A stretch of DNA of 63,235 bases, filler included, from Octopus bimaculoides (lineage: Eukaryota): the NCBI RefSeq assembly GCF_001194135.2. It is 5 parts of 5 records of this genome, joined end to end, with 100 filler letters (N's around TTAATTAATTAA, not from the genome) between each part and the next. Parts side by side here need not be neighbours in the genome. Positions count along the whole stretch, not along the records: positions 8,236 to 33,708 come from NC_068983.1; 4 more parts are not named here. One strand, 5' to 3'. Positions 1 to 63,235 of the stretch are shown piece by piece. How positions within the stretch are numbered: position 1 is the first letter of the stretch; the number at the start of each line of letters is the position of its first letter. The position numbers were made by a program, and so were the translations under genes. The notes under the pieces are model-generated. The model was not told the origin of the DNA. It saw only the letters and a list, made by a program, of their open reading frames with translations, and searched no databases.

Positions 1-459
1 GTGATTAGAAAGAGGAGAAAGGTCACATCTAAAAGAGGAAGAGAAAATGAGAGGAAGAAGAAGAGAAAAAGAGAAAAAGAAAAAGGGAGAGAGACAAAAA
101 CAGAGAGTGAGAAAAAATGAAGAAAGTGGGCGAGGGAGTGTTAGGGGTCAAGATAATGTGAGGGGGGATGGGAGAGGTGTGGGGGAAGGTGAGAGGAAGA
201 GATGAGGAGGAGGAAAGGAGGAAAAGAATGTGAGACATGTGAGTAGGAGTGATATGAGGGAGGTGCATTAAGGGATGGGCAGAGGAAAGGTAAGGATGGG
301 GTTATACCAAAGTGAATAGTAGTTTCGGTAGTAAAGTGTAGGGAAGAATACAAGAACGTCAAATTACTATAAATAGACGTGTGTGATAGGTTAGTGATAG
401 GCAGGAATAGGAGGCAAGAATGTATATTTGCGAATATGTATACATATACACGTACACAC

Positions 460-900
460 GTACCTAACACACGCGTATATGCACATTTATGCTCACGCGC
501 ATCCATAGATGTATTGGCACACACATATGTGTGCGCATACACGTATATATATATGCACACGCACATACGTGAGTGCAGTTGCACACACATTTATAGTGAC
601 ACGCATGCGCGTATACAGGTACTTACATATACATTTAACATATATACACATTCATATATATTTGTATATATATAAATGCACGCACACATACATACATACA
701 TATATACATACATACATACATACGCGCACACGCACACATATATGTGTATATACACATGCACACACACACACACACATATATATAAATATATATATTTACA
801 TATACCCACATACACATACATGCATACATAAAATACCTGTACACATATTTTCTTATACACACCCACATATATCCACGTGCATGTTCATATATGTATTATT
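460..900. repeat. Compound (TA)/(CA)/(TACA) microsatellite; similar tracts occur throughout (e.g. 39930-40300, 49700-50000, 57480-57960)
   Basis: Direct inspection. Confidence 0.95.
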
Positions 901-904
901 AAAT

Positions 905-1459
905 TATTTTGATCCTTAAAGTAAGATGGGGGAGTTAGTTAACGATTAAAATTTAAAATGGAGATAGGTAGGGCTGTTGGGGATTAACTACGGGGTGTTG
1001 TAGATATATACTGTGTGGTTATTTAAGTTGCATTTAGATTTGTGGTACCATTTGAAGGTATTAAAAAAGCAGTGGTTGTGTTTTCTTAGGGTTTCATTAT
1101 ATTTGTTTAGCAGTGTTGAGGAGCTGTGTTGTAATATGTGGAATGCCTTTTTAAGGCATAATTTACAGGCTAAGCGTTGACCTTTGCATAGAAGCCTTGA
1201 ATCTATTATGGACCATGACAGAATGTAGGAAATATTTCTATTTTTGAGATGATGTATATATGACTGGCGAGTGTTGTGGATTTTCTGTGCTTCTCGTATT
1301 TAAAAGAATTGAGATGAGTGGCATATCGTTGTTTAAAGGTTATGGTTGATCCTACATATATGGCTGTAGAATTGTGTAATGTCTTGAGGATGGTGCATTT
1401 ATAAATTACATTAGATCTTCTACAATGGGTTTGTAGAGGGCAGAGGGACCTAGGATGGG

Positions 1460-1462
<3 letters not shown>
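905..1462 (-). mobile_element. Penelope-like element fragment, GIY-YIG endonuclease
   Basis: CPLQTHCRRSNVIYKCTI...YVGSTITFKQRYATHLNSFKYEKHRKSTTLASHI, then after a frameshift ACKLCLKKAFHILQHSSSTLLNK. Confidence 0.8.
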
Positions 1463-1522
<60 letters not shown>

Positions 1523-1525
<3 letters not shown>

Positions 1526-1772
1526 GAGGCGCGTGGCCTAGTGGTTAGGGTGTCTGCATCATGATCGTAAGATTGTGGTGTCTATTCCTGGACCGGGCGA
1601 CGTGTTATGTTCTTGAGCAAAACACTTCATTTCACGTTACTCCAGTCCACTCAGCTGGCAAAAATGAGTAACGCTGCGATGGACTGGCGTCCCGTCCAGC
1701 TGGGGAACACATACGCCATTGAAACCGGGAAACCGGGCCCATGAGCTTGGCTAGGCTTTAAAAGGGTGCATT
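1523..1772 (+). mobile_element. tRNA-headed SINE (family C here)
   Basis: GGAGGCGCGTGGCCTAGTGGTTAGG A-box head; body recurs at 34888-35105. Confidence 0.8.
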
Positions 1773-1779
1773 TGATTTA

Positions 1780-2087
1780 GTGGAGGCGCAATGGCCCAGT
1801 GGTTAGGGCAGCGGACTCGCGGTAGGAGGATCGCAGTTTCGATTCCCAGACCTGGCGTTGTATGTATTTATTGAGTGAAAACACCTAAAGCTCCACGAGG
1901 CTCCGGCAGGGGGTGGTGGTGACCCCTGTTGTACTCTTTCGCCCCAACTTTCTCTCACTCTTTCTTCCTGTTTCTTGAGTAACGCTGCAATGGACTAGCG
2001 TCCCGTCCACCTAGGGGGAGCACATGCACCATAGAAACCGGGAAACCGGGCCTATGAGCCTGGCTAGGATTGGAAAGGGCGCATAAA
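1780..2087 (+). mobile_element. tRNA-headed SINE: family B head with family C tail
   Basis: Head matches 47239ff; tail GAGTAACGCTGC...GGGAAACCGGG matches 1667-1770. Confidence 0.75.
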
Positions 2088-2095
2088 TAAAAAAA

Positions 2096-2140
<45 letters not shown>

Positions 2141-2141
<1 letters not shown>

Positions 2142-3400
2142 TAGAGGGAAAAGGACAACAAAAGGCAAGGCAAGGCGAGTATCTCAAATCATTTAGAATA
2201 TTTAATTAGAGTAAGGTTAATTTTAAGTAATTATTTATTGGATGTCTTACAGCTGTTTCTGGGATATCCCAAATGACAAGTGATCACCTCCATATACTGG
2301 GTATTCCGTCATCAGAGACAAGGTGATGAAAGTTCTAGACTGGGAATTGACAGTTTATACAGGAATAAAATTGTAGACAGAAGAATAAAGAGCAAAACAA
2401 TAGACTGAAGAATAGAGACAGAAGAATAAAATTCACAGTTCATCTTCTTCCAGAGGATATGGATGTTGGTCCGTACTTCCGTGAGGGTATAGGTCCTTAA
2501 GTATAATCTCAGGTAAACCCAAGCAGTATTTTTGGCAGTATTTGGAATGCTGCGTTAGAATAGGTTAAGTGGTCAGCTAGTATGAAAATGGTCCAAGTGA
2601 GTATATAGAGTGAGAAAGATAGACATCATAATAAACTGATATGGGTTGTGAGTGCGTGAATGGAAGAGAGAAGAGAGAGAGAGAAAAGAAAGGAATGCGA
2701 TAAGTGCGGGAAAGAATGAATGAGAGCGAAATAAAAAATAAAAATCAAAGATAAAGATAAGATGCCAGTATTATTCTTCGTAGGGATCAGTTCGGGATGA
2801 GAGGTCAGGTGCTAAGGTTTTGGTAAAGTAGTAAAGGTAGGCATTTAGATGAATTCTCGGTTCGGTGTGGTCAATAAGGATAGCTAAAAATAGATGCCTA
2901 ACTTAAGGGAGTATATACAGGATTAAGAATATAATTAAATAGATAAAAGATAAAAAAATTGAAGAATTAAAAATTAAAAATTACTATAGATTAAAAATAA
3001 CAAAAAGTTTTAAAAAGATTATTGCAACTAGCTAGCTTCTAAGAGACTTATGGTGATAGATGAAAGGAACGAAAGAAACGTACGTATATTGTAACGACTG
3101 TGTATGTAGGATGTATATAGGCAAGCATTATATGTGTTGATTTTGCTTGGATTTGTACCTGTGGAAGAATCTAAAGGTACGATAGAACTTATGTTTACAT
3201 GTAGAGAACGCTTTGTGCTGTTTATTGAAATGCTAACCTATCACTTGAGATATCCCAGAAATAGCTATAAGACATCCAATAAGTAATCAATTAAATAACT
3301 AATTAATTAATTACTTCAAATTCACCTTAATCTAGTTAAATATTCTAAACGACTTGAGATACCTGCCCTGCCTTGGTTTTTTCTCCTTTTCCTCTAATAT
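2141..3400. repeat. Inverted repeat, arms about 2141-2290 and 3240-3400 (Penelope-like pLTR fragments)
   Basis: TTAGAGGGAAAAGG...GGATGTCTTACAGCTGTTTCTGGGATATC is the reverse complement of GATATCCCAGAAATAGCTATAAGACATCC...CCTTTTCCTCTAA. Confidence 0.85.
2243..2320 (-). ncRNA. Hammerhead ribozyme motif (type I, palindromic stem III), stem II partly decayed
   Basis: Minus strand TGTCT-CTGATGA-cggaataccc...gggatatccca-GAAAC-AGCT-GTA-AGACA; stem I TGTCT/AGACA. Confidence 0.7.
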
Positions 3401-3836
3401 ATACCTGCTAACTAAAAAGCCTACTACGGATCCCTAGCTCCAGCCTCAGCTGTGAACTTGGAACCTAACATATGACCATTTATAGCACTTACACACCATA
3501 CCTATTGGTTTAGGTCACCAGTAAACTAAACCCCATCATATTCTATATGTGTGTGTGAGTATACATATATACATACATATATGTGTGTGTGTGTGTGTGA
3601 GTGTGTTTTAGATATACATACGTGTGTGTGTAGGTATGTTCATTTCGTTTCAGCCATTAGACTGCGGCTAGGCTAAGATACCACCTTGAGGACTTTTAGT
3701 CAAATGAATCGATCCCCAGTACTTATTTTAAGACTTGGTGTCTATTCTATCAATCTCTTTTACTGAACCGCCAAATAAGGGGGATAACACAGAGACACAA
3801 AGACACAAAGACACACTCACACGCGCATACACATGC

Positions 3837-3870
<34 letters not shown>

Positions 3871-4465
3871 NNNNNNNNNNNNNNNNNNNNNNNNNNNNNN
3901 NNNNNNNNNNNNNNNNNNNNNNNNNNNNNNNNNNNNNNNNNNNNNNNNNNNNNNNNNNNNNNNNNNNNNNNNNNNNNNNNNNNNNNNNNNNNNNNNNNNN
4001 NNNNNNNNNNNNNNNNNNNNNNNNNNNNNNNNNNNNNNNNNNNNNNNNNNNNNNNNNNNNNNNNNNNNNNNNNNNNNNNNNNNNNNNNNNNNNNNNNNNN
4101 NNNNNNNTTAGAAGCAAGCTTCTTACCACACAGCCACGCCTGCAACTATACAATAATAACTATATAATAATATATCATAATATATAGTCTTACCTTCTTC
4201 AGCACATCTAAACCCTTTGAAACACCTTCCCAATCCACCACGTTGAAATCTGCTGGCGTCCTTAATTGTTTAGCGCCAAAATGCAGACAGCCTCAGTGTG
4301 AAAAGTAGTCAGCAGCAGCAGGAAAAATATTCAGAAGCGAATATTAAAAAAAAAAACATTATAACAATATGCATACATGTATAACATATTATGCTTTACA
4401 TATACAATATATAAAAATACCAGCAATTATTAAAATATATAACGTAGAGCATAGAAAGTAGGATA

Positions 4466-4592
4466 GTATCTTACAGCTGTTTCAGCCAAGAGGCCATAGT
4501 ACCCCACTCTAGTTATATCCCTTCAGTGAATTGAAGTATTTGGTAGATAAGATTTAGGCACTAGGGTGTGCCTCTGGGCTTTGTTAGAGAGT
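4466..4592 (-). ncRNA. Decayed hammerhead motif (mirror copy of 5504-5631)
   Basis: GGCT-GAAAC-AGCT-GTA retained; core reads CTAACAA instead of CTGACGA. Confidence 0.55.
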
Positions 4593-5146
4593 TTAGAAAG
4601 TTCATATGGTTAAGTTATAAATACAAATACATATACATATACACACTTATACATATACATACATATACATAAATATACATAAACATATATATATATATAT
4701 TTCTATATTTTTATATTCATATGTATATGTATATGCATACAAAGGAATCAATTATTATTATTAGGTGTATTATATTATTCTTATTAGATAAAGTATAAAC
4801 AGAGGAAGGAGAGAGTTATCAAAAGAGAAATAATAGTGGAATATAAAAAATCAATATATCTTAAGATTATTGTAGTTATATAGGAATGAAAAGGTATATA
4901 AATGAGGCATACATAAGTATATATATATACTACAAGTGGGTTAGAGTTTAAACTCTAACTCACTTATAGTGGACCTTTGTCTAAAACCCTCAATAGAAAA
5001 CATATTGAATGTTTATATGAATATATATATATGTTTGTGTATAATTATTATAAGTATATAAAAAGAAAAATACAAACTATTGAAATAATCCTCCCTTCTC
5101 AACACATGTAATATGTATGTACCTATGGGTATGTTTGTACGCAGAG

Positions 5147-5179
<33 letters not shown>

Positions 5180-5503
5180 TGTATGTATGTATATTTATGT
5201 ATTCCTCATTTACATACCTTTTCATTCCTATATAACTACAATAATCTTAGGATATATTGTTTTTATATTCCACTATTATTTCTCTTTTGATAACTCTCTC
5301 CTTCTTCTGTTTATACTTTATCTAATAAGAATAATATAATACACTTAAGAATAATAATAATTGATTCCTTTGTATACATATGCATATAAATATAGAAATA
5401 TATGTACATGTGTTTATGTATGTTTATATGTACGTATGTATATGTATAGGTGTGTATATGTGTATGTATTTGTATTTATAACTTAACCTTATGAACTTTT
5501 TAA

Positions 5504-5631
5504 ACTCTCTGACGAAGCCCAGAGACACACCCAAAGTACCTTAATCTTATCTACCAAATACTTCAGTTCACTGAAGGGATGGAAGGAGAGTGGGGTACTT
5601 TGGCCTCTTGGCTGAAACAGCTGTAAGATAC
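5504..5631 (+). ncRNA. Hammerhead ribozyme motif with intact core and long branched stem II
   Basis: CTGACGA (5509-5515), AGCC-c-AGAG...CTCT-t-GGCT, GAAAC (5614-5618), AGCT, GTA (predicted cleavage after 5625). Inner helices CCAAAGTACC/GGTACTTTGG and CTTCAG/CTGAAG. Stem I is short (TCT/AGA). Confidence 0.7.
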
Positions 5632-5695
5632 TATCCTACTCTCTATGCTCTACGTTATATATCTAATAATTACTGGTATTTTTATATATTGTATA

Positions 5696-7036
5696 CTAGC
5701 AGTATAGCCCGGCGCTGCCCGGGATTAAGCTAGGATTATTAAGTGATCAAGTGTTTTATTTCAAACCAAAATAAGTAACATCGACATCAGATTTGAACGA
5801 AATCCGTTGAAATTGGTTTGGCTGAAAATGGTTTGCTGGCAATTTGATTGGGAAATCCCATAAGGAATCAGTTTATTGGTTATTTCCACTCATTGACTGT
5901 TTTTTTTAAAGTTGCATTAGAGATCTGCATAGGAGAAGGTTGATCTGAAGGTTTGCATTGGGGATGTGGATTAGAGTAACTTAAGAAAACTTACCAACAG
6001 CCTTAACCAAAAAACAAGGGGCCTGTCCCTTCTAGGTTAACTCTAACCCTAACCCTAAACCCTTACCCTAACTCTGACCCTAAAACCGTAACCCTAATAC
6101 CAACCCTAATCCTAATCCTAACACTAACCTTAACCCTAACCCTAATCCTAACCGTAAAACTCTAACTCTAACCCTAAAACCCTAACCGTAACACTCTAGT
6201 GGAAATCGTGCGGGTGTTAATCTAAAAAATTACTAAACCCTTTTTGTGGTCCGAAAAATAGGTTGGTGGGGGTGACTGACAAATTGTTACATACGTATTT
6301 TTTTTCATAGTTGTGCAATATAAACAAAACTCTTACGCTCCCAAAGTAGTATATGTGCGTGTGTGTGAGAGTGAGCGCGGGGAGAAAGATGAACGATTTA
6401 AAATAGATAAATGATTTAAAATAAATATATTTTAATTGTTGTGTGAGAAAGTATATATAATCTCATTATAGAATATAGTGTCTTTCAAAGACATCGTATA
6501 TTTTAAACTATATCTCATGTTTAAGAAAAAAAAATGAATTTTACATTTTACACTTACTCTGTCTTCCTTACCTACATTTTCTGTCGTAATACGCTTTGTC
6601 TCCCTCTTCCACTTTTTCGTTCTTTTTTTTTCTTTTAGACGCTGACAAAGTAAAATCTGTCTTGCTTAGAAAAATTTTCTTTGCTTTCTCTCTCCCTTTC
6701 CCACTTTTTCCTTTTTTTTTTCTTAGACGCTAGTAAACACTCAGTATCTCCCCCCTGTCACAAACACACTATTTCTGTCTCTCTCTCTTTCTCTCTCTCC
6801 TTCACACGCGTACGCACAGATTTGACTTCGCCATGTCAACAAACTTATAAATTGGTAAAAGTTTATTGATTTTTACAGCTATACGCGGGTGCCTTTGAGA
6901 GAAAAAGTTGGCAAAAATGCAGATAGGTTCATGACAAATCTCCTCCTAAACTTGGAGCGACATGCGTGCTAATTTGTGGACGTGCATAAAGTATAATCAC
7001 GTACACGCACACACATCTCGGCTTTTATAGATATGA
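5696..7036 (-). mobile_element. Non-autonomous Helitron
   Basis: Minus strand starts TC(ATATCTATAAAAGCCGAG) and ends with a CCCGG-gcagcg-CCGGG hairpin shortly before CTAG. Inserted between A and T with no TSD; empty site inferred from the other fold-back arm. Confidence 0.85.
6040..6195 (+). repeat. Degenerate (CCCTAA)n telomere-like tract inside the Helitron
   Basis: About 25 imperfect CCCTAA/CCTAAT/CTCTAA units. Confidence 0.85.
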
Positions 7037-7485
7037 TGCAAAGCATATTATGCCATACATGTATGTATATTGTTATAATGTTGTTTTTTTTAATAATAGA
7101 CATAATATAATGTCTAAAATTTGATGAATACCACCTCTTGATACCTTCCGTTTTCTTATTGCTGTATAAATTAAGGGTAAAAAGAACTCTTTACCCTCAC
7201 CCATTTATTACATTCAGTAGTGTAATTGCCATGCAAATAAAAAAAAAACACTTGTGTATTGATAATTGGGTTTTCTACCAGCAGTATATTGGATAGATAT
7301 TATCCCTTAGTTGGTTGGATTAGCAACCTCTAAATGTTTTGGAATTAAATATATNNNNNNNNNNNNNNNNNNNNNNNNNNNNNNNNNNNNNNNNNNNNNN
7401 NNNNNNNNNNNNNNNNNNNNNNNNNNNNNNNNNNNNNNNNNNNNNNNNNNNNNNNNNNNNNNTATATATATATATATATATATAT

Positions 7486-7606
7486 GAGGAAAAATCCGCA
7501 GTTATTTAATTCATCCATGAAAATCCACACTCACATATAGAAAAATTTAATAAGTAAATACACTAAGATTTTCATGGATGAATTAAATAATTGTGGGTTT
7601 TTTCTC
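7486..7606. repeat. 40-bp-arm inverted repeat (hairpin/MITE-like)
   Basis: 7486-7525 is the reverse complement of 7567-7606, with a 25-bp perfect core TTATTTAATTCATCCATGAAAATC plus flanks. Confidence 0.85.
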
Positions 7607-7736
7607 TAAATTATATATTTATATATTATACATAGTGAAATTCAATTTAATTTTGATAAATTAAATTGAATTTTTCCCTGTAAATTTAGAATTTTTTCCC
7701 TAATATTATTATATATATATACATATATACATATAT

Positions 7737-7955
7737 ATCAAAATGTTCCCTGACTAGTTCTGTAGCGCGCTAACTATTGCGTGTGCAATGAGAACTAGCA
7801 GTGACCTTCATGAAGCAGTGTGCCGAGTGACATTGCTGTGTTCACTCCAGAAGTTATGAAATTTGTGTTTTTGTGATCACGTTTATGCTGTAGTCTGCGA
7901 TTTTTGTCATGGACAGGAAGATGGAAAAGGGCTAACGTGAAATTTTGCGTTTGTG
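7737..7955 (+). mobile_element. Mariner 5' end remnant
   Basis: TIR-like TCAAAATGTTCCCTGACTAG, then ATG at 7909 giving MDRKME/(frameshift)RANVKFCV, a typical mariner N-terminus. Confidence 0.55.
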
Positions 7956-8040
7956 ATGTTGATAAACGAGTTGTTAGACTTCAATATTCTTACGGTTTAG
8001 AATAAAAGTCTTAAGATGTGACACAAACACGCACATACAT

Positions 8041-8071
<31 letters not shown>

Positions 8072-8241
8072 CATACATATATACATACATATATACATAC
8101 ATATACATACATATATATGCATACATATATATATANNNNNNNNNNNNNNNNNNNNNNNNNNNNNNNNNNNNNNNNNNNNTTAATTAATTAANNNNNNNNN
8201 NNNNNNNNNNNNNNNNNNNNNNNNNNNNNNNNNNNTTTCTT

Positions 8242-8522
8242 TGTATGACGGCCTGTCTTTGATTATGTTCTTATATGTCGCATTCACACTCTCACACAGA
8301 CATACATCTTTAACGATACAATAAATATATCTGTTATTCATCTAATACGGTTGTGGTCTTTCATTACTGGTCATCTATGTTATCGTCGTATAACATTATG
8401 TATATCATCATCATCTGATATATATTTGTATGTTCGACCGTGTGACGCGTTTAAATAAAAGGAGTCCTCTGTTTTTCCATTCGTCACCATTTCTCCTTTT
8501 ATGAGTTCGCACGGTCGTCCCT

Positions 8523-8527
<5 letters not shown>
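8242..8527 (+). mobile_element. Possible solo LTR
   Basis: TGTA...TACA termini, internal AATAAA, inserted next to a (TA)n tract. Confidence 0.35.
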
Positions 8528-8556
<29 letters not shown>

Positions 8557-10318
8557 CAGCTATTTGGCTTTTTGTCACAAAAAAGGACACTCAGTATGAG
8601 TGATACAGCAGTAATATATCGTCGAATAGTATATTATTATTGGTTATAGCAGAATATGACTGCCAGTTTCACAGACTTGCTGGTTGGAAACGTGTAGCGT
8701 CTTCTACCCATCTATCTAGCTCTGTGTGTGTGTTCCTTCAAGCAGTTATGTAGGGACGATGCCTTGGCATTGTCAAGAGGGGGAAACAGCCACGCCCTCG
8801 ACAGGCTCAGGAAGGACCCAGCCTATACCCTCAAATTCCTCAGGCTCAAAATTACAACAGAGACAAGCTTTAAAATAATTTCCTAGTTGATACATTAGAC
8901 ATAGACCCAGATTCTTAAAAACCCCTTCCAGAAACGAAATAGAGGCAGACATTAACACAGCTTCCTGGGATCTGCAACTTACCTTCCGGTGAAGAGATCA
9001 ATGCAATGCCCCTGTACTATAACTTCTATAACTGCAAGCAGTTTCAAAAATAGCATTTGTTATATGCTCAACCCTAGCCCCACTTAGAGAAAGTTCCACT
9101 TAAAGTTATATGGTTTGTATGCATGCTCATTTTCTCTAAATGGTAAGACTTGTGTAAGTGGGATTCTCCTTAGAGAAGTAGATAAGCATTTTCAACTGAC
9201 ATATAAATACAGGAAATTTTTAAATAGGCACACCTTGAGGGTCTGAATACCTAACAAAGCAAATATAACTAAAAGCCGAAATCATTCAGAGAAGCAAACT
9301 GCTCATGCAGAAGTAATGCCATATGCCCACTAAATGGCTAATGTAAGACAGGGGCCATTGTGTGTAAGGTGAAGGTAGTATCAAAGGATCCCACTGGAGT
9401 GACTCAAGCACAGAGATAAGTTGGTGTTAAAGAAAGTCCTCTCAAAGCCAGTCTGAATACTCACAAGTCTTATTTTAAAATCCAGGAGAGAGATGTAATG
9501 CCACAACATTGATATGACACTTATGGCTATTAAAAAGATGCTGGCAGACTACACTTCAGTAGTAGTAGGGGGTGCAAACTTTATTTAGCAAAGAAAGGGA
9601 TTATCACTATATATATACAAGCAACAACCCCAGGTGATATTAGCTTTTAAAGAGAAATGATGGAACAACACCACACAAATCCCTTCAGTAACAGGATATG
9701 TAGTATGTCTGCCACCATGTTAATTGATAGGACATATCAAATGGACTGTATTGGCTTCATTTGAAGTCATACTTTACATTCCATTTGGCTGTAGATAGTT
9801 ATGAAAGGGTGTAACATGACGATCAGAGTATTTTGTTCAAGTAAAATGAAAGACTCCAATTGTAGCCACAAAAGACATTGGCAAGATCCACTTTGAGATT
9901 TACTATAGGTAAATCTTAGCATAGAATTTGAGTCCAAAGTAGCAATTGTTATTTCAATATATTTTTGTGTTTCTTCAATCAAAAAGATAGTGTTTTTAAA
10001 ATGGGTTGGTAGTGCATATTCTGGAGTTCAGAGGATATCTAATTATGTGCCATGAGCAACATGTAGTTACTGAGCTATGACTAATGTGTGTGTTTGTGTG
10101 CATGTGTATGTGTATGTATGGGTGTATATATGTATAGATATTTGTATGCATGTATATATGTGTACATGGAAAGCGGACGTTAAACGATGATGATGATGAT
10201 GATGATATTACATGTACATCTATATATATACATATACATGTATGCATATAGATCTAAATCTATATATATATATCTATACATATACGTGTATATATACATC
10301 TATATGTATACATATACA

Positions 10319-10350
<32 letters not shown>

Positions 10351-11086
10351 CATCTATCTATATATATATATATATATATACATGTATATGGATACATTTG
10401 TGCAGATATATATATATGCATGTTTGTATGCCTGTATATATGTGAGAGTATAGTTTCACTGTAGTAGTTTCAGTATGAAAATGAAGCCACACATACACAC
10501 ACATGCACACACTACACACATACTTCAAACTGTCAAACACCTTTCTACTGACCATTCCTCTATGCACATGTGAAGAGATGCACAACTGCACAAAAAGACC
10601 ACTACTCCTGCTACCATGCTACTGAATTCTTCCTACATCAAGTGACACAAAGTTCACTCACACACATATTAACAGACAAATCCATGCACACACACACACA
10701 CCACACATACACACACATATGCACACACACACACACACACACTTGCGTGCATGCACATACCCACATATACCTCCTTCTCTTACACTCTCCTGTCTTAGAA
10801 AGAACTTTTTCCTCACCCATTCCCTTCCAGTCATTTCAAAATGTAACCACATGTGAATTGTTGGCAATTTTCTTCCTTCATCTTCTTTTCTATTGGACTT
10901 TCCTCTGTTTCTGAAGAAGTGCATTGCTCAAAACGTTAAACCATCTTTCTTTCCTTCCCTCAGCAGTCTGCTAATACTTCACATGTACCACGTCCTCATG
11001 TTGTTGTGTTTTTTTTTTTTGTTTGTTTGTTGTTCTTCTTTTTTGGGATTTACTACATTTATATATATATATATATNNNNNNNNNN

Positions 11087-11450
11087 ACTGTGGCCATGCT
11101 GGAGCACCACCTTTAGTCGAGCAAATCGACCCCAGGACTTATTCTTTGTGAGCCTAGTACTTATTCTATCGTCTCTTTTGCCGAACCGCTAAGTTACGGG
11201 GACGTAAACACACCAGAATCGGTTGTCAAGCGATGTTGGGGGGACAAACACAGACACGCAAACACACACACACACATACATATATACGATGGACTTCTTT
11301 CAGTTTCCGTCTACCAAATCCACTCACAAGGCTTTGGTCGGCCCGAGGCTATAGTAGAAGACACTTGCCCAAGGTGCCACGTAGTGGGACTGAACCCGGA
11401 ACCATGTGGTTGGTAAGCAAGCTACTTACCACACAGCCACTCCTACGCCT
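11087..11450 (-). mobile_element. tRNA-headed SINE family A (most abundant here)
   Basis: Head GCGTAGGAGTGGCTGTGTGGTAAG...GGTTCAGTCCC, internal (TG)n, conserved tail; more than 12 copies in the window. Confidence 0.9.
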
Positions 11451-11769
11451 ATATATATATAATATCTGGAAAGTTTGCCACAAACAGTTATGCTACACAG
11501 AAAATATTGTCAAATGAATAAAGAAATTTGAAATGATTTGAGAAATTGCTTTACCCCTTTCTTTCTGGTTGAAACAATTACATACCAAGAGGAGAAATTC
11601 ATCTTTTGTCTTGCGGCAAACTTTCCTACGGCCAAAAATCCTGAGGCGAATTTTCCTGTGGCAAACTTTCCTAGAACCATTGTGTGCATGTGTGTATTAA
11701 ACTCTTCAGAAAGTTGAAATAAGGCATCTTATCCGAGATAGGGAGTTGAGCAGATGCTAAATATTATGT

Positions 11770-11975
11770 ACCTGTCTTTCTGACCTCATATTTCAGCAAG
11801 GTCATGAAAGGAATTATCAGTGACAGACTGATTATGTATTCTGAGAAGAAAATTACTTGTTAAGTAAGACTGAACATGGTTTCCATCCAGGTAGAATCTG
11901 CTTCATACAACTGCTGCAGCAGTTGATAAACTAATTAAATGTAGTTGTGGTATATGAGGGCTTTCAAAGACAACT
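11770..11975 (+). mobile_element. CR1/L2-type LINE reverse transcriptase fragment
   Basis: PVFLTSYFSKVMKGIISDRL...NYLLSKTEHGFHPGRICFIQLL resembles RPISLTS..KVMERII..RL..QHGFRPGRSC.TQLL. Confidence 0.7.
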
Positions 11976-12534
11976 AAGATTAAGACATGGATGAATTCAG
12001 AAGCTAGGAGACACATGAAAGAAAGAATAAGTATTCAGTTTCTTTTATGATTTGTTCAACTTGCTTACAGAAAGGAATATTAGGGAATTGTAACATTCAT
12101 TACATTTTCAGTGATATTAGTAGTGTAACTGAATTTATAATCTACAATCTAGTATTGAAACTAACTTGCAAGCTTGAAAGTTTAGCTCCTACTCCATGAT
12201 ACTCCTGTATATTATGCAAGCTTAATTCAACTAGTGAATGTTTCCCTGTCTCTGATAAAAAATTTTTAACTTTCATACATTATTTGAATAGCTGTCACTC
12301 ATCTTCAGCTAGGTTTATCATTGTTTACAACACTTTAAAACATGGCAATGACATGTCAAAATTGTAACTTTATCATAGTCATAGCAACAGAAAGTCGTTT
12401 TTCTTGAATGACTCATATCAGTCATTTTGCTGAGTAATTTTTATTTATTCTAACTTAGGTCTAGTACAATTAACGATAAGATTGCCAATAACTATTATAA
12501 AAGAAAACAATTAAAAGAAACCATCATTATTATT

Positions 12535-12655
12535 ATTAACTTTGCCCTTTCATCCTTTCAGGGTTGATAAATTAAGTACCAGTTGCATACTGAGATCGAT
12601 GTAATCAACTAGTCCTTTCCCAAAAATTTCAGGTCTTGTGCCTATAGTAGAAAGG

Positions 12656-12690
<35 letters not shown>

Positions 12691-13145
12691 GGCATTGAGC
12701 TGGCAGAATTCTTAGCATGCTGGAGGGAATGCTTAGTGGTATTTTGCCTGTTGCTACATTCTGAGTTCAAATTCTGCTGAGGTCAACTTTGCCTTTCGAC
12801 CTTTCGGGGTAGATAAATTAAGTACCAGTTGAGTACTGGGGTCAATGTAATTGACTTAACCCCTCCCCCAAATTTCAGGCCTTGTACCTATAGTAGAAAG
12901 AATTATTATTTCTATTATTAAGGCGTTGAACTAGCAGAATTGTTAGCACACAGGGAAAAATGATTAGCAACATTTCATCCATCTTTACGTTCTGAGTTCA
13001 AATTCCGCTGAGGTCAACTTTGCCTTTCATCTTTTCAGGGTCAATAAATTAAGTACCAGTGAAATACTGAGGTCGATGTAATCGACTAGTCCTCTCCCCA
13101 CAAAACTTCAGGCCTTGTGCCTTTAGTAGAAAAGATTATTATTAT
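12535..13145 (+). mobile_element. Three tandem copies of SINE family D separated by (ATT)n
   Basis: Repeated GTTCTGAGTTCAAATTC...GATAAATTAAGTACCAG...TAGTAGAAAGGATTATT. Confidence 0.85.
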
Positions 13146-13179
13146 TATTGAAGACATCACACAGCATCCAATATTGTGA

Positions 13180-13430
13180 CGTTGTTGTTGTTGGCACTCC
13201 ATCGCTTATGACGTCGTGGGTTCCAGTTGATCCGATCAACGGAACAGCCTGCTCGTGAAATTAACATGCAAGTGGTTGAGCACACCACAGACACATGTAC
13301 TCTTAACGTAGTTCTCGGGGATATTCAGCGTGACACAGTGTGACAAGGCTGACCCTTTGAATTACAGGCACAACAGAAACAGGAAGAAAGAGTGAGAGAA
13401 AGTTGTGGCGAAAGAGTACAGCAGGGTTCG
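13180..13430 (-). mobile_element. SINE family B 3' part
   Basis: Reverse complement of 47390-47625. Confidence 0.8.
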
Positions 13431-13584
13431 CCTCCATCCTCTGCTGGTGTGACATTGTAGATGGCAGATATTGTGTGTGCTGTCTCTCAAGCCACAAGGA
13501 CCATAGATGGTATTTTATGCAGTATGCGTGTAGTTCCAAATACAGCAAATTTTTGCAATACACCAAAATTGTAGGATATTTCTA

Positions 13585-13795
13585 AAGTATCCAGATGTTA
13601 CTTCAGGTTGGGTGGTATTGAACGCCAATGTTCTGATGACAATAGGGACAACCTTTATGTTTGACTCTTGCAGCTGACCTTGGTGGTCTCAGTTTTCAGG
13701 TCTCCATTTTTGTTGACCTTTTCTCTTTCTTTCATGATAATATGTTGATCTCCTGGCACTGCCATATCAATTATTAGGCACTCTTGTTTATTCCT
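13585..13795 (-). mobile_element. RLE-type (R4/Dong/Hero-like) non-LTR retrotransposon, C-terminal endonuclease fragment
   Basis: ECLIIDMAVPGDQHIIMKEREKVNKNGDLK...VVPIVI. Confidence 0.75.
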
Positions 13796-14328
13796 CCATT
13801 TACCAAATCCACTTACAAAGCTTTGGTCGGCCCAAAGCTATAGCAGAAGACACTTGCTCAAGGTGCCACGCAGTGGGACTGAACCCCAAACCATGTGGTT
13901 GGTAAGCAAGCTACTTACCACACAGCTACTCATCATATTTTTTTTACTTGTATCAGTCATTTGACTGCAGCACTGCTGTAAATGTTTATATTAGTCAAAG
14001 AAATCAACCCCAGAACTTATTCTTTGTAAACCTAGTACTTACTGTATCAGTCTCTTTTGCTGAACTGCTAAGTTACAGAGACTTAAAAACACCAACATCA
14101 GTAGTGAAGCAATGGTGGGGTGACAAACACAGACACAAAGACACACACACACACATATATAAAAACACGACTAGCATCTTTCAGTCTTCATTTATCAAAT
14201 CCACCCACAAGGCTTTGGTCAGCCCAAGGTTATAGTAGAAAACACTTGCCCAAGGTGCCACATAGTGGGACTGAACCTAGAACCATGTAGTTGGGAAGCT
14301 CTTTACCACATAGCCACACCTGTGCCTA
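13795..14328 (-). mobile_element. Two SINE family A copies (partial and near-full)
   Basis: Similar to 11087-11450. Confidence 0.8.
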
Positions 14329-14824
14329 TATATATATGCTTGTGAATGTGTATGTATAGAGATGGTTCTAGATATGGCACTTGCATGAAAGAAGAACATG
14401 AGTAGAGATTAAAAATTCACAACAGCCATTTCAACAGCATTTTTTCATTGATGAATAGTTCAATAATCATGATTACATCATGAAAAAATCCACTTTTGTC
14501 AGGTGATTTTAAACATAGGTAAGAGAAAAATTCAAATCAACTCACTTTGCCAGGCATTGGCATAACAAGTGAGTATATTTAAAGAACCATTAAAATTTAA
14601 AGAAACTGTTAGCAATACATATAGGGCAGATATTGGTGACAATAAATTTTGTAGATCACTATCATAATCATGTATTCTATAAGGCCTAAAGAAGCAATAA
14701 AAGAGGACTGAGGAAGAAAAAGTAAAAAAAGGATTATAGATGGGAAAGGGAAGAAATTGGCCTTGTAAAGCAAAAGTTTGAGTTGGTGCCAAAATTCTTG
14801 TGACCATTCAAGTTTTTTTTTTGA

Positions 14825-15197
14825 CTTTCAGTCTTGTTTCAGTCATTAGACTGTGGTCATGCTGGGACACTGCCTTGAGGAATTTTAGTACTTATTTTTC
14901 TTTTTGAGTCTAGTACTTATTCTATCATTTTTTTTTTTTTTGCCAGACTGCTAAGTTACGGGGATGTAAACACACCAACACTGGCTGTCCAGTGGTGGTG
15001 GAGGACAAACACACACGCACACATGTATATATATACAAATACAACAGGCTTCTTTTCAGTTTCCATCAATGAAATCTACTTACAAGGCTTCAGTTAGCCA
15101 AGGGTTATAATAGAAATCACTTGCCCAAGGTGCCACACTATGTGACTAAACCCAGAACCATGTGGTTAGGAAGTACCACACAACCACACCTGCAACT
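14825..15197 (-). mobile_element. SINE family A, diverged
   Basis: Similar to 11087-11450. Confidence 0.75.
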
Positions 15198-15646
15198 GTT
15201 TCATTTCTAGAAATATGTCTTTCAAAAAAACAATGGTAGCTACTAACTTTTGAGCCTTCTGTGTATATATTCATTTTTACTTTTTCAAATGATAATTCAG
15301 GCATTACAGGCAAATGCATACATGTAGACATTTCTTACTCTGTAATGACACTGAGCACAAGTTGAAATGGCTGTTGTGAATAACTGACTGCAAAGAAAGA
15401 CCAAAACCTTTCAAAATAGATATGGTGAGAGTTAAAAATTATTTCATTACAATATAAGTTGATTAATAGGCATGCATTCTTAATACTTTAATCAAGCAAT
15501 TACTGTGTAAAAACTGGAATTAGACCTGCAGCTCCATTCCTGTGTAGTAATATATTCAAGTATTCAATTATGACAAGTAATGAAACTTGAAAGACATATA
15601 ACACATGTGACAGAGAGAATGCTGTAAGTCAAAATTTCAGACTTAC

Positions 15647-16196
15647 CTGAGATTTTGAATCTATTGCTGTAATAGTGTGGCCTGTAATGGCAGACTGAAC
15701 TGCAATGATATTTGCATTACTTGAAATTCTTGTTACAGATGTTACATAAACATTTGCATGCTAAGTTGACATAACACTTTGCAATAATAGCTGTGGAGGT
15801 GGTGGAATAGTCTGCTGCTGGGGAGGAAGATGGTTTGTTAGAGTAGCTTGTGGTAGAGGTGCATATGGCATACACTCAGGTTACATTGGCATTTCTTAAG
15901 CAGGAGGAACTTTTTGAAGCAGGGGTAGGATACCTTGTGGGGGTGGAGGTGAAGAAATACTCTGAAGAGAAGGAGGAGTAGCTGGAGCTATACTCTGTTG
16001 ACAACTTGTTGGCTGCAACCCAGATGTGGGTGTAAATCAGTAATATTACTCTAACATTATGTGACCTGCCTTGACCAACAGCAGCCCTTTTTCTGGTAGC
16101 CATCTTGGACTTCCTCTGTTTCTCCATTTGGTAAGCTAAGCTTGAACAAGACTGGTTTCTGTTAGAAGCTTGTGAAGCTTATGGAGCCAAATCAAA
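15647..16196 (-). pseudogene. Pro/Gln-rich pseudo-exon with splice sites but multiple in-frame stops
   Basis: Acceptor AAAACAG|T and donor TCTCAG|GTAAGT bound 550 nt. One frame gives ...SGLQPTSCQQSIAPATPPSLQSISSPPPPQGILPLLQKVPPA*EMPM*PECMPYAPLPQATLTNHLPPQQQTIPPPPQLLLQSVMST*HANV...DSKSQ. Confidence 0.55.
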
Positions 16197-16286
16197 CTGT
16201 TTTAAACAATAATGCATGTAACTCCTACTAAATGTATTGAGTGCATTTCTCTTTTGTGTGTCAACTCACTCATGTATGTATGTAGT

Positions 16287-16688
16287 TATAGGAGTGGCTG
16301 TGTGGTAAGTAGCTTGCTTTCCAACCACATGGTTCCGAGTTCAGTCCCACTGCGTGGCACCTTGGGCAAGTGTCTTCTACTATAGCCTTGGGCCGACCAA
16401 AGCCTTGTGAGTTGATTTGGTAGACAGAAACTGAAAGAAGCCCGTCGTATATATGTATATATATATATGTGTGTATGTATGTTTGTGTGTCTGTGTTTGT
16501 CCCCCCAACATCGCTTGACAACCGATGCTGGTGTGTTTACGTCCCCGTAACTTAGCGGTTCGGCAAAAGAGACAGATAGAATAAGTACTAGACATCCAAA
16601 GAATAAGTCCTGGGGTCGATTTTCTTGACTAACGGTGGTGCTCCAGCATGGCCGCAGTCAAATGACTGACTGAAACAAGTAAAGAGTA
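16287..16688 (+). mobile_element. SINE family A, full length
   Basis: Complete head-to-tail copy. Confidence 0.9.
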
Positions 16689-17060
16689 TGTGTGTGTGAG
16701 TTTAGAGGGATATATTATCCGAGTAGATACCATGGTAGCTCTCAGTTATATTCCAGGTCACAACTAACCACATCAACTGGTATTTAATGCCCATGACTAC
16801 TAACCAATAAACAACTAACTGAATTCAGTTCATGTTGAGCCAAGCTGGTTGAAGCAGTGTGAACAAAGCTGCACAGAGAATTATGCCTGGTTGCATGAGC
16901 AACTGCTCATACTGTGCAGTGGAAACACATGTAGGTTAATGTAACCATAAATATATGCTGAATGACATTGCAAAATAAAAGGCAATCAATTTTGAGGATG
17001 TACCAATCTCCATATTCTCTATCATTATAATTATTGCAAATATATATATATATATATGTA

Positions 17061-17366
17061 CAGGGTTGGACAAAATAATGGGAACGCCTTAAAATTTCAA
17101 ACAAATTTATTTTAATATGGGGTAGGACCGCCTTTGGCAGTAATCACAGCTTGAAATCTACAAGGTATGGACTCATACAAAGTTTGAATTGTTTCCAAAA
17201 GAATTTTTGTCGATTCTTTAGCTAAAACAGCCTCCGGTTCCTGTAGTGATGATGGTGGGGGATATTGACTCCTTATTTGTTTTTCTAAAATGCACCATAA
17301 ATGTTCAATAATATTGAGATATGGGGACTGTCATGGCCAGATAAGATGTACAACTTCACTAGAATG
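17061..17366 (-). mobile_element. Tc1-type transposon 3' end
   Basis: TA|CAGGGTTGGACAAAATAATGG TIR; minus strand HLIWP*QSPYLNIIEHLW...QAVITAKGGPTPY*. Confidence 0.85.
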
Positions 17367-18124
17367 NNNNNNNNNNNNNNNNNNNNNNNNNNNNNNNNNN
17401 NNNNNNNNNNNNNNNNNNNNNNNNNNNNNNNNNNNNNNNNNNNNNNNNNNNNNNNNNNNNNNNNNNNNNNNNNNNNNNNNNNNNNNNNNNNNNNNNNNNN
17501 NNNNNNNNNNNNNNNNNNNNNNNNNNNNNNNNNNNNNNNNNNNNNNNNNNNNNNNNNNNNNNNNNNNNNNNNNNNNNNNNNNNNNNNNNNNNNNNNNNNN
17601 NNNNNNNNNNNNNNNNNNNNNNNNNNNNNNNNNNNNNNNNNNNNNNNNNNNNNNNNNNNNNNNNNNNNNNNNNNNNNNNNNNNNNNNNNNNNNNNNNNNN
17701 NNNNNNNNNNNNNNNNNNNNNNNNNNNNNNNNNNNNNNNNNNNNNNNNNNNNNNNNNNNNNNNNNNNNNNNNNNNNNNNNNNNNNNNNNNNNNNNNNNNN
17801 NNNNNNNNNNNNNNNNNNNNNNNNNNNNNNNNNNNNNNNNNNNNNNNNNNNNNNNNNNNNNNNNNNNNNNNNNNNNNNNNNNNNNNNNNNNNNNNNNNNN
17901 NNNNNNNNNNNNNNNNNNNNNNNNNNNNNNNNNNNNNNNNNNNNNNNNNNNNNNNNNNNNNNNNNNNNNNNNNNNNNNNNNNNNNNNNNNNNNNNNNNNN
18001 NNNNNNNNNNNNNNNNNNNNNNNNNNNNNNNNNNNNNNNNNNNNNNNNNNNNNNNNNNNNNNNNNNNNNNNNNNNNATATATATATACGTATGTATATGT
18101 ATATATGTGTATATATGTATATAA

Positions 18125-20092
18125 TCACCCTATAAACAGCCCAAATAACAGGAACCCACTCACTAATATCACTAACACCAACCACACACCATGCACCACC
18201 ACAAACTACACCAGCAAAAAGATAATTATGGGTAACCCCAATAGAAACAACACCAAAATGAACTACGCCAAGGCCCATACACAAACCACTAACAACAACT
18301 AAAATAACCGCAACACTAATGCCGACAAACTGATATTAAATAAGATTAACAATATTAACAAAACAAATAACACAAAGTACGCAAATAAGTCCCAAAATAA
18401 CAGCAGCTTCAAAAATAATAGTATAAACCTACACATCGGTATCAATAAAACTAAAGTCACCCAACGAACTAATATGAACCCGATTAATAGCTAAAAACTA
18501 GGCCCTTGAACCCACATGATCCCTATGATAATAACACCAATAGGACAGACAAAAGCAACACAAAAGTGAAACATAATCAAGATACATACAAACATAACTT
18601 CCCATGAATCATAAACAAGGAGGGAAGCTTCTATACTAGGAAAAAACAACACCAAAAATACACAAAATAGTGAAAATATCTGGCTCATAATCCCCTACAC
18701 CATACACCTCAAATCAAATATAGTTTGCTCATTAATGAAAATCATACACAAACACCTAAACATTAATAATAAATACACAGAACTATTTAGGAATAAATCA
18801 GAATATGCCATAATCTGACTACTAACTTAGCCACAATAATAAGCCTCAATGAATAATAAAAAACTTGACAAATTCTATGAAACTAGAAAGATTGTGAACA
18901 ATAAAAATAATAAGTAACCAACTAATAGGACTAAGCCCCCCACTAACGCAATGCATCCTGCTAACTTAGGTACAGACCTCAATAATTGCCCTCCACAATA
19001 CAACACGGACGTAGACACATCTAATTATTTATGTGGCGGTTGTGATAGAACAAAGTGCCATTTCTCAAAGAGATGCAAGGCAAATAACATAGTTTACCAA
19101 TGTGACATCCGCACAAATAACCAGACAAAATCATACATAGGTGCCACTAAGAACCAAATGATTCTCAGATATAATGCACACCAATCGAGCTTCATAAATA
19201 GGAATAAGACTAACTCAACAGGGCTAAGTACATACATTTGGGAACTTAAGGATAAAAAAATAGATTTTAGCTTAAACTGGCGTATACTCACAAAAACAAC
19301 CTCCTACAACACCGCAAATAAAAGCTGCGATCTCTGCCAATCAGAACACCTACCTATACTTATGGCTAAACAACCCCTTCTGAATAGAAAATTTGAGAGC
19401 AACTTTTTTTTGTCTTCACATGGGCCTTTATGTATTTTCAAAATACTGGCAGAATAGCCTCTCTTGTCTTCATGCAGGCCTCTATACCTTTCATAATCCC
19501 AAACTTGAATACTCATCTATATAAGTCTAATTAACTGAGAAACACCTTAAACACTTACACACAAATAGTCACCCCGCAAACCCACTCGCCCTGCCACATT
19601 CCATAATAATACACTATGCACATACATAGTGCCCTTCTAGCATTAAGAACTTCCTAAACTCTAGCAATAAGATAATTATTAGCCATGTTACAGTTTTAAA
19701 CCACCCAAAATTTGGTACGAGTTAGCTCCCTTTACACACTGTTAGAGTTACCCCCCTTAACCTACACCACCGGTGATAACTAATAGCAGAATATAAACAA
19801 ATTGAATACACATGTTCAAAAAAAAATGTGCTTAATTAAACTACGAGCCCTGCACCTAAATAATACTCACCCCGCCCTAATTACCCAACTAAACTAACCA
19901 GTCTGCCACAATCAAACCTCTACCCAGTAAATTTACCAGTGCAAGAACAACATTTAATGGAATACTTACTACCTTTGATTATATTACCATCACATATATA
20001 TCAATTATTTTCGCATCCTAACCCTTGCATCTGTCTATATTTGCATTCTGAAGAGATCTACTTAAACCAGTAAATTGAAACGATCGTAAACT
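18125..20092 (+). mobile_element. Penelope-like element remnant: linker, GIY-YIG endonuclease and 3' region with a hammerhead
   Basis: IWLIIPYTIHLKSNIV...KHL resembles IIWFNPPYS..KTNIG..F. ORF 18951-19457 has IVYQC...YIGATKNQMILRYNAHQSSF...STGLSTYIWELK...CDLCQSEHLPIL...LLNRK. Confidence 0.85.
20043..20092 (+). ncRNA. Minimal hammerhead ribozyme motif
   Basis: CTGAAGA-GATCTAC-ttaaacca-GTAAATT-GAAAC-GATC-GTA. The 3' strand of stem I is mostly replaced by the adjacent RTE fragment. Confidence 0.65.
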
Positions 20093-20430
20093 TTTCTCTC
20101 AAGGCACTTACACTCTGTCGAGTATGCACACTTACATTACACATCCATTGGAGAATACTGGCTTCGTTTCTTGCAAGCTTACGCATGTCCTCAGCAGTCA
20201 CTGCCCATGTTTCACTGCCATGTAGCATGGCTGTTCGTACACATGCGTCATACAGTCTGCCTTTTACTCTGAGTGAGAGGCCCTTTGTCACCAACAGAGG
20301 TAAGAGCTCTCTAAACTTTGCCTAGGCTATTCTTATTCTAGCAGCTACACTTTCAGTGCACCCTTCCCCGCTATAAACTTGGTCATCTAGGAAGCGGAAG
20401 CTATCCACTACTTCTAGTTTTTCATCCTGA
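20090..20430 (-). mobile_element. RTE-clade LINE fragment (region after the RT core)
   Basis: EKLEVVDSFRFL...KFRELLPLLVTKGLSLRVKGRLYDACVRTAMLHGSETWA. Confidence 0.85.
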
Positions 20431-20957
20431 AGTGTGGTAAAGGTTGTTTTCTGCACATTCTCACTGTTTATTGCTCCTGAGCGTCTACCACATACAAAAA
20501 CTATCTTGCTAGTTAGCCATGCATATATATATATATGTATATGTATATGTATATATANNNNNNNNNNNNNNNNNNNNNNNNNNNNNNNNNNNNNNNNNNN
20601 NNNNNNNNNNNNNNNNNNNNNNNNNNNNNNNNNNNNNNNNNNNNNNNNNNNNNNNNNNNNNNNNNNNNNNNNNNNNNNNNNNNNNNNNNNNNNNNNNNNN
20701 NNNNNNNNNNNNNNNNNNNNNNNNNNNNNNNNNNNNNNNNNNNNNNNNNNNNNNNNNNNNNNNNNNNNNNNNNNNNNNNNNNNNNNNNNNNNNNNNNNNN
20801 NNNNNNNNCAAAGCTTTCAAAAGGATATATGTTTTTTTATCACATGTGATATAAAAAATATATATCCTTTTGAAAGCTTCGAATATTGATTTCCTAACTC
20901 CAACATATCTACATATGTTTCTTTATAAATATATATATATAGGCATATATATATATA

Positions 20958-21853
20958 TAACATTGGTAAGAAAGTTCTTGGACAAGTCATTGTTGCAAGT
21001 CATTGAAGCCGATCCAATGCAAACTGCACATCAACTTGCGGTACAGTTTCGCGTCTGCCATGTCACAATCATCAACTACCTGCATTGTCTCGGCAAGGTC
21101 ATCAAGCTTGGAAAATGGGTGCCGCATGAAGTGACTAAAGCGAAGAAACGAGCATGTGTCACTGTATGTCAAAGTCTACTCTGGCGAAGCCGAAGATTCG
21201 ATTGGTTGGAGTCAGTAATCACTATGGATGAAAAGAGGGTACTGTTGAGGTGCTGATGATCCTGGTGTAGCAAAGGTCAACAGCCAAAACCTTCAGCAAA
21301 AGGACCGCTCGTGCAAAAGAAGATTATGACCTCAGTTTGGTGGGATTGCCATGGGGTGATCATGTTGGATCCTCTCCCACACAATACCACTGTTGACAAG
21401 GATGTCTACTGCGAACAAATCGACCATCTAAAGATTGTGCTGGCCAAAAAACTCTCAAATTTGAAGAAGATAATTTACCACCAAGACAATGCGCCAGCAC
21501 ATCGTGCAAAGAAGACATCAGAGAAGCGGAAGAAGGTGGACTGGGAGATTATGATGCACGCGCCCTATTCTCCTGAGCTTGCCCTTTCTAACTACCACTT
21601 ATTTTCTGCCTTGCAGCATGCGATTGGCAATACAGAGTTCAAAAACGAAGATATGAAATCGTTCCTTTACAACTTTATTGATTCAAAGCCACGCAATTTC
21701 TGGATGTAAGGATTCAAAACTTTGCCTGAAAAATGGCAAAAGGTGATCGATAACGAGCGTCATTACCTTTTAAATTGATTGTTCTTTGTTGTTTTTTTAA
21801 TTGTTAATAAAGTGATATGTTAAAAGTGTCCAAGAACTTTCTTAACAAATTCA
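20958..21853 (+). mobile_element. Internally deleted mariner (D34D type) with both TIRs
   Basis: TIR TAAGAAAGTTCTTGGACA with its inverse at 21827-21844; GKWVPHE, ITMDEK, HQDNAPAH and YSPELALSN motifs; in-frame stops; N-terminus missing. Confidence 0.92.
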
Positions 21854-22383
21854 TATATATATATGTGTGTGTGTGTGTAGAATGTTAGGTGTGATGTACA
21901 GAATTAAATATTGAAAAAAAATCGTCAGAATTTTGGAAAAAAACTTCTTTNNNNNNNNNNNNNNNNNNNNNNNNNNNNNNNNNNNNNNNNNNNNNNNNNN
22001 NNNNNNNNNNNNNNNNNNNNNNNNNNNNNNNNNNNNNNNNNNNNNNNNNNNNNNNNNNNNNNNNNNNNNNNNNNNNNNNNNNNNNNNNNNNNNNNNNNNN
22101 NNNNNNNNNNNNNNNNNNNNNNNNNNNNNNNNNNNNNNNNNNNNNNNNNNNNNNNNNNNNNNNNNNNNNNNNNNNNNNNNNNNNNNNNNNNNNNNNNNNN
22201 NNNNNNNNNNNNNNNNNNNNNNNNNNNNNNNNNNNNNNNNNNNNNNNNNNNNNNNNNNNNNNNNNNNNNNNNNNNNNNNNNNNNNNNNNNNNNNNNNNNN
22301 NNNNNNNNNNNNNNNNNNNNNNNNNNNNNNNNNNNNNNNNNNNNNNATATATACATATGCATACATATTTATATATATGTATG

Positions 22384-22415
<32 letters not shown>

Positions 22416-23185
22416 CGGCCATTTCAAGTGACTCCATTTAATTGAACAATGCAATCATTACATCAATTTAAATGCAGAGCAATCCTCAGCTGCATAAATA
22501 CATAGAATTAAATTAAGTTAAAACAGATGGACACAGTATAATTTTACCTAAAGCCTCCAAGAAGGTAAGGAGATAGACAAAGATCAAGCTGTCTTGACTT
22601 CAGCTTAGAAGCTTCTAACATAAACAGGCATTTGCTACAAGTTTTTATAGATTCCTTTACATATTTTCATTTGCACCAATTGTTTTCTCATTTCTAAATA
22701 AAGCATTCATTGGTAATTTTATTTGTTTAATGCTGTTTGTTTCATTTCTTCACAAGAAGAAATACTGAATTTGTGTTCTAAATATTCTCCTCTCTAATTT
22801 TCAATTAATGTCTTCAAAAGCATTTTAAAACAAATTTTAATAAGACCACTTATTTAACAGAAAACTACACAGTTTTCATGTTATTTTCTTTCTTCGTTTA
22901 ATGTCTATAGTTGATATTGTAATTGGTTAGCCCAAGTCAGCTTTGACTGAGCAGATCTATGATCAAAATGGATTTTTTAAAAATTATTTTATTTTAGACA
23001 TTTCCTATATTTATATTATTCAATGTGTCCTTTTTAAAACTGTAGAGATGTGGTTTGTGAATGTTGCTTTCTAGTTGGTTGAGAAACCACATAATTCTGT
23101 TTAACAAATATAGAAGTTTTTAAAATATGAATCATGCAAGAAATGCTCTGTTAAAACAATTCTTTTATACATGTATTATATACAT

Positions 23186-24991
23186 TTAGATGTTGAAATT
23201 AGAATGAACCAATAAGATATTCTCAAAATTTTCTGGCAGCAAATTGTTTCTTTGAGGACTTAAAATGGTTTCAAAAATAGAAAATAAATGTTTCATGCTA
23301 ATTTGTGTCATTGGAACAGCATGAACAATTATAGCCAATTTATATACATCTTCAAATTTTATCTTCATCATATTCCACCAAGAAATTAAACAACTGTCTG
23401 CTGGAATTCTTTCAATATTTACAAAGTCCTTCAAGGACAATGTGATAGATTTTCTTGGAGTACTTGAATTTTTTTTGTTTTGTGCAGCCAATCTAAGCAT
23501 GATTTCCAACTCATCTGATGTAGTAGGGACCATCTGCTCTGAAATGACATGAAATTCAGGTTTGGGATACATTGTGCATAGTGTGCCATTAAGTCTTATC
23601 AAATGACTAATAGCTTGTTCTTCTTCTGCTTCAGATAACATAACACTAAACCTAGGATCAAGATATAATGATGCTAATACTACTCCATTTTTAAGTAGTT
23701 CATTTTCTTTTACATTCATTGCAGCAGTGATATTGTGAGCTAGTAGACAATTAATTTTAGATATTTCACTTTTGCAAACAAACCACACCTTATAGAAATC
23801 TCCTGGAGTTAAATTTTCTTCTTGTAATTGCACTATAGCTTTTTTAGCAGGTTCCAGTACATGTACAATTTCTTGTAATTCCTCCCAGTATTTAAGAGAA
23901 AGTTTCACATCTACTCCAATTATTTCAACAAACTCTTCAATAAATGATCGGAGTACCATTAAGCGATAGATCATTTCATATGTTGAGCACCATTGTGTCA
24001 CAACATCAACAATAGGCATATGACATTTCCGAGTTTTTAAAATATTCATTATAGCCGGGTTCTGCAGTCTTTTAGAAAGTTTTCTAGCATGAGATATAGT
24101 GTTTGTATACAATTCCCTGTTTAAAGCATCTTTTACTACATGTAGCAAGGCATGAGCAGCACATTTGACAAGGAAACAATTCCCTATTTTTATATCTTCC
24201 ACACCACATACATTACTATCTTCACTAATAGTCTGAGCCCTGCCATCATTTCTAGCATTATCAATAATGATTGAATACACTTGATTTATACTCAAGTTGT
24301 ATTTTGATAGCACATTTGTAACTATTTCTTTGATATTTTCTCCTGAATAAGTTGAAGAAAAGTTTGTCACAGATAATGTTCTGATTTGAAGAGAGGTTCT
24401 AGTAATAAAATGGGCATTGATAGCTAGCAGAGATTTATCTAAGTGAGAGGCAATATCAATTTTAAGGGAAAACATTCTGTTTTGCAGCTCTCCACTTATT
24501 TGATGTACAATTTCTGCAGCTCTCTCATCAACTAAAGTTGAAATTTTCTTTCTATCCATTGTTGTATTAAGAGCTTTTTTAATTGGATCCAATATTTTAC
24601 ATAAACCACTATCTTCTATTGCAGGAAAAGGTATCCCATTCAAAGTTACCATCTCAATCACAGCTTTATTAAATGTTCTTATGTTCATTGGAATATTAAT
24701 TGTTGGACAAAATATATCCTGAACAGTACTCTTTGCGAACTTGCCATCAATGTGGTTTGGAGCTTTTTCATCAGGTAACCGAGATCGTTTATCCGTCGAT
24801 GCATGACGTCTTCTAATCAGGATTTCAAACTCAGTTTTGTGGTATCTCTCCAGATGTTTCATTAGATTAGTAGCGCAGGGATGTCTCAGAACCATAGGAC
24901 AACCCATAACATTACAAGATGCTGTTGCTTGTTTCTGAGTACCGACTATTGTAAAATATGTATATACTTCATTAGTTTTGGCGCGGCCCAT
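23186..24991 (-). CDS. Intact single-exon hAT-transposase-derived protein (BED zinc finger, RNase H-like core, hAT C-terminal dimerisation domain); ZBED-like, probably catalytically inactive
   Basis: 601-aa uninterrupted ORF. BED finger VYTYF...CNVMGC...NLMKHLERYH; SLKID (D179); IIIDNARN (D244); CAAH; TQWCSTY (canonical TRWNST); SWW...PMTQISMKHLFS (canonical ATQVSVERxFS, so Glu is replaced by K567). Confidence 0.9.
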   Translation of the reverse strand: MGRAKTNEVYTYFTIVGTQKQATASCNVMGCPMVLRHPCATNLMKHLERYHKTEFEILIRRRHASTDKRSRLPDEKAPNHIDGKFAKSTVQDIFCPTINIPMNIRTFNKAVIEMVTLNGIPFPAIEDSGLCKILDPIKKALNTTMDRKKISTLVDERAAEIVHQISGELQNRMFSLKIDIASHLDKSLLAINAHFITRTSLQIRTLSVTNFSSTYSGENIKEIVTNVLSKYNLSINQVYSIIIDNARNDGRAQTISEDSNVCGVEDIKIGNCFLVKCAAHALLHVVKDALNRELYTNTISHARKLSKRLQNPAIMNILKTRKCHMPIVDVVTQWCSTYEMIYRLMVLRSFIEEFVEIIGVDVKLSLKYWEELQEIVHVLEPAKKAIVQLQEENLTPGDFYKVWFVCKSEISKINCLLAHNITAAMNVKENELLKNGVVLASLYLDPRFSVMLSEAEEEQAISHLIRLNGTLCTMYPKPEFHVISEQMVPTTSDELEIMLRLAAQNKKNSSTPRKSITLSLKDFVNIERIPADSCLISWWNMMKIKFEDVYKLAIIVHAVPMTQISMKHLFSIFETILSPQRNNLLPENFENILLVHSNFNI

Positions 24992-25065
24992 TTTTAAAAA
25001 GTTTTAAAAAATGTTATAAATGTTTAGCAGACAATATATGCAATGGAAATCTTCATTTCAATAGC

Positions 25066-25161
25066 CTATGTAAGAAATTAGAAATACAAACTAAGGGGCA
25101 CGAAAATAATTATAGGGAAAATTTACTTCGAAGTAAACAGATTGTAAATACCGTTACTTAC
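25066..25161 (-). other. Candidate 96-nt intron in the 5' UTR of the ZBED-like gene
   Basis: Minus strand has donor CA|GTAAGT at 25161 and acceptor TTTCTAATTTCTTACATAG|G at 25066, about 75 nt upstream of the ATG. Confidence 0.45.
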
Positions 25162-25299
25162 TGATTTCTTCAATTAGGGAATATAGTTTATTAGCCTCGT
25201 AATTACATGAAGACAAAGAATACTGCTACATTCCACGTTTTTAAAACAGCTTAGTGAATTGGAATTTAAAATAATATTTAGAATATTCATAACCCGAAG

Positions 25300-25474
25300 C
25301 CGAGAAGGAAAAAAATAGAAACTGAAATTCTAACTGGAATCGAAATTCAATCGAAGTCTTTTATTAATGCTTTATATCAATTCAAATAAAATCTCAGTTT
25401 GTTAGAGTTTCGATTCGGTTTCTAATTTTAATTTCAGCTTTTTAAAAATCGTTTCGCTTCGATTTCTACCTCTG
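25300..25474 (-). mobile_element. Remnant hAT-like left end / subterminal region upstream of the ZBED-like ORF
   Basis: Minus strand begins CAGAGGTAGAAATCGAAGCGAAACGATT, followed by repeated AATCGA/AACCGA-type motifs in both orientations. No matching end seen downstream of the ORF. Confidence 0.35.
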
Positions 25475-25859
25475 TATCTCTTATTCAATTGAATGGAAAC
25501 ACCGGTTGTTTATAATTTCAAAATGAATAACAAAACCTGGAAAGGGAAAACCTTTGAACTGAATTTCCTTATCTTAAAATATCTACTATAATTTATAAAT
25601 TATATAGGGTTACGGTATATAATTATAAACCATAAACTAATGTACTAGTTCCACGAGTTTATACGACTGGTTAGAAGAAGCAGCCAAATCATACCTCAAC
25701 ATCTAAAATACGAGAAAATAGTGTATGTATAAAAAAAATTGCGAAAGGAAAATTTTTTGTAAAAGAAAAGGTGTGTTTCTCAATTTGTATTTCTGTTTGA
25801 GAATATGTACAATCTTCATTAGAATCATTATCAACATTCTAACGAAGGAAATACGTTGC

Positions 25860-25910
25860 TGCTCGACCAGCTGGCAATCGCTTCCGGTAAGACTTCCGCC
25901 CCCTCCCCAC
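25860..25910. promoter_or_regulatory. Possible promoter element with ETS-type motifs
   Basis: GC-rich patch CGCTTCCGGTAAGACTTCCGCCCCC (CCGGAAG and GGCGGAAGT on minus) in an AT-rich background, upstream of the ZBED-like ORF. Confidence 0.25.
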
Positions 25911-26124
25911 ACCCCTTTTTCTTTTTTTTCTTTCATTTTTTTCTACCCCACCCCATTTTCCGCTACAGAGAATATGTTTCGGACGCCAAGAATAAAAGAT
26001 GTTTTATGTGATACATTCTACCAGTATACGAAGTTTGAAAGTGTTTAGTTACAAAAAATTAATTTCTCGATCTGCCGGTCAAAAGGAAAAGATCCGTAAA
26101 ATTTAACAAAATCTATTTGCAGTG

Positions 26125-27452
26125 ACAATGGCAGCTGCGGAAGCCTACAACGTCATGCGACGAACGACGAAGAGAGAGGAGAGAAAAACTGCCGTGGGAG
26201 GCAGCGACCGTTTATAGGCCGGTTGTTTCAAGTGCCAGAGATCGCACATGGCAAGGGACTGCGCGGAGACAAAACCCAAACCCATTTGCTATTGGTGCAG
26301 GTAGGTAGTGCATATCACTCGAAACTGCAATCAGGGAAAAGGCCACGGAGAAATTGCTGTCCTTCACACCCCTCCCCCCGCGAACAAGTCGAGGCTCTCG
26401 TGCAGTCGCTGCCCATAATTGAAGTCCTGGTTAGAGGAAAAGCGTTCAAAGCCCTCGTGGATACGGGCTGTACAACGTCTCTCGTGACCCCAAGGATGAC
26501 AAAAATGTGGANNNNNNNNNNNNNNNNNNNNNNNNNNNNNNNNNNNNNNNNNNNNNNNNNNTGGAGCACAACACTGAGGATGCGGGTAATTGTGATCGAC
26601 CTTGTGGTAGACGGAATTGATGTGGTGATCAGCATGGACGCGATCAACCGCCTATGAGGTGTCAGTGTCAGTGGAGACATGGCTTCATTTGGTGGTGCAG
26701 GGCAATCATGCGCTGTGAGTCTACAACAAGAAAGGGGGAAGAGCGCCTCCACCGCCCGGGGTAGGCTTTGTACTGCCCCCACCATTGAAGATAAAGATTT
26801 TCAGGCCGTGTTCGACGGTCAACGGTGGAGGTGGAGTGACGCTGGAAAGGGGTGGGGCCCAAAGCTGAAGAACAAGCTAAGCTGTTCTCAACATACCCTG
26901 AAAAGAGATGTCAGGAGTGAGTTTGAAGGAGAGGTAGAGAGATGGATCGAGGAGAGTATTCTAATCCTATGGACGGAGGAAGTGAAGAACGGAGTGCTGC
27001 TACTAAGAGCAGTCGCGCAGCCAACGGAGTGCAAGGTCAGGCCGGTACTGAACTTTCGAGAGCTGAATGAGCATGTATCGTGCAACACAGGCGGCAAGGT
27101 GACTGGTGTCTGCAGAGAGACGTTGCGAGAATGTAGACGGATGACGAGGGCAGCATCAATTGTCGACTTGAAGTCGGCATTTCTGCAGATCGACGTGAAC
27201 AAGAAATTGTGGAAGTATCGGCTGGTGAGATACAAAGGCCAGACATACTGTTCGTCTAGGCTGGGTTTCAGGCTGAATTCTGTACCAAAGATCATGGCAA
27301 CAGTGCTCAAATCTATCCTGGGAAATTTGGACAAGGTAAAAAAAAGCCACCAATTCCTGGACTACATCCTCGTAGACTAGATTGTAGTGTCTGTCGCAGA
27401 GGTTATAGGTCACTTAAAAAAGTTCGGGCTGATTGCGAAATTACCGGAGCCA
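26125..27452 (+). mobile_element. Ty3/Gypsy-type LTR retrotransposon remnant (gag zinc knuckles, protease, RT)
   Basis: CFKCQRSHMARDC and CYWCR*VVHITRNC knuckles; ALVDTGCTTS protease; RPVLNFRELN...VDLKSAFLQI...LGFRLNSVP; YxDD motif corrupted to FLDY. Confidence 0.88.
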
Positions 27453-30400
27453 CAGCATCTAGGGAAAGTGTCTTCTACTATAGCTCTAAGCCAACCAAAG
27501 CATTGGGAGTAAATATGATACAGAAACTAAAAAGGAACCCTTTGTGTGTGTGCGCGCGCGCATACACACACACACACACATATATATATATAAGCAATGT
27601 TAATTCTCTAAATGAAGTATTAACAGTAACTGCACGATAAAGTGAAGTGTATTGCCACTTAAGTGTGGCTGACCCCTAGGGGTGGGTGTTACTGTTGCTT
27701 TAGCCCCAGGAGGACATCTCCTCCAGCTGGCTTATCGACACACTACTGTGTCCTGTTTGTTTTGCCAAGGGAAGTTACCCCTCTCATCTTGATCGTATAT
27801 ATATATATATATATATATTTCCATCTACCTTTAATTTTTACTAGTTCCAGTCTTTCGACTGCGGCTATGCTGGGATACTACCTTGAAGGGTTTTAGTAGA
27901 ACAAAGTGACCCCTTCTTTCTTTTCTTTCTTAAAGTCTGGAACTTTTTCTACTGTACTCTTATTGCTAAACCGCTAGGTACGGGTACATAAACAAACCAA
28001 TATTGATTGTCAAGTAATTTGGGGACAGACAGAATCATACGCGCGCGCGAACTTTAGGTTAGTTAAAATATGTTTGTGACTTCCAAAGACAAATTCACTG
28101 CAGTTACCACGTAGAAAAAAATTCTCTCTTATGGTAAATGATGTAAAAACATCTTATCTGCCCAGCGTTGCCCTTACAGGATTCCCGAACGCAACGTTTC
28201 TAGCTATTCAACCATTATCAAATGGGAAATACAATAAAAAAAAGTACGTCTGGGTGGATTTAAAGCCTAAGCTTTAACTAAACATTGACTGAGTTGGGCT
28301 GTTGGACCGCGAGGCCGGAAGAAATTCAGCAGTACCAGCGCCAGGCAATGTTTAGGCATAATGAACTTGAGGTTAGTTGAAATATGTTTGTGGCATCTTT
28401 CAACTTCCAAAGGCAAATTCACTGCAGTTACCACGAAGAAAAATTCTCTCTTAAGTGTTTTTGGTAGAGATGGACTATATGTAATCTGAACCTTTCCCCC
28501 CCTTATTTACGGTCAGGGTTTGAGTTAGGGTTAGGTTTACCCCGTGGATCTATATAAAAACCNNNNNNNNNNNNNNNNNNNNNNNNNNNNNNNNNNNNNN
28601 NNNNNNNNNNNNNNNNNNNNNNNNNNNGGGGGGGGGGGGATCGAAATTTTGAAATTGAGATTTAAAAAATCTTTTTTTCAGAATCGGATTCGCCATAGTC
28701 TGAAACATAGGATTCCGTAAAAAAAAAAAAAATTTAAAAGGAGGGGGGGGGTATACCCAGATTACATATACTCCATCTCCACCGTGTTTTTTACACCCGT
28801 CCAACATCAACTTTTTTTAACGCATTCATTTGTGCTTCTGTGGATACCTGCTGCTCGGTAACCAGCAGACACGAGGGAGGCCTCAGCATGCTAGAAATAA
28901 CAGCCATATTTTCCAAATCACATTTCAAACTTCTCATAAAACGAAAGAAAACCTTGAACAATATTAGTCCAAGATGTCAAAATACAAATCCTTCAGTTGT
29001 TGAAAAGTTAGGAATCAAAAGAAAATTTTAAAAGTTTGGGTTACGTATTCGATACGTTCAACAAAATATTTTATGAATAAAGGGTATCTATTTATCTATC
29101 TCCTTTATATAACTAAATAAATAAGTAAATTATCAATCTCTCTACCTATCGTTATTCTTATGTCTATCTACTTGATTGTCAATCCAAGTTAATAATTAAT
29201 TAAACTATCTATTTACAGATATCAAACTAGTATAAATAAAACTATAGGCGGAGTTCTAATTTAAACACCCAATATAACCCATCATCTTTTTGTATTTTTT
29301 GGAACTTTCAAAAAATTCTTGCGGATTTGAGTTCTACACACAGCGATTCAAACGATTATGGAAAGAGTGATTTTTTGTGTGTAATTTAAAGGCGATTTAA
29401 CTGATATTTTACCATATTTCACGACTACTTGATACTTTCCTCGTTTCATTGTCACTCGGACATGTATTGATGTTTTACAATATTTTTCTCCACATAAACA
29501 CATTTAATGGAATGATGATGCACCCATGGATAGTCCATCGCTAGGATTTAAGCAAAAAAATTCAGACTGTATTTTAAACTCTGATTTTAAAAAAATTCGA
29601 AAAAGAATGGAAGTTTTAGGATTTGGTGGGGGAAGGGTTTTAAAAATTAAAAAGAAAAATTCTCTTCTTAATTGTATGAATTCCCGCAAAAAGTATGAAA
29701 GGCAAAGTCGACCTTCGTGGAATTTGAACTCAGAACATTTCGCCTGGCATGTTAACGTTTCTGCCAGTTCGTATCCTTATTGTCCGAGAAAATATTGTTT
29801 CTACTTTGTCCTGAAACCAGCACACAGACGCATCTTATACCTTTTCTACTTGTTTCAGTCAGACCGTGGCCATGCTGGGGCACTGCCTCAAAGAATTTTA
29901 GTTGAGCAAACCACTCCCTGTACTTATTATTAAACTTTTCTGAAAATCCCCAAAGGTAAAAAAAAAAAAAGGTATATGGGATGCTTAAATCAGAATTCCC
30001 CCAAGGAATCTACTCAAACATAAACTTATGCAGCCATCATTGGCGACCCATGGATCTTTCAATCCATCTTAGTAAATGCTGATTTCAAATTTTTGGCTCC
30101 ATCGAATCCAGGACTCAACTGGTACATATTTCATTGACCTTGAAAGGATGACTTCGGCGGAATTTGAACTCAGAACATTTCGCCTGGCATGTTAACGTTT
30201 CTGCCAGTTCGTATCCTTATTGTCCGAGAAAATATTGTTTCTACTTTGTCCTGAAACCAGCACACAGACGCATCTTATACCTTTTCTACTTGTTTCAGTC
30301 AGACCGTGGCCATGCTGGGGCACTGCCTCAAAGAATTTTAGTTGAGCAAACCACTCCCTGTACTTNNNNNNNNNNNNNNNNNNNNNNNNNNNNNNNNNNN

Positions 30401-30754
30401 NNNNNNNNNNNNNNNNNNNNNNNNNNNNNNNNNNNNNNNNNNNNNNNNNNNNNNNNNNNNNNNNNNNNNNNNNNNNNNNNNNNNNNNNNNNNNNNNNNNN
30501 NNNNNNNNNNNNNNNNNNNNNNNNNNNNNNNNNNNNNNNNNNNNNNNNNNNNNNNNNNNNNNNNNNNNNNNNNNNNNNNNNNNNNNNNNNNNNNNNNNNN
30601 NNNNNNNNNNNNNNNNNTTAATAATAATAATTATTATTTGTAATTCTTTCTAATTTTGGCACAAGACCAGCAATTTTAAGGAAAGGGGTTAGTCGATTAC
30701 CCAAGCGGTACTTATTTGACCGACCCCGAAAGGATGATAAACAAAGTCGATCTC

Positions 30755-30991
30755 GGTACTACTAAAGCAGCGCGGACCCGAACGCGCAGTCGCGCGTCCG
30801 TGCTACCTCGTCTTGAGTGCTCGATCCTAACCCTAACCCTATCCCTAACCCTAACCCTGTCCCTAACCCTATCCCTAACCCGCGTGTGCAAATGAATACG
30901 TGTTTAGGGTTAGGGTTAGGATCGACCACTCACGACTAGCTAGCGCGAACGCGCGACTGCGCGTTCGGATCCGCGCTGCTTTAGTAGTACC
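30755..30991. mobile_element. Mutator-like MITE with about 85-bp TIRs containing (CCCTAA)n/(TTAGGG)n
   Basis: TIRs begin GGTACTACTAAAGCAGCGCGGA; 9-bp TSD GTCGATCTC at 30746-30754 and 30992-31000, inside a SINE fragment. Confidence 0.85.
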
Positions 30992-31284
30992 GTCGATCTC
31001 GGCGTAATCTGAAATCCCAGCATAATAATAATAATAATAACGAACGCCCTAATGATGATGAAAGAAGGAAATAACTGGGTCTTGAAACAGCTAAACAAAG
31101 CTCGTGTATCTTGTTTGGTATCTCAGTGCTTCTAGTTCAAATCTAGCTAGCCTTACTTTTACATTTATTTCCGTGAAACTCCGTAAAAATACCTACATTA
31201 TCCCAAAGTAAGGTGATCCTTGATTATGGCTGTCTACTTTTACTCTTTCGAACTGCGAATATCTGCGCAATGCTTTTATGTTTC

Positions 31285-31570
31285 TTCATCATCATCGTTT
31301 AACGTCCGCTTTCCATGCTAGCATGGGTTAGGCGATTTGACTGAGGACTGGTGCAACCGGATGGCTACAACCTGATTTGGCAGAGTTTCTACAGCTGGAT
31401 GCCCTTCCTAACGCCAACCACTCCGAGAGTGTAGTAGGTGCTTTTACGTGTCACCGGCACGAAGGCCAGTCAGGCGGTACTGGCAACGGCCACGCTCAAA
31501 ATGGTGTATTTTATGTGCCACCCGCACAAGAGCCAGTCCAGGGGCACTGGCAACGATCTCGCTTTTATTC
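31285..31570 (-). mobile_element. RTE-tail-type interspersed repeat
   Basis: CATCATCGTTTAACGTCCGCTTTCCATGCTAGCATGGG...GGATGCCCTTCCTAACGCCAACC; related pieces at 45655, 49015 and 56247. Confidence 0.7.
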
Positions 31571-32356
31571 GAAGAAAAATAAANNNNNNNNNNNNNNNNN
31601 NNNNNNNNNNNNNNNNNNNNNNNNNNNNNNNNNNNNNNNNNNNNNNNNNNNNNNNNNNNNNNNNNNNNNNNNNNNNNNNNNNNNNNNNNNNNNNNNNNNN
31701 NNNNNNNNNNNNNNNNNNNNNNNNNNNNNNNNNNNNNNNNNNNNNNNNNNNNNNNNNNNNNNNNNNNNNNNNNNNNNNNNNNNNNNNNNNNNNNNNNNNN
31801 NNNNNNNNNACTCGGAAAATTCTCATGCTTTGAGTACTGTCACCACTTTCCCATTGGTCGGCGAAATTTTTTTCTTCATATTCGTTTACTACACGTTATT
31901 TTACACCTAGTACACTATTTTTTCAATTTTTGTGGCAGTGGGTGGGGTTCGGACTCCAATAATTCACATGTTTTTTTTGTTTTGTTTTTTTTGCTCCGGT
32001 CAAACACAGGAGTTTGACTGTAAATCGCTATATTCAAGGATCACCTTAATATTCTAATGTACTTTTCCCTGATTTCCTGTCTTTTCAAATCAGTAACTCA
32101 GTAGATGTCCAGTTCAGTTTCAAGTCTCGCAGATATTGACTTTGGTGCACCGATTATGTATATATACATATATACATTTGTGTTGGATAAAAGAAAATTG
32201 TATCTCATTCTTGTTCATGTGAACTCGGATTACGTTTACAGTTACTTATTTGTGGGGGGTGGGAATCTTGTTTCTTTGTACAATGAAATAGAACTACATC
32301 AGCAAAATCTTATACTAGTTACTTCATAGTGCAATCTACGTATTTTTATTCCGCTA

Positions 32357-32529
32357 TAGGCATAGGAGTGGCTGTGTGGTAAGTAACTTGCTTACCAACC
32401 ACATGGTTCCAGGTCCAGTCCCACTGCGTGGCACCTTTGGCAAGTGTCTTCTACTATAGCCTCAGGCCGACCAAAGCCTTGTGAGTTGATTTGGTAGACG
32501 GAAACTGAAAGAAGCCCGTCGTGTATATG

Positions 32530-32570
<41 letters not shown>

Positions 32571-32760
32571 CTGTTTGTCCCCCAACATTGCTTGACAACC
32601 GATGCTGGTGTGTTTACATAACCTGTAACTTAGCGGTTTGGCAAAAGAGCCAATAGAATAAGTACTAGGCTTACAAATAATAAGTCCTGGGGTTGATTTC
32701 TTCGACTAAATGCGGTGCTCCAGCATGGCCACAGTCAAATGACTGAAACGAGTAAAAGAG
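32357..32760 (+). mobile_element. SINE family A, full length
   Basis: Nearly collinear with 16287-16688. Confidence 0.9.
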
Positions 32761-33230
32761 TATTTCTGCAATATATAGTTAAGTACCATTTATATTAACC
32801 ATTTTCACTTCATATATACTTTTATTTTCACGATCATATTGTAGTATTAATCAGACACCTGGTTTTACGCAAAGAATTTGGTGAGGCATACCTGCTTAGA
32901 TGATTTGTTAAAGCATATTTGTATCAGGGAGTAGTCAGTGTAGAATTGGCATAACTTCAAGTTAAATGTGTTGAAGTAATAGAGGATTCAAGGATCAGAG
33001 AGTATATAGTTGGATAGTTGAACTATGTTGTCTTGATTAGGCAATGATCAGTCTATTTGGCGGGACCAAAGCCAGTGGTGGTTAGGTGAAGGCTAGGTCT
33101 GAAGGAAAAAAAGGAGATTTGTTCACTGGAAAGTTATTTTATTGTCTCCTAGTGTAGACAGTTCAGAATAGTTCAAGGTAGTAGTGCTTAAATGTTTCTA
33201 TCTCATCTTCCTGGTTGTTATAGATTTAAT

Positions 33231-33261
<31 letters not shown>

Positions 33262-33327
33262 TGTGTGTATATATATATGAATTCTCTGAGCAACTTTATG
33301 TATAAGTTAGGTATGATTCATTGTGTT

Positions 33328-33650
33328 TCTTATCTATATATATAAAAATGAGAATGTGTGTCTGTCTGTCTGTCTGTGTGAATCCCTAAAACTCGAGAAC
33401 TATGCAACCAATTTCATTCAAATTTTACACATGCCTTACTTAGGGTTCCAGTTGTGTTTTAGTCAAAAAAAAATTATTAACTTCTTGCAGAGTTCGAGCA
33501 CACGGCAACATAATATCTCCTCCACTATTTAAGTATTACGTGTCAAAAGTGAAACAAAAACACTCATGTCAAATACTTTCACTTTAAAAATGAAACTATT
33601 CCACTAACTGAAACAATCACATTTCGATACTGTAGTGACAGATACTTTCA
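33328..33650 (+). mobile_element. Helitron-like 5' terminal fragment
   Basis: TCTTATCTATATATATAAAAATGAGAATGTGTGTCTGTCTGTC start, followed by CCAATTTCATTCAAATTTTACAC. Confidence 0.55.
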
Positions 33651-33808
33651 CAGAGAGAGAAAGAGAGAGACAGAAAGAGAGAGAGAGAGAGATGTATATG
33701 TATACATANNNNNNNNNNNNNNNNNNNNNNNNNNNNNNNNNNNNNNNNNNNNTTAATTAATTAANNNNNNNNNNNNNNNNNNNNNNNNNNNNNNNNNNNN
33801 NNNNNNNN

Positions 33809-33839
<31 letters not shown>

Positions 33840-33841
<2 letters not shown>

Positions 33842-34070
33842 TAGAGGTGCAGTGGCTAGGGCGGCGGACTCGCGGTTGTAGGATCGCGGTTTCGATTCCC
33901 AGACCGGGTGCTGTGAGTCTTTATTGAGGCTCCGGCAAGTGGGGGGTGGCAAATCCTGTTGTATTCTTTCACCACAACTTTCTCTCACTCTTTCTTCCTG
34001 TTTCTGTTGTACCTGTATTTCAATGGGCCAGCCTTGTGACACTCTGTGTAACCGACGGAGTACCACGTTG
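33840..34070 (+). mobile_element. SINE family B, internally deleted
   Basis: Similar to 47239-47625. Confidence 0.75.
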
Positions 34071-34439
34071 ATATACAATAATAATATCATATCCACAATG
34101 TTAAATCACGACCTCTTTGATATCTGAAGTAACCAAAATGAAGATATCTAAATGTAAATATTCTGGCTACAGGCTTAAATGTCAAGCCATTGATATTGAT
34201 CATTGTTTGAACCAACAAGTTTTGGTAACTAAAGAAATGATTCAGGCACAAATAATCACATATATAAACCTCACGTTAAAATAATTTATACCGTCTGAAT
34301 AGTGACGATGCTATATGAGTTGTTGCATTACAGCTTGTATCATTTTACCATGACTACTGCTACTACTACTACAGCTGCTGATGCTGCTGTTGGTACAACC
34401 ACCACTACTACTACCGCCACAACTATTACTACTACGGTG

Positions 34440-35105
34440 AAAGCGCATATCTCAGTGATTAGAGCTTACGATCGTGAGGTTGTGAGTTCGATTCCCGGAC
34501 CGGGCTGCGTGTTGTGTTCTTGAGCAAGACACTTTATTTCGCGTTGCTCCAGTTCACTCAGTTGTAGAAATGAGTTGTGATGTCACAGGTGCCAAGCTGT
34601 ATCGGCCCCTTTGCCTTTCCCTTGGATAACATCAGTGTCGTGGAGAGGGGAGGCCGGTATGCATGGGCGACTGCTGGTCTTCCATAAAAACAACCCTAGG
34701 TTTTGCGTTCGCCGGTGAGGCAACTTTCCGCCCAAACTTGTACACCAGAGGGGAACATCTNNNNNNNNNNNNNNNNNNNNNNNNNNNNNNNNNNNNNNNN
34801 NNNNNNNNNNNNNNNNNNNNNNNNNNNNNNNNNNNNNNNNNNNNNNNNNNNNNNNNNNNNNNNNNNNNNNNNNNNNNNNNNNNNNNAGAGCTTACGATCG
34901 TGAGGTTGTGAGTTCGATTCCCGGACCGGGCTGCGTGTTGTGTTCTTGAGCAAGACACTTTATTTCGCGTTGCTCCAGTTCACTCAGCTGGCAAAAATGA
35001 GTAACGCTGCCATGGACTGGTGTCCCGTCCAGCTGGGGAACACATACGCCATAGAAACCGGGAAACCGGGTCCATGAGCCTGGTTAGGCTTTAAAAGGGC
35101 GCATT
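34440..35105 (+). mobile_element. SINE family C copies spanning a gap
   Basis: Heads at about 34440 and 34888; tail matches 1620-1770. Confidence 0.75.
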
Positions 35106-35129
35106 TATTTATTTTTTACTACTACTGCT

Positions 35130-35580
35130 ACTACTACTACTTATGCTTATTTCAAATTTTGCTACAAGGCTAGTAGTTTTGAGGGGAGTGAGTTCAACTC
35201 GATTACATTGATCCCCGTACTTGACTGGTACTGTATTTTATCGACCCCGGAAGGATGAAATGCGTTGTCGATCTCAACGGAGTTTGAACTCAGAACATAA
35301 CGAACCGGAAGAAATATCGTTATGCATTGTGTACGATGCGTGAACCATTTTGCAAACTAGCCGCCATACTATTAATAATAATCCTTACTACAATAGGCCA
35401 GCAATTTCGGAGGAGTGGGTAAGTCGATTACATCGACGCCAGTGCTCAACTTATTTTATCGACCAGGAAATGATGAAAGCCAAAGTCGACCCGGTGGGAT
35501 TTGAACTCAGAACGTAGAGCCGGAGAAAACGCCACTAAACATTTTTTTTACGATGCGCTATTTTGCAAGCTCGTCGCCTT
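35130..35580 (-). mobile_element. Two diverged SINE family D copies
   Basis: CGACCCCGGAAGGATGAAA...GAGTTTGAACTCAGAAC motifs, reverse complement of 12690ff. Confidence 0.7.
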
Positions 35581-35963
35581 GTTTATAATAATAATGATAC
35601 CACTAGCGCCCCTGCTGCTATTGCCATCACCACCAACAACCACCACTACCACTACTATTACAATTGTTGCTTCTGCTGCTACTACTAAGTTTCAATATTT
35701 TTTTGAAGTAAGGCTGTCAAGAGCTGTTTCATTTTCCAAGAATAATTTAGGATGAAGATTTGTGTGAGCCGATTAGTTGCAGTGGATTATATGGTTGCAG
35801 AGAATGGCAACGACCTAGCGGAGAATAGCTTTAACGAAGTTCCTAAATTGGTGAGATAGCTGGCTGGTTGACGGTTGTAAAGAACCTAAGTATTTGACAG
35901 AAAACAAGAGAAGGATAACGAATAATGGATTTGAAGAAGAGAAGAGGAGGGCATGACTGTCGA

Positions 35964-36014
<51 letters not shown>

Positions 36015-36249
36015 TTATGTTGGAGTTTAGGATAGAACTGCTGGCGGTAAATATGACATCAAACTAGAGGGATGACGAAGGAAAGCTCTCTTCTGTTCCG
36101 TGTCTTCTTGTAAATATCTGAAACAGGAAGTTCTAGAAGCTGTTACAGAAATGAGTTGTGTTTGCAAATAGTAGTTGGCGAATGATATTGTGGAGATTAT
36201 TATTATTATCTTTTTATATAGAGAGAGGTTTAGAGAATTAGGCTTTAGA

Positions 36250-36900
36250 AGCTACTAAATGGAATACCCAACTAAAATCGATCAGAACCACATATTAGTC
36301 GTCTCTAAGCAGTTCTGTGTATCTGCGTAGAATGAGTATGAAATTCACAGGTTTAGTCGGAGATTTATTTATGAAAACTCGAAGTCTTCAGAAGTATGAA
36401 TCTTTGGAGTAGTTTTACAGGAATTAATGTTGGAAATATACGATGATATTGCCTGGTCAGCATAAAACATTGAGTATTATGATGAATTAAGCGCATTTTC
36501 CACCTTGAAACACCTGCTATTTGAAGTACCTGCAACAAAGATAGTTGATGACCCCATGGGGTAATTGATTAAGATGTCAGATCACTCACTAAAAGGGTCA
36601 AGAACTTCAATTCAGAGATGAGATTCAAAGAATGAATGGATTTAGGAAGCAGAATTTCTGGAAAGGTATTTCAGGAGAAGAGTAATTTTAAAATTATACT
36701 TCAAGAATTATCATTAGTTACTCTGAATATCATAAATATTTGAAAGGAAGCTGGCCAATACGATTCGATTGTTGAGTTTATTTATACATTTATTGTAGAC
36801 CTATTTTCAAATGGCTTTCGGACTTGACAATCCTATTCTGTTCCTCTAAGACCACATTATCCTATATCCCTTTTTAAAGATGATAATGTGTGATTTGGGG
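36250..36900 (-). mobile_element. Possible highly decayed L2/CR1-like RT
   Basis: Only weak motifs (ISYSFYADTQ resembles YHFYADDTQ) among many stops. Confidence 0.3.
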
Positions 36901-37584
36901 AGATTTGACAGCTAGTTCAAGCAAATAAAACGATGGCCTAGAGTTTTCCTGAAGACTCTGCTATTGATGATAAAGAAAATGGGTTAAACTTCAGCTCTTT
37001 GGTAATTCCAAATAAGGAGAATTAGAACTTCTGCAAAAGTATATTGCACGTCAGTCAAAGAACTTCTAATAAGGCCGTCTTCAAGAAACCAATTTAAGAT
37101 AATTGCCTATGACAGGAAGTCTCTACTTGCGACATTTTATTTTTTGTCTTACAGTGAACCGTTCTAATTCTCTGGTCACTAATGTGACGAAACTTACATA
37201 AGCATTAGTTGTCTCAGTCGTTCGGTCTAAGACTACTTGTTGTTTTCCATGCATGAGGGACTGGAATGACTGTGCGCTTAAGAAAGTAACTCCACAAAAC
37301 CGTAGTTCAAGGTTTTCTATCCTACAGCGCAACACATTGGGCAAACGCTTTCTACCAAAGTCTCTAGTTAACTAATAACCTGAGTGAAATTTGGTAGACG
37401 AAAACTGTACGAAGACTTTCTCATACGCATATACATACGTGTGGGGGATGTATGTGTGTGTGTGTATTGATCGTGGTTAGAGTAGACCTTAACTCAGGTC
37501 CTCAATACGTTATATATGCAAAGTCGATATTGCTTTTATTAACCAGTTGATATGTGATGTGGTACATACACAGATACATACACA

Positions 37585-37637
<53 letters not shown>

Positions 37638-37641
37638 GACA

Positions 37642-37906
37642 CATTTCCTAGCATGTTGAAAAATAGATGCTTTAATGAAACACGAAAAAAGCTGNNNNNN
37701 NNNNAAAAATAGATGCTTTAATGAAACACGAAAAAAGCTGTCAGCGGGCGAGACGAACAGAATAATATTTTAAAATTTACACTTATTAACTCACACTAAA
37801 TTTTTGAAAAATTATTCTGTTCGTCTCGCCCGCTGACAGCTTTTTTAGCTTCAAGTTATTATAGATGTCTCATTAAAGCATCTATTTTTCAACATGCAAG
37901 GAAATG
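37642..37906. mobile_element. Fold-back MITE-like element
   Basis: CATTTCC...AAAAAAGCTGTCAGCGGGCGAGACGAACAGAATAAT mirrored by ATTATTCTGTTCGTCTCGCCCGCTGACAGCTTTTTT...GGAAATG. Confidence 0.8.
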
Positions 37907-38023
37907 GTCGTTTCTATATCCCTCTCCTTTTGACATATGTATGTTTGAATTTGCCGCCAGGCAGAAGCATGTTAAAACTCGACAAGGAAGTTTAGCTTTC
38001 TTTCACTGTTGTTTTGAAACAAT

Positions 38024-38055
<32 letters not shown>

Positions 38056-40057
38056 TGCGTATGTGTGTGTATGTATATCAGTGGTTGTACCACACCACCG
38101 CTTGACAACCGTTGTTGCTTTGTTTATGCACCCCGTAACATAGCGATTCGGCAAAAGAGGGCGATAAATTAAGTAGCAAGTTTAAAAAGTGCTAGGATCA
38201 ATTTGTTCGACTAAAAACTAAAAAAAAAAAAAAAGGCAGTGCTGCAGAAGGACCATAGTCAAGTGACTGAGACAAGTAAAAGCTAAAAGAATTAGAAATA
38301 ACTATTAAAAGTGTTAAGACTATTCTCCATGCCAAGGCTAAATTTAAACTTACAGATCCCACAACAGTTTCAATCGTACTCATCATAGACCCTTGTTTAA
38401 GGCAATGTTTTATAGTCGGACGCCCTTCCTGATGGTAACCCTTTGAGTCATCTTTCACCACGTTCGAAGAGACGGTGTATGATAGCTATTTTAAAATCGG
38501 AGTTATTATTAACAGTTAAATTTGTTACTAAAAGTTGTTTCCATTATTACTGTTTATTGTCTTCCAGTACTTTTGAATGGTTCTAATTTCCTTATTAACA
38601 GTTAGAAAGAATTATCTCCAGTAATTCTAGTTTGTCTTTCCATCATAACCAGTTGGTTTCCGTCATTACATCTTAATTGTTCCATCGTTGTTATTTGGCG
38701 CCAGCTGATTTCCTTGTAACAAATATCAGTTTGACATAAATCATCTGAAAGAGAATATTCGTTTGCTTATTTTTTTTTTCCTATTATTGTTCTTTCCTTA
38801 TTATTTTTACTTCTTTTTTCTCATTACACAGGCAAATATTTTGCACCGTATTTTAAACATAATTATGTACTGAAGGGGTTCGTATGTTTACGGATTTTTA
38901 TATGTATGTATATGTATGTATATGTGCGTGGGTGCAGTCTAAGCAGCTGATCATTGCTACATTATGTTTTTAGTTGTAAAAACAAGCCGCAGAATAACCC
39001 CTGAAAAAGATAAGTGGAGATGAGATTTCAAACCTGAACAGTTTGCAAAATATTCTATTCATGGTGTTTGTATGAATTTTTAGTTCGGTGTCTTTTTCTG
39101 AAGTGTACTAAGAAAAACAGTTAAGTTTTCTCGCGTTGTTTATAATATCTGCTGGTTCACAGCTTGATAAAAAGATAGAATTTCTAAAACTACTACCTCT
39201 CTTTTAGATTGATATCTTGTTTGTGTGGAATAAAACCTCACTTGAACCCCTAATATCTTTAGTTTCGGTCATAGTCCTTTTAAAGTAACCTCAGCTTGAA
39301 CAATTGGTAGAAACTAGAAACCAAGCTGATAATTTCCACTCCACGTCTTGTATGACTTTTACGTCGCCATTTTCTGTGAAATACTAATGACATGTTTGTG
39401 AGAAAATCAAGATATTTTAGTCTAAACAACCCTGTCTTGAGTGTCATCACTAAGAGATGTTTATTGCTCAGCAACAAGCATTGATGGGGTTTTTACTTCT
39501 CTATTTTTAAGAGAAATATTAACGCAGTAGAAGTTGATACGATTGAAAGTTCACTACGATTATATTCCAGAGTCCAATGTAGTTTGTTTGTTTAATAGTG
39601 GCAATTAATAGAACTACGGTTGATTGTATATTTGATTTCACAACGATTTAACTGTTCTTAATGAAGATGCAATGATTTCGTAGCCGAATATAAGATATTG
39701 ATATCCTGTACACAGACGTGTTGTGTATCATACCAAGAAGATATGATATAACCTAGTTTTATTCGTTATTTCCTCGTTTATTTTACAGGATGTGGCTTTA
39801 AACAATAAATAAAATTATAATGCGGTTAATTTATAATCTCTTATTCCAATTAAACTTTCTTTTGTAGGATTTAAAAAACAAAATATCTGCACAATCAACT
39901 AACTTGACACATAGAGTACCTTTATCCTTACATGTATACATACATACATACATACATGCATACATGCATACATACATACATACATACATGCATGCATACA
40001 TACATACTTGCATGTTTGCATGCTTACAAATATACATCTGTGCATGCGTACGTTCAT

Positions 40058-40104
<47 letters not shown>

Positions 40105-41119
40105 TATACATTCACACATACATACAAATACACATAAATGCGTGGATGCATACATGTATACACACACATATATACATACAAATATACATACATACATACA
40201 TACACACAGGATCACACGCTCATTTATTCCTACAAACGCACATACATGCGTCCATGTATGCATACAAACGTGCATGCATACAGGCATGCATGCATGCCAT
40301 ACATAAACATGGCGTTGATGTCGGTCTGTTAATCAATACAGAGGAACGTTCATCCTTGCATATACGAAATATTGTCCCCTAAATATTTACGATAAATACA
40401 AGCCTCGTAAAATAAAAGTTGTCTTCTTTGGATAAATGCATCCAAGACATATATATCTTCACTCGTTACTAAAGCCATCGTCCCCAGTGCCTTCAATTCC
40501 CGCAACACTTCTTAGTTGTTACGTTCATTTCATACAGGTGCTCTGATCTAAAAACCGAATCTTTCAGAATCCTCATCTTTCTATATCAAATAGTTTCATC
40601 CCCTACACTCTCAGCACTCAACTAATTCATCTGTCCTCCTGTAATCATCCATTTTGGAACTTCGCCCCTGCATTCAATACTCCTTCCCAATACATCGTTC
40701 TTTAAAACTGCCCTCTACACTTCCTATATTTTTCCTACAACCGTCAACTTTTAGTAATTCAAGCAGCGTTAACGACTTCAATCTCACTGGTTTCAGAGGT
40801 TTGCAAAGATTCAAGGACATATCCCTATCTCCGGACGAAACTAATAAAAAATGTGCCTGTTTAAAAAAAGACCATAGGCTTTCATCAAAGATCTATTCAA
40901 GCTAGGAATAACCAATGAAATTTCTCCTAATTCACATTGATGTGTATAATCCCTGATATATACATAGACAGACGGAAAGCCTTATACAACACATCCTACT
41001 ATCTTAAAAACGAATATCAATTTCCTTTAAATCACACACACTCTACAAGCCGAGGTCAACTACTAAAGGTCGCGAAACTATCATGAAAGATTCCAGTGGA
41101 CTTTTGAAGTGATTCAAAG

Positions 41120-42660
41120 CCTTTACTAATGATATAAAAACAAAGATGAAAGCTCGAGAATATCCTTCGATCGGTTATATGAAACAGATGAAGAGTTTGT
41201 GGGATGTAAAATATTGCAATATTCTAATTTCTTGCATTTCAGCGCGATGCTGCTGTGCCAGCGAGTTACGTTTGTTGAGAAGAAATGAATTACTCTATAA
41301 ATCAAGTATTGAAAATGCACAGTAAATGACAGTATGAACAGCCCTGTTGATTCAGCCCTCGAGAAAATAATCAAGAAGATGAAAAATAAACAAAACAAAA
41401 ATTATAACAATTAAGTTAGTATTGCTGTCATCACAGAGACACCGTAGCCATTTATTAACAAACAGAAATCAGTGAAGGATACAATCTGAAATCTTGTGTG
41501 TCATAGAAAAAGGCTTATAAAGCACAGCACTTAGCAAAATCATTATTTACATCAACATACCACACGAATGATTATGACTCGAGTCGATAGAAAACCTACA
41601 GACTTGATGTTATCTGTGATCACTCGGGCTGCTATTGAACACTGAACACATTGAAAGTTCCAGTTTTAGACATTGAATGTCTTACTGTATTATGTTGTAG
41701 TTACCATCTGCCGTGAGATGGGAGTAAATGAAGTAGACCCAACTGATAACATAGAACCAAAATGGATCACCTCTCTCAATGTGTGTGTGTGCATGTATGT
41801 ATGTATGTATGTATGTATGTATGTGTTGTGTCGACGCCCCCAAGCGAAGAAGTAGGGTCGCCCAAGACATATAAATTGAGGTAGTCTGGTGGTGATAGGT
41901 ATGTTGAGTAGCGGTTGAGTAGAGATCATCCGAAGGTGCTAGATAGCAGTAGTTTGAGACATAACAGTATGTATGTATGTATGTATGTATGTATACGAGC
42001 GTGTGCATGTATATGCGTATGAATCGACAGACTGGCAAAACCTCGGACAATTAGAGTCAAGGTGAACAACAGATTCCCAAACCACCAGCTGCATTGAATC
42101 TAGACTATGTGTCGCAGCATGAAAGGCCATACCATCAACTTGTAAATGCTCTTCTCCAGCATGACCTGGAGTCATTAAGGGTGAGCAAATTTGGAATGTT
42201 AATAACCAGCGTAACTGCAATGCATCATGGTTAAACGAACTCCCAAGGAAACACTCTTCAAGCATCTCTCCTAAAATAATTGACATCACCAGTGAAACTT
42301 TCTTGACATTAATGGCAAAGCTACCGAATGGAAAATTAACTGAAATAGACCAAAAGTCGGATACCGATATAGAAAGCTCACGTTCTACAAAAATGTTGTG
42401 CTTGATGTATCAAATTGGCAGACAGTAATCCTGGCTCAGATCCTGGAGACACATGTGACTAAAAACTACAGCCCCAAAGCATGATTAAATGTTATGTAAA
42501 CTGTGCAGAGGTTGCTTGAATATGTCTCTCTAAGATCGCCTTGAAACAAAGTGATAACTGATGAACGGGAAAAGATATAAGAAGGGAGTGTGGGGCTGTG
42601 CCAAACATAACCTCATCTGCAAAACTGTAATAAAAGGATATTTTGGGTGAACTAATGCGA
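41120..42660 (+). mobile_element. Decayed RLE-type (R4/Dong-like) LINE: N-terminal motif and RT start
   Basis: MKAREYPSIGYMKQMKSLWD; later IWNVNNQRNCNASWLNEL...ITSETF...KLPNGK; interrupted by microsatellites. Confidence 0.5.
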
Positions 42661-43586
42661 AACTTTTATCCTGCCTATTGATTTTCATTTGTACCAATCC
42701 TAGTATTATGGGTGCACTGGGTTATCTAACAAGAGGTTTACATAAAAACCTGAGAATGCTAGAGTTGTCCAAGAAAGAACAAATCAAACCGATTTGCATC
42801 CTTTAAATCCAATCGATTAAAGGTAGAATGAAGATTTGTAAAACGTTCTAAAGATTCTCCATATTAGGTCCTAGAATGAAAATATTCACACAGTCTCATG
42901 TGCATACATAGATGCATGCATACATACATACATACATACATACATACATGCGAATATACATACATACATGCATACATACGTACTTACATGCATACATACG
43001 TACATGACGGCTGTCGACTTGTTAGACGAGTATGACCACGACTGACTAAATGAAATGTATCACAGCATTACATATTGTGAGAACGACAATGACTCTTGAA
43101 TCCTACCAGCGACTCATAGAACTTGTTGCAGGTTCATACGTTCGTACAAATTCTTGGTTGTTCCAGATCATTCTGACGATTTTTCTATGTGTACCCTCAT
43201 GTGCCTAGATAAACATTTTCTGGCAGACAGTGCATGCGATCAAGAAAGTCGTTGTAGTTTGTAACAGGTCTTCTTTCTGAGAGGCTTTTCTGGTGGCTCA
43301 TCAGGCCTGTGCGAGATATACATATGCAAGGTGAGGGACAGCAAGTTCAACGGAATTGTCTTTGCGTGCTGATCTCCTATTAATCTTCCGATTAAGTATA
43401 TACCATAGTGTTTGGTTTCTAATTGAATCGCTTTGTTTGAAATTATAATCAATCTCTGTTGAGAACATGTTGTAGTGTAGTTATTTGATGTAAAATTATT
43501 TGGATACGAATAGAGAATTAATTAATTCCGTTGCACCATCGCGTATATATAACAAGTATGTTTGCTGGTACGCGCATATCTGCATC

Positions 43587-44135
43587 TACAAGGTACATTC
43601 CAGAAGTTTTGAGACTCTTTCTGGAGAGACATTTATTTATTTCAAAAATGTACAAAATTCTAATCTCTTTCACAGTAGGATCCTCTGACTTCAATGCACA
43701 AGTTGTAGCATTCCAGCTACTTTGTGAAAGCCCCATGGAATTCCTCCAAAGTAAAGGTATCCAGGGGTCTTGTCATGGCCTCCTTCAGCTTGGAAAAGCT
43801 GAAAGTCACAAGGAGCAAGATCTGGACTGTAGGGAGGATGAAAGATTGTTTTGACGCCCATCGCTGTCGAGTAGTTGGGTGGGATTGTTGACCGGTGCAT
43901 TGTCCTGGCGCAAGTGATCTGGCTATTTGCCACGAAATCTTCTCCTGAATTCTCTCAAAACCTCTACAAAGTATTCTTTGTTGACCGACTGGCCAAAGGA
44001 AACCCAGTAGATGTTGCTGATGCCCTTGCTGTCAAAAAAAGGGAATTATCATGAGCTTCTCGGTGGAGTCGCTTTCCTTGGCCCCTTGCACAGATTCTCG
44101 TCTCATACAAGTTAATCCATGACCAGTCCGGAGCA
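43587..44135 (-). mobile_element. Mariner 3' half
   Basis: KLMIIPFFDSKG...VNKEYFVEVLREFRRRF...QDNAPV...HPPYSPDLAPCDF; TIR at 43587-43616. Confidence 0.88.
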
Positions 44136-44330
44136 TTTACTCTTTTATTTGTTTCAGTCATTTGACTGCGGCCATGCTGGAGCACCGCCTTTAGTCGAGC
44201 AAATCTTTGTAAGCCTAGTACTTATTCTATCGGTCTTTTTGCCGAACCGCTAAGTTACGAGGACGTAAACACACCAGCATCGGTTGTCAAGCGATGCTGG
44301 GGGGACAAACACAGACCCACAAACATATAC
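44136..44330 (-). mobile_element. SINE family A tail abutting the mariner
   Basis: Matches 11090-11260. Confidence 0.85.
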
Positions 44331-45654
44331 ACNNNNNNNNNNNNNNNNNNNNNNNNNNNNNNNNNNNNNNNNNNNNTTAATTAATTAANNNNNNNNNNNN
44401 NNNNNNNNNNNNNNNNNNNNNNNNNNNNNNNNATATATCACACACACACAAGCATGTAATAGGTCTCTATCGATTGATTATGATGTTATTCGATGTTTAA
44501 AAACTAATTTTACCGATATTTCTTCTAAAGTTCCTGTTTTGTTTCTCACTTATAAACTTGCATAGGTTGAACCATGTAAAATGTTAGAGAGAGAAAAAAA
44601 AAAAAAAAAAAACTAGCTGTTTCTTGCACTACACATCTGGAGTAAAATTTTTTCAGGGGCAATTAAAATACTATTGTGGTCCCTAGTTTACTACTCTGCT
44701 TGTGTGGACCCCCTTTGATTACTATTTTGTTCTGGTGTACCCCCATAGCTATTTTATGTTTAAAAACTATTTTTTCGGCACTTCTTTCCAAATTCGTATT
44801 TTGCTTTTCACACCTTAACTTGTGTAGGTTGAATTATGCAAAACATCAGAGGAAGAAACCTGGCTGTTTCTTGCAATAAATACATTTTAATAAAAATTAT
44901 TCCATGGATCCTTAATAATACTACTGTGTGTACCCAATTTACTCTATTGTTGTACAGACCCCCTAAAATCTTATATGGACTTTCAGGGGCGATATGGACC
45001 CCCGGTTGAGAACAACTGAGTCAATTGAATGAAGGGGTTAAAACACCTAAGAGATATCTACTGCAAGAAAATGAAAATAAAAAGCAGGTATTTGTGTACT
45101 TGAGTAAGTAAAACCGTAAAACTCTAATTAATTAATTAATTAATTAATTAATATTACACTGTTAGTAAAAGGAAGACTATATTGATAAATCACTGGTTTA
45201 TTTAAACATACGAAGAATAGATAGAGTATGTTCTTATCACTAATTAATAATGACTCATCTAATTAATTCGATGATTAAGATAATTATGTTTAGTACATAA
45301 AGATATTAATTAACTTGTTTGCTCTGTACGGTCTGCATTGAGTTTTGTTAAACCAATTAGAAAGATGGAGATGTCAGTTAAGGTTAAGAAGCTCAGTTTG
45401 CAACCGAGTGGTTCAGGGTTCAGTCCCAGTGTACTGCACCTGGGACAAGTATTGTCAATTATAATGACAGGCCAACCAATTCCTTATGAGTAAATTTGAT
45501 AGATGGAAACTGTGTGGAAGCCCATTGTATGTGTGTATGCAGAAACCATGCCAGAACAGACGATGGAGCCTGGTGCTGCCCCTGGATTTGCCATCCCTGG
45601 TCAAACCATCCAACCCATGCCAGCATGGAAAATGGACACTAAAGGATGATGATG

Positions 45655-46125
45655 TGGTTGTCGTTTTCATCATTTAACATCCACTTTCCATGCTGGTGTG
45701 GTTCAGACAGTTTGACTGAAACTGGTCAGCTGGGGAGCTGCACTAGGTTCCAGTCTGATTTGGAATGGTTTCTATGGCTGGATGCCCTTCCTAGCACCAA
45801 AGAGTGTAATGGGTACCTTTTACATGTTACTGGCACAGGTGCTTATTTGCATGCCGCTGGCACAGGTGCCACTTACGTGACACTGGCATCAGCCATGACA
45901 AAAATTCTACTTGAGTGGACAAATCTGCTAAAGCACAGCATATTGCTGAAGGCCTCGGTCACTTATCATCGCCTACATGAGGCCCAACATTCTAAGATCC
46001 TGCTTCACCACTTCATCCCATGTCTTCCTGGGTCTACCTCTTCCGGAGATTCCCTCCACGGTTAAAGATCAGCACTTCTTAACACAACTGCCCTCGTCCA
46101 TATGCATCACATGATCATGATCAGT
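45655..46125 (-). mobile_element. RTE LINE 3' end with tail
   Basis: MDEGSCVKKC*SLTVEGISGRGRPRKTWDEVVKQDLRML followed by the RTE-tail repeat. Confidence 0.8.
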
Positions 46126-46187
46126 GCATGAATTAATCTGGGTTGATGTAGAAAATGCTTCTAGTTTCAAAATCTTACCCGTCTAAA

Positions 46188-46275
46188 ATTTTATCTGAGG
46201 ATGTTTGATTGCATGTTATGGTGTAATCTTCTCTGAATACAATAATAAAATTCTACCGAAACAGCTGTCATAAAT
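46188..46275 (+). ncRNA. Candidate hammerhead motif with degenerate stem II
   Basis: TTTAT-CTGAGGA-...-GAAAC-AGCT-GTC-ATAAA; stem I TTTAT/ATAAA. Confidence 0.45.
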
Positions 46276-46312
46276 CTTAACGACGTATATATATATATGT
46301 ATATATATACAT

Positions 46313-46357
<45 letters not shown>

Positions 46358-47238
46358 TATGAGCTTAGAAGTTCAGCAAAAGCGAATGTTAGAATAAGTA
46401 ACAGACATTGAAAAAACAAAAACGACAAAGAAAAAAAACACTAAAAAAACAAAACAGGTATTGGGGGGTCAGTTCATTTGACTAAATAAAACCCTTCGAG
46501 GCAGTGCTCCAGCATGGTCTCAGTCAAATGACTGTAACAAATAAAAGAGTAAAAAAGTAAACAACCAAATCATCATTATGGGAGAAAAACAATGCCAGAT
46601 ATCCACATATTCACTTCACAAGTTTATCTTGTCAAGCTAATTAGTCAGTCACTTAACACTAGCAGGCTAGGTTATGTTGCTAACCTACTAACCTCACTAA
46701 TTTCTGTCAATAAACTCCATGCAACCAATTAAGAATTAAATGCCAAGATCTTAAATGGTATTAGAAGCATTATCTAATATCTTAATGCTATTAGACCATA
46801 TAAGTACCAATTTGAGACAGAAAAAGAGAAAAATGTTGTCGTTGCTCTCTTCTTTTGCAAATTGGTGTTGGTAATGTAGAATCAATAGAATCTTAGAAAT
46901 TAACCCTATAAAGTCTATTGTTGGTAATTCTTGATGCCTTAAATGCTATGTTCCAGTGGAAAGGAAACGGCAAAACCAAAAGCTTGAACAAGTTCTTAGG
47001 ATTCTCCATCTTTGAACAATATTATTGCATATGAAATAATTATAAGTGTCTGGAGGCGACTGTAGAATTACTGACATTTGAAGTTCACTTCACAACTTCA
47101 TGGTTCCAGGTTCAATTCCACTGTAAGGTAATGTATCTTATACTGTAGTCTCAGGTGGACCAATATCTTGTGAGTGATATTTCGTAGACAGAAGCAATGT
47201 TGAAGCTTGTCAAATGTATCACTATCATTTAAAATCCG

Positions 47239-47625
47239 TGGAGGCGCAATGGCCCAGTGGTTAGGGCAGCGGACTCGCGGTCATAGGATTGCGGTTTCAA
47301 TTCCCAGACCGGGCGTTGCGAGTGTTTATTGAGCGAAAACACCTAAAGCTCCACGAGGCTCTGGCAGGGGATGATTGCGAACCCTGCTGTACTCTTTCAC
47401 CACAACTTTCTCTCACTCTTACTTCCTGTTTCTGTTGTGCCTGTAATTCAAAGGGTCAGCCTTGTCACACTGTGTCACACTGAATATCCCCGAGAACTAC
47501 GTTAAGGGTACACGTGTCTGTGGAGTGCTTAGCCACTTGCACGTTAATTTCACGAGCAGGCTGTTCTGTTGACCGGATCAACTGGAACCCTCGACGTCGT
47601 AAGTGACAGAGTGCCAACAGCAACA
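47239..47625 (+). mobile_element. SINE family B, full length
   Basis: GGAGGCGCAATGGCCCAGTGGTTAGG head through GAGTGCCAACAGCAACAAC tail. Confidence 0.9.
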
Positions 47626-47639
47626 ACATTTAAAATCCA

Positions 47640-47900
47640 CCCTCTCTCAACTCTTAGCTATCTGTCAAATACCCTGGTATGGACATGTCCTCTGTCTCCC
47701 ACTAGAACATCCTACCAGGACTTTCCTCTCATTCGACACAGCAGCTGCAGGCTGGAGGAGTCCTAGTGGCAGGCCCGATCCAGCACCAGATGGCTGGGTG
47801 TGATTGGGGAAGATTTCCAGAGGCCCAATATCACCTTGGCGGATGCAGAGGGACTGGTACGGGAGTGCCTGCAAAGGGGAGAACTGGTGGACCCGGTTGT
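47640..47900 (+). mobile_element. RTE-clade LINE C-terminal fragment
   Basis: WYGHVLCLPLEHPTRTFLSFDTAAAGWRSPSGRP...RWLGVIGEDF. Confidence 0.75.
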
Positions 47901-49202
47901 CTTAACACATGATGATGTCTCTGGGACCATTAACTTGGAATGACCCCAACCTCATCAAGCAAAAGCATGAAGCCAACCAGAAGCAAGTCTTTAAAGTCTA
48001 TTGTTGATAATTCTTGATGCATCAAATGCCACATTCCAATGGAAGGGAAATGACAAAACCAAATGCTTGAACGAATTCTAAGGATTCTTCATCTTTGAAC
48101 AAAATTATTGCAAATGAAATAATTATAATCATGCCTGGAGGTGATTGTAGAATTAATGACATTTGAAGTTTGCTCCACAACTGAATGGTTTCAGGTTCAA
48201 TCACACTGTAAAGTACTGTGTATCTTATACTGTAGCATGGCTCAGTGGTTAGAGCATTGGGCTGACAATCATGGGGTAGTGAGTTCAATTCTCAGACTGG
48301 GCTGTGTGTTGTATCCTTGAGCAAGACACTCTATATCATGTCGCTCCAGCTCACTTGGCTTTAGAAATAAGTTGCAACAACACTGATGCTAAGCTGTATC
48401 AGCCTTTGCCTTTTCCTTGGATAAAATCGGTGGCATGGAGATGAGGAGGCTGGTATGCATGGTTGACTGCTGGTCTTCCATAGAAAACCTTACCCAGACT
48501 TGTACCTCAGAGGGGAACTTTCTGGGTGCAATCTCATGGTCATTTATGACCGAGGGGGTGGGTCTTTATCTTTTACCTTTACCTAGTCTTGGGTTGACCA
48601 ATATCTCGTGGGCGGTATTTGGTAGATGGAAACCATGGAACAAAGCTCCTTTGTGAGTGTGTTAAATTAATAAAGCACTGAAAGAGAATGACTCTCCCCA
48701 GACACAATAAAATCCATATTTCTAATTTCTAAAAGATAACCAGAATCGTTTTTGCTTTAACATTCACTTTTCCATTGTTGCAGAGTGAGACGGGGTTTGT
48801 CGAGATGGAATTTCTATGGCTGGATGCCTTTCCTGTCACCAACCCACACCTGTTTCCAAGTGAGGTAATACCCCCCCCCCCGAGTTAGACATAGCTCTGC
48901 GAAATACTTGAAATTAAGGACACTGCTTGTATGACAGTGACACTCGTTTACATATCAAAAATTCCACATCAAGACAAACACACACACACACAAATTTATT
49001 TACAGTGGGTTTCTTTCAGAATGCCCTTCCTAATGCCAACCACTCTGAGAGTATAGTGGGTGCTTTTTACGTGCCACTGGCACAGGCACTAGTCAGGTGG
49101 CATCGGCATCAACCATGCTCGAATGGTGCTTTTCACGTGCCACCAGCACTGGCATTGGCCACTCCTGAAGGGTGCCACAGGCACTGGCATCAGCCACTAC
49201 TA

Positions 49203-49246
<44 letters not shown>

Positions 49247-49811
49247 CAACTGGTCTGTGTTTGTCCCCACACAACCACTTGACAACAAGTATTTACATGC
49301 CTGTAGCATAGCAATTCAGCAAAAATGGATTGATAGAATAAGTACTTACACACNNNNNNNNNNNNNNNNNNNNNNNNNNNNNNNNNNNNNNNNNNNNNNN
49401 NNNNNNNNNNNNNNNNNNNNNNNNNNNNNNNNNNNNNNNNNNNNNNNNNNNNNNNNNNNNNNNNNNNNNNNNTTAACATACATTCAAGCACATGTATGCA
49501 CACACACATACCGGCACATGTATGTGTGTGCGTATACACACACGCACTTCTTAAAATTCATTCCTGAATACGAATATTTACTCACATATAACTACACACC
49601 AAAGTATACACAGATACACATACACACACACGTTAGACACACTTGTTCGTACATGTTTGTAATTATACAACATTATTGAATGTACAATATCAAATAAGTG
49701 CTACATTCATACGCATACACAAGCTTACACACACACACATGCATATATACACACATACATATATACATACACATTTATCTACAATATATATACACATATA
49801 CATACATACAG

Positions 49812-49842
<31 letters not shown>

Positions 49843-50305
49843 CACGTACATACTCATGTACATACTTATATATCCACAAATATAAACATGTACATAGACA
49901 TACAGACACACACATATACATACACATGCATGTATATCCACAAACATACACACACATCTCCACATATACACACATGCATTTATTTATACATACATGCATA
50001 AACATCCAATAAAACATTATAAAACATGATAACCCCATCAAATGGAATTCAATTAAAAAAAAAGGGGGGGGGGAAGAAGCAAAAAGAAATTTAAAAAAAT
50101 GGAAATACATAAATAAAAGAGACAAAAAAAAAATGTAAAAACATAGACTAGGAACAAAAGAACTGGTATATCTATTTTGGTAAAACTAAATTTTACTGAA
50201 ATAATTAAATAAACATGAACTTACTCATCGGAAAAAAAAAAGAAATTTTAAGTAAAAACCAAAAACAAAACTTACAACTAATTCACAAAAGTGACAGGAA
50301 TGATG

Positions 50306-50342
<37 letters not shown>

Positions 50343-50561
50343 TGGTGGTGGCTTCAGATTTTGCCATAAGGGCAGCCGTTTTGGGGCAGGGGACATGTTG
50401 ATTTCATTGACTCCAGTGTGAAACTGGTACTTAATTTTATCAACCCTGGTAGGAGGAAAGGCAAAGGCGACCTTGGTGGAATTTGAACTCAGAACAAAAA
50501 GATGGACGAAATGCCAGTAAGCATTTCATCCGCATGCTAACCATTCTGCCAGTTTACCAGC

Positions 50562-50589
<28 letters not shown>

Positions 50590-50594
<5 letters not shown>

Positions 50595-51090
50595 GATGGG
50601 CTACAGTAAATATTCTGCTCAATACCACAGATTTGCTTGTCAGTTGTTTGACCTTAACCAGCTGAGCATGTCCCTTGGTGGCTGGCGATATGTGCATCTC
50701 TGATCATGAGCAGAAGTAGTGGAGGAGCATCATAGCCATGTATTTAAAGAGGAATTCTTTGGGATTTGGATAATTCATCTTTGGCAACATGGGTGTTTTG
50801 CTCAACATCCTTAAACAAACCTTATTCAGAGACCTTTTGAGCGGGATGGGCTACTCGACCTGAAGGAAAATTCTAACTGAGCCCCACCTGCGAGGTCATG
50901 CGCTGTTTATCTTGATATGAGATCACCATGTCGCGCACACGTGGCTGTGATGCATGTGCCCAGTGTACCCTTATTGGATGGGTAGTCATGATGGGTATAC
51001 TGGGCTTCGTATATTTTACCCCCGTGTCACTTTGATGGCATGCCCTGCTCTCTCTCACTCAATAATAATAATAATAATAATAATAATAAC
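50590..51090 (+). mobile_element. Non-LTR retroelement 3'-UTR-like repeat ending in (AAT)n
   Basis: Non-coding 500-bp block bounded by (AAT)n tracts and ending CTCTCTCACTC(AAT)n. Confidence 0.5.
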
Positions 51091-51573
51091 TAGCTGGACC
51101 CGTGAAAAATTCACAGAAAGCATAACAAATGTAAGGATCTGTAAACAGTGTAGTGGTGCCATGAGAAATGTTTGTATATTATGACCGTCTGTCTTTATGT
51201 TCTGAGTTCAAATTCTGCTGAGATCGACTTTGCATTTCGTCCTTCCAGGGTCAATAAATTAAGTATCAGTTGTGTACTGGGGTCGATCTAATCAACTGGC
51301 TCCTGTCCCCACAAAAAATTGAGGCCTAGAAAAGTATATTGTGACAGTTACAGAATATAAAAAGTAGTGTAATACCAAAATATCTCAGTTACACAAATGT
51401 AAATGGAATTACTATTTAAACTTAAAATGCATCATACATATTCAAAGAACCTTAATGTACAAATTGAAATGCAAAAGAACGAAATAATAAATGGATTTAT
51501 GAAAGTTTGGTAATTGCGTTTATTTCCACCACGCGACACTTATTATTGCAAACATGTTTTAACTAACCTAAAC

Positions 51574-51625
<52 letters not shown>

Positions 51626-54327
51626 TACATTCATATATATATGTCTTGAGTTGTAACTGTAATTCAAAGGGGCCATCCTTGTCATATTCTGTGTGAGGCT
51701 GAATCTCCCTGAGAACTTACGTTAATGTTATGCATGCCTGTGGAGTACTCAGCCATTTGTGAGTTAATGTTATGCATGCCTGTGGAGTACTTAGCCATTT
51801 GTGAGTTAATTTTATCCTCGTATGGTAATGAAAAGTGAAATTGACAGCTAATATTTGCTGTGTGTATGTATCTATGTAAGAACTTTCTTTTGGATTTAAG
51901 TATCTACTGTCTTTCTCTCTTTCTCTTCCTTTGTGTCCCTCTTCTCTCCCGCTTTTGATATAACAATGTGTATATGTATCTACTTCTCTTGTGATGTGAT
52001 AAACATTTAAAAACACAAAACATCTGCATGTATACTCAGTAGAAATAAGACATCCCGAATATTATTTTAGCAAGTTTGAAGTGATTTCTTTTGTGCTGTA
52101 AACCATTTACCATTTCTGTGGTGCCCCCTCCTCCCTTTGATGCCCTAAGCATGTGCTGATTTTGCTTAATGGTTAATCCAGCACTGCTAGGAACTATAAG
52201 AACCAAGACAGGGTATTTTCCCCGCTACACCAGTCCGTCACAGGGGAAACTTTCTTGCTATTGTTGGATCATTTACATCCAAGTGGACTGGAGCAATGTA
52301 AAATGGAAGAGTTTTGCTAAAGGACATAACTTACCACCCAGTCCAGGAATTGAAATCACGATTGTATGGTCATGAGTGGAACACCCTAACCACTAGGCCA
52401 GAGGCTGTTAGGCAATGCTCATAACCCCACATGTTTTTTAGAGCCTTGAAAATGAGAAGGGGGAAGAGAGGGAGTTGTCCTTAGACCGGCCTCCTGGTTC
52501 TCCGTCGGTTACAATGACAAGCATTCCAGTTGATTTAGTTAATTAAACAGCGTGCTCTTGAGATTAATGTGCAAGTGGCTGAGCACTCCACAGACACGTG
52601 TACCCCTAACATAGTTCTCAGGGAGATTANNNNNNNNNNNNNNNNNNNNNNNNNNNNNNNNNNNNNNNNNNNNNNNNNNNNNNNNNNNNNNNNNNNNNNN
52701 NNNNNNNNNNNNNNNNNNNNNNNNNNNNNNNNNNNNNNNNNNNNNNNNNNNNNNNNNNNNNNNNNNNNNNNNNNNNNNNNNNNNNNNNNNNNNNNNNNNN
52801 NNNNNNNNNNNNNNNNNNNNNNNNNNNNNNNNNNNNNNNNNNNNNNNNNNNNNNNNNNNNNNNNNNNNNNNNNNNNNNNNNNNNNNNNNNNNNNNNNNNN
52901 NNNNNNNNNNNNNNNNNNNNNNNNNNNNNNNNNNNNNNNNNNNNNNNNNNNNNNNNNNNNNNNNNNNNNNNNNNNNNNNNNNNNNNNNNNNNNNNNNNNN
53001 NNNNNNNNNNNNNNNNNNNNNNNNNNNNNNNNNNNNNNNNNNNNNNNNNNNNNNNNNNNNNNNNNNNNNNNNNNNNNNNNNNNNNNNNNNNNNNNNNNNN
53101 NNNNNNNNNNNNAATGTGCAAGTGGCTGAGCACTCCACAGACACGTGTACCCCTAACATAGTTCTCAGGGAGATTAAGTATGAGACAGACTGTGACAAGG
53201 CTGGCCCTTTGAATTTCAGGTACAGCTCATTTTTACTAGCTGAATAGACTGGAGCAAAAAGACAAAAAAAAAAAAAATGTCTTATTCAAGGGCTCAGTGC
53301 ACAACCAGAAGTCGAACTCATGCCTTTACGATTGTGAGCTGAACATCTTAACCACTAAGTCTGGAAACCAGTCGCTAAAAGTGCCTCTGGTACCATGTGG
53401 TGGTGTTAAACTGGATGACAGACCAGGTCTAAGAACACTTCCTCTGCTGGGTTTCCCCACAGTTTCCGTTGACCTAATTTCAGTTGCAGGATATTGGTTG
53501 CTTGGGGGTACCATCTAGGGGGATCCGACCCACAGCATGGTGAAGCAGCAAAGCAAAATTCTTAACCATGCAGCCACAAGTGTGTCCATTAATACTTTGG
53601 ACAGCAAACATGCAGAGCATGTGCTTGTGTTAGCGGAATTTAATAATTAACTTTTTGGGGCTAATCTATTTTTTTAAAGTTAATTAAGATTCAATAACGA
53701 TTTTATTTTTTTTTCTTTCTAATTAGGCATACAGCTTGAGGCCATGCATTTGCTCCGTTAAATACAAATGTGTATCATAGGAGCCAGAAGTCTGAACAAT
53801 TTCTGTGTTGTATTCTAAGCTACTGGCAGTATCGCAACGAGAGCACCTCTACATGGTTGTTTGACTTGCTAGAAATAGCAACCAATTTTCTACACATCAC
53901 ATCTGACTGTCTTGACCCCCCACCATTTTTTTTTTTTAAACCGTATTTCTGACCAAATTCACTGCATTTGTTTTAATTAATTTACTTTGAAAATAATGAA
54001 AAATTTATTCAAATAGCTTCGTCATTATTAACCCTTTTGACATCAACCTGTCTGAGAATGCCGCTGGTTCCATGATATTAACTTCCAGTTTTACAAAGAT
54101 CTCATATTAAAATCATCCTCTATCAACATTTCTTGTTAATTTGTGTTCCAAACACCAGCTTAATATTCTACAAAAATTCTTCGATATCCTCAAAATTAAT
54201 TGAAACTAAGAAAATGTACTTTGACAAAAATATAATAGAAAGGTCCAACTGGTTGTTTGGATATCAGAATAGGGTTTGGTATCCCAGAACCAGGGGTGAT
54301 ATCAGCCTGGTCGGTATGAAAAAGATT

Positions 54328-54710
54328 TTCAGCCGTGGCTGTGTGGTAAGAAGCTTGGTTCCCAGCTACGTGGCTTGGGGGTTCGGTCTCTGGGCGTGGC
54401 ACCTTGGGCAAATGTCTTCTACTATAACATCAGACTGGCCAAAACCTTGCAGGTGGATTTGATTAGATAGAAACTGAAAGAAGCCTGTTGTGTGTGTGTG
54501 TGTGTGTGTGTGTGTCTGTGTTTGTCCCCACACCAGTAACTTAGCAGTTCAGTTTAAGAGACCAATAGAATAAGTACAAGGCTTTAAAAAAAATAAGTAC
54601 TGGAGTTGATACATTTGACTGAAAATTCATGGCAGTGCCCCAGCATGGCCACAGCATGGCAGTGCCCCAACATGGCCACAGTCATAAGACTGAAACGAGT
54701 AAAAGATAAA
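54328..54710 (+). mobile_element. SINE family A, diverged, with an internal 27-bp tandem duplication
   Basis: CATGGCAGTGCCCCAGCATGGCCACAG occurs twice. Confidence 0.8.
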
Positions 54711-55109
54711 AAACAGAGGACAATAGGGTCCTCGATATACAAAGCAGTGCGCAACTGGGACTTATTTAATCCACCCCGAAAGGGTGAAAGGCAAAGTCGA
54801 CCTCGGTGGAATTTGAACTAAGAACGTAACGGCAGATGAAATACCGCTAAACATTTCGCCCAGCGTGCTATCTGCACAGGAGCCAGTCCAATGGCACTAG
54901 CAACGACCACGCTCGAATGTAGTTTTTCACGTGCCACCAGCACATGTGCTGGTAAGGCGACGCTGGCAACAATCACGCTCGAATGGTGCTTTTCATCAAA
55001 GACAATGTCGCATTTTAAACTTGAGAAAAGTCTCACATATTTTCACTGTTCCACTTACAGATTGGATTTATAAAGTGCAAGTCAGTTGGTTGTTTTTTTT
55101 TTTTTTCCT

Positions 55110-55310
55110 TTTCCGAAAACCCTCACTTATCCAGATTATCACTCTGGCATTTACTCACAAAATTGAGTACACCAAATGTTATTGGCATAAATGTGAAATT
55201 ATAATCTGGATACAGCAGCTGGAAATTTCGAAGAAGTCCACAGTTATCCATTTTCTCTTTGATTTTCAAAGAGATATTTACATGAGCAGGACAGCTGGCT
55301 TCCATGACGG
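55110..55310 (-). mobile_element. RLE-type LINE C-terminal endonuclease fragment
   Basis: VMEASCPAHVNISLKIKEKMDNCGLLRNFQLLYPDYNFTFMPITFGVLNFV. Confidence 0.7.
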
Positions 55311-55718
55311 TATATGTATGTATGCATATGCACATAAGTATGCATGTATGTGCATGCGTGCGTGTTAATTGCATGCTGTGAATTTCAAGCCTGGAGCAAA
55401 GTCTGACAAATAAGAAATGGGATGGTTTTCGCATACATTTTCATAAGTGAGATAGTGTGACATATCTCTGAACGTACACGGTAGTTCACGATGTTATCAG
55501 GAACCTAGTAATGAAGACAAAGTGCCATAATTCATCCAGAATTCTTGCAAACATTTATCATCAATTAGTGGGAATATTTTTAATGTTTTGTGCAAGCAGC
55601 TAATTTAATATGTGCATGCACGCAGACCCACATAAACAAACATACACGAGCATATGAGTGCATACGTGTGTGTGTATCTTCATATAAATATTTATTTATT
55701 TCACATATATATATATTT

Positions 55719-55774
<56 letters not shown>

Positions 55775-56697
55775 GAGAATATATGAAAAAACAACAGACG
55801 AGGACATAGCTATACACTGCTGTGTATAAATAAGGAACAAAAATCACATATCTAAACGTATCTGTTCATGTAGACACAAACAGTCCTATTTATACACGAA
55901 CACACACATGCACGCATGCACACAGACATGCACAAATGTATATTAGAAGGATTTTTAATATTTTCTGGGAGGAACTAATTTAATGTGCATGCATGCAAAA
56001 AGACAATGTTGCACATGCACATACATACATACATACACACACAAACATGAATAAATCTATGAATGTGTGTTTGTATGTATGTATGTATGTATGTATGTAT
56101 CTATCTATCTAATGTATGTATGTATCTATTTATCTAATGTATGTATGTATCTACCTACCTACCTATCTATCTATCTATCTATCTATCTATATACATGAAT
56201 ACATGCATACACATACATGTATATATATATATTATTATCATCATCATTTAACATCCGTTTTCCATGCTGGCATGGGTTGGACAGTTTGACAGGAACTGGC
56301 AAGGCTAGAAACCACATAAGATCCCACAGCCTGATCTGGTATGGTTTCTACAGCTGGCAGATCAGATTGGAGCCTGGTGCGGCCTCCTGGCTTACCAGTC
56401 CCCAGTCAAACTGTCCAACCCATACCAGAATGGAAATCGGACGTTAAACAATGATGATGGTATTGATATACAGATCTCTCTCTCTCTCTCTCTCTTTCTA
56501 TATATATNNNNNNNNNNNNNNNNNNNNNNNNNNNNNNNNNNNNNNNNNNNNNNNNNNNNNNNNNNNNNNNNNNNNNNNNNNNNNNNNNNNNNNNNNNNNN
56601 NNNNNNNNNNNNNNNNNNNNNNNNNNNNNNNNNNNNNNNNNNNNNNNNNNNNNNNNNNNNNNNNNNNNNNNNNNNNNNNNNNNNNNNNNNNNNNNNN

Positions 56698-57012
56698 CTT
56701 CTACTATAGCCTTCGGCCGACCAAAGCCTTGTCAGTGGATTTGGTAGACGGAAACTGAAAGAAGCCCGTCGTATATATGTATATATATATGTATGTATGT
56801 GCGTGTGTGTGTTTGTGTTTGTCCCCCCAACATCGCTTGACAACCGATGCTGGTGTGTTTACGTCCCCGTAACTTAGCAGTTCGGCAAAAAGAGACCGAT
56901 AGAATAAGTACTAGGCTTCCAAAGAATAAGTCCTGGGGTAGATTTGCTTGACTAAAAGTGTTGCCCCAGCATGGCCGCAGTCAAATGACTGAAACAAGTA
57001 AAAGAGTAAAGA
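56698..57012 (+). mobile_element. SINE family A (head lost in gap)
   Basis: Collinear with 16377-16688. Confidence 0.85.
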
Positions 57013-57078
57013 GAGTATATATACACACACACACATACATAGATGGATCTCTCTCTCTCTCTCTCTCTCTCTTTCTCC

Positions 57079-57116
<38 letters not shown>

Positions 57117-57569
57117 GCACACATGCATATGAATACCCGTCTATATATTGATAGATAGATATAAATGAAACAGAATTCCAGGAGACTAATGATAGTCACC
57201 ACAAACAACAACAAGACTTGTATTTGAAAAGCAATACATATTTATGCATATACAAGCCTACACACACACAAAAGCATAAGTGCCTTATTCAGCACAACTT
57301 TATTAATAATAATTTCATTTCATTTCCCCCATTTACTTCTGTGCAAAACAGACGAGAGAAAACAGACACCTCCGGAATATTCCAGCAGTGTTCTTTGTAG
57401 TGTCCATAATTTATAGCACACACATAACTTCTCACATGAGATGGCAGACTGTAGGGCTATATGATGTTACTTATAGCTACACAGCTGTATACACGCACAC
57501 ACACACACACACACGTATGTATATATGTGTGTGTGTGTGAGCGTATATGTATACATACATATATATGCA

Positions 57570-57604
<35 letters not shown>

Positions 57605-57731
57605 TTGTATGTGTGAGTGTATATGTATATATACATATATATGCATTTGTGTGTGTGTGTATATATGTATGTGTGAGTGTATATGTATATATACATATAT
57701 ATGCATTTGTGTGTGTTTGTATATATATGTA

Positions 57732-57770
<39 letters not shown>

Positions 57771-58307
57771 CATTGTATAATATACACATTATATATATAT
57801 ATATGTTTGTGTGTGTATATATTCATATATATATATATACACACATGCACACACTATATATATATTTATACACACATACACATATGTATTTCTATGAATA
57901 ATATGTATGTGTGTAGATGTAAATATATGTGCTTAAATGTGTGTGTGTGTGTGTGTGTACATATGGTCTTTTTCCCTCTTAAACTCCAGACAAAAGCACA
58001 TAAGCGCAAGATTAAAAAAATGTTCAACACAAGAATTAAGAAGAAAAAAAAACCCTAACAAAACAAAACAAAAAAAACAAAGCAAAAATAAAGTGATAAA
58101 AAAATATGACTTGATAACACCATGTGATAACATGTAAATCTATCGAGAAAGGTGGTGAATTCATGGAGAGCCAAGCCTGCAACAGATCTCGTTTGAATGT
58201 GGCGTATTTGAATGAACTCGTTTCACTTCATATGGAGGATGACTCTGGCGCTGTTTAACTCTGAGTCGGCCTTGATCCAGCCAGAGTATGATCAAAGAGG
58301 GACTCTC

Positions 58308-58703
58308 TTTTACTTTCTTTTACTTGTTTCAGTCATTTGACTTTGGCCATGCTGGAGCGCTGCCTTGAGTCGAGCAAATCGACCCCAGGACTTATTCTTT
58401 GTAAGCCTAGTACTTATTCTATCGGTTCCTTTTGCCGAACCACTAGGTGACAGGGACGTAAACACACCAGCATCGGTTGTCAAGCGATGGTGGAGGGACA
58501 AACAAAGACACACAAACACACATACATACATACATATATCCGACAGGCTTCTTCCAGTTTCCCTCTACCAAATCCACTCACAAGGCTTTGGTTGGCCCAA
58601 GGCTATAGTAGAAGACACTTGCCCAAGGTGCCACGCAGTGGGAATGAACCCGGAACCATATGGTTGGTAAGCAATCTACTTACCACACAGCCACTCCTGC
58701 GCC
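58308..58703 (-). mobile_element. SINE family A, full length
   Basis: Reverse complement of 16287-16688. Confidence 0.9.
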
Positions 58704-59714
58704 TATCTAGGTACCAATTCCTATCATGGTTCCTTTCAATAGCCCCAAGTTCTATGGTGATACAAGCTTTCTGTACTAAACTGTTCTAGATTTATGTCTC
58801 AAACATCAGCTAAATTAGTTGTTCACAGCTGGGGTGAATACAAGATTTTAAGTAAATTTATCAGCAATAAATTGATACTACCTCTACAACACACCAACTG
58901 TCTTAATTTTTTTATGCAATGCCTTATAATATTTACCATATTTTAACACGTATCACTCTTACTCTCTCTCTTTTACTTGTGAGGTGTTTTCGCTCAATAA
59001 ACACTCACAAAGCCCGGTCTGGGAATCGAAACCGCGATCCTATGACCACGAGTCTGCTGCCCTAACCACTGGGCTATTGCGCCTCCACAAGTTTCTTACT
59101 ACACAGCCACTAAAATCTAAATACTTTGTTATTTAAGAATTAACTAGAATGAAAGCAATGCAACAAAAGGGTTAAATATTGTATGACTGTGTGTTTTGTA
59201 ATTCACCCTGGGACTTCCCCTGGTTTCATGATATGAAAACCTCCTGTTTTAAACTCATCTAAATTAAAACCTTCCACCAAATTTTCTCGTTAATTTATGC
59301 TCCAAACACCAGGTTAATAATAACGAGAAATTTGTGTTGCTAAATTTTTAATTCTTCATTAGTTTTCAAAATTAATTGGAACAAAGCTAATGCATATTGC
59401 AACAGAGAAATATGGTAACAAAAGGCGCAAATGCTGGTGGCAACAGTAAATGTATGTGGTGGTATCAATGGTGGGGGGGGGGGTGTTCATAAATGGGGGC
59501 AGTCTATCTACTAGAAACAGCAGCCAAATCACCTTGAAATCACACTCTGGTTAAAAAGTTCACTTTTGCAGCCACATATTTTTGGGTTCAATCCCACTTG
59601 GGCCAGTGTCCGACCAATGCCTTGTAAGTGAATTTGGTAGCTGGAAACTGTGAGGAAGCCCACTGTTTGTGTATGTGTATACATACATACATATATATAC
59701 AAATGTTTTATTAT

Positions 59715-60100
59715 TTTATTTGTTTGAGTCATTTGACTGCAGTCATGCTGGAGCACTGCCGTAAAGGCCTTTTTTTAGTCAAAGAAATCAATCCCAGGAC
59801 TTATTCTTTGGAAGCCTAGTATTTATTCTATCAGTTTCTTTTGCTGATCTGCTAAGTTACATTGACATCAAACACACCAACATTGGTTGCCAAGTGATGG
59901 TGGGGGAGGCAAAGACTGACACACATAAATATATACATACAATGAGCCTCTTTCAGTTTCTGTCAACCAAATCCACTATAGCCTTGGTTGGCCCAAGGCT
60001 ATAGTGGATTTGCCCAAGGTGCCATACAGTGGGACTGAACTTGGAACTTGGAACCATGTGGTTGAGAAGCAAGCTTCTTACCACACAGCCATGCCTGTGC
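59715..60100 (-). mobile_element. SINE family A, diverged
   Basis: Same motifs as the other family A copies. Confidence 0.8.
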
Positions 60101-62027
60101 CTATATATATATATATATATATATATATAATCATAAATATACAGGGATTAGCATTGAGTTGCTTCTCCAACATACTGAAAATTTAGAAATAGCAGTCAAA
60201 GAACTACTGATTCTAAACTACAAATTTTTCTCTAAATGGATGCCGATATTTATGGCACACATAGAACAAAAAACCGGAAGGGAAAGCATAAACAAAACAA
60301 GTCTTTAGTTANNNNNNNNNNNNNNNNNNNNNNNNNNNNNNNNNNNNNNNNNNNNTTAATTAATTAANNNNNNNNNNNNNNNNNNNNNNNNNNNNNNNNN
60401 NNNNNNNNNNNTCCATAGACCTCCGTAGACATTCTATTCACCAGCACATAACCCCTAAACCTTTCATCGTTTTGCTCGTTTCTTCACGCTGTTGTGTTAA
60501 CCTTCTCCATTGTTTTATTTCGCGAAGTTTACCTGCAGCGCCACCATCACCTTCAAAAGATTCTTATTATTTCTGACGTGTTGAAAAGTATTGGAAGATT
60601 AGGGCTGATCCCTTCTGTTCACTTCCATTCTGTTCCTGGTCTGTTCTGTTCTGTTCCTGGTCTGGGGTAGGCATGGTTGGGTTTGGTTTGCGCTGGGTCT
60701 TATTATTTTTTTTTTTTCTTGTTGGGGTTTGAGAATACAATCGTCTCCACCAGCACTATCACCAACATCACCACCAGTACCACTACTACCACCACCAACA
60801 ACAAAAACAACAAGCATTACCACCACCACCACCACCACCACCGAATAATGCCTACCATAACTACCATTCATACCACACACACACACACACACACATAATC
60901 ACACGCACGCACATACATTGCGCGCGCACACGCGCACACACACCATGACATCGTGCCTATTACAATTGCATGTCTATTGTATATCTGTGTTGGTATTGAT
61001 ACGGCATTGCTTGTCTTTTCGCCACGTTGCTAGTCTGTCTTTGACGTTATCACACTCACACACACACACACAAGCACACAAAAACACACACACACACACA
61101 CAAACACAAAACACACATACAAAAATACACATACACACTCACACATACACACACAAACACACGCACACTCACAAAAATACACACATACACACACACACAC
61201 TCACCGAGTCAGATACACACAAAACACGACACGATTTAATGTTTGTGACATTCTGTGGCACTCTACAATATACTGTAACTCATAAACAGATGTGAACAGG
61301 CTACGATACTAATATAATACACCCTAAAACAGACCATGTTACATGATAGACTATGTCACATGATGATACACTGTGTGACACCATGATTCTCTATGATAAT
61401 ACATAATCCGCCACCATAAGCGATGGCACACCATGTCACTCCACAATACACGTGATACACCATCATACATGACGATATATTATCAGACATCATGTCACAC
61501 TCGAAGGAACCGCTCATTCATACTCTACAACTTATCATGAGAGACCGTGACACAACATGTGACACCGTGTGATACCATGAGATTTCTCTCTCTCTCTCTC
61601 TTTTAATCCGTAAGGGGCATAGAGCTGCGATCATTTCAAGCGAGTGGACGCCATCTTGAGTGACCTCCTTGCTTTCAGACCAATAGAGACCGATTGTTTT
61701 CGTTTCAGTCTCCAGTAAGTACCAGTTGAACACTGGGTCGATGTAATTGACTAACCCACCCACCCACGAAATTGCTAGCTTTGTGCCAAAATTCCAAACC
61801 AATATATAATGTCACGCAAAGATAGTGAGGTTGGCAGAATCGTTAGCACGCTGGGCGAAATGCTAAACCTGATTTCGTCCGTCTCTAACATTCTGAGATC
61901 AAATCCTACCAAGGTCGACTTTGTCTTTCATCCCTTCGGCCGTCGATATAATAAATATCAGCTGAGTATTGGGGTCGAAATTGCTGACCTTGTAAGTCAT
62001 TTCACACCACAACGAACCATGACTCAC

Positions 62028-62125
62028 CCCAGTGGTCTGATTGCGGACTGCGCTTGCCCATTACTGACCCCAAGCGCTGACCTGTTGCTGACCTTGTGGT
62101 GGTTACTAACGTTCTTTTCATCCAT
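62028..62125 (-). CDS. Candidate coding exon of an unidentified minus-strand gene
   Basis: Acceptor TTCTAG|ATG, donor CTGGG|GTGAGT; 98 nt open, MDEKNVSNHHKVSNRSALGVSNGQAQSAIRPL(G); GC-richer than flanks. Confidence 0.4.
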
Positions 62126-62594
62126 CTAGAATCACTAACACATACCAGTTACTTAACCGGGCCAACTTAATGATCAATACTTAGTCCTTCAAAACCTTCA
62201 ACGTTGTTAGTTAGTCTCAATGTTAGAATTCCTCTTCGTCTCACTCTTGAGGTCTTCAAGTGAGTCTTGAAAGTGTTGCTAGGAGACAGAAAGGGAGGGT
62301 TAACCTTCTGGGAAATGTTATGAAATGGTTTGACGACGTGGCTTTAGTTGAGAGACGACACTTTTAGTGAAGATGGAGGCGCTGCCTTCAACTAGTAAAT
62401 GTTAAGGAAAGGTTTGACTATACAATATATTCTGTTGCGTGTCTTTCGTCTATACATCTTCCACCCCTCTTTAATCATAAACACCCGCAGCCACATACCC
62501 TAATCTTATCTATCTATCTGTCTGTCTTTCTATCCATCCAGCCATCCATCCGTCCGGTAGTCCGTCCGTCTTTCTCTGTCAGTCTGCCTATCTG

Positions 62595-62631
<37 letters not shown>

Positions 62632-63235
62632 TTATATCTTTCTCTCTCTGTCTGTTTGTCTGTCTGCCTGTCTGTCCATCTATTCACCTATCTACATACA
62701 CACACACATATATGTGCGTACGTTTGGTTATCTATATACCTACTGTTCACTTCGAAATCACTATTAACCTTTACTATGCAAATGATAAACACACACTCAT
62801 CCAAACATGTAAATCTGTACAGGCGCACATTTGTGTGTGTGTGTATGTGTGTTTCTCTATATACCCGTAATTCAATTAACTAGTTTTGAGGTGGATTTTG
62901 TCATCTGTGTATCCGAAATACCCACCGACCCACACTTCGGTATGGCCCTCACCCCGTTGTTGCGCTTACACAATATCGATCCTACCCCAGGACCCTACAC
63001 GACGCATCTCTTAAACAACAACAACAGAAACAATAACAACAATTAACAATGCTCTATAATCTACCCCGGTGTTCTTTCTACCATCCGCATACATACGTAC
63101 TTACGAACGTACGTATATACATGAATTTTAACGCACACATAGACAGACACATAGAGAAAGCAAATACACACACATAATATACTGTTGTATCTTTCACAGC
63201 ACTGCACTACCCCTGTTCAAATTGTCCCCACCCCT

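Follow-up and report, generated by a model that had tools for sequence, protein, structure and literature searches.

The open reading frame at positions 23186–24991 (minus strand) of the window – the whole 63,235-nucleotide stretch of DNA that was analyzed – raises the question of whether it is a gene that the host has retained, or a transposase that has only lately lost its activity. The frame extends from ATG to TAA as a complete, intronless coding sequence of 601 codons, fully open and with exactly the boundaries of the original prediction, and an open frame of this length in DNA of 33% G+C is far beyond chance. Full length is kept across species: the homologues in O. bimaculoides and O. 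vulgaris are each 602 residues long and 73–74% identical to the window protein, and all three share both the start (MGR..) and the end (..NFNI*) of the protein. A third octopodid homologue (L004, a Logan contig) is represented by a partial contig only. We propose, with a probability of roughly 0.78, that the host acquired this gene from a hAT DNA transposon that lost its mobility in an ancestor of the sampled octopods. The prediction of an immobilized, non-cutting gene under purifying selection is supported by several sequence-based lines of evidence, namely a shared lysine at the catalytic position, low ratios of nonsynonymous to synonymous substitution (omega 0.17 and 0.13), a fixed octopodid locus, the lack of terminal inverted repeats (TIRs) and target site duplications (TSDs), and the lack of close copies in the databases.

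The window protein belongs to the hAT transposase superfamily, with a Hermes-like fold and a hAT dimerization domain. When its AlphaFold model (pLDDT 84.5, pTM 0.73) is compared with the PDB using Foldseek, the Hermes transposase is the sole significant match (E 4e-16, TM about 0.7), and 12 Hermes chains, with TM values of 0.60–0.72, are the only matches with E < 0.001. The whole transposase architecture is kept, comprising a putative BED finger, an RNase H-like core with an alpha-helical insertion, and a C-terminal dimerization domain, all encoded on the minus strand. The N-terminal part of the RNase H-like core (residues 173–345; 23957–24475) is delimited by alignment to Hermes and 157 relatives, and contains D179 (24455–24457), D244 (24260–24262), C277/H280, and Q333-W334 (23990–23995). 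The all-alpha insertion domain (residues 346–520; 23432–23956) is helical in the model and corresponds to that of Hermes in the Foldseek alignment. The dimerization region (residues 532–598; 23198–23398), which includes K567-H568, matches the Pfam family Dimer_Tnp_hAT (PF05699) with 37.2 bits against a cut-off of 21.4. The BED-type zinc finger (residues 8–52; 24836–24970), which had also been predicted to be intact, stands in its structure but not in its profile score: the putative ligands C26, C31, H46, and H51 are in place with Cx4C spacing, and a confident beta-beta-alpha unit is modeled at residues 13–50 (pLDDT 89–96), but the match to zf-BED, while spanning profile positions 2–44 in full, reaches 13.6 bits (E 0.07) against a cut-off of 20.6. 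The octopod proteins score under the Pfam threshold for this finger, and the homologous N-terminal segment of a more distant relative (P0002) scores 25.5 bits.

Alignment of the window protein with Hermes (phmmer against the PDB) assigns each of the active-site positions. The first two catalytic residues are retained, with SLKIDI aligned to SATIDL (D179 and Hermes D180) and IIIDN to FVTDR (D244 and D248), as is the CxxH motif (KCAAHAL and NCSSHLL). At the RW motif VTQWCSTY is paired with PTRWNSTY, such that Q333 W334 correspond to R318 W319, and at the third catalytic site SMKHLFS is paired with ASERTFS, placing K567 H568 opposite E572 R573. Among the 157 relatives these columns are strongly conserved: aspartate in 136 of 137 and 143 of 148 sequences at the two catalytic positions, cysteine and histidine in 153 and 145 of 155, arginine and tryptophan of the RW motif in 139 and 153 of 156, and glutamate and the following arginine in 112 and 115 of 129. 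Because arginine, glutamate, and arginine prevail in these alignments, Q333, K567, and H568 are real departures of the window protein, as had been claimed from the sequence, and the retention of D179, D244, the CxxH motif, W334, and the dimerization domain is confirmed by the same alignments and by Pfam. A complete DDE triad is thus absent, and the proposed D-D-K configuration (D179/D180, D244/D248, K567/E572) agrees with the Hermes alignment. The codons concerned are AAA for K567 (23291–23293), CAA for Q333 (23993–23995), and CAT for H568; the suggestion that a single G-to-A change could account for K567 fits the presence of AAA in the window and GAA in the nearest relative that keeps the glutamate.

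Further family-conserved positions, in the active site or at substrate contacts, have also changed, each lineage having drifted to residues of its own. The arginine of the RW motif is glutamine in the window and glycine in Octopus, and the codons at this position (CAA in the window, GGA in Octopus, CGC in P0002) indicate that it was lost independently in both lineages; W334 remains in place. At position 310 the family arginine is replaced by Q, S, or C among octopods, and M249/K250 are also replaced. Between 65 and 75 of 90 family-conserved positions are kept in the octopod proteins, the zinc ligands among them; the window protein has lost 25 of the 90 and that of O. bimaculoides 15, and a relative-rate test gives no significant difference (49 vs 34, chi2 2.7). 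The octopod proteins also have a glutamate seven residues after K567 in the same helix (E574, in FSIFET), where relatives have Lys or Arg. Reading the one catalytic residue by homology to Hermes, we infer that the protein is no longer capable of DNA cleavage or joining.

The retained parts of the catalytic core allow for a different reading, in which the domesticated protein would still process DNA for the host, by nicking, hairpin formation, or strand transfer, through a non-canonical active site, in the manner of Kat1 or RAG1. D179, D244, C277/H280, and W334, which in Hermes are involved in metal binding and hairpin handling, are retained under selection, and the RNase H-like core is constrained like the rest of the protein (omega 0.20). 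However, a cationic lysine replaces the third carboxylate in all of the octopod copies, and both the RW arginine and R310 vary freely among octopods, which makes continued catalysis improbable. The two aspartates are also retained in inactive domesticated transposases.

The replacement of the catalytic glutamate is not peculiar to the window. Lysine occupies this position in all of the octopod copies sampled: the window protein reads SMKHLFS here, those of O. bimaculoides, O. vulgaris, and L004 read SVKRLFS, and AAA encodes the lysine in the window as it does in O. vulgaris and L004. Glutamate is kept (SVER) in P0002, P0003, P0004, and L006, and P0002 has a GAA codon. The nearest of the relatives that keep the glutamate are P0002, which is intact, and L006 and L007, which are broken; L006 combines a TIR and subterminal arrays with frameshifts and an insertion of 900 nt, and L007 has an in-frame stop, such that these relatives elsewhere look like ordinary decaying transposons. 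In a neighbor-joining tree with the topology (L006,(P0002,(window,(O. bimaculoides,O. vulgaris)))), each node has 100% bootstrap support, from which it follows that the Glu-to-Lys change arose once, on the octopod stem. Since O. bimaculoides, O. vulgaris, and the third octopodid have this lysine in common, the change is old and is not private to a recent copy.

Purifying selection acts along the whole length of the protein and has been long-lasting. The check on dN/dS that accompanied the original prediction, using pairwise Nei-Gojobori estimates with bootstrap, bears out its expectation of purifying selection: between the window and O. vulgaris dN is 0.146 and dS 0.85, for an omega of 0.17 (confidence interval 0.13–0.23), and within the Octopodidae the comparison of O. 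vulgaris with L004 gives 0.13 (0.075–0.21). All six regions of the protein have omega values between 0.09 and 0.32, with the lowest, 0.09, in the C-terminal dimerization region, and with 0.14 in the insertion domain, 0.15 in the BED finger region, and 0.20 in the RNase H-like core. Indels between the window and O. vulgaris coding sequences are limited to three, each of one codon and in frame, and the probability that no stop codon would arise under neutrality over this divergence is about 1e-22. The Octopus-group sequences differ from the window with dS of 0.85–1.0 and a nucleotide divergence of 21%, which excludes their being contaminants from the window genome.

Vertebrates and plants provide well-documented cases of hAT elements that became BED-finger regulators, and cephalopod genomes are rich in transposable elements and have expanded their gene-regulatory repertoire in unusual ways; to our knowledge, hAT domestication in molluscs is hardly documented. 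The proposed domestication is of a well-known kind, and the octopod gene itself is new and undescribed. The vertebrate ZBED1, ZBED4, and ZBED6 genes resemble it in combining a BED finger, putative in the octopod protein, with an RNase H-like region that has a helical insertion and with a hAT dimerization domain, and are single-locus host genes without transposon ends, as the octopod gene appears to be. The O. vulgaris protein CAI9717790.1 is automatically named 'finger BED domain-containing 4', and its precomputed Pfam matches include ZBED1-type RNase-like domains. The vertebrate genes were domesticated in jawed vertebrates, whereas the octopod gene, with its one BED finger, would represent an independent domestication in the octopod lineage, and the label 'ZBED-like' is best taken as an analogy. 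Among the sequences compared, the nearest relatives outside the clade are hAT-like proteins of arthropods, fish, and metagenomes, at no more than 34% identity. A further difference is that the DDE triad is reportedly intact in vertebrate ZBEDs (PMC3606216), in contrast to D-D-K in the octopod gene, a difference that bears on whether host function needs the catalytic pocket.

TE-derived ZBED transcription factors of Octopus bimaculoides have been cataloged, with Ka/Ks < 1, but the survey includes only two Octopus ZBED genes, both truncated and without the transposase and hAT dimerization domains, and none is full-length (PMC10027918). The family described here is full-length (A0A0L8FS48 in O. 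bimaculoides) and is absent from that survey. It provides a clean case, in which there is no ambiguity about the inactivating change, which can be dated to the octopod stem, and in which the next relatives resemble ordinary transposons; the finding is useful rather than surprising. In angiosperms, DAYSLEEPER/SLEEPER is a domesticated hAT with a BED finger and an hATC domain that, lacking residues essential for transposition, serves the host by binding DNA; the likeness is one of general description, and the plant gene is of a different lineage and unrelated origin. Relative to Hermes, hobo, and Ac-type elements, the octopod gene has the same fold, motif order, two aspartates, CxxH, and tryptophan, but is without the catalytic glutamate, the RW arginine, a right end, or a TSD; also unlike these elements, it is under purifying selection, at a locus that is fixed between O. 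vulgaris and L004, and without multiple copies in the protein databases.

As judged from protein databases, the copy number appears to be low. Homologues among 5.8 billion clusters consist of one 90% cluster together with P0002, and no other cluster with more than 60% identity was found in protein databases of 5.8 and 1.8 billion entries, in which the best match outside the clade has about 34% identity. A profile search with the family alignment (A1) gained one distant protein and no more, and a second copy was found neither in the 25.5-kb piece of the window that contains the gene nor in 21.8 kb of O. vulgaris. The other transposable element genes in the neighborhood are broken, as had been noted originally, with a mariner-type transposase that is divided between two ORFs and a fragmentary retroelement protease/RT that is interrupted by N gaps.

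Between L004 and O. vulgaris the 3′ flank is alignable at 83% identity and the coding sequence at 95%, with the flank evolving about three times faster, indicating that the locus is fixed in these octopodids. The relationship between the window and O. vulgaris loci is different, in that homology ends at the edge of a probable relic element and the only upstream sequence that aligns is internal to it; because of this the window copy may have arisen as an ancient paralogue of the Octopus gene instead of being its positional orthologue. A 36-nt match beyond the relic element is marginal, with 10 of 300 shuffles as good. Two upstream matches at about -3 kb looked collinear, but at least one overlaps a repeat present elsewhere in the window, and they were not counted as synteny.

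That homology ends at the relic edge would also be expected if the window and Octopus sequences belonged to separate transposon lineages that were both long-lived, or to one such lineage after an ancient duplication, with the low dN/dS inherited from an active life and the lysine tolerated or compensated. Comparisons between TE subfamilies commonly give omega values below 1, and E574, at a site that is Lys or Arg in relatives, reverses the charge there and might conceivably make up for K567. Such a history is nonetheless very unlikely. First, the octopodid locus is fixed, with a flank that changes about three times faster and an omega of 0.13, all after the E-to-K change. Second, no right end is shared, as homology stops 12 nt past the stop codon. 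Third, other catalysis-linked arginines have drifted to different residues in each lineage. Fourth, the protein databases contain no further copies. Finally, a carboxylate displaced by one or two helical turns would be unlikely to reach the metal site. The weakest alternative, that this is a recently dead but otherwise ordinary hAT copy, with its frame open for lack of time and its Lys, Gln, and His private, draws on the repeat-rich region with decayed mariner and retroelement fragments around it and on all three changes being reachable by single transitions, but is already refuted by the shared AAA codon – common to three Octopus-group sequences at dS 0.85–1.0 from the window – and the omega of 0.17, with the absence of close copies from the databases, the missing TIR/TSD, and the neutral probability of about 1e-22 for the open frame also against it.

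If the gene does derive from an immobilized hAT element, traces of the ends of that element may persist. Paired TIRs with an 8-bp TSD were not found in scans of 3 kb to each side, which returned microsatellite artefacts and one chance-level pair, in accord with the original prediction. One candidate pair at 20877/26033 (9/11 matches in the TIR and 8/8 in the TSD) was discarded because it sits within a local palindrome and within a repeat of which O. vulgaris also has two copies, because its TIR match cannot be extended, and because it is far outside the homology block. On the upstream side, about 320 nt are conserved with O. vulgaris, in a block (25128–25449, minus strand; -137 to -458 from the ATG) that aligns with L003 9524–9878 of O. 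vulgaris with E 2e-24 and a global score of 89, compared with 4.9 +/- 2 for shuffles. The block contains three of the nine ATCGAA motifs in the 25.5-kb piece (at 25339, 25350, and 25409), a fourth lying just beyond at 25458, and the motifs lie within an imperfect palindrome at 25310–25443. Similarity (E 1e-6) also exists between the equivalent stretch of O. vulgaris and the ATCGAAA arrays in subterminal positions of L006. The block probably survives from the subterminal part of the left end of the ancestral transposon, as a relic that could today act as a promoter or 5′ UTR.

The sequence CAGAGGTAGAAATCG, which borders this conserved block distally at 25460–25474 (minus strand), may be what remains of the 5′ terminal inverted repeat. 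It matches the L006 terminus CAGGGCTGGGGATCGAAATCG at 12 of 17 positions, with differences that are mostly A/G, and its CAGAGG terminus resembles the CAGAG starts of the hobo and Hermes ends; the resemblance is weak on its own. This probable relic left end (25128–25474) had not been seen in the original prediction. On the 3′ side it has no partner, and as homology between the window and O. vulgaris stops just past the coding sequence, both lineages are without a detectable shared right end. Downstream of the O. vulgaris gene, at a distance of 1.3 kb, the sequence CCCCGAGCCTCTG is similar to the L006 terminus in inverted orientation, but the match quality is at chance level, and the ATCGAA-like region around it reaches only E 0.004.

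The BED domains of Hermes bind a quasi-palindromic pair of subterminal repeats, present at the left end only (PMC10368747), and the short subterminal repeats upstream of the window gene are analogous to these. We consider a scheme in which a hAT transposase lost its catalytic glutamate on the octopod stem, the element was immobilized, and the protein was retained for sequence-specific DNA binding through its BED finger and for oligomerization, as a putative regulator or chromatin-binding factor. By analogy with the Hermes left end, its ancestral target would have been an ATCGAA-type subterminal repeat. A palindromic cluster of this kind survives about 330–480 nt upstream of the gene's own start codon, making autoregulation a candidate function and self-binding at the promoter a concrete first target; a candidate DNA target thus lies within the gene's own upstream region. 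A more elaborate proposal – an octopod-specific dead hAT gene encoding a self-regulating transcription factor that recognizes the ATCGAA quasi-palindrome at its own left-end sites, with E567K paired with K574E, and constituting the first full-length lophotrochozoan case – is tentative, and we regard it as possible but doubtful. The upstream palindrome is not a hairpin signal, since in single-stranded form its predicted fold does not exceed shuffled sequences in stability (z -0.09). Within the block, the conserved sequence GTAAGTAA at 25154–25161 is a candidate splice donor of a 5′ UTR intron.

The hAT-derived gene lies at positions 23186–24991 on the minus strand as a 601-codon frame that runs from ATG to TAA without a break, confirming the fully open reading frame that had been predicted. 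We conclude that it is a real feature and most likely a domesticated hAT transposase of an already known type, whose family appears in databases only under automatic names (A0A0L8FS48, 'HAT C-terminal dimerisation domain-containing protein'; CAI9717790.1, 'finger BED domain-containing 4'). Hermes transposase is the sole match in a sequence search of the PDB, and D179 and D244 pair with Hermes D180 and D248, C277/H280 with the CxxH motif, Q333-W334 with R318-W319, and K567-H568 with E572-R573. This alignment bears out both the retained residues (D179, D244, CxxH, W334) and the replacements (Q333, K567 and H568 for Arg, Glu and Arg) of the original prediction, and with them a D-D-K triad (D179/D244/K567 against D180/D248/E572). 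An AlphaFold model built from an alignment of 52 sequences has high confidence (pLDDT 84.5, pTM 0.73), and its only significant structural neighbors in the PDB are Hermes chains (E 4e-16 to 2e-12; TM ~0.7 on the target). The expected C-terminal dimerisation domain is found at residues 532–598 (Pfam, 37.2 bits; cut-off 21.4). The predicted BED finger stands in part: the N-terminus forms a beta-beta-alpha unit bearing C26, C31, H46 and H51, and the homologous segment of P0002, the nearest relative that keeps the Glu, scores above the zf-BED threshold (25.5 bits), but the gene's own score of 13.6 bits is below it, and the finger is best described as divergent.

Close relatives are few. A search of 5.8 billion protein clusters gave only four homologues: a 602-aa O. 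bimaculoides protein 73% identical to the window protein, which shares its 90% cluster with a 602-aa protein of O. vulgaris and with a partial Logan sequence of a third octopodid; P0002, a 608-aa Logan protein with 52% identity; and two distant proteins. Scanned exhaustively with HMMER, 1.84 billion representatives yielded 3988 hAT relatives, with no full-length protein outside the clade above ~34–36% identity. The only closer fragments (51% and 46%) are two pieces of a decayed hAT element of the gene's family, L006 (ENA metagenome contig ERZ893782:k147_3744424, 1–4184), in which the reading frame is split into three frameshifted pieces with a ~900-nt insertion, SVER and RW being kept. The insertion carries a 73-nt inverted repeat (1942–2014 / 2268–2340, 88%) and is possibly a MITE. 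The L006 terminus, CAGGGCTGGGG, lies at position 72. ATCGAAA subterminal arrays come next, at 83–216, and a similar one is found on the 3′ side at 4031–4184; this shows the layout of the ancestral transposon. A scan of JGI metagenomes recovered a second element, L007 (Ga0137829_11549447), which shares 60% identity with P0002 and 53% with the window, keeps the RW motif and has an in-frame stop at codon 306. Because both elements are broken, the family outside octopods looks like an ordinary decaying transposon; for octopods the protein databases show a single intact gene in each species, an indirect measure of copy number.

Aligned with 157 relatives, the window's substitutions at the catalytic Glu and the RW Arg stand out as real departures from the family: 112 of 129 sequences have E at the first position, and 139 of 156 have R at the second. 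The motif is S-V/M-K-R/H-L-F-S in every octopod sequence and S-V-E-R in all the rest; residue 567 is encoded by AAA in the window, in O. vulgaris and in L004 (a partial contig of the third octopodid), and by GAA in P0002. A mutation private to the window copy is not consistent with this shared AAA codon. In the neighbor-joining tree every node has 100% bootstrap, and the branching order is (L006,(P0002,(window,(O. bimaculoides, O. vulgaris)))). From this topology and the distribution of Lys we infer that Glu-to-Lys was a single event on the stem leading to the octopod copies. The RW Arg was lost separately (CAA, Gln, in the window; GGA, Gly, in Octopus; CGC, Arg, in P0002). Further, the family-conserved R310 is Q, S or C depending on the octopod, and M249/K250, which follow the second Asp and are normally conserved, have been replaced. 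This pattern is as expected if catalysis went first and constraint on substrate-contacting residues then lapsed; of 90 family-conserved positions the window retains 65 and O. bimaculoides 75, and the fold, zinc ligands and dimerisation region remained constrained meanwhile. There is also a charge swap at 23270–23293 (residues 567–574), on the helix that formerly bore the catalytic Glu, which reads S-V-K-R-L-F-S-I-F-E-T in octopods and S-V-E-R-x-F-S-x-x-K/R in P0002, L006 and two further Glu-keeping proteins (P0003, P0004). K574E accompanies E567K at a distance of seven residues (two turns) and may be a structural compensation for it.

Purifying selection, as predicted, is evident from dN/dS (Nei-Gojobori, bootstrap 95% CI), and values near 1 were not found. 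Between the window and the O. vulgaris locus sequence L003 (OX597815.1; gene at 10001–11809), dN is 0.146, dS 0.85 and omega 0.17 (CI 0.13–0.23); between O. vulgaris and the third species, represented by the partial contigs L004 and L005, the L004 comparison gives dN 0.030, dS 0.23 and omega 0.13 (CI 0.075–0.21). Since O. vulgaris and L004 both have Lys, the whole divergence of this pair postdates the loss of Glu. Omega ranges over all protein regions from 0.09 (dimerisation domain) to 0.32, the only indels between the window and O. vulgaris coding sequences are three of a single codon each, and the neutral probability of a stop-free frame of the same composition over a dS of 0.85 is ~1e-22. 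A relative-rate test with P0002 as outgroup revealed no significant acceleration of the window lineage (49 versus 34 replacements, chi2 2.7).

The 3′ flanks of O. vulgaris and L004 can be aligned for more than 600 nt, with several indels and 83% identity (coding sequence 95%). The gene thus occupies one and the same locus in both species, with a flank that evolves about three times faster than the gene. In L004 and L005, positions 1–26 no longer match O. vulgaris; the break falls right at the second catalytic Asp, upstream of codon 246, and the contig then stops. An assembly tip, an insertion or a genuine truncation in the third species could each explain this. Homology between the window and O. 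vulgaris comprises three stretches: the coding sequence (78.8% over 1833 nt), 12 nt beyond the stop codon, and an upstream block; further downstream there is no alignment (score 7.5 versus 3.6 +/- 1.9 for shuffles). The dS of this pair is about four times that of O. vulgaris and L004, so the window copy would be either from a distant octopod or an ancient paralogue. Either way, the two copies share a Lys-bearing ancestor and have been under purifying selection since. A scan of 3 kb on each side (TIR at least 9/11, TSD at least 7/8) returned microsatellite artefacts and one pair, rejected as chance level, in agreement with the predicted absence of paired TIRs and an 8-bp TSD.

The upstream block (25128–25449, minus strand) aligns with L003 9524–9878 (E 2e-24). 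The 25.5-kb piece holds nine ATCGAA motifs, and four of them cluster in 120 nt (25339–25463), three inside the block and the fourth just past its distal edge; they form an imperfect palindrome at 25310–25443 that O. vulgaris also has. Just distal to the cluster is a candidate relic terminus, CAGAGGTAGAAATCG (25474–25460, minus strand), resembling that of L006, and the L006 repeat arrays match the corresponding O. vulgaris stretch (E 1e-6). Based on these features, the block is probably the relic left end of an immobilised element. Homology to O. vulgaris past the terminus is marginal: 10 of 300 shuffles reach the 36-nt match when 125 nt are tested, and with 300 nt the match is not significant. 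That the block still aligns at a dS of 0.85, with no right end detectably shared by the window and O. vulgaris, suggests that the block is under constraint, and it may serve as promoter, 5′ UTR or binding sites. The BED domains of Hermes bind a quasi-palindromic pair of subterminal repeats at the left end and not the right (PMC10368747), which makes it a concrete hypothesis that the gene's protein would bind its own upstream ATCGAA-type repeats. The block also contains GTAAGTAA, a perfect 5′ splice-site consensus (25154–25161, minus strand), conserved in O. vulgaris within L003 9814–9878, the best-conserved sub-block (~81% identity over 65 nt); with the pyrimidine-rich stretch ending in AG that directly precedes the ATG, it could define a short 5′ UTR intron. 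In O. vulgaris, L003 12810–13133, 1.0–1.3 kb past the stop, has ATCGAA-like motifs (GAAATTAAAAATTAGAATCGAAT.., AAACTGAAATCG..) and ends in CCCCGAGCCTCTG, the inverse of a CAGAGGCTCGGGG terminus; it could be a right-end remnant, although the match is at chance level (E 0.004) and no matching TSD was found.

The gene would work like the domesticated hAT transposases ZBED and SLEEPER. It does not appear to descend from the vertebrate ZBED family. Its relatives are invertebrate hAT elements, and its triad is D-D-K, whereas vertebrate ZBEDs are reported to retain DDE (PMC3606216). A survey of TE-derived transcription factors lists only two ZBED genes in O. bimaculoides, both truncated, and states that full-length transposase and dimerisation domains were not recovered (PMC10027918).

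Several other mobile elements lie in the window. A mariner/Tc1-type transposase is split over two plus-strand ORFs (20870–21256 and 21311–21709) with an HTH_Tnp_Tc3_2-like N-terminus followed by Transposase_1 (E 8e-13), ~1.5 kb downstream of the hAT gene and beside an N gap. A plus-strand retroelement fragment (26223–27380) combines an aspartyl protease motif (D-T-G) with an RT-like ORF, broken by an N run; its G+C is ~50% versus ~33% around it, and its best database matches are only ~50% identical. A SINE-like repeat of ~380 nt is present in five copies in both orientations (11087–11464, 13939–14337, 14833–15125, 16275–16683 and 32355–32762), with 71–84% identity to one at L003 530–905 in O. 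vulgaris, which is consistent with the window being octopod DNA. Finally, a short repeat at 25985–26094, possibly a MITE end, has two inverted copies in O. vulgaris (L003 20817–20897 and 21121–21218, 80–86%).
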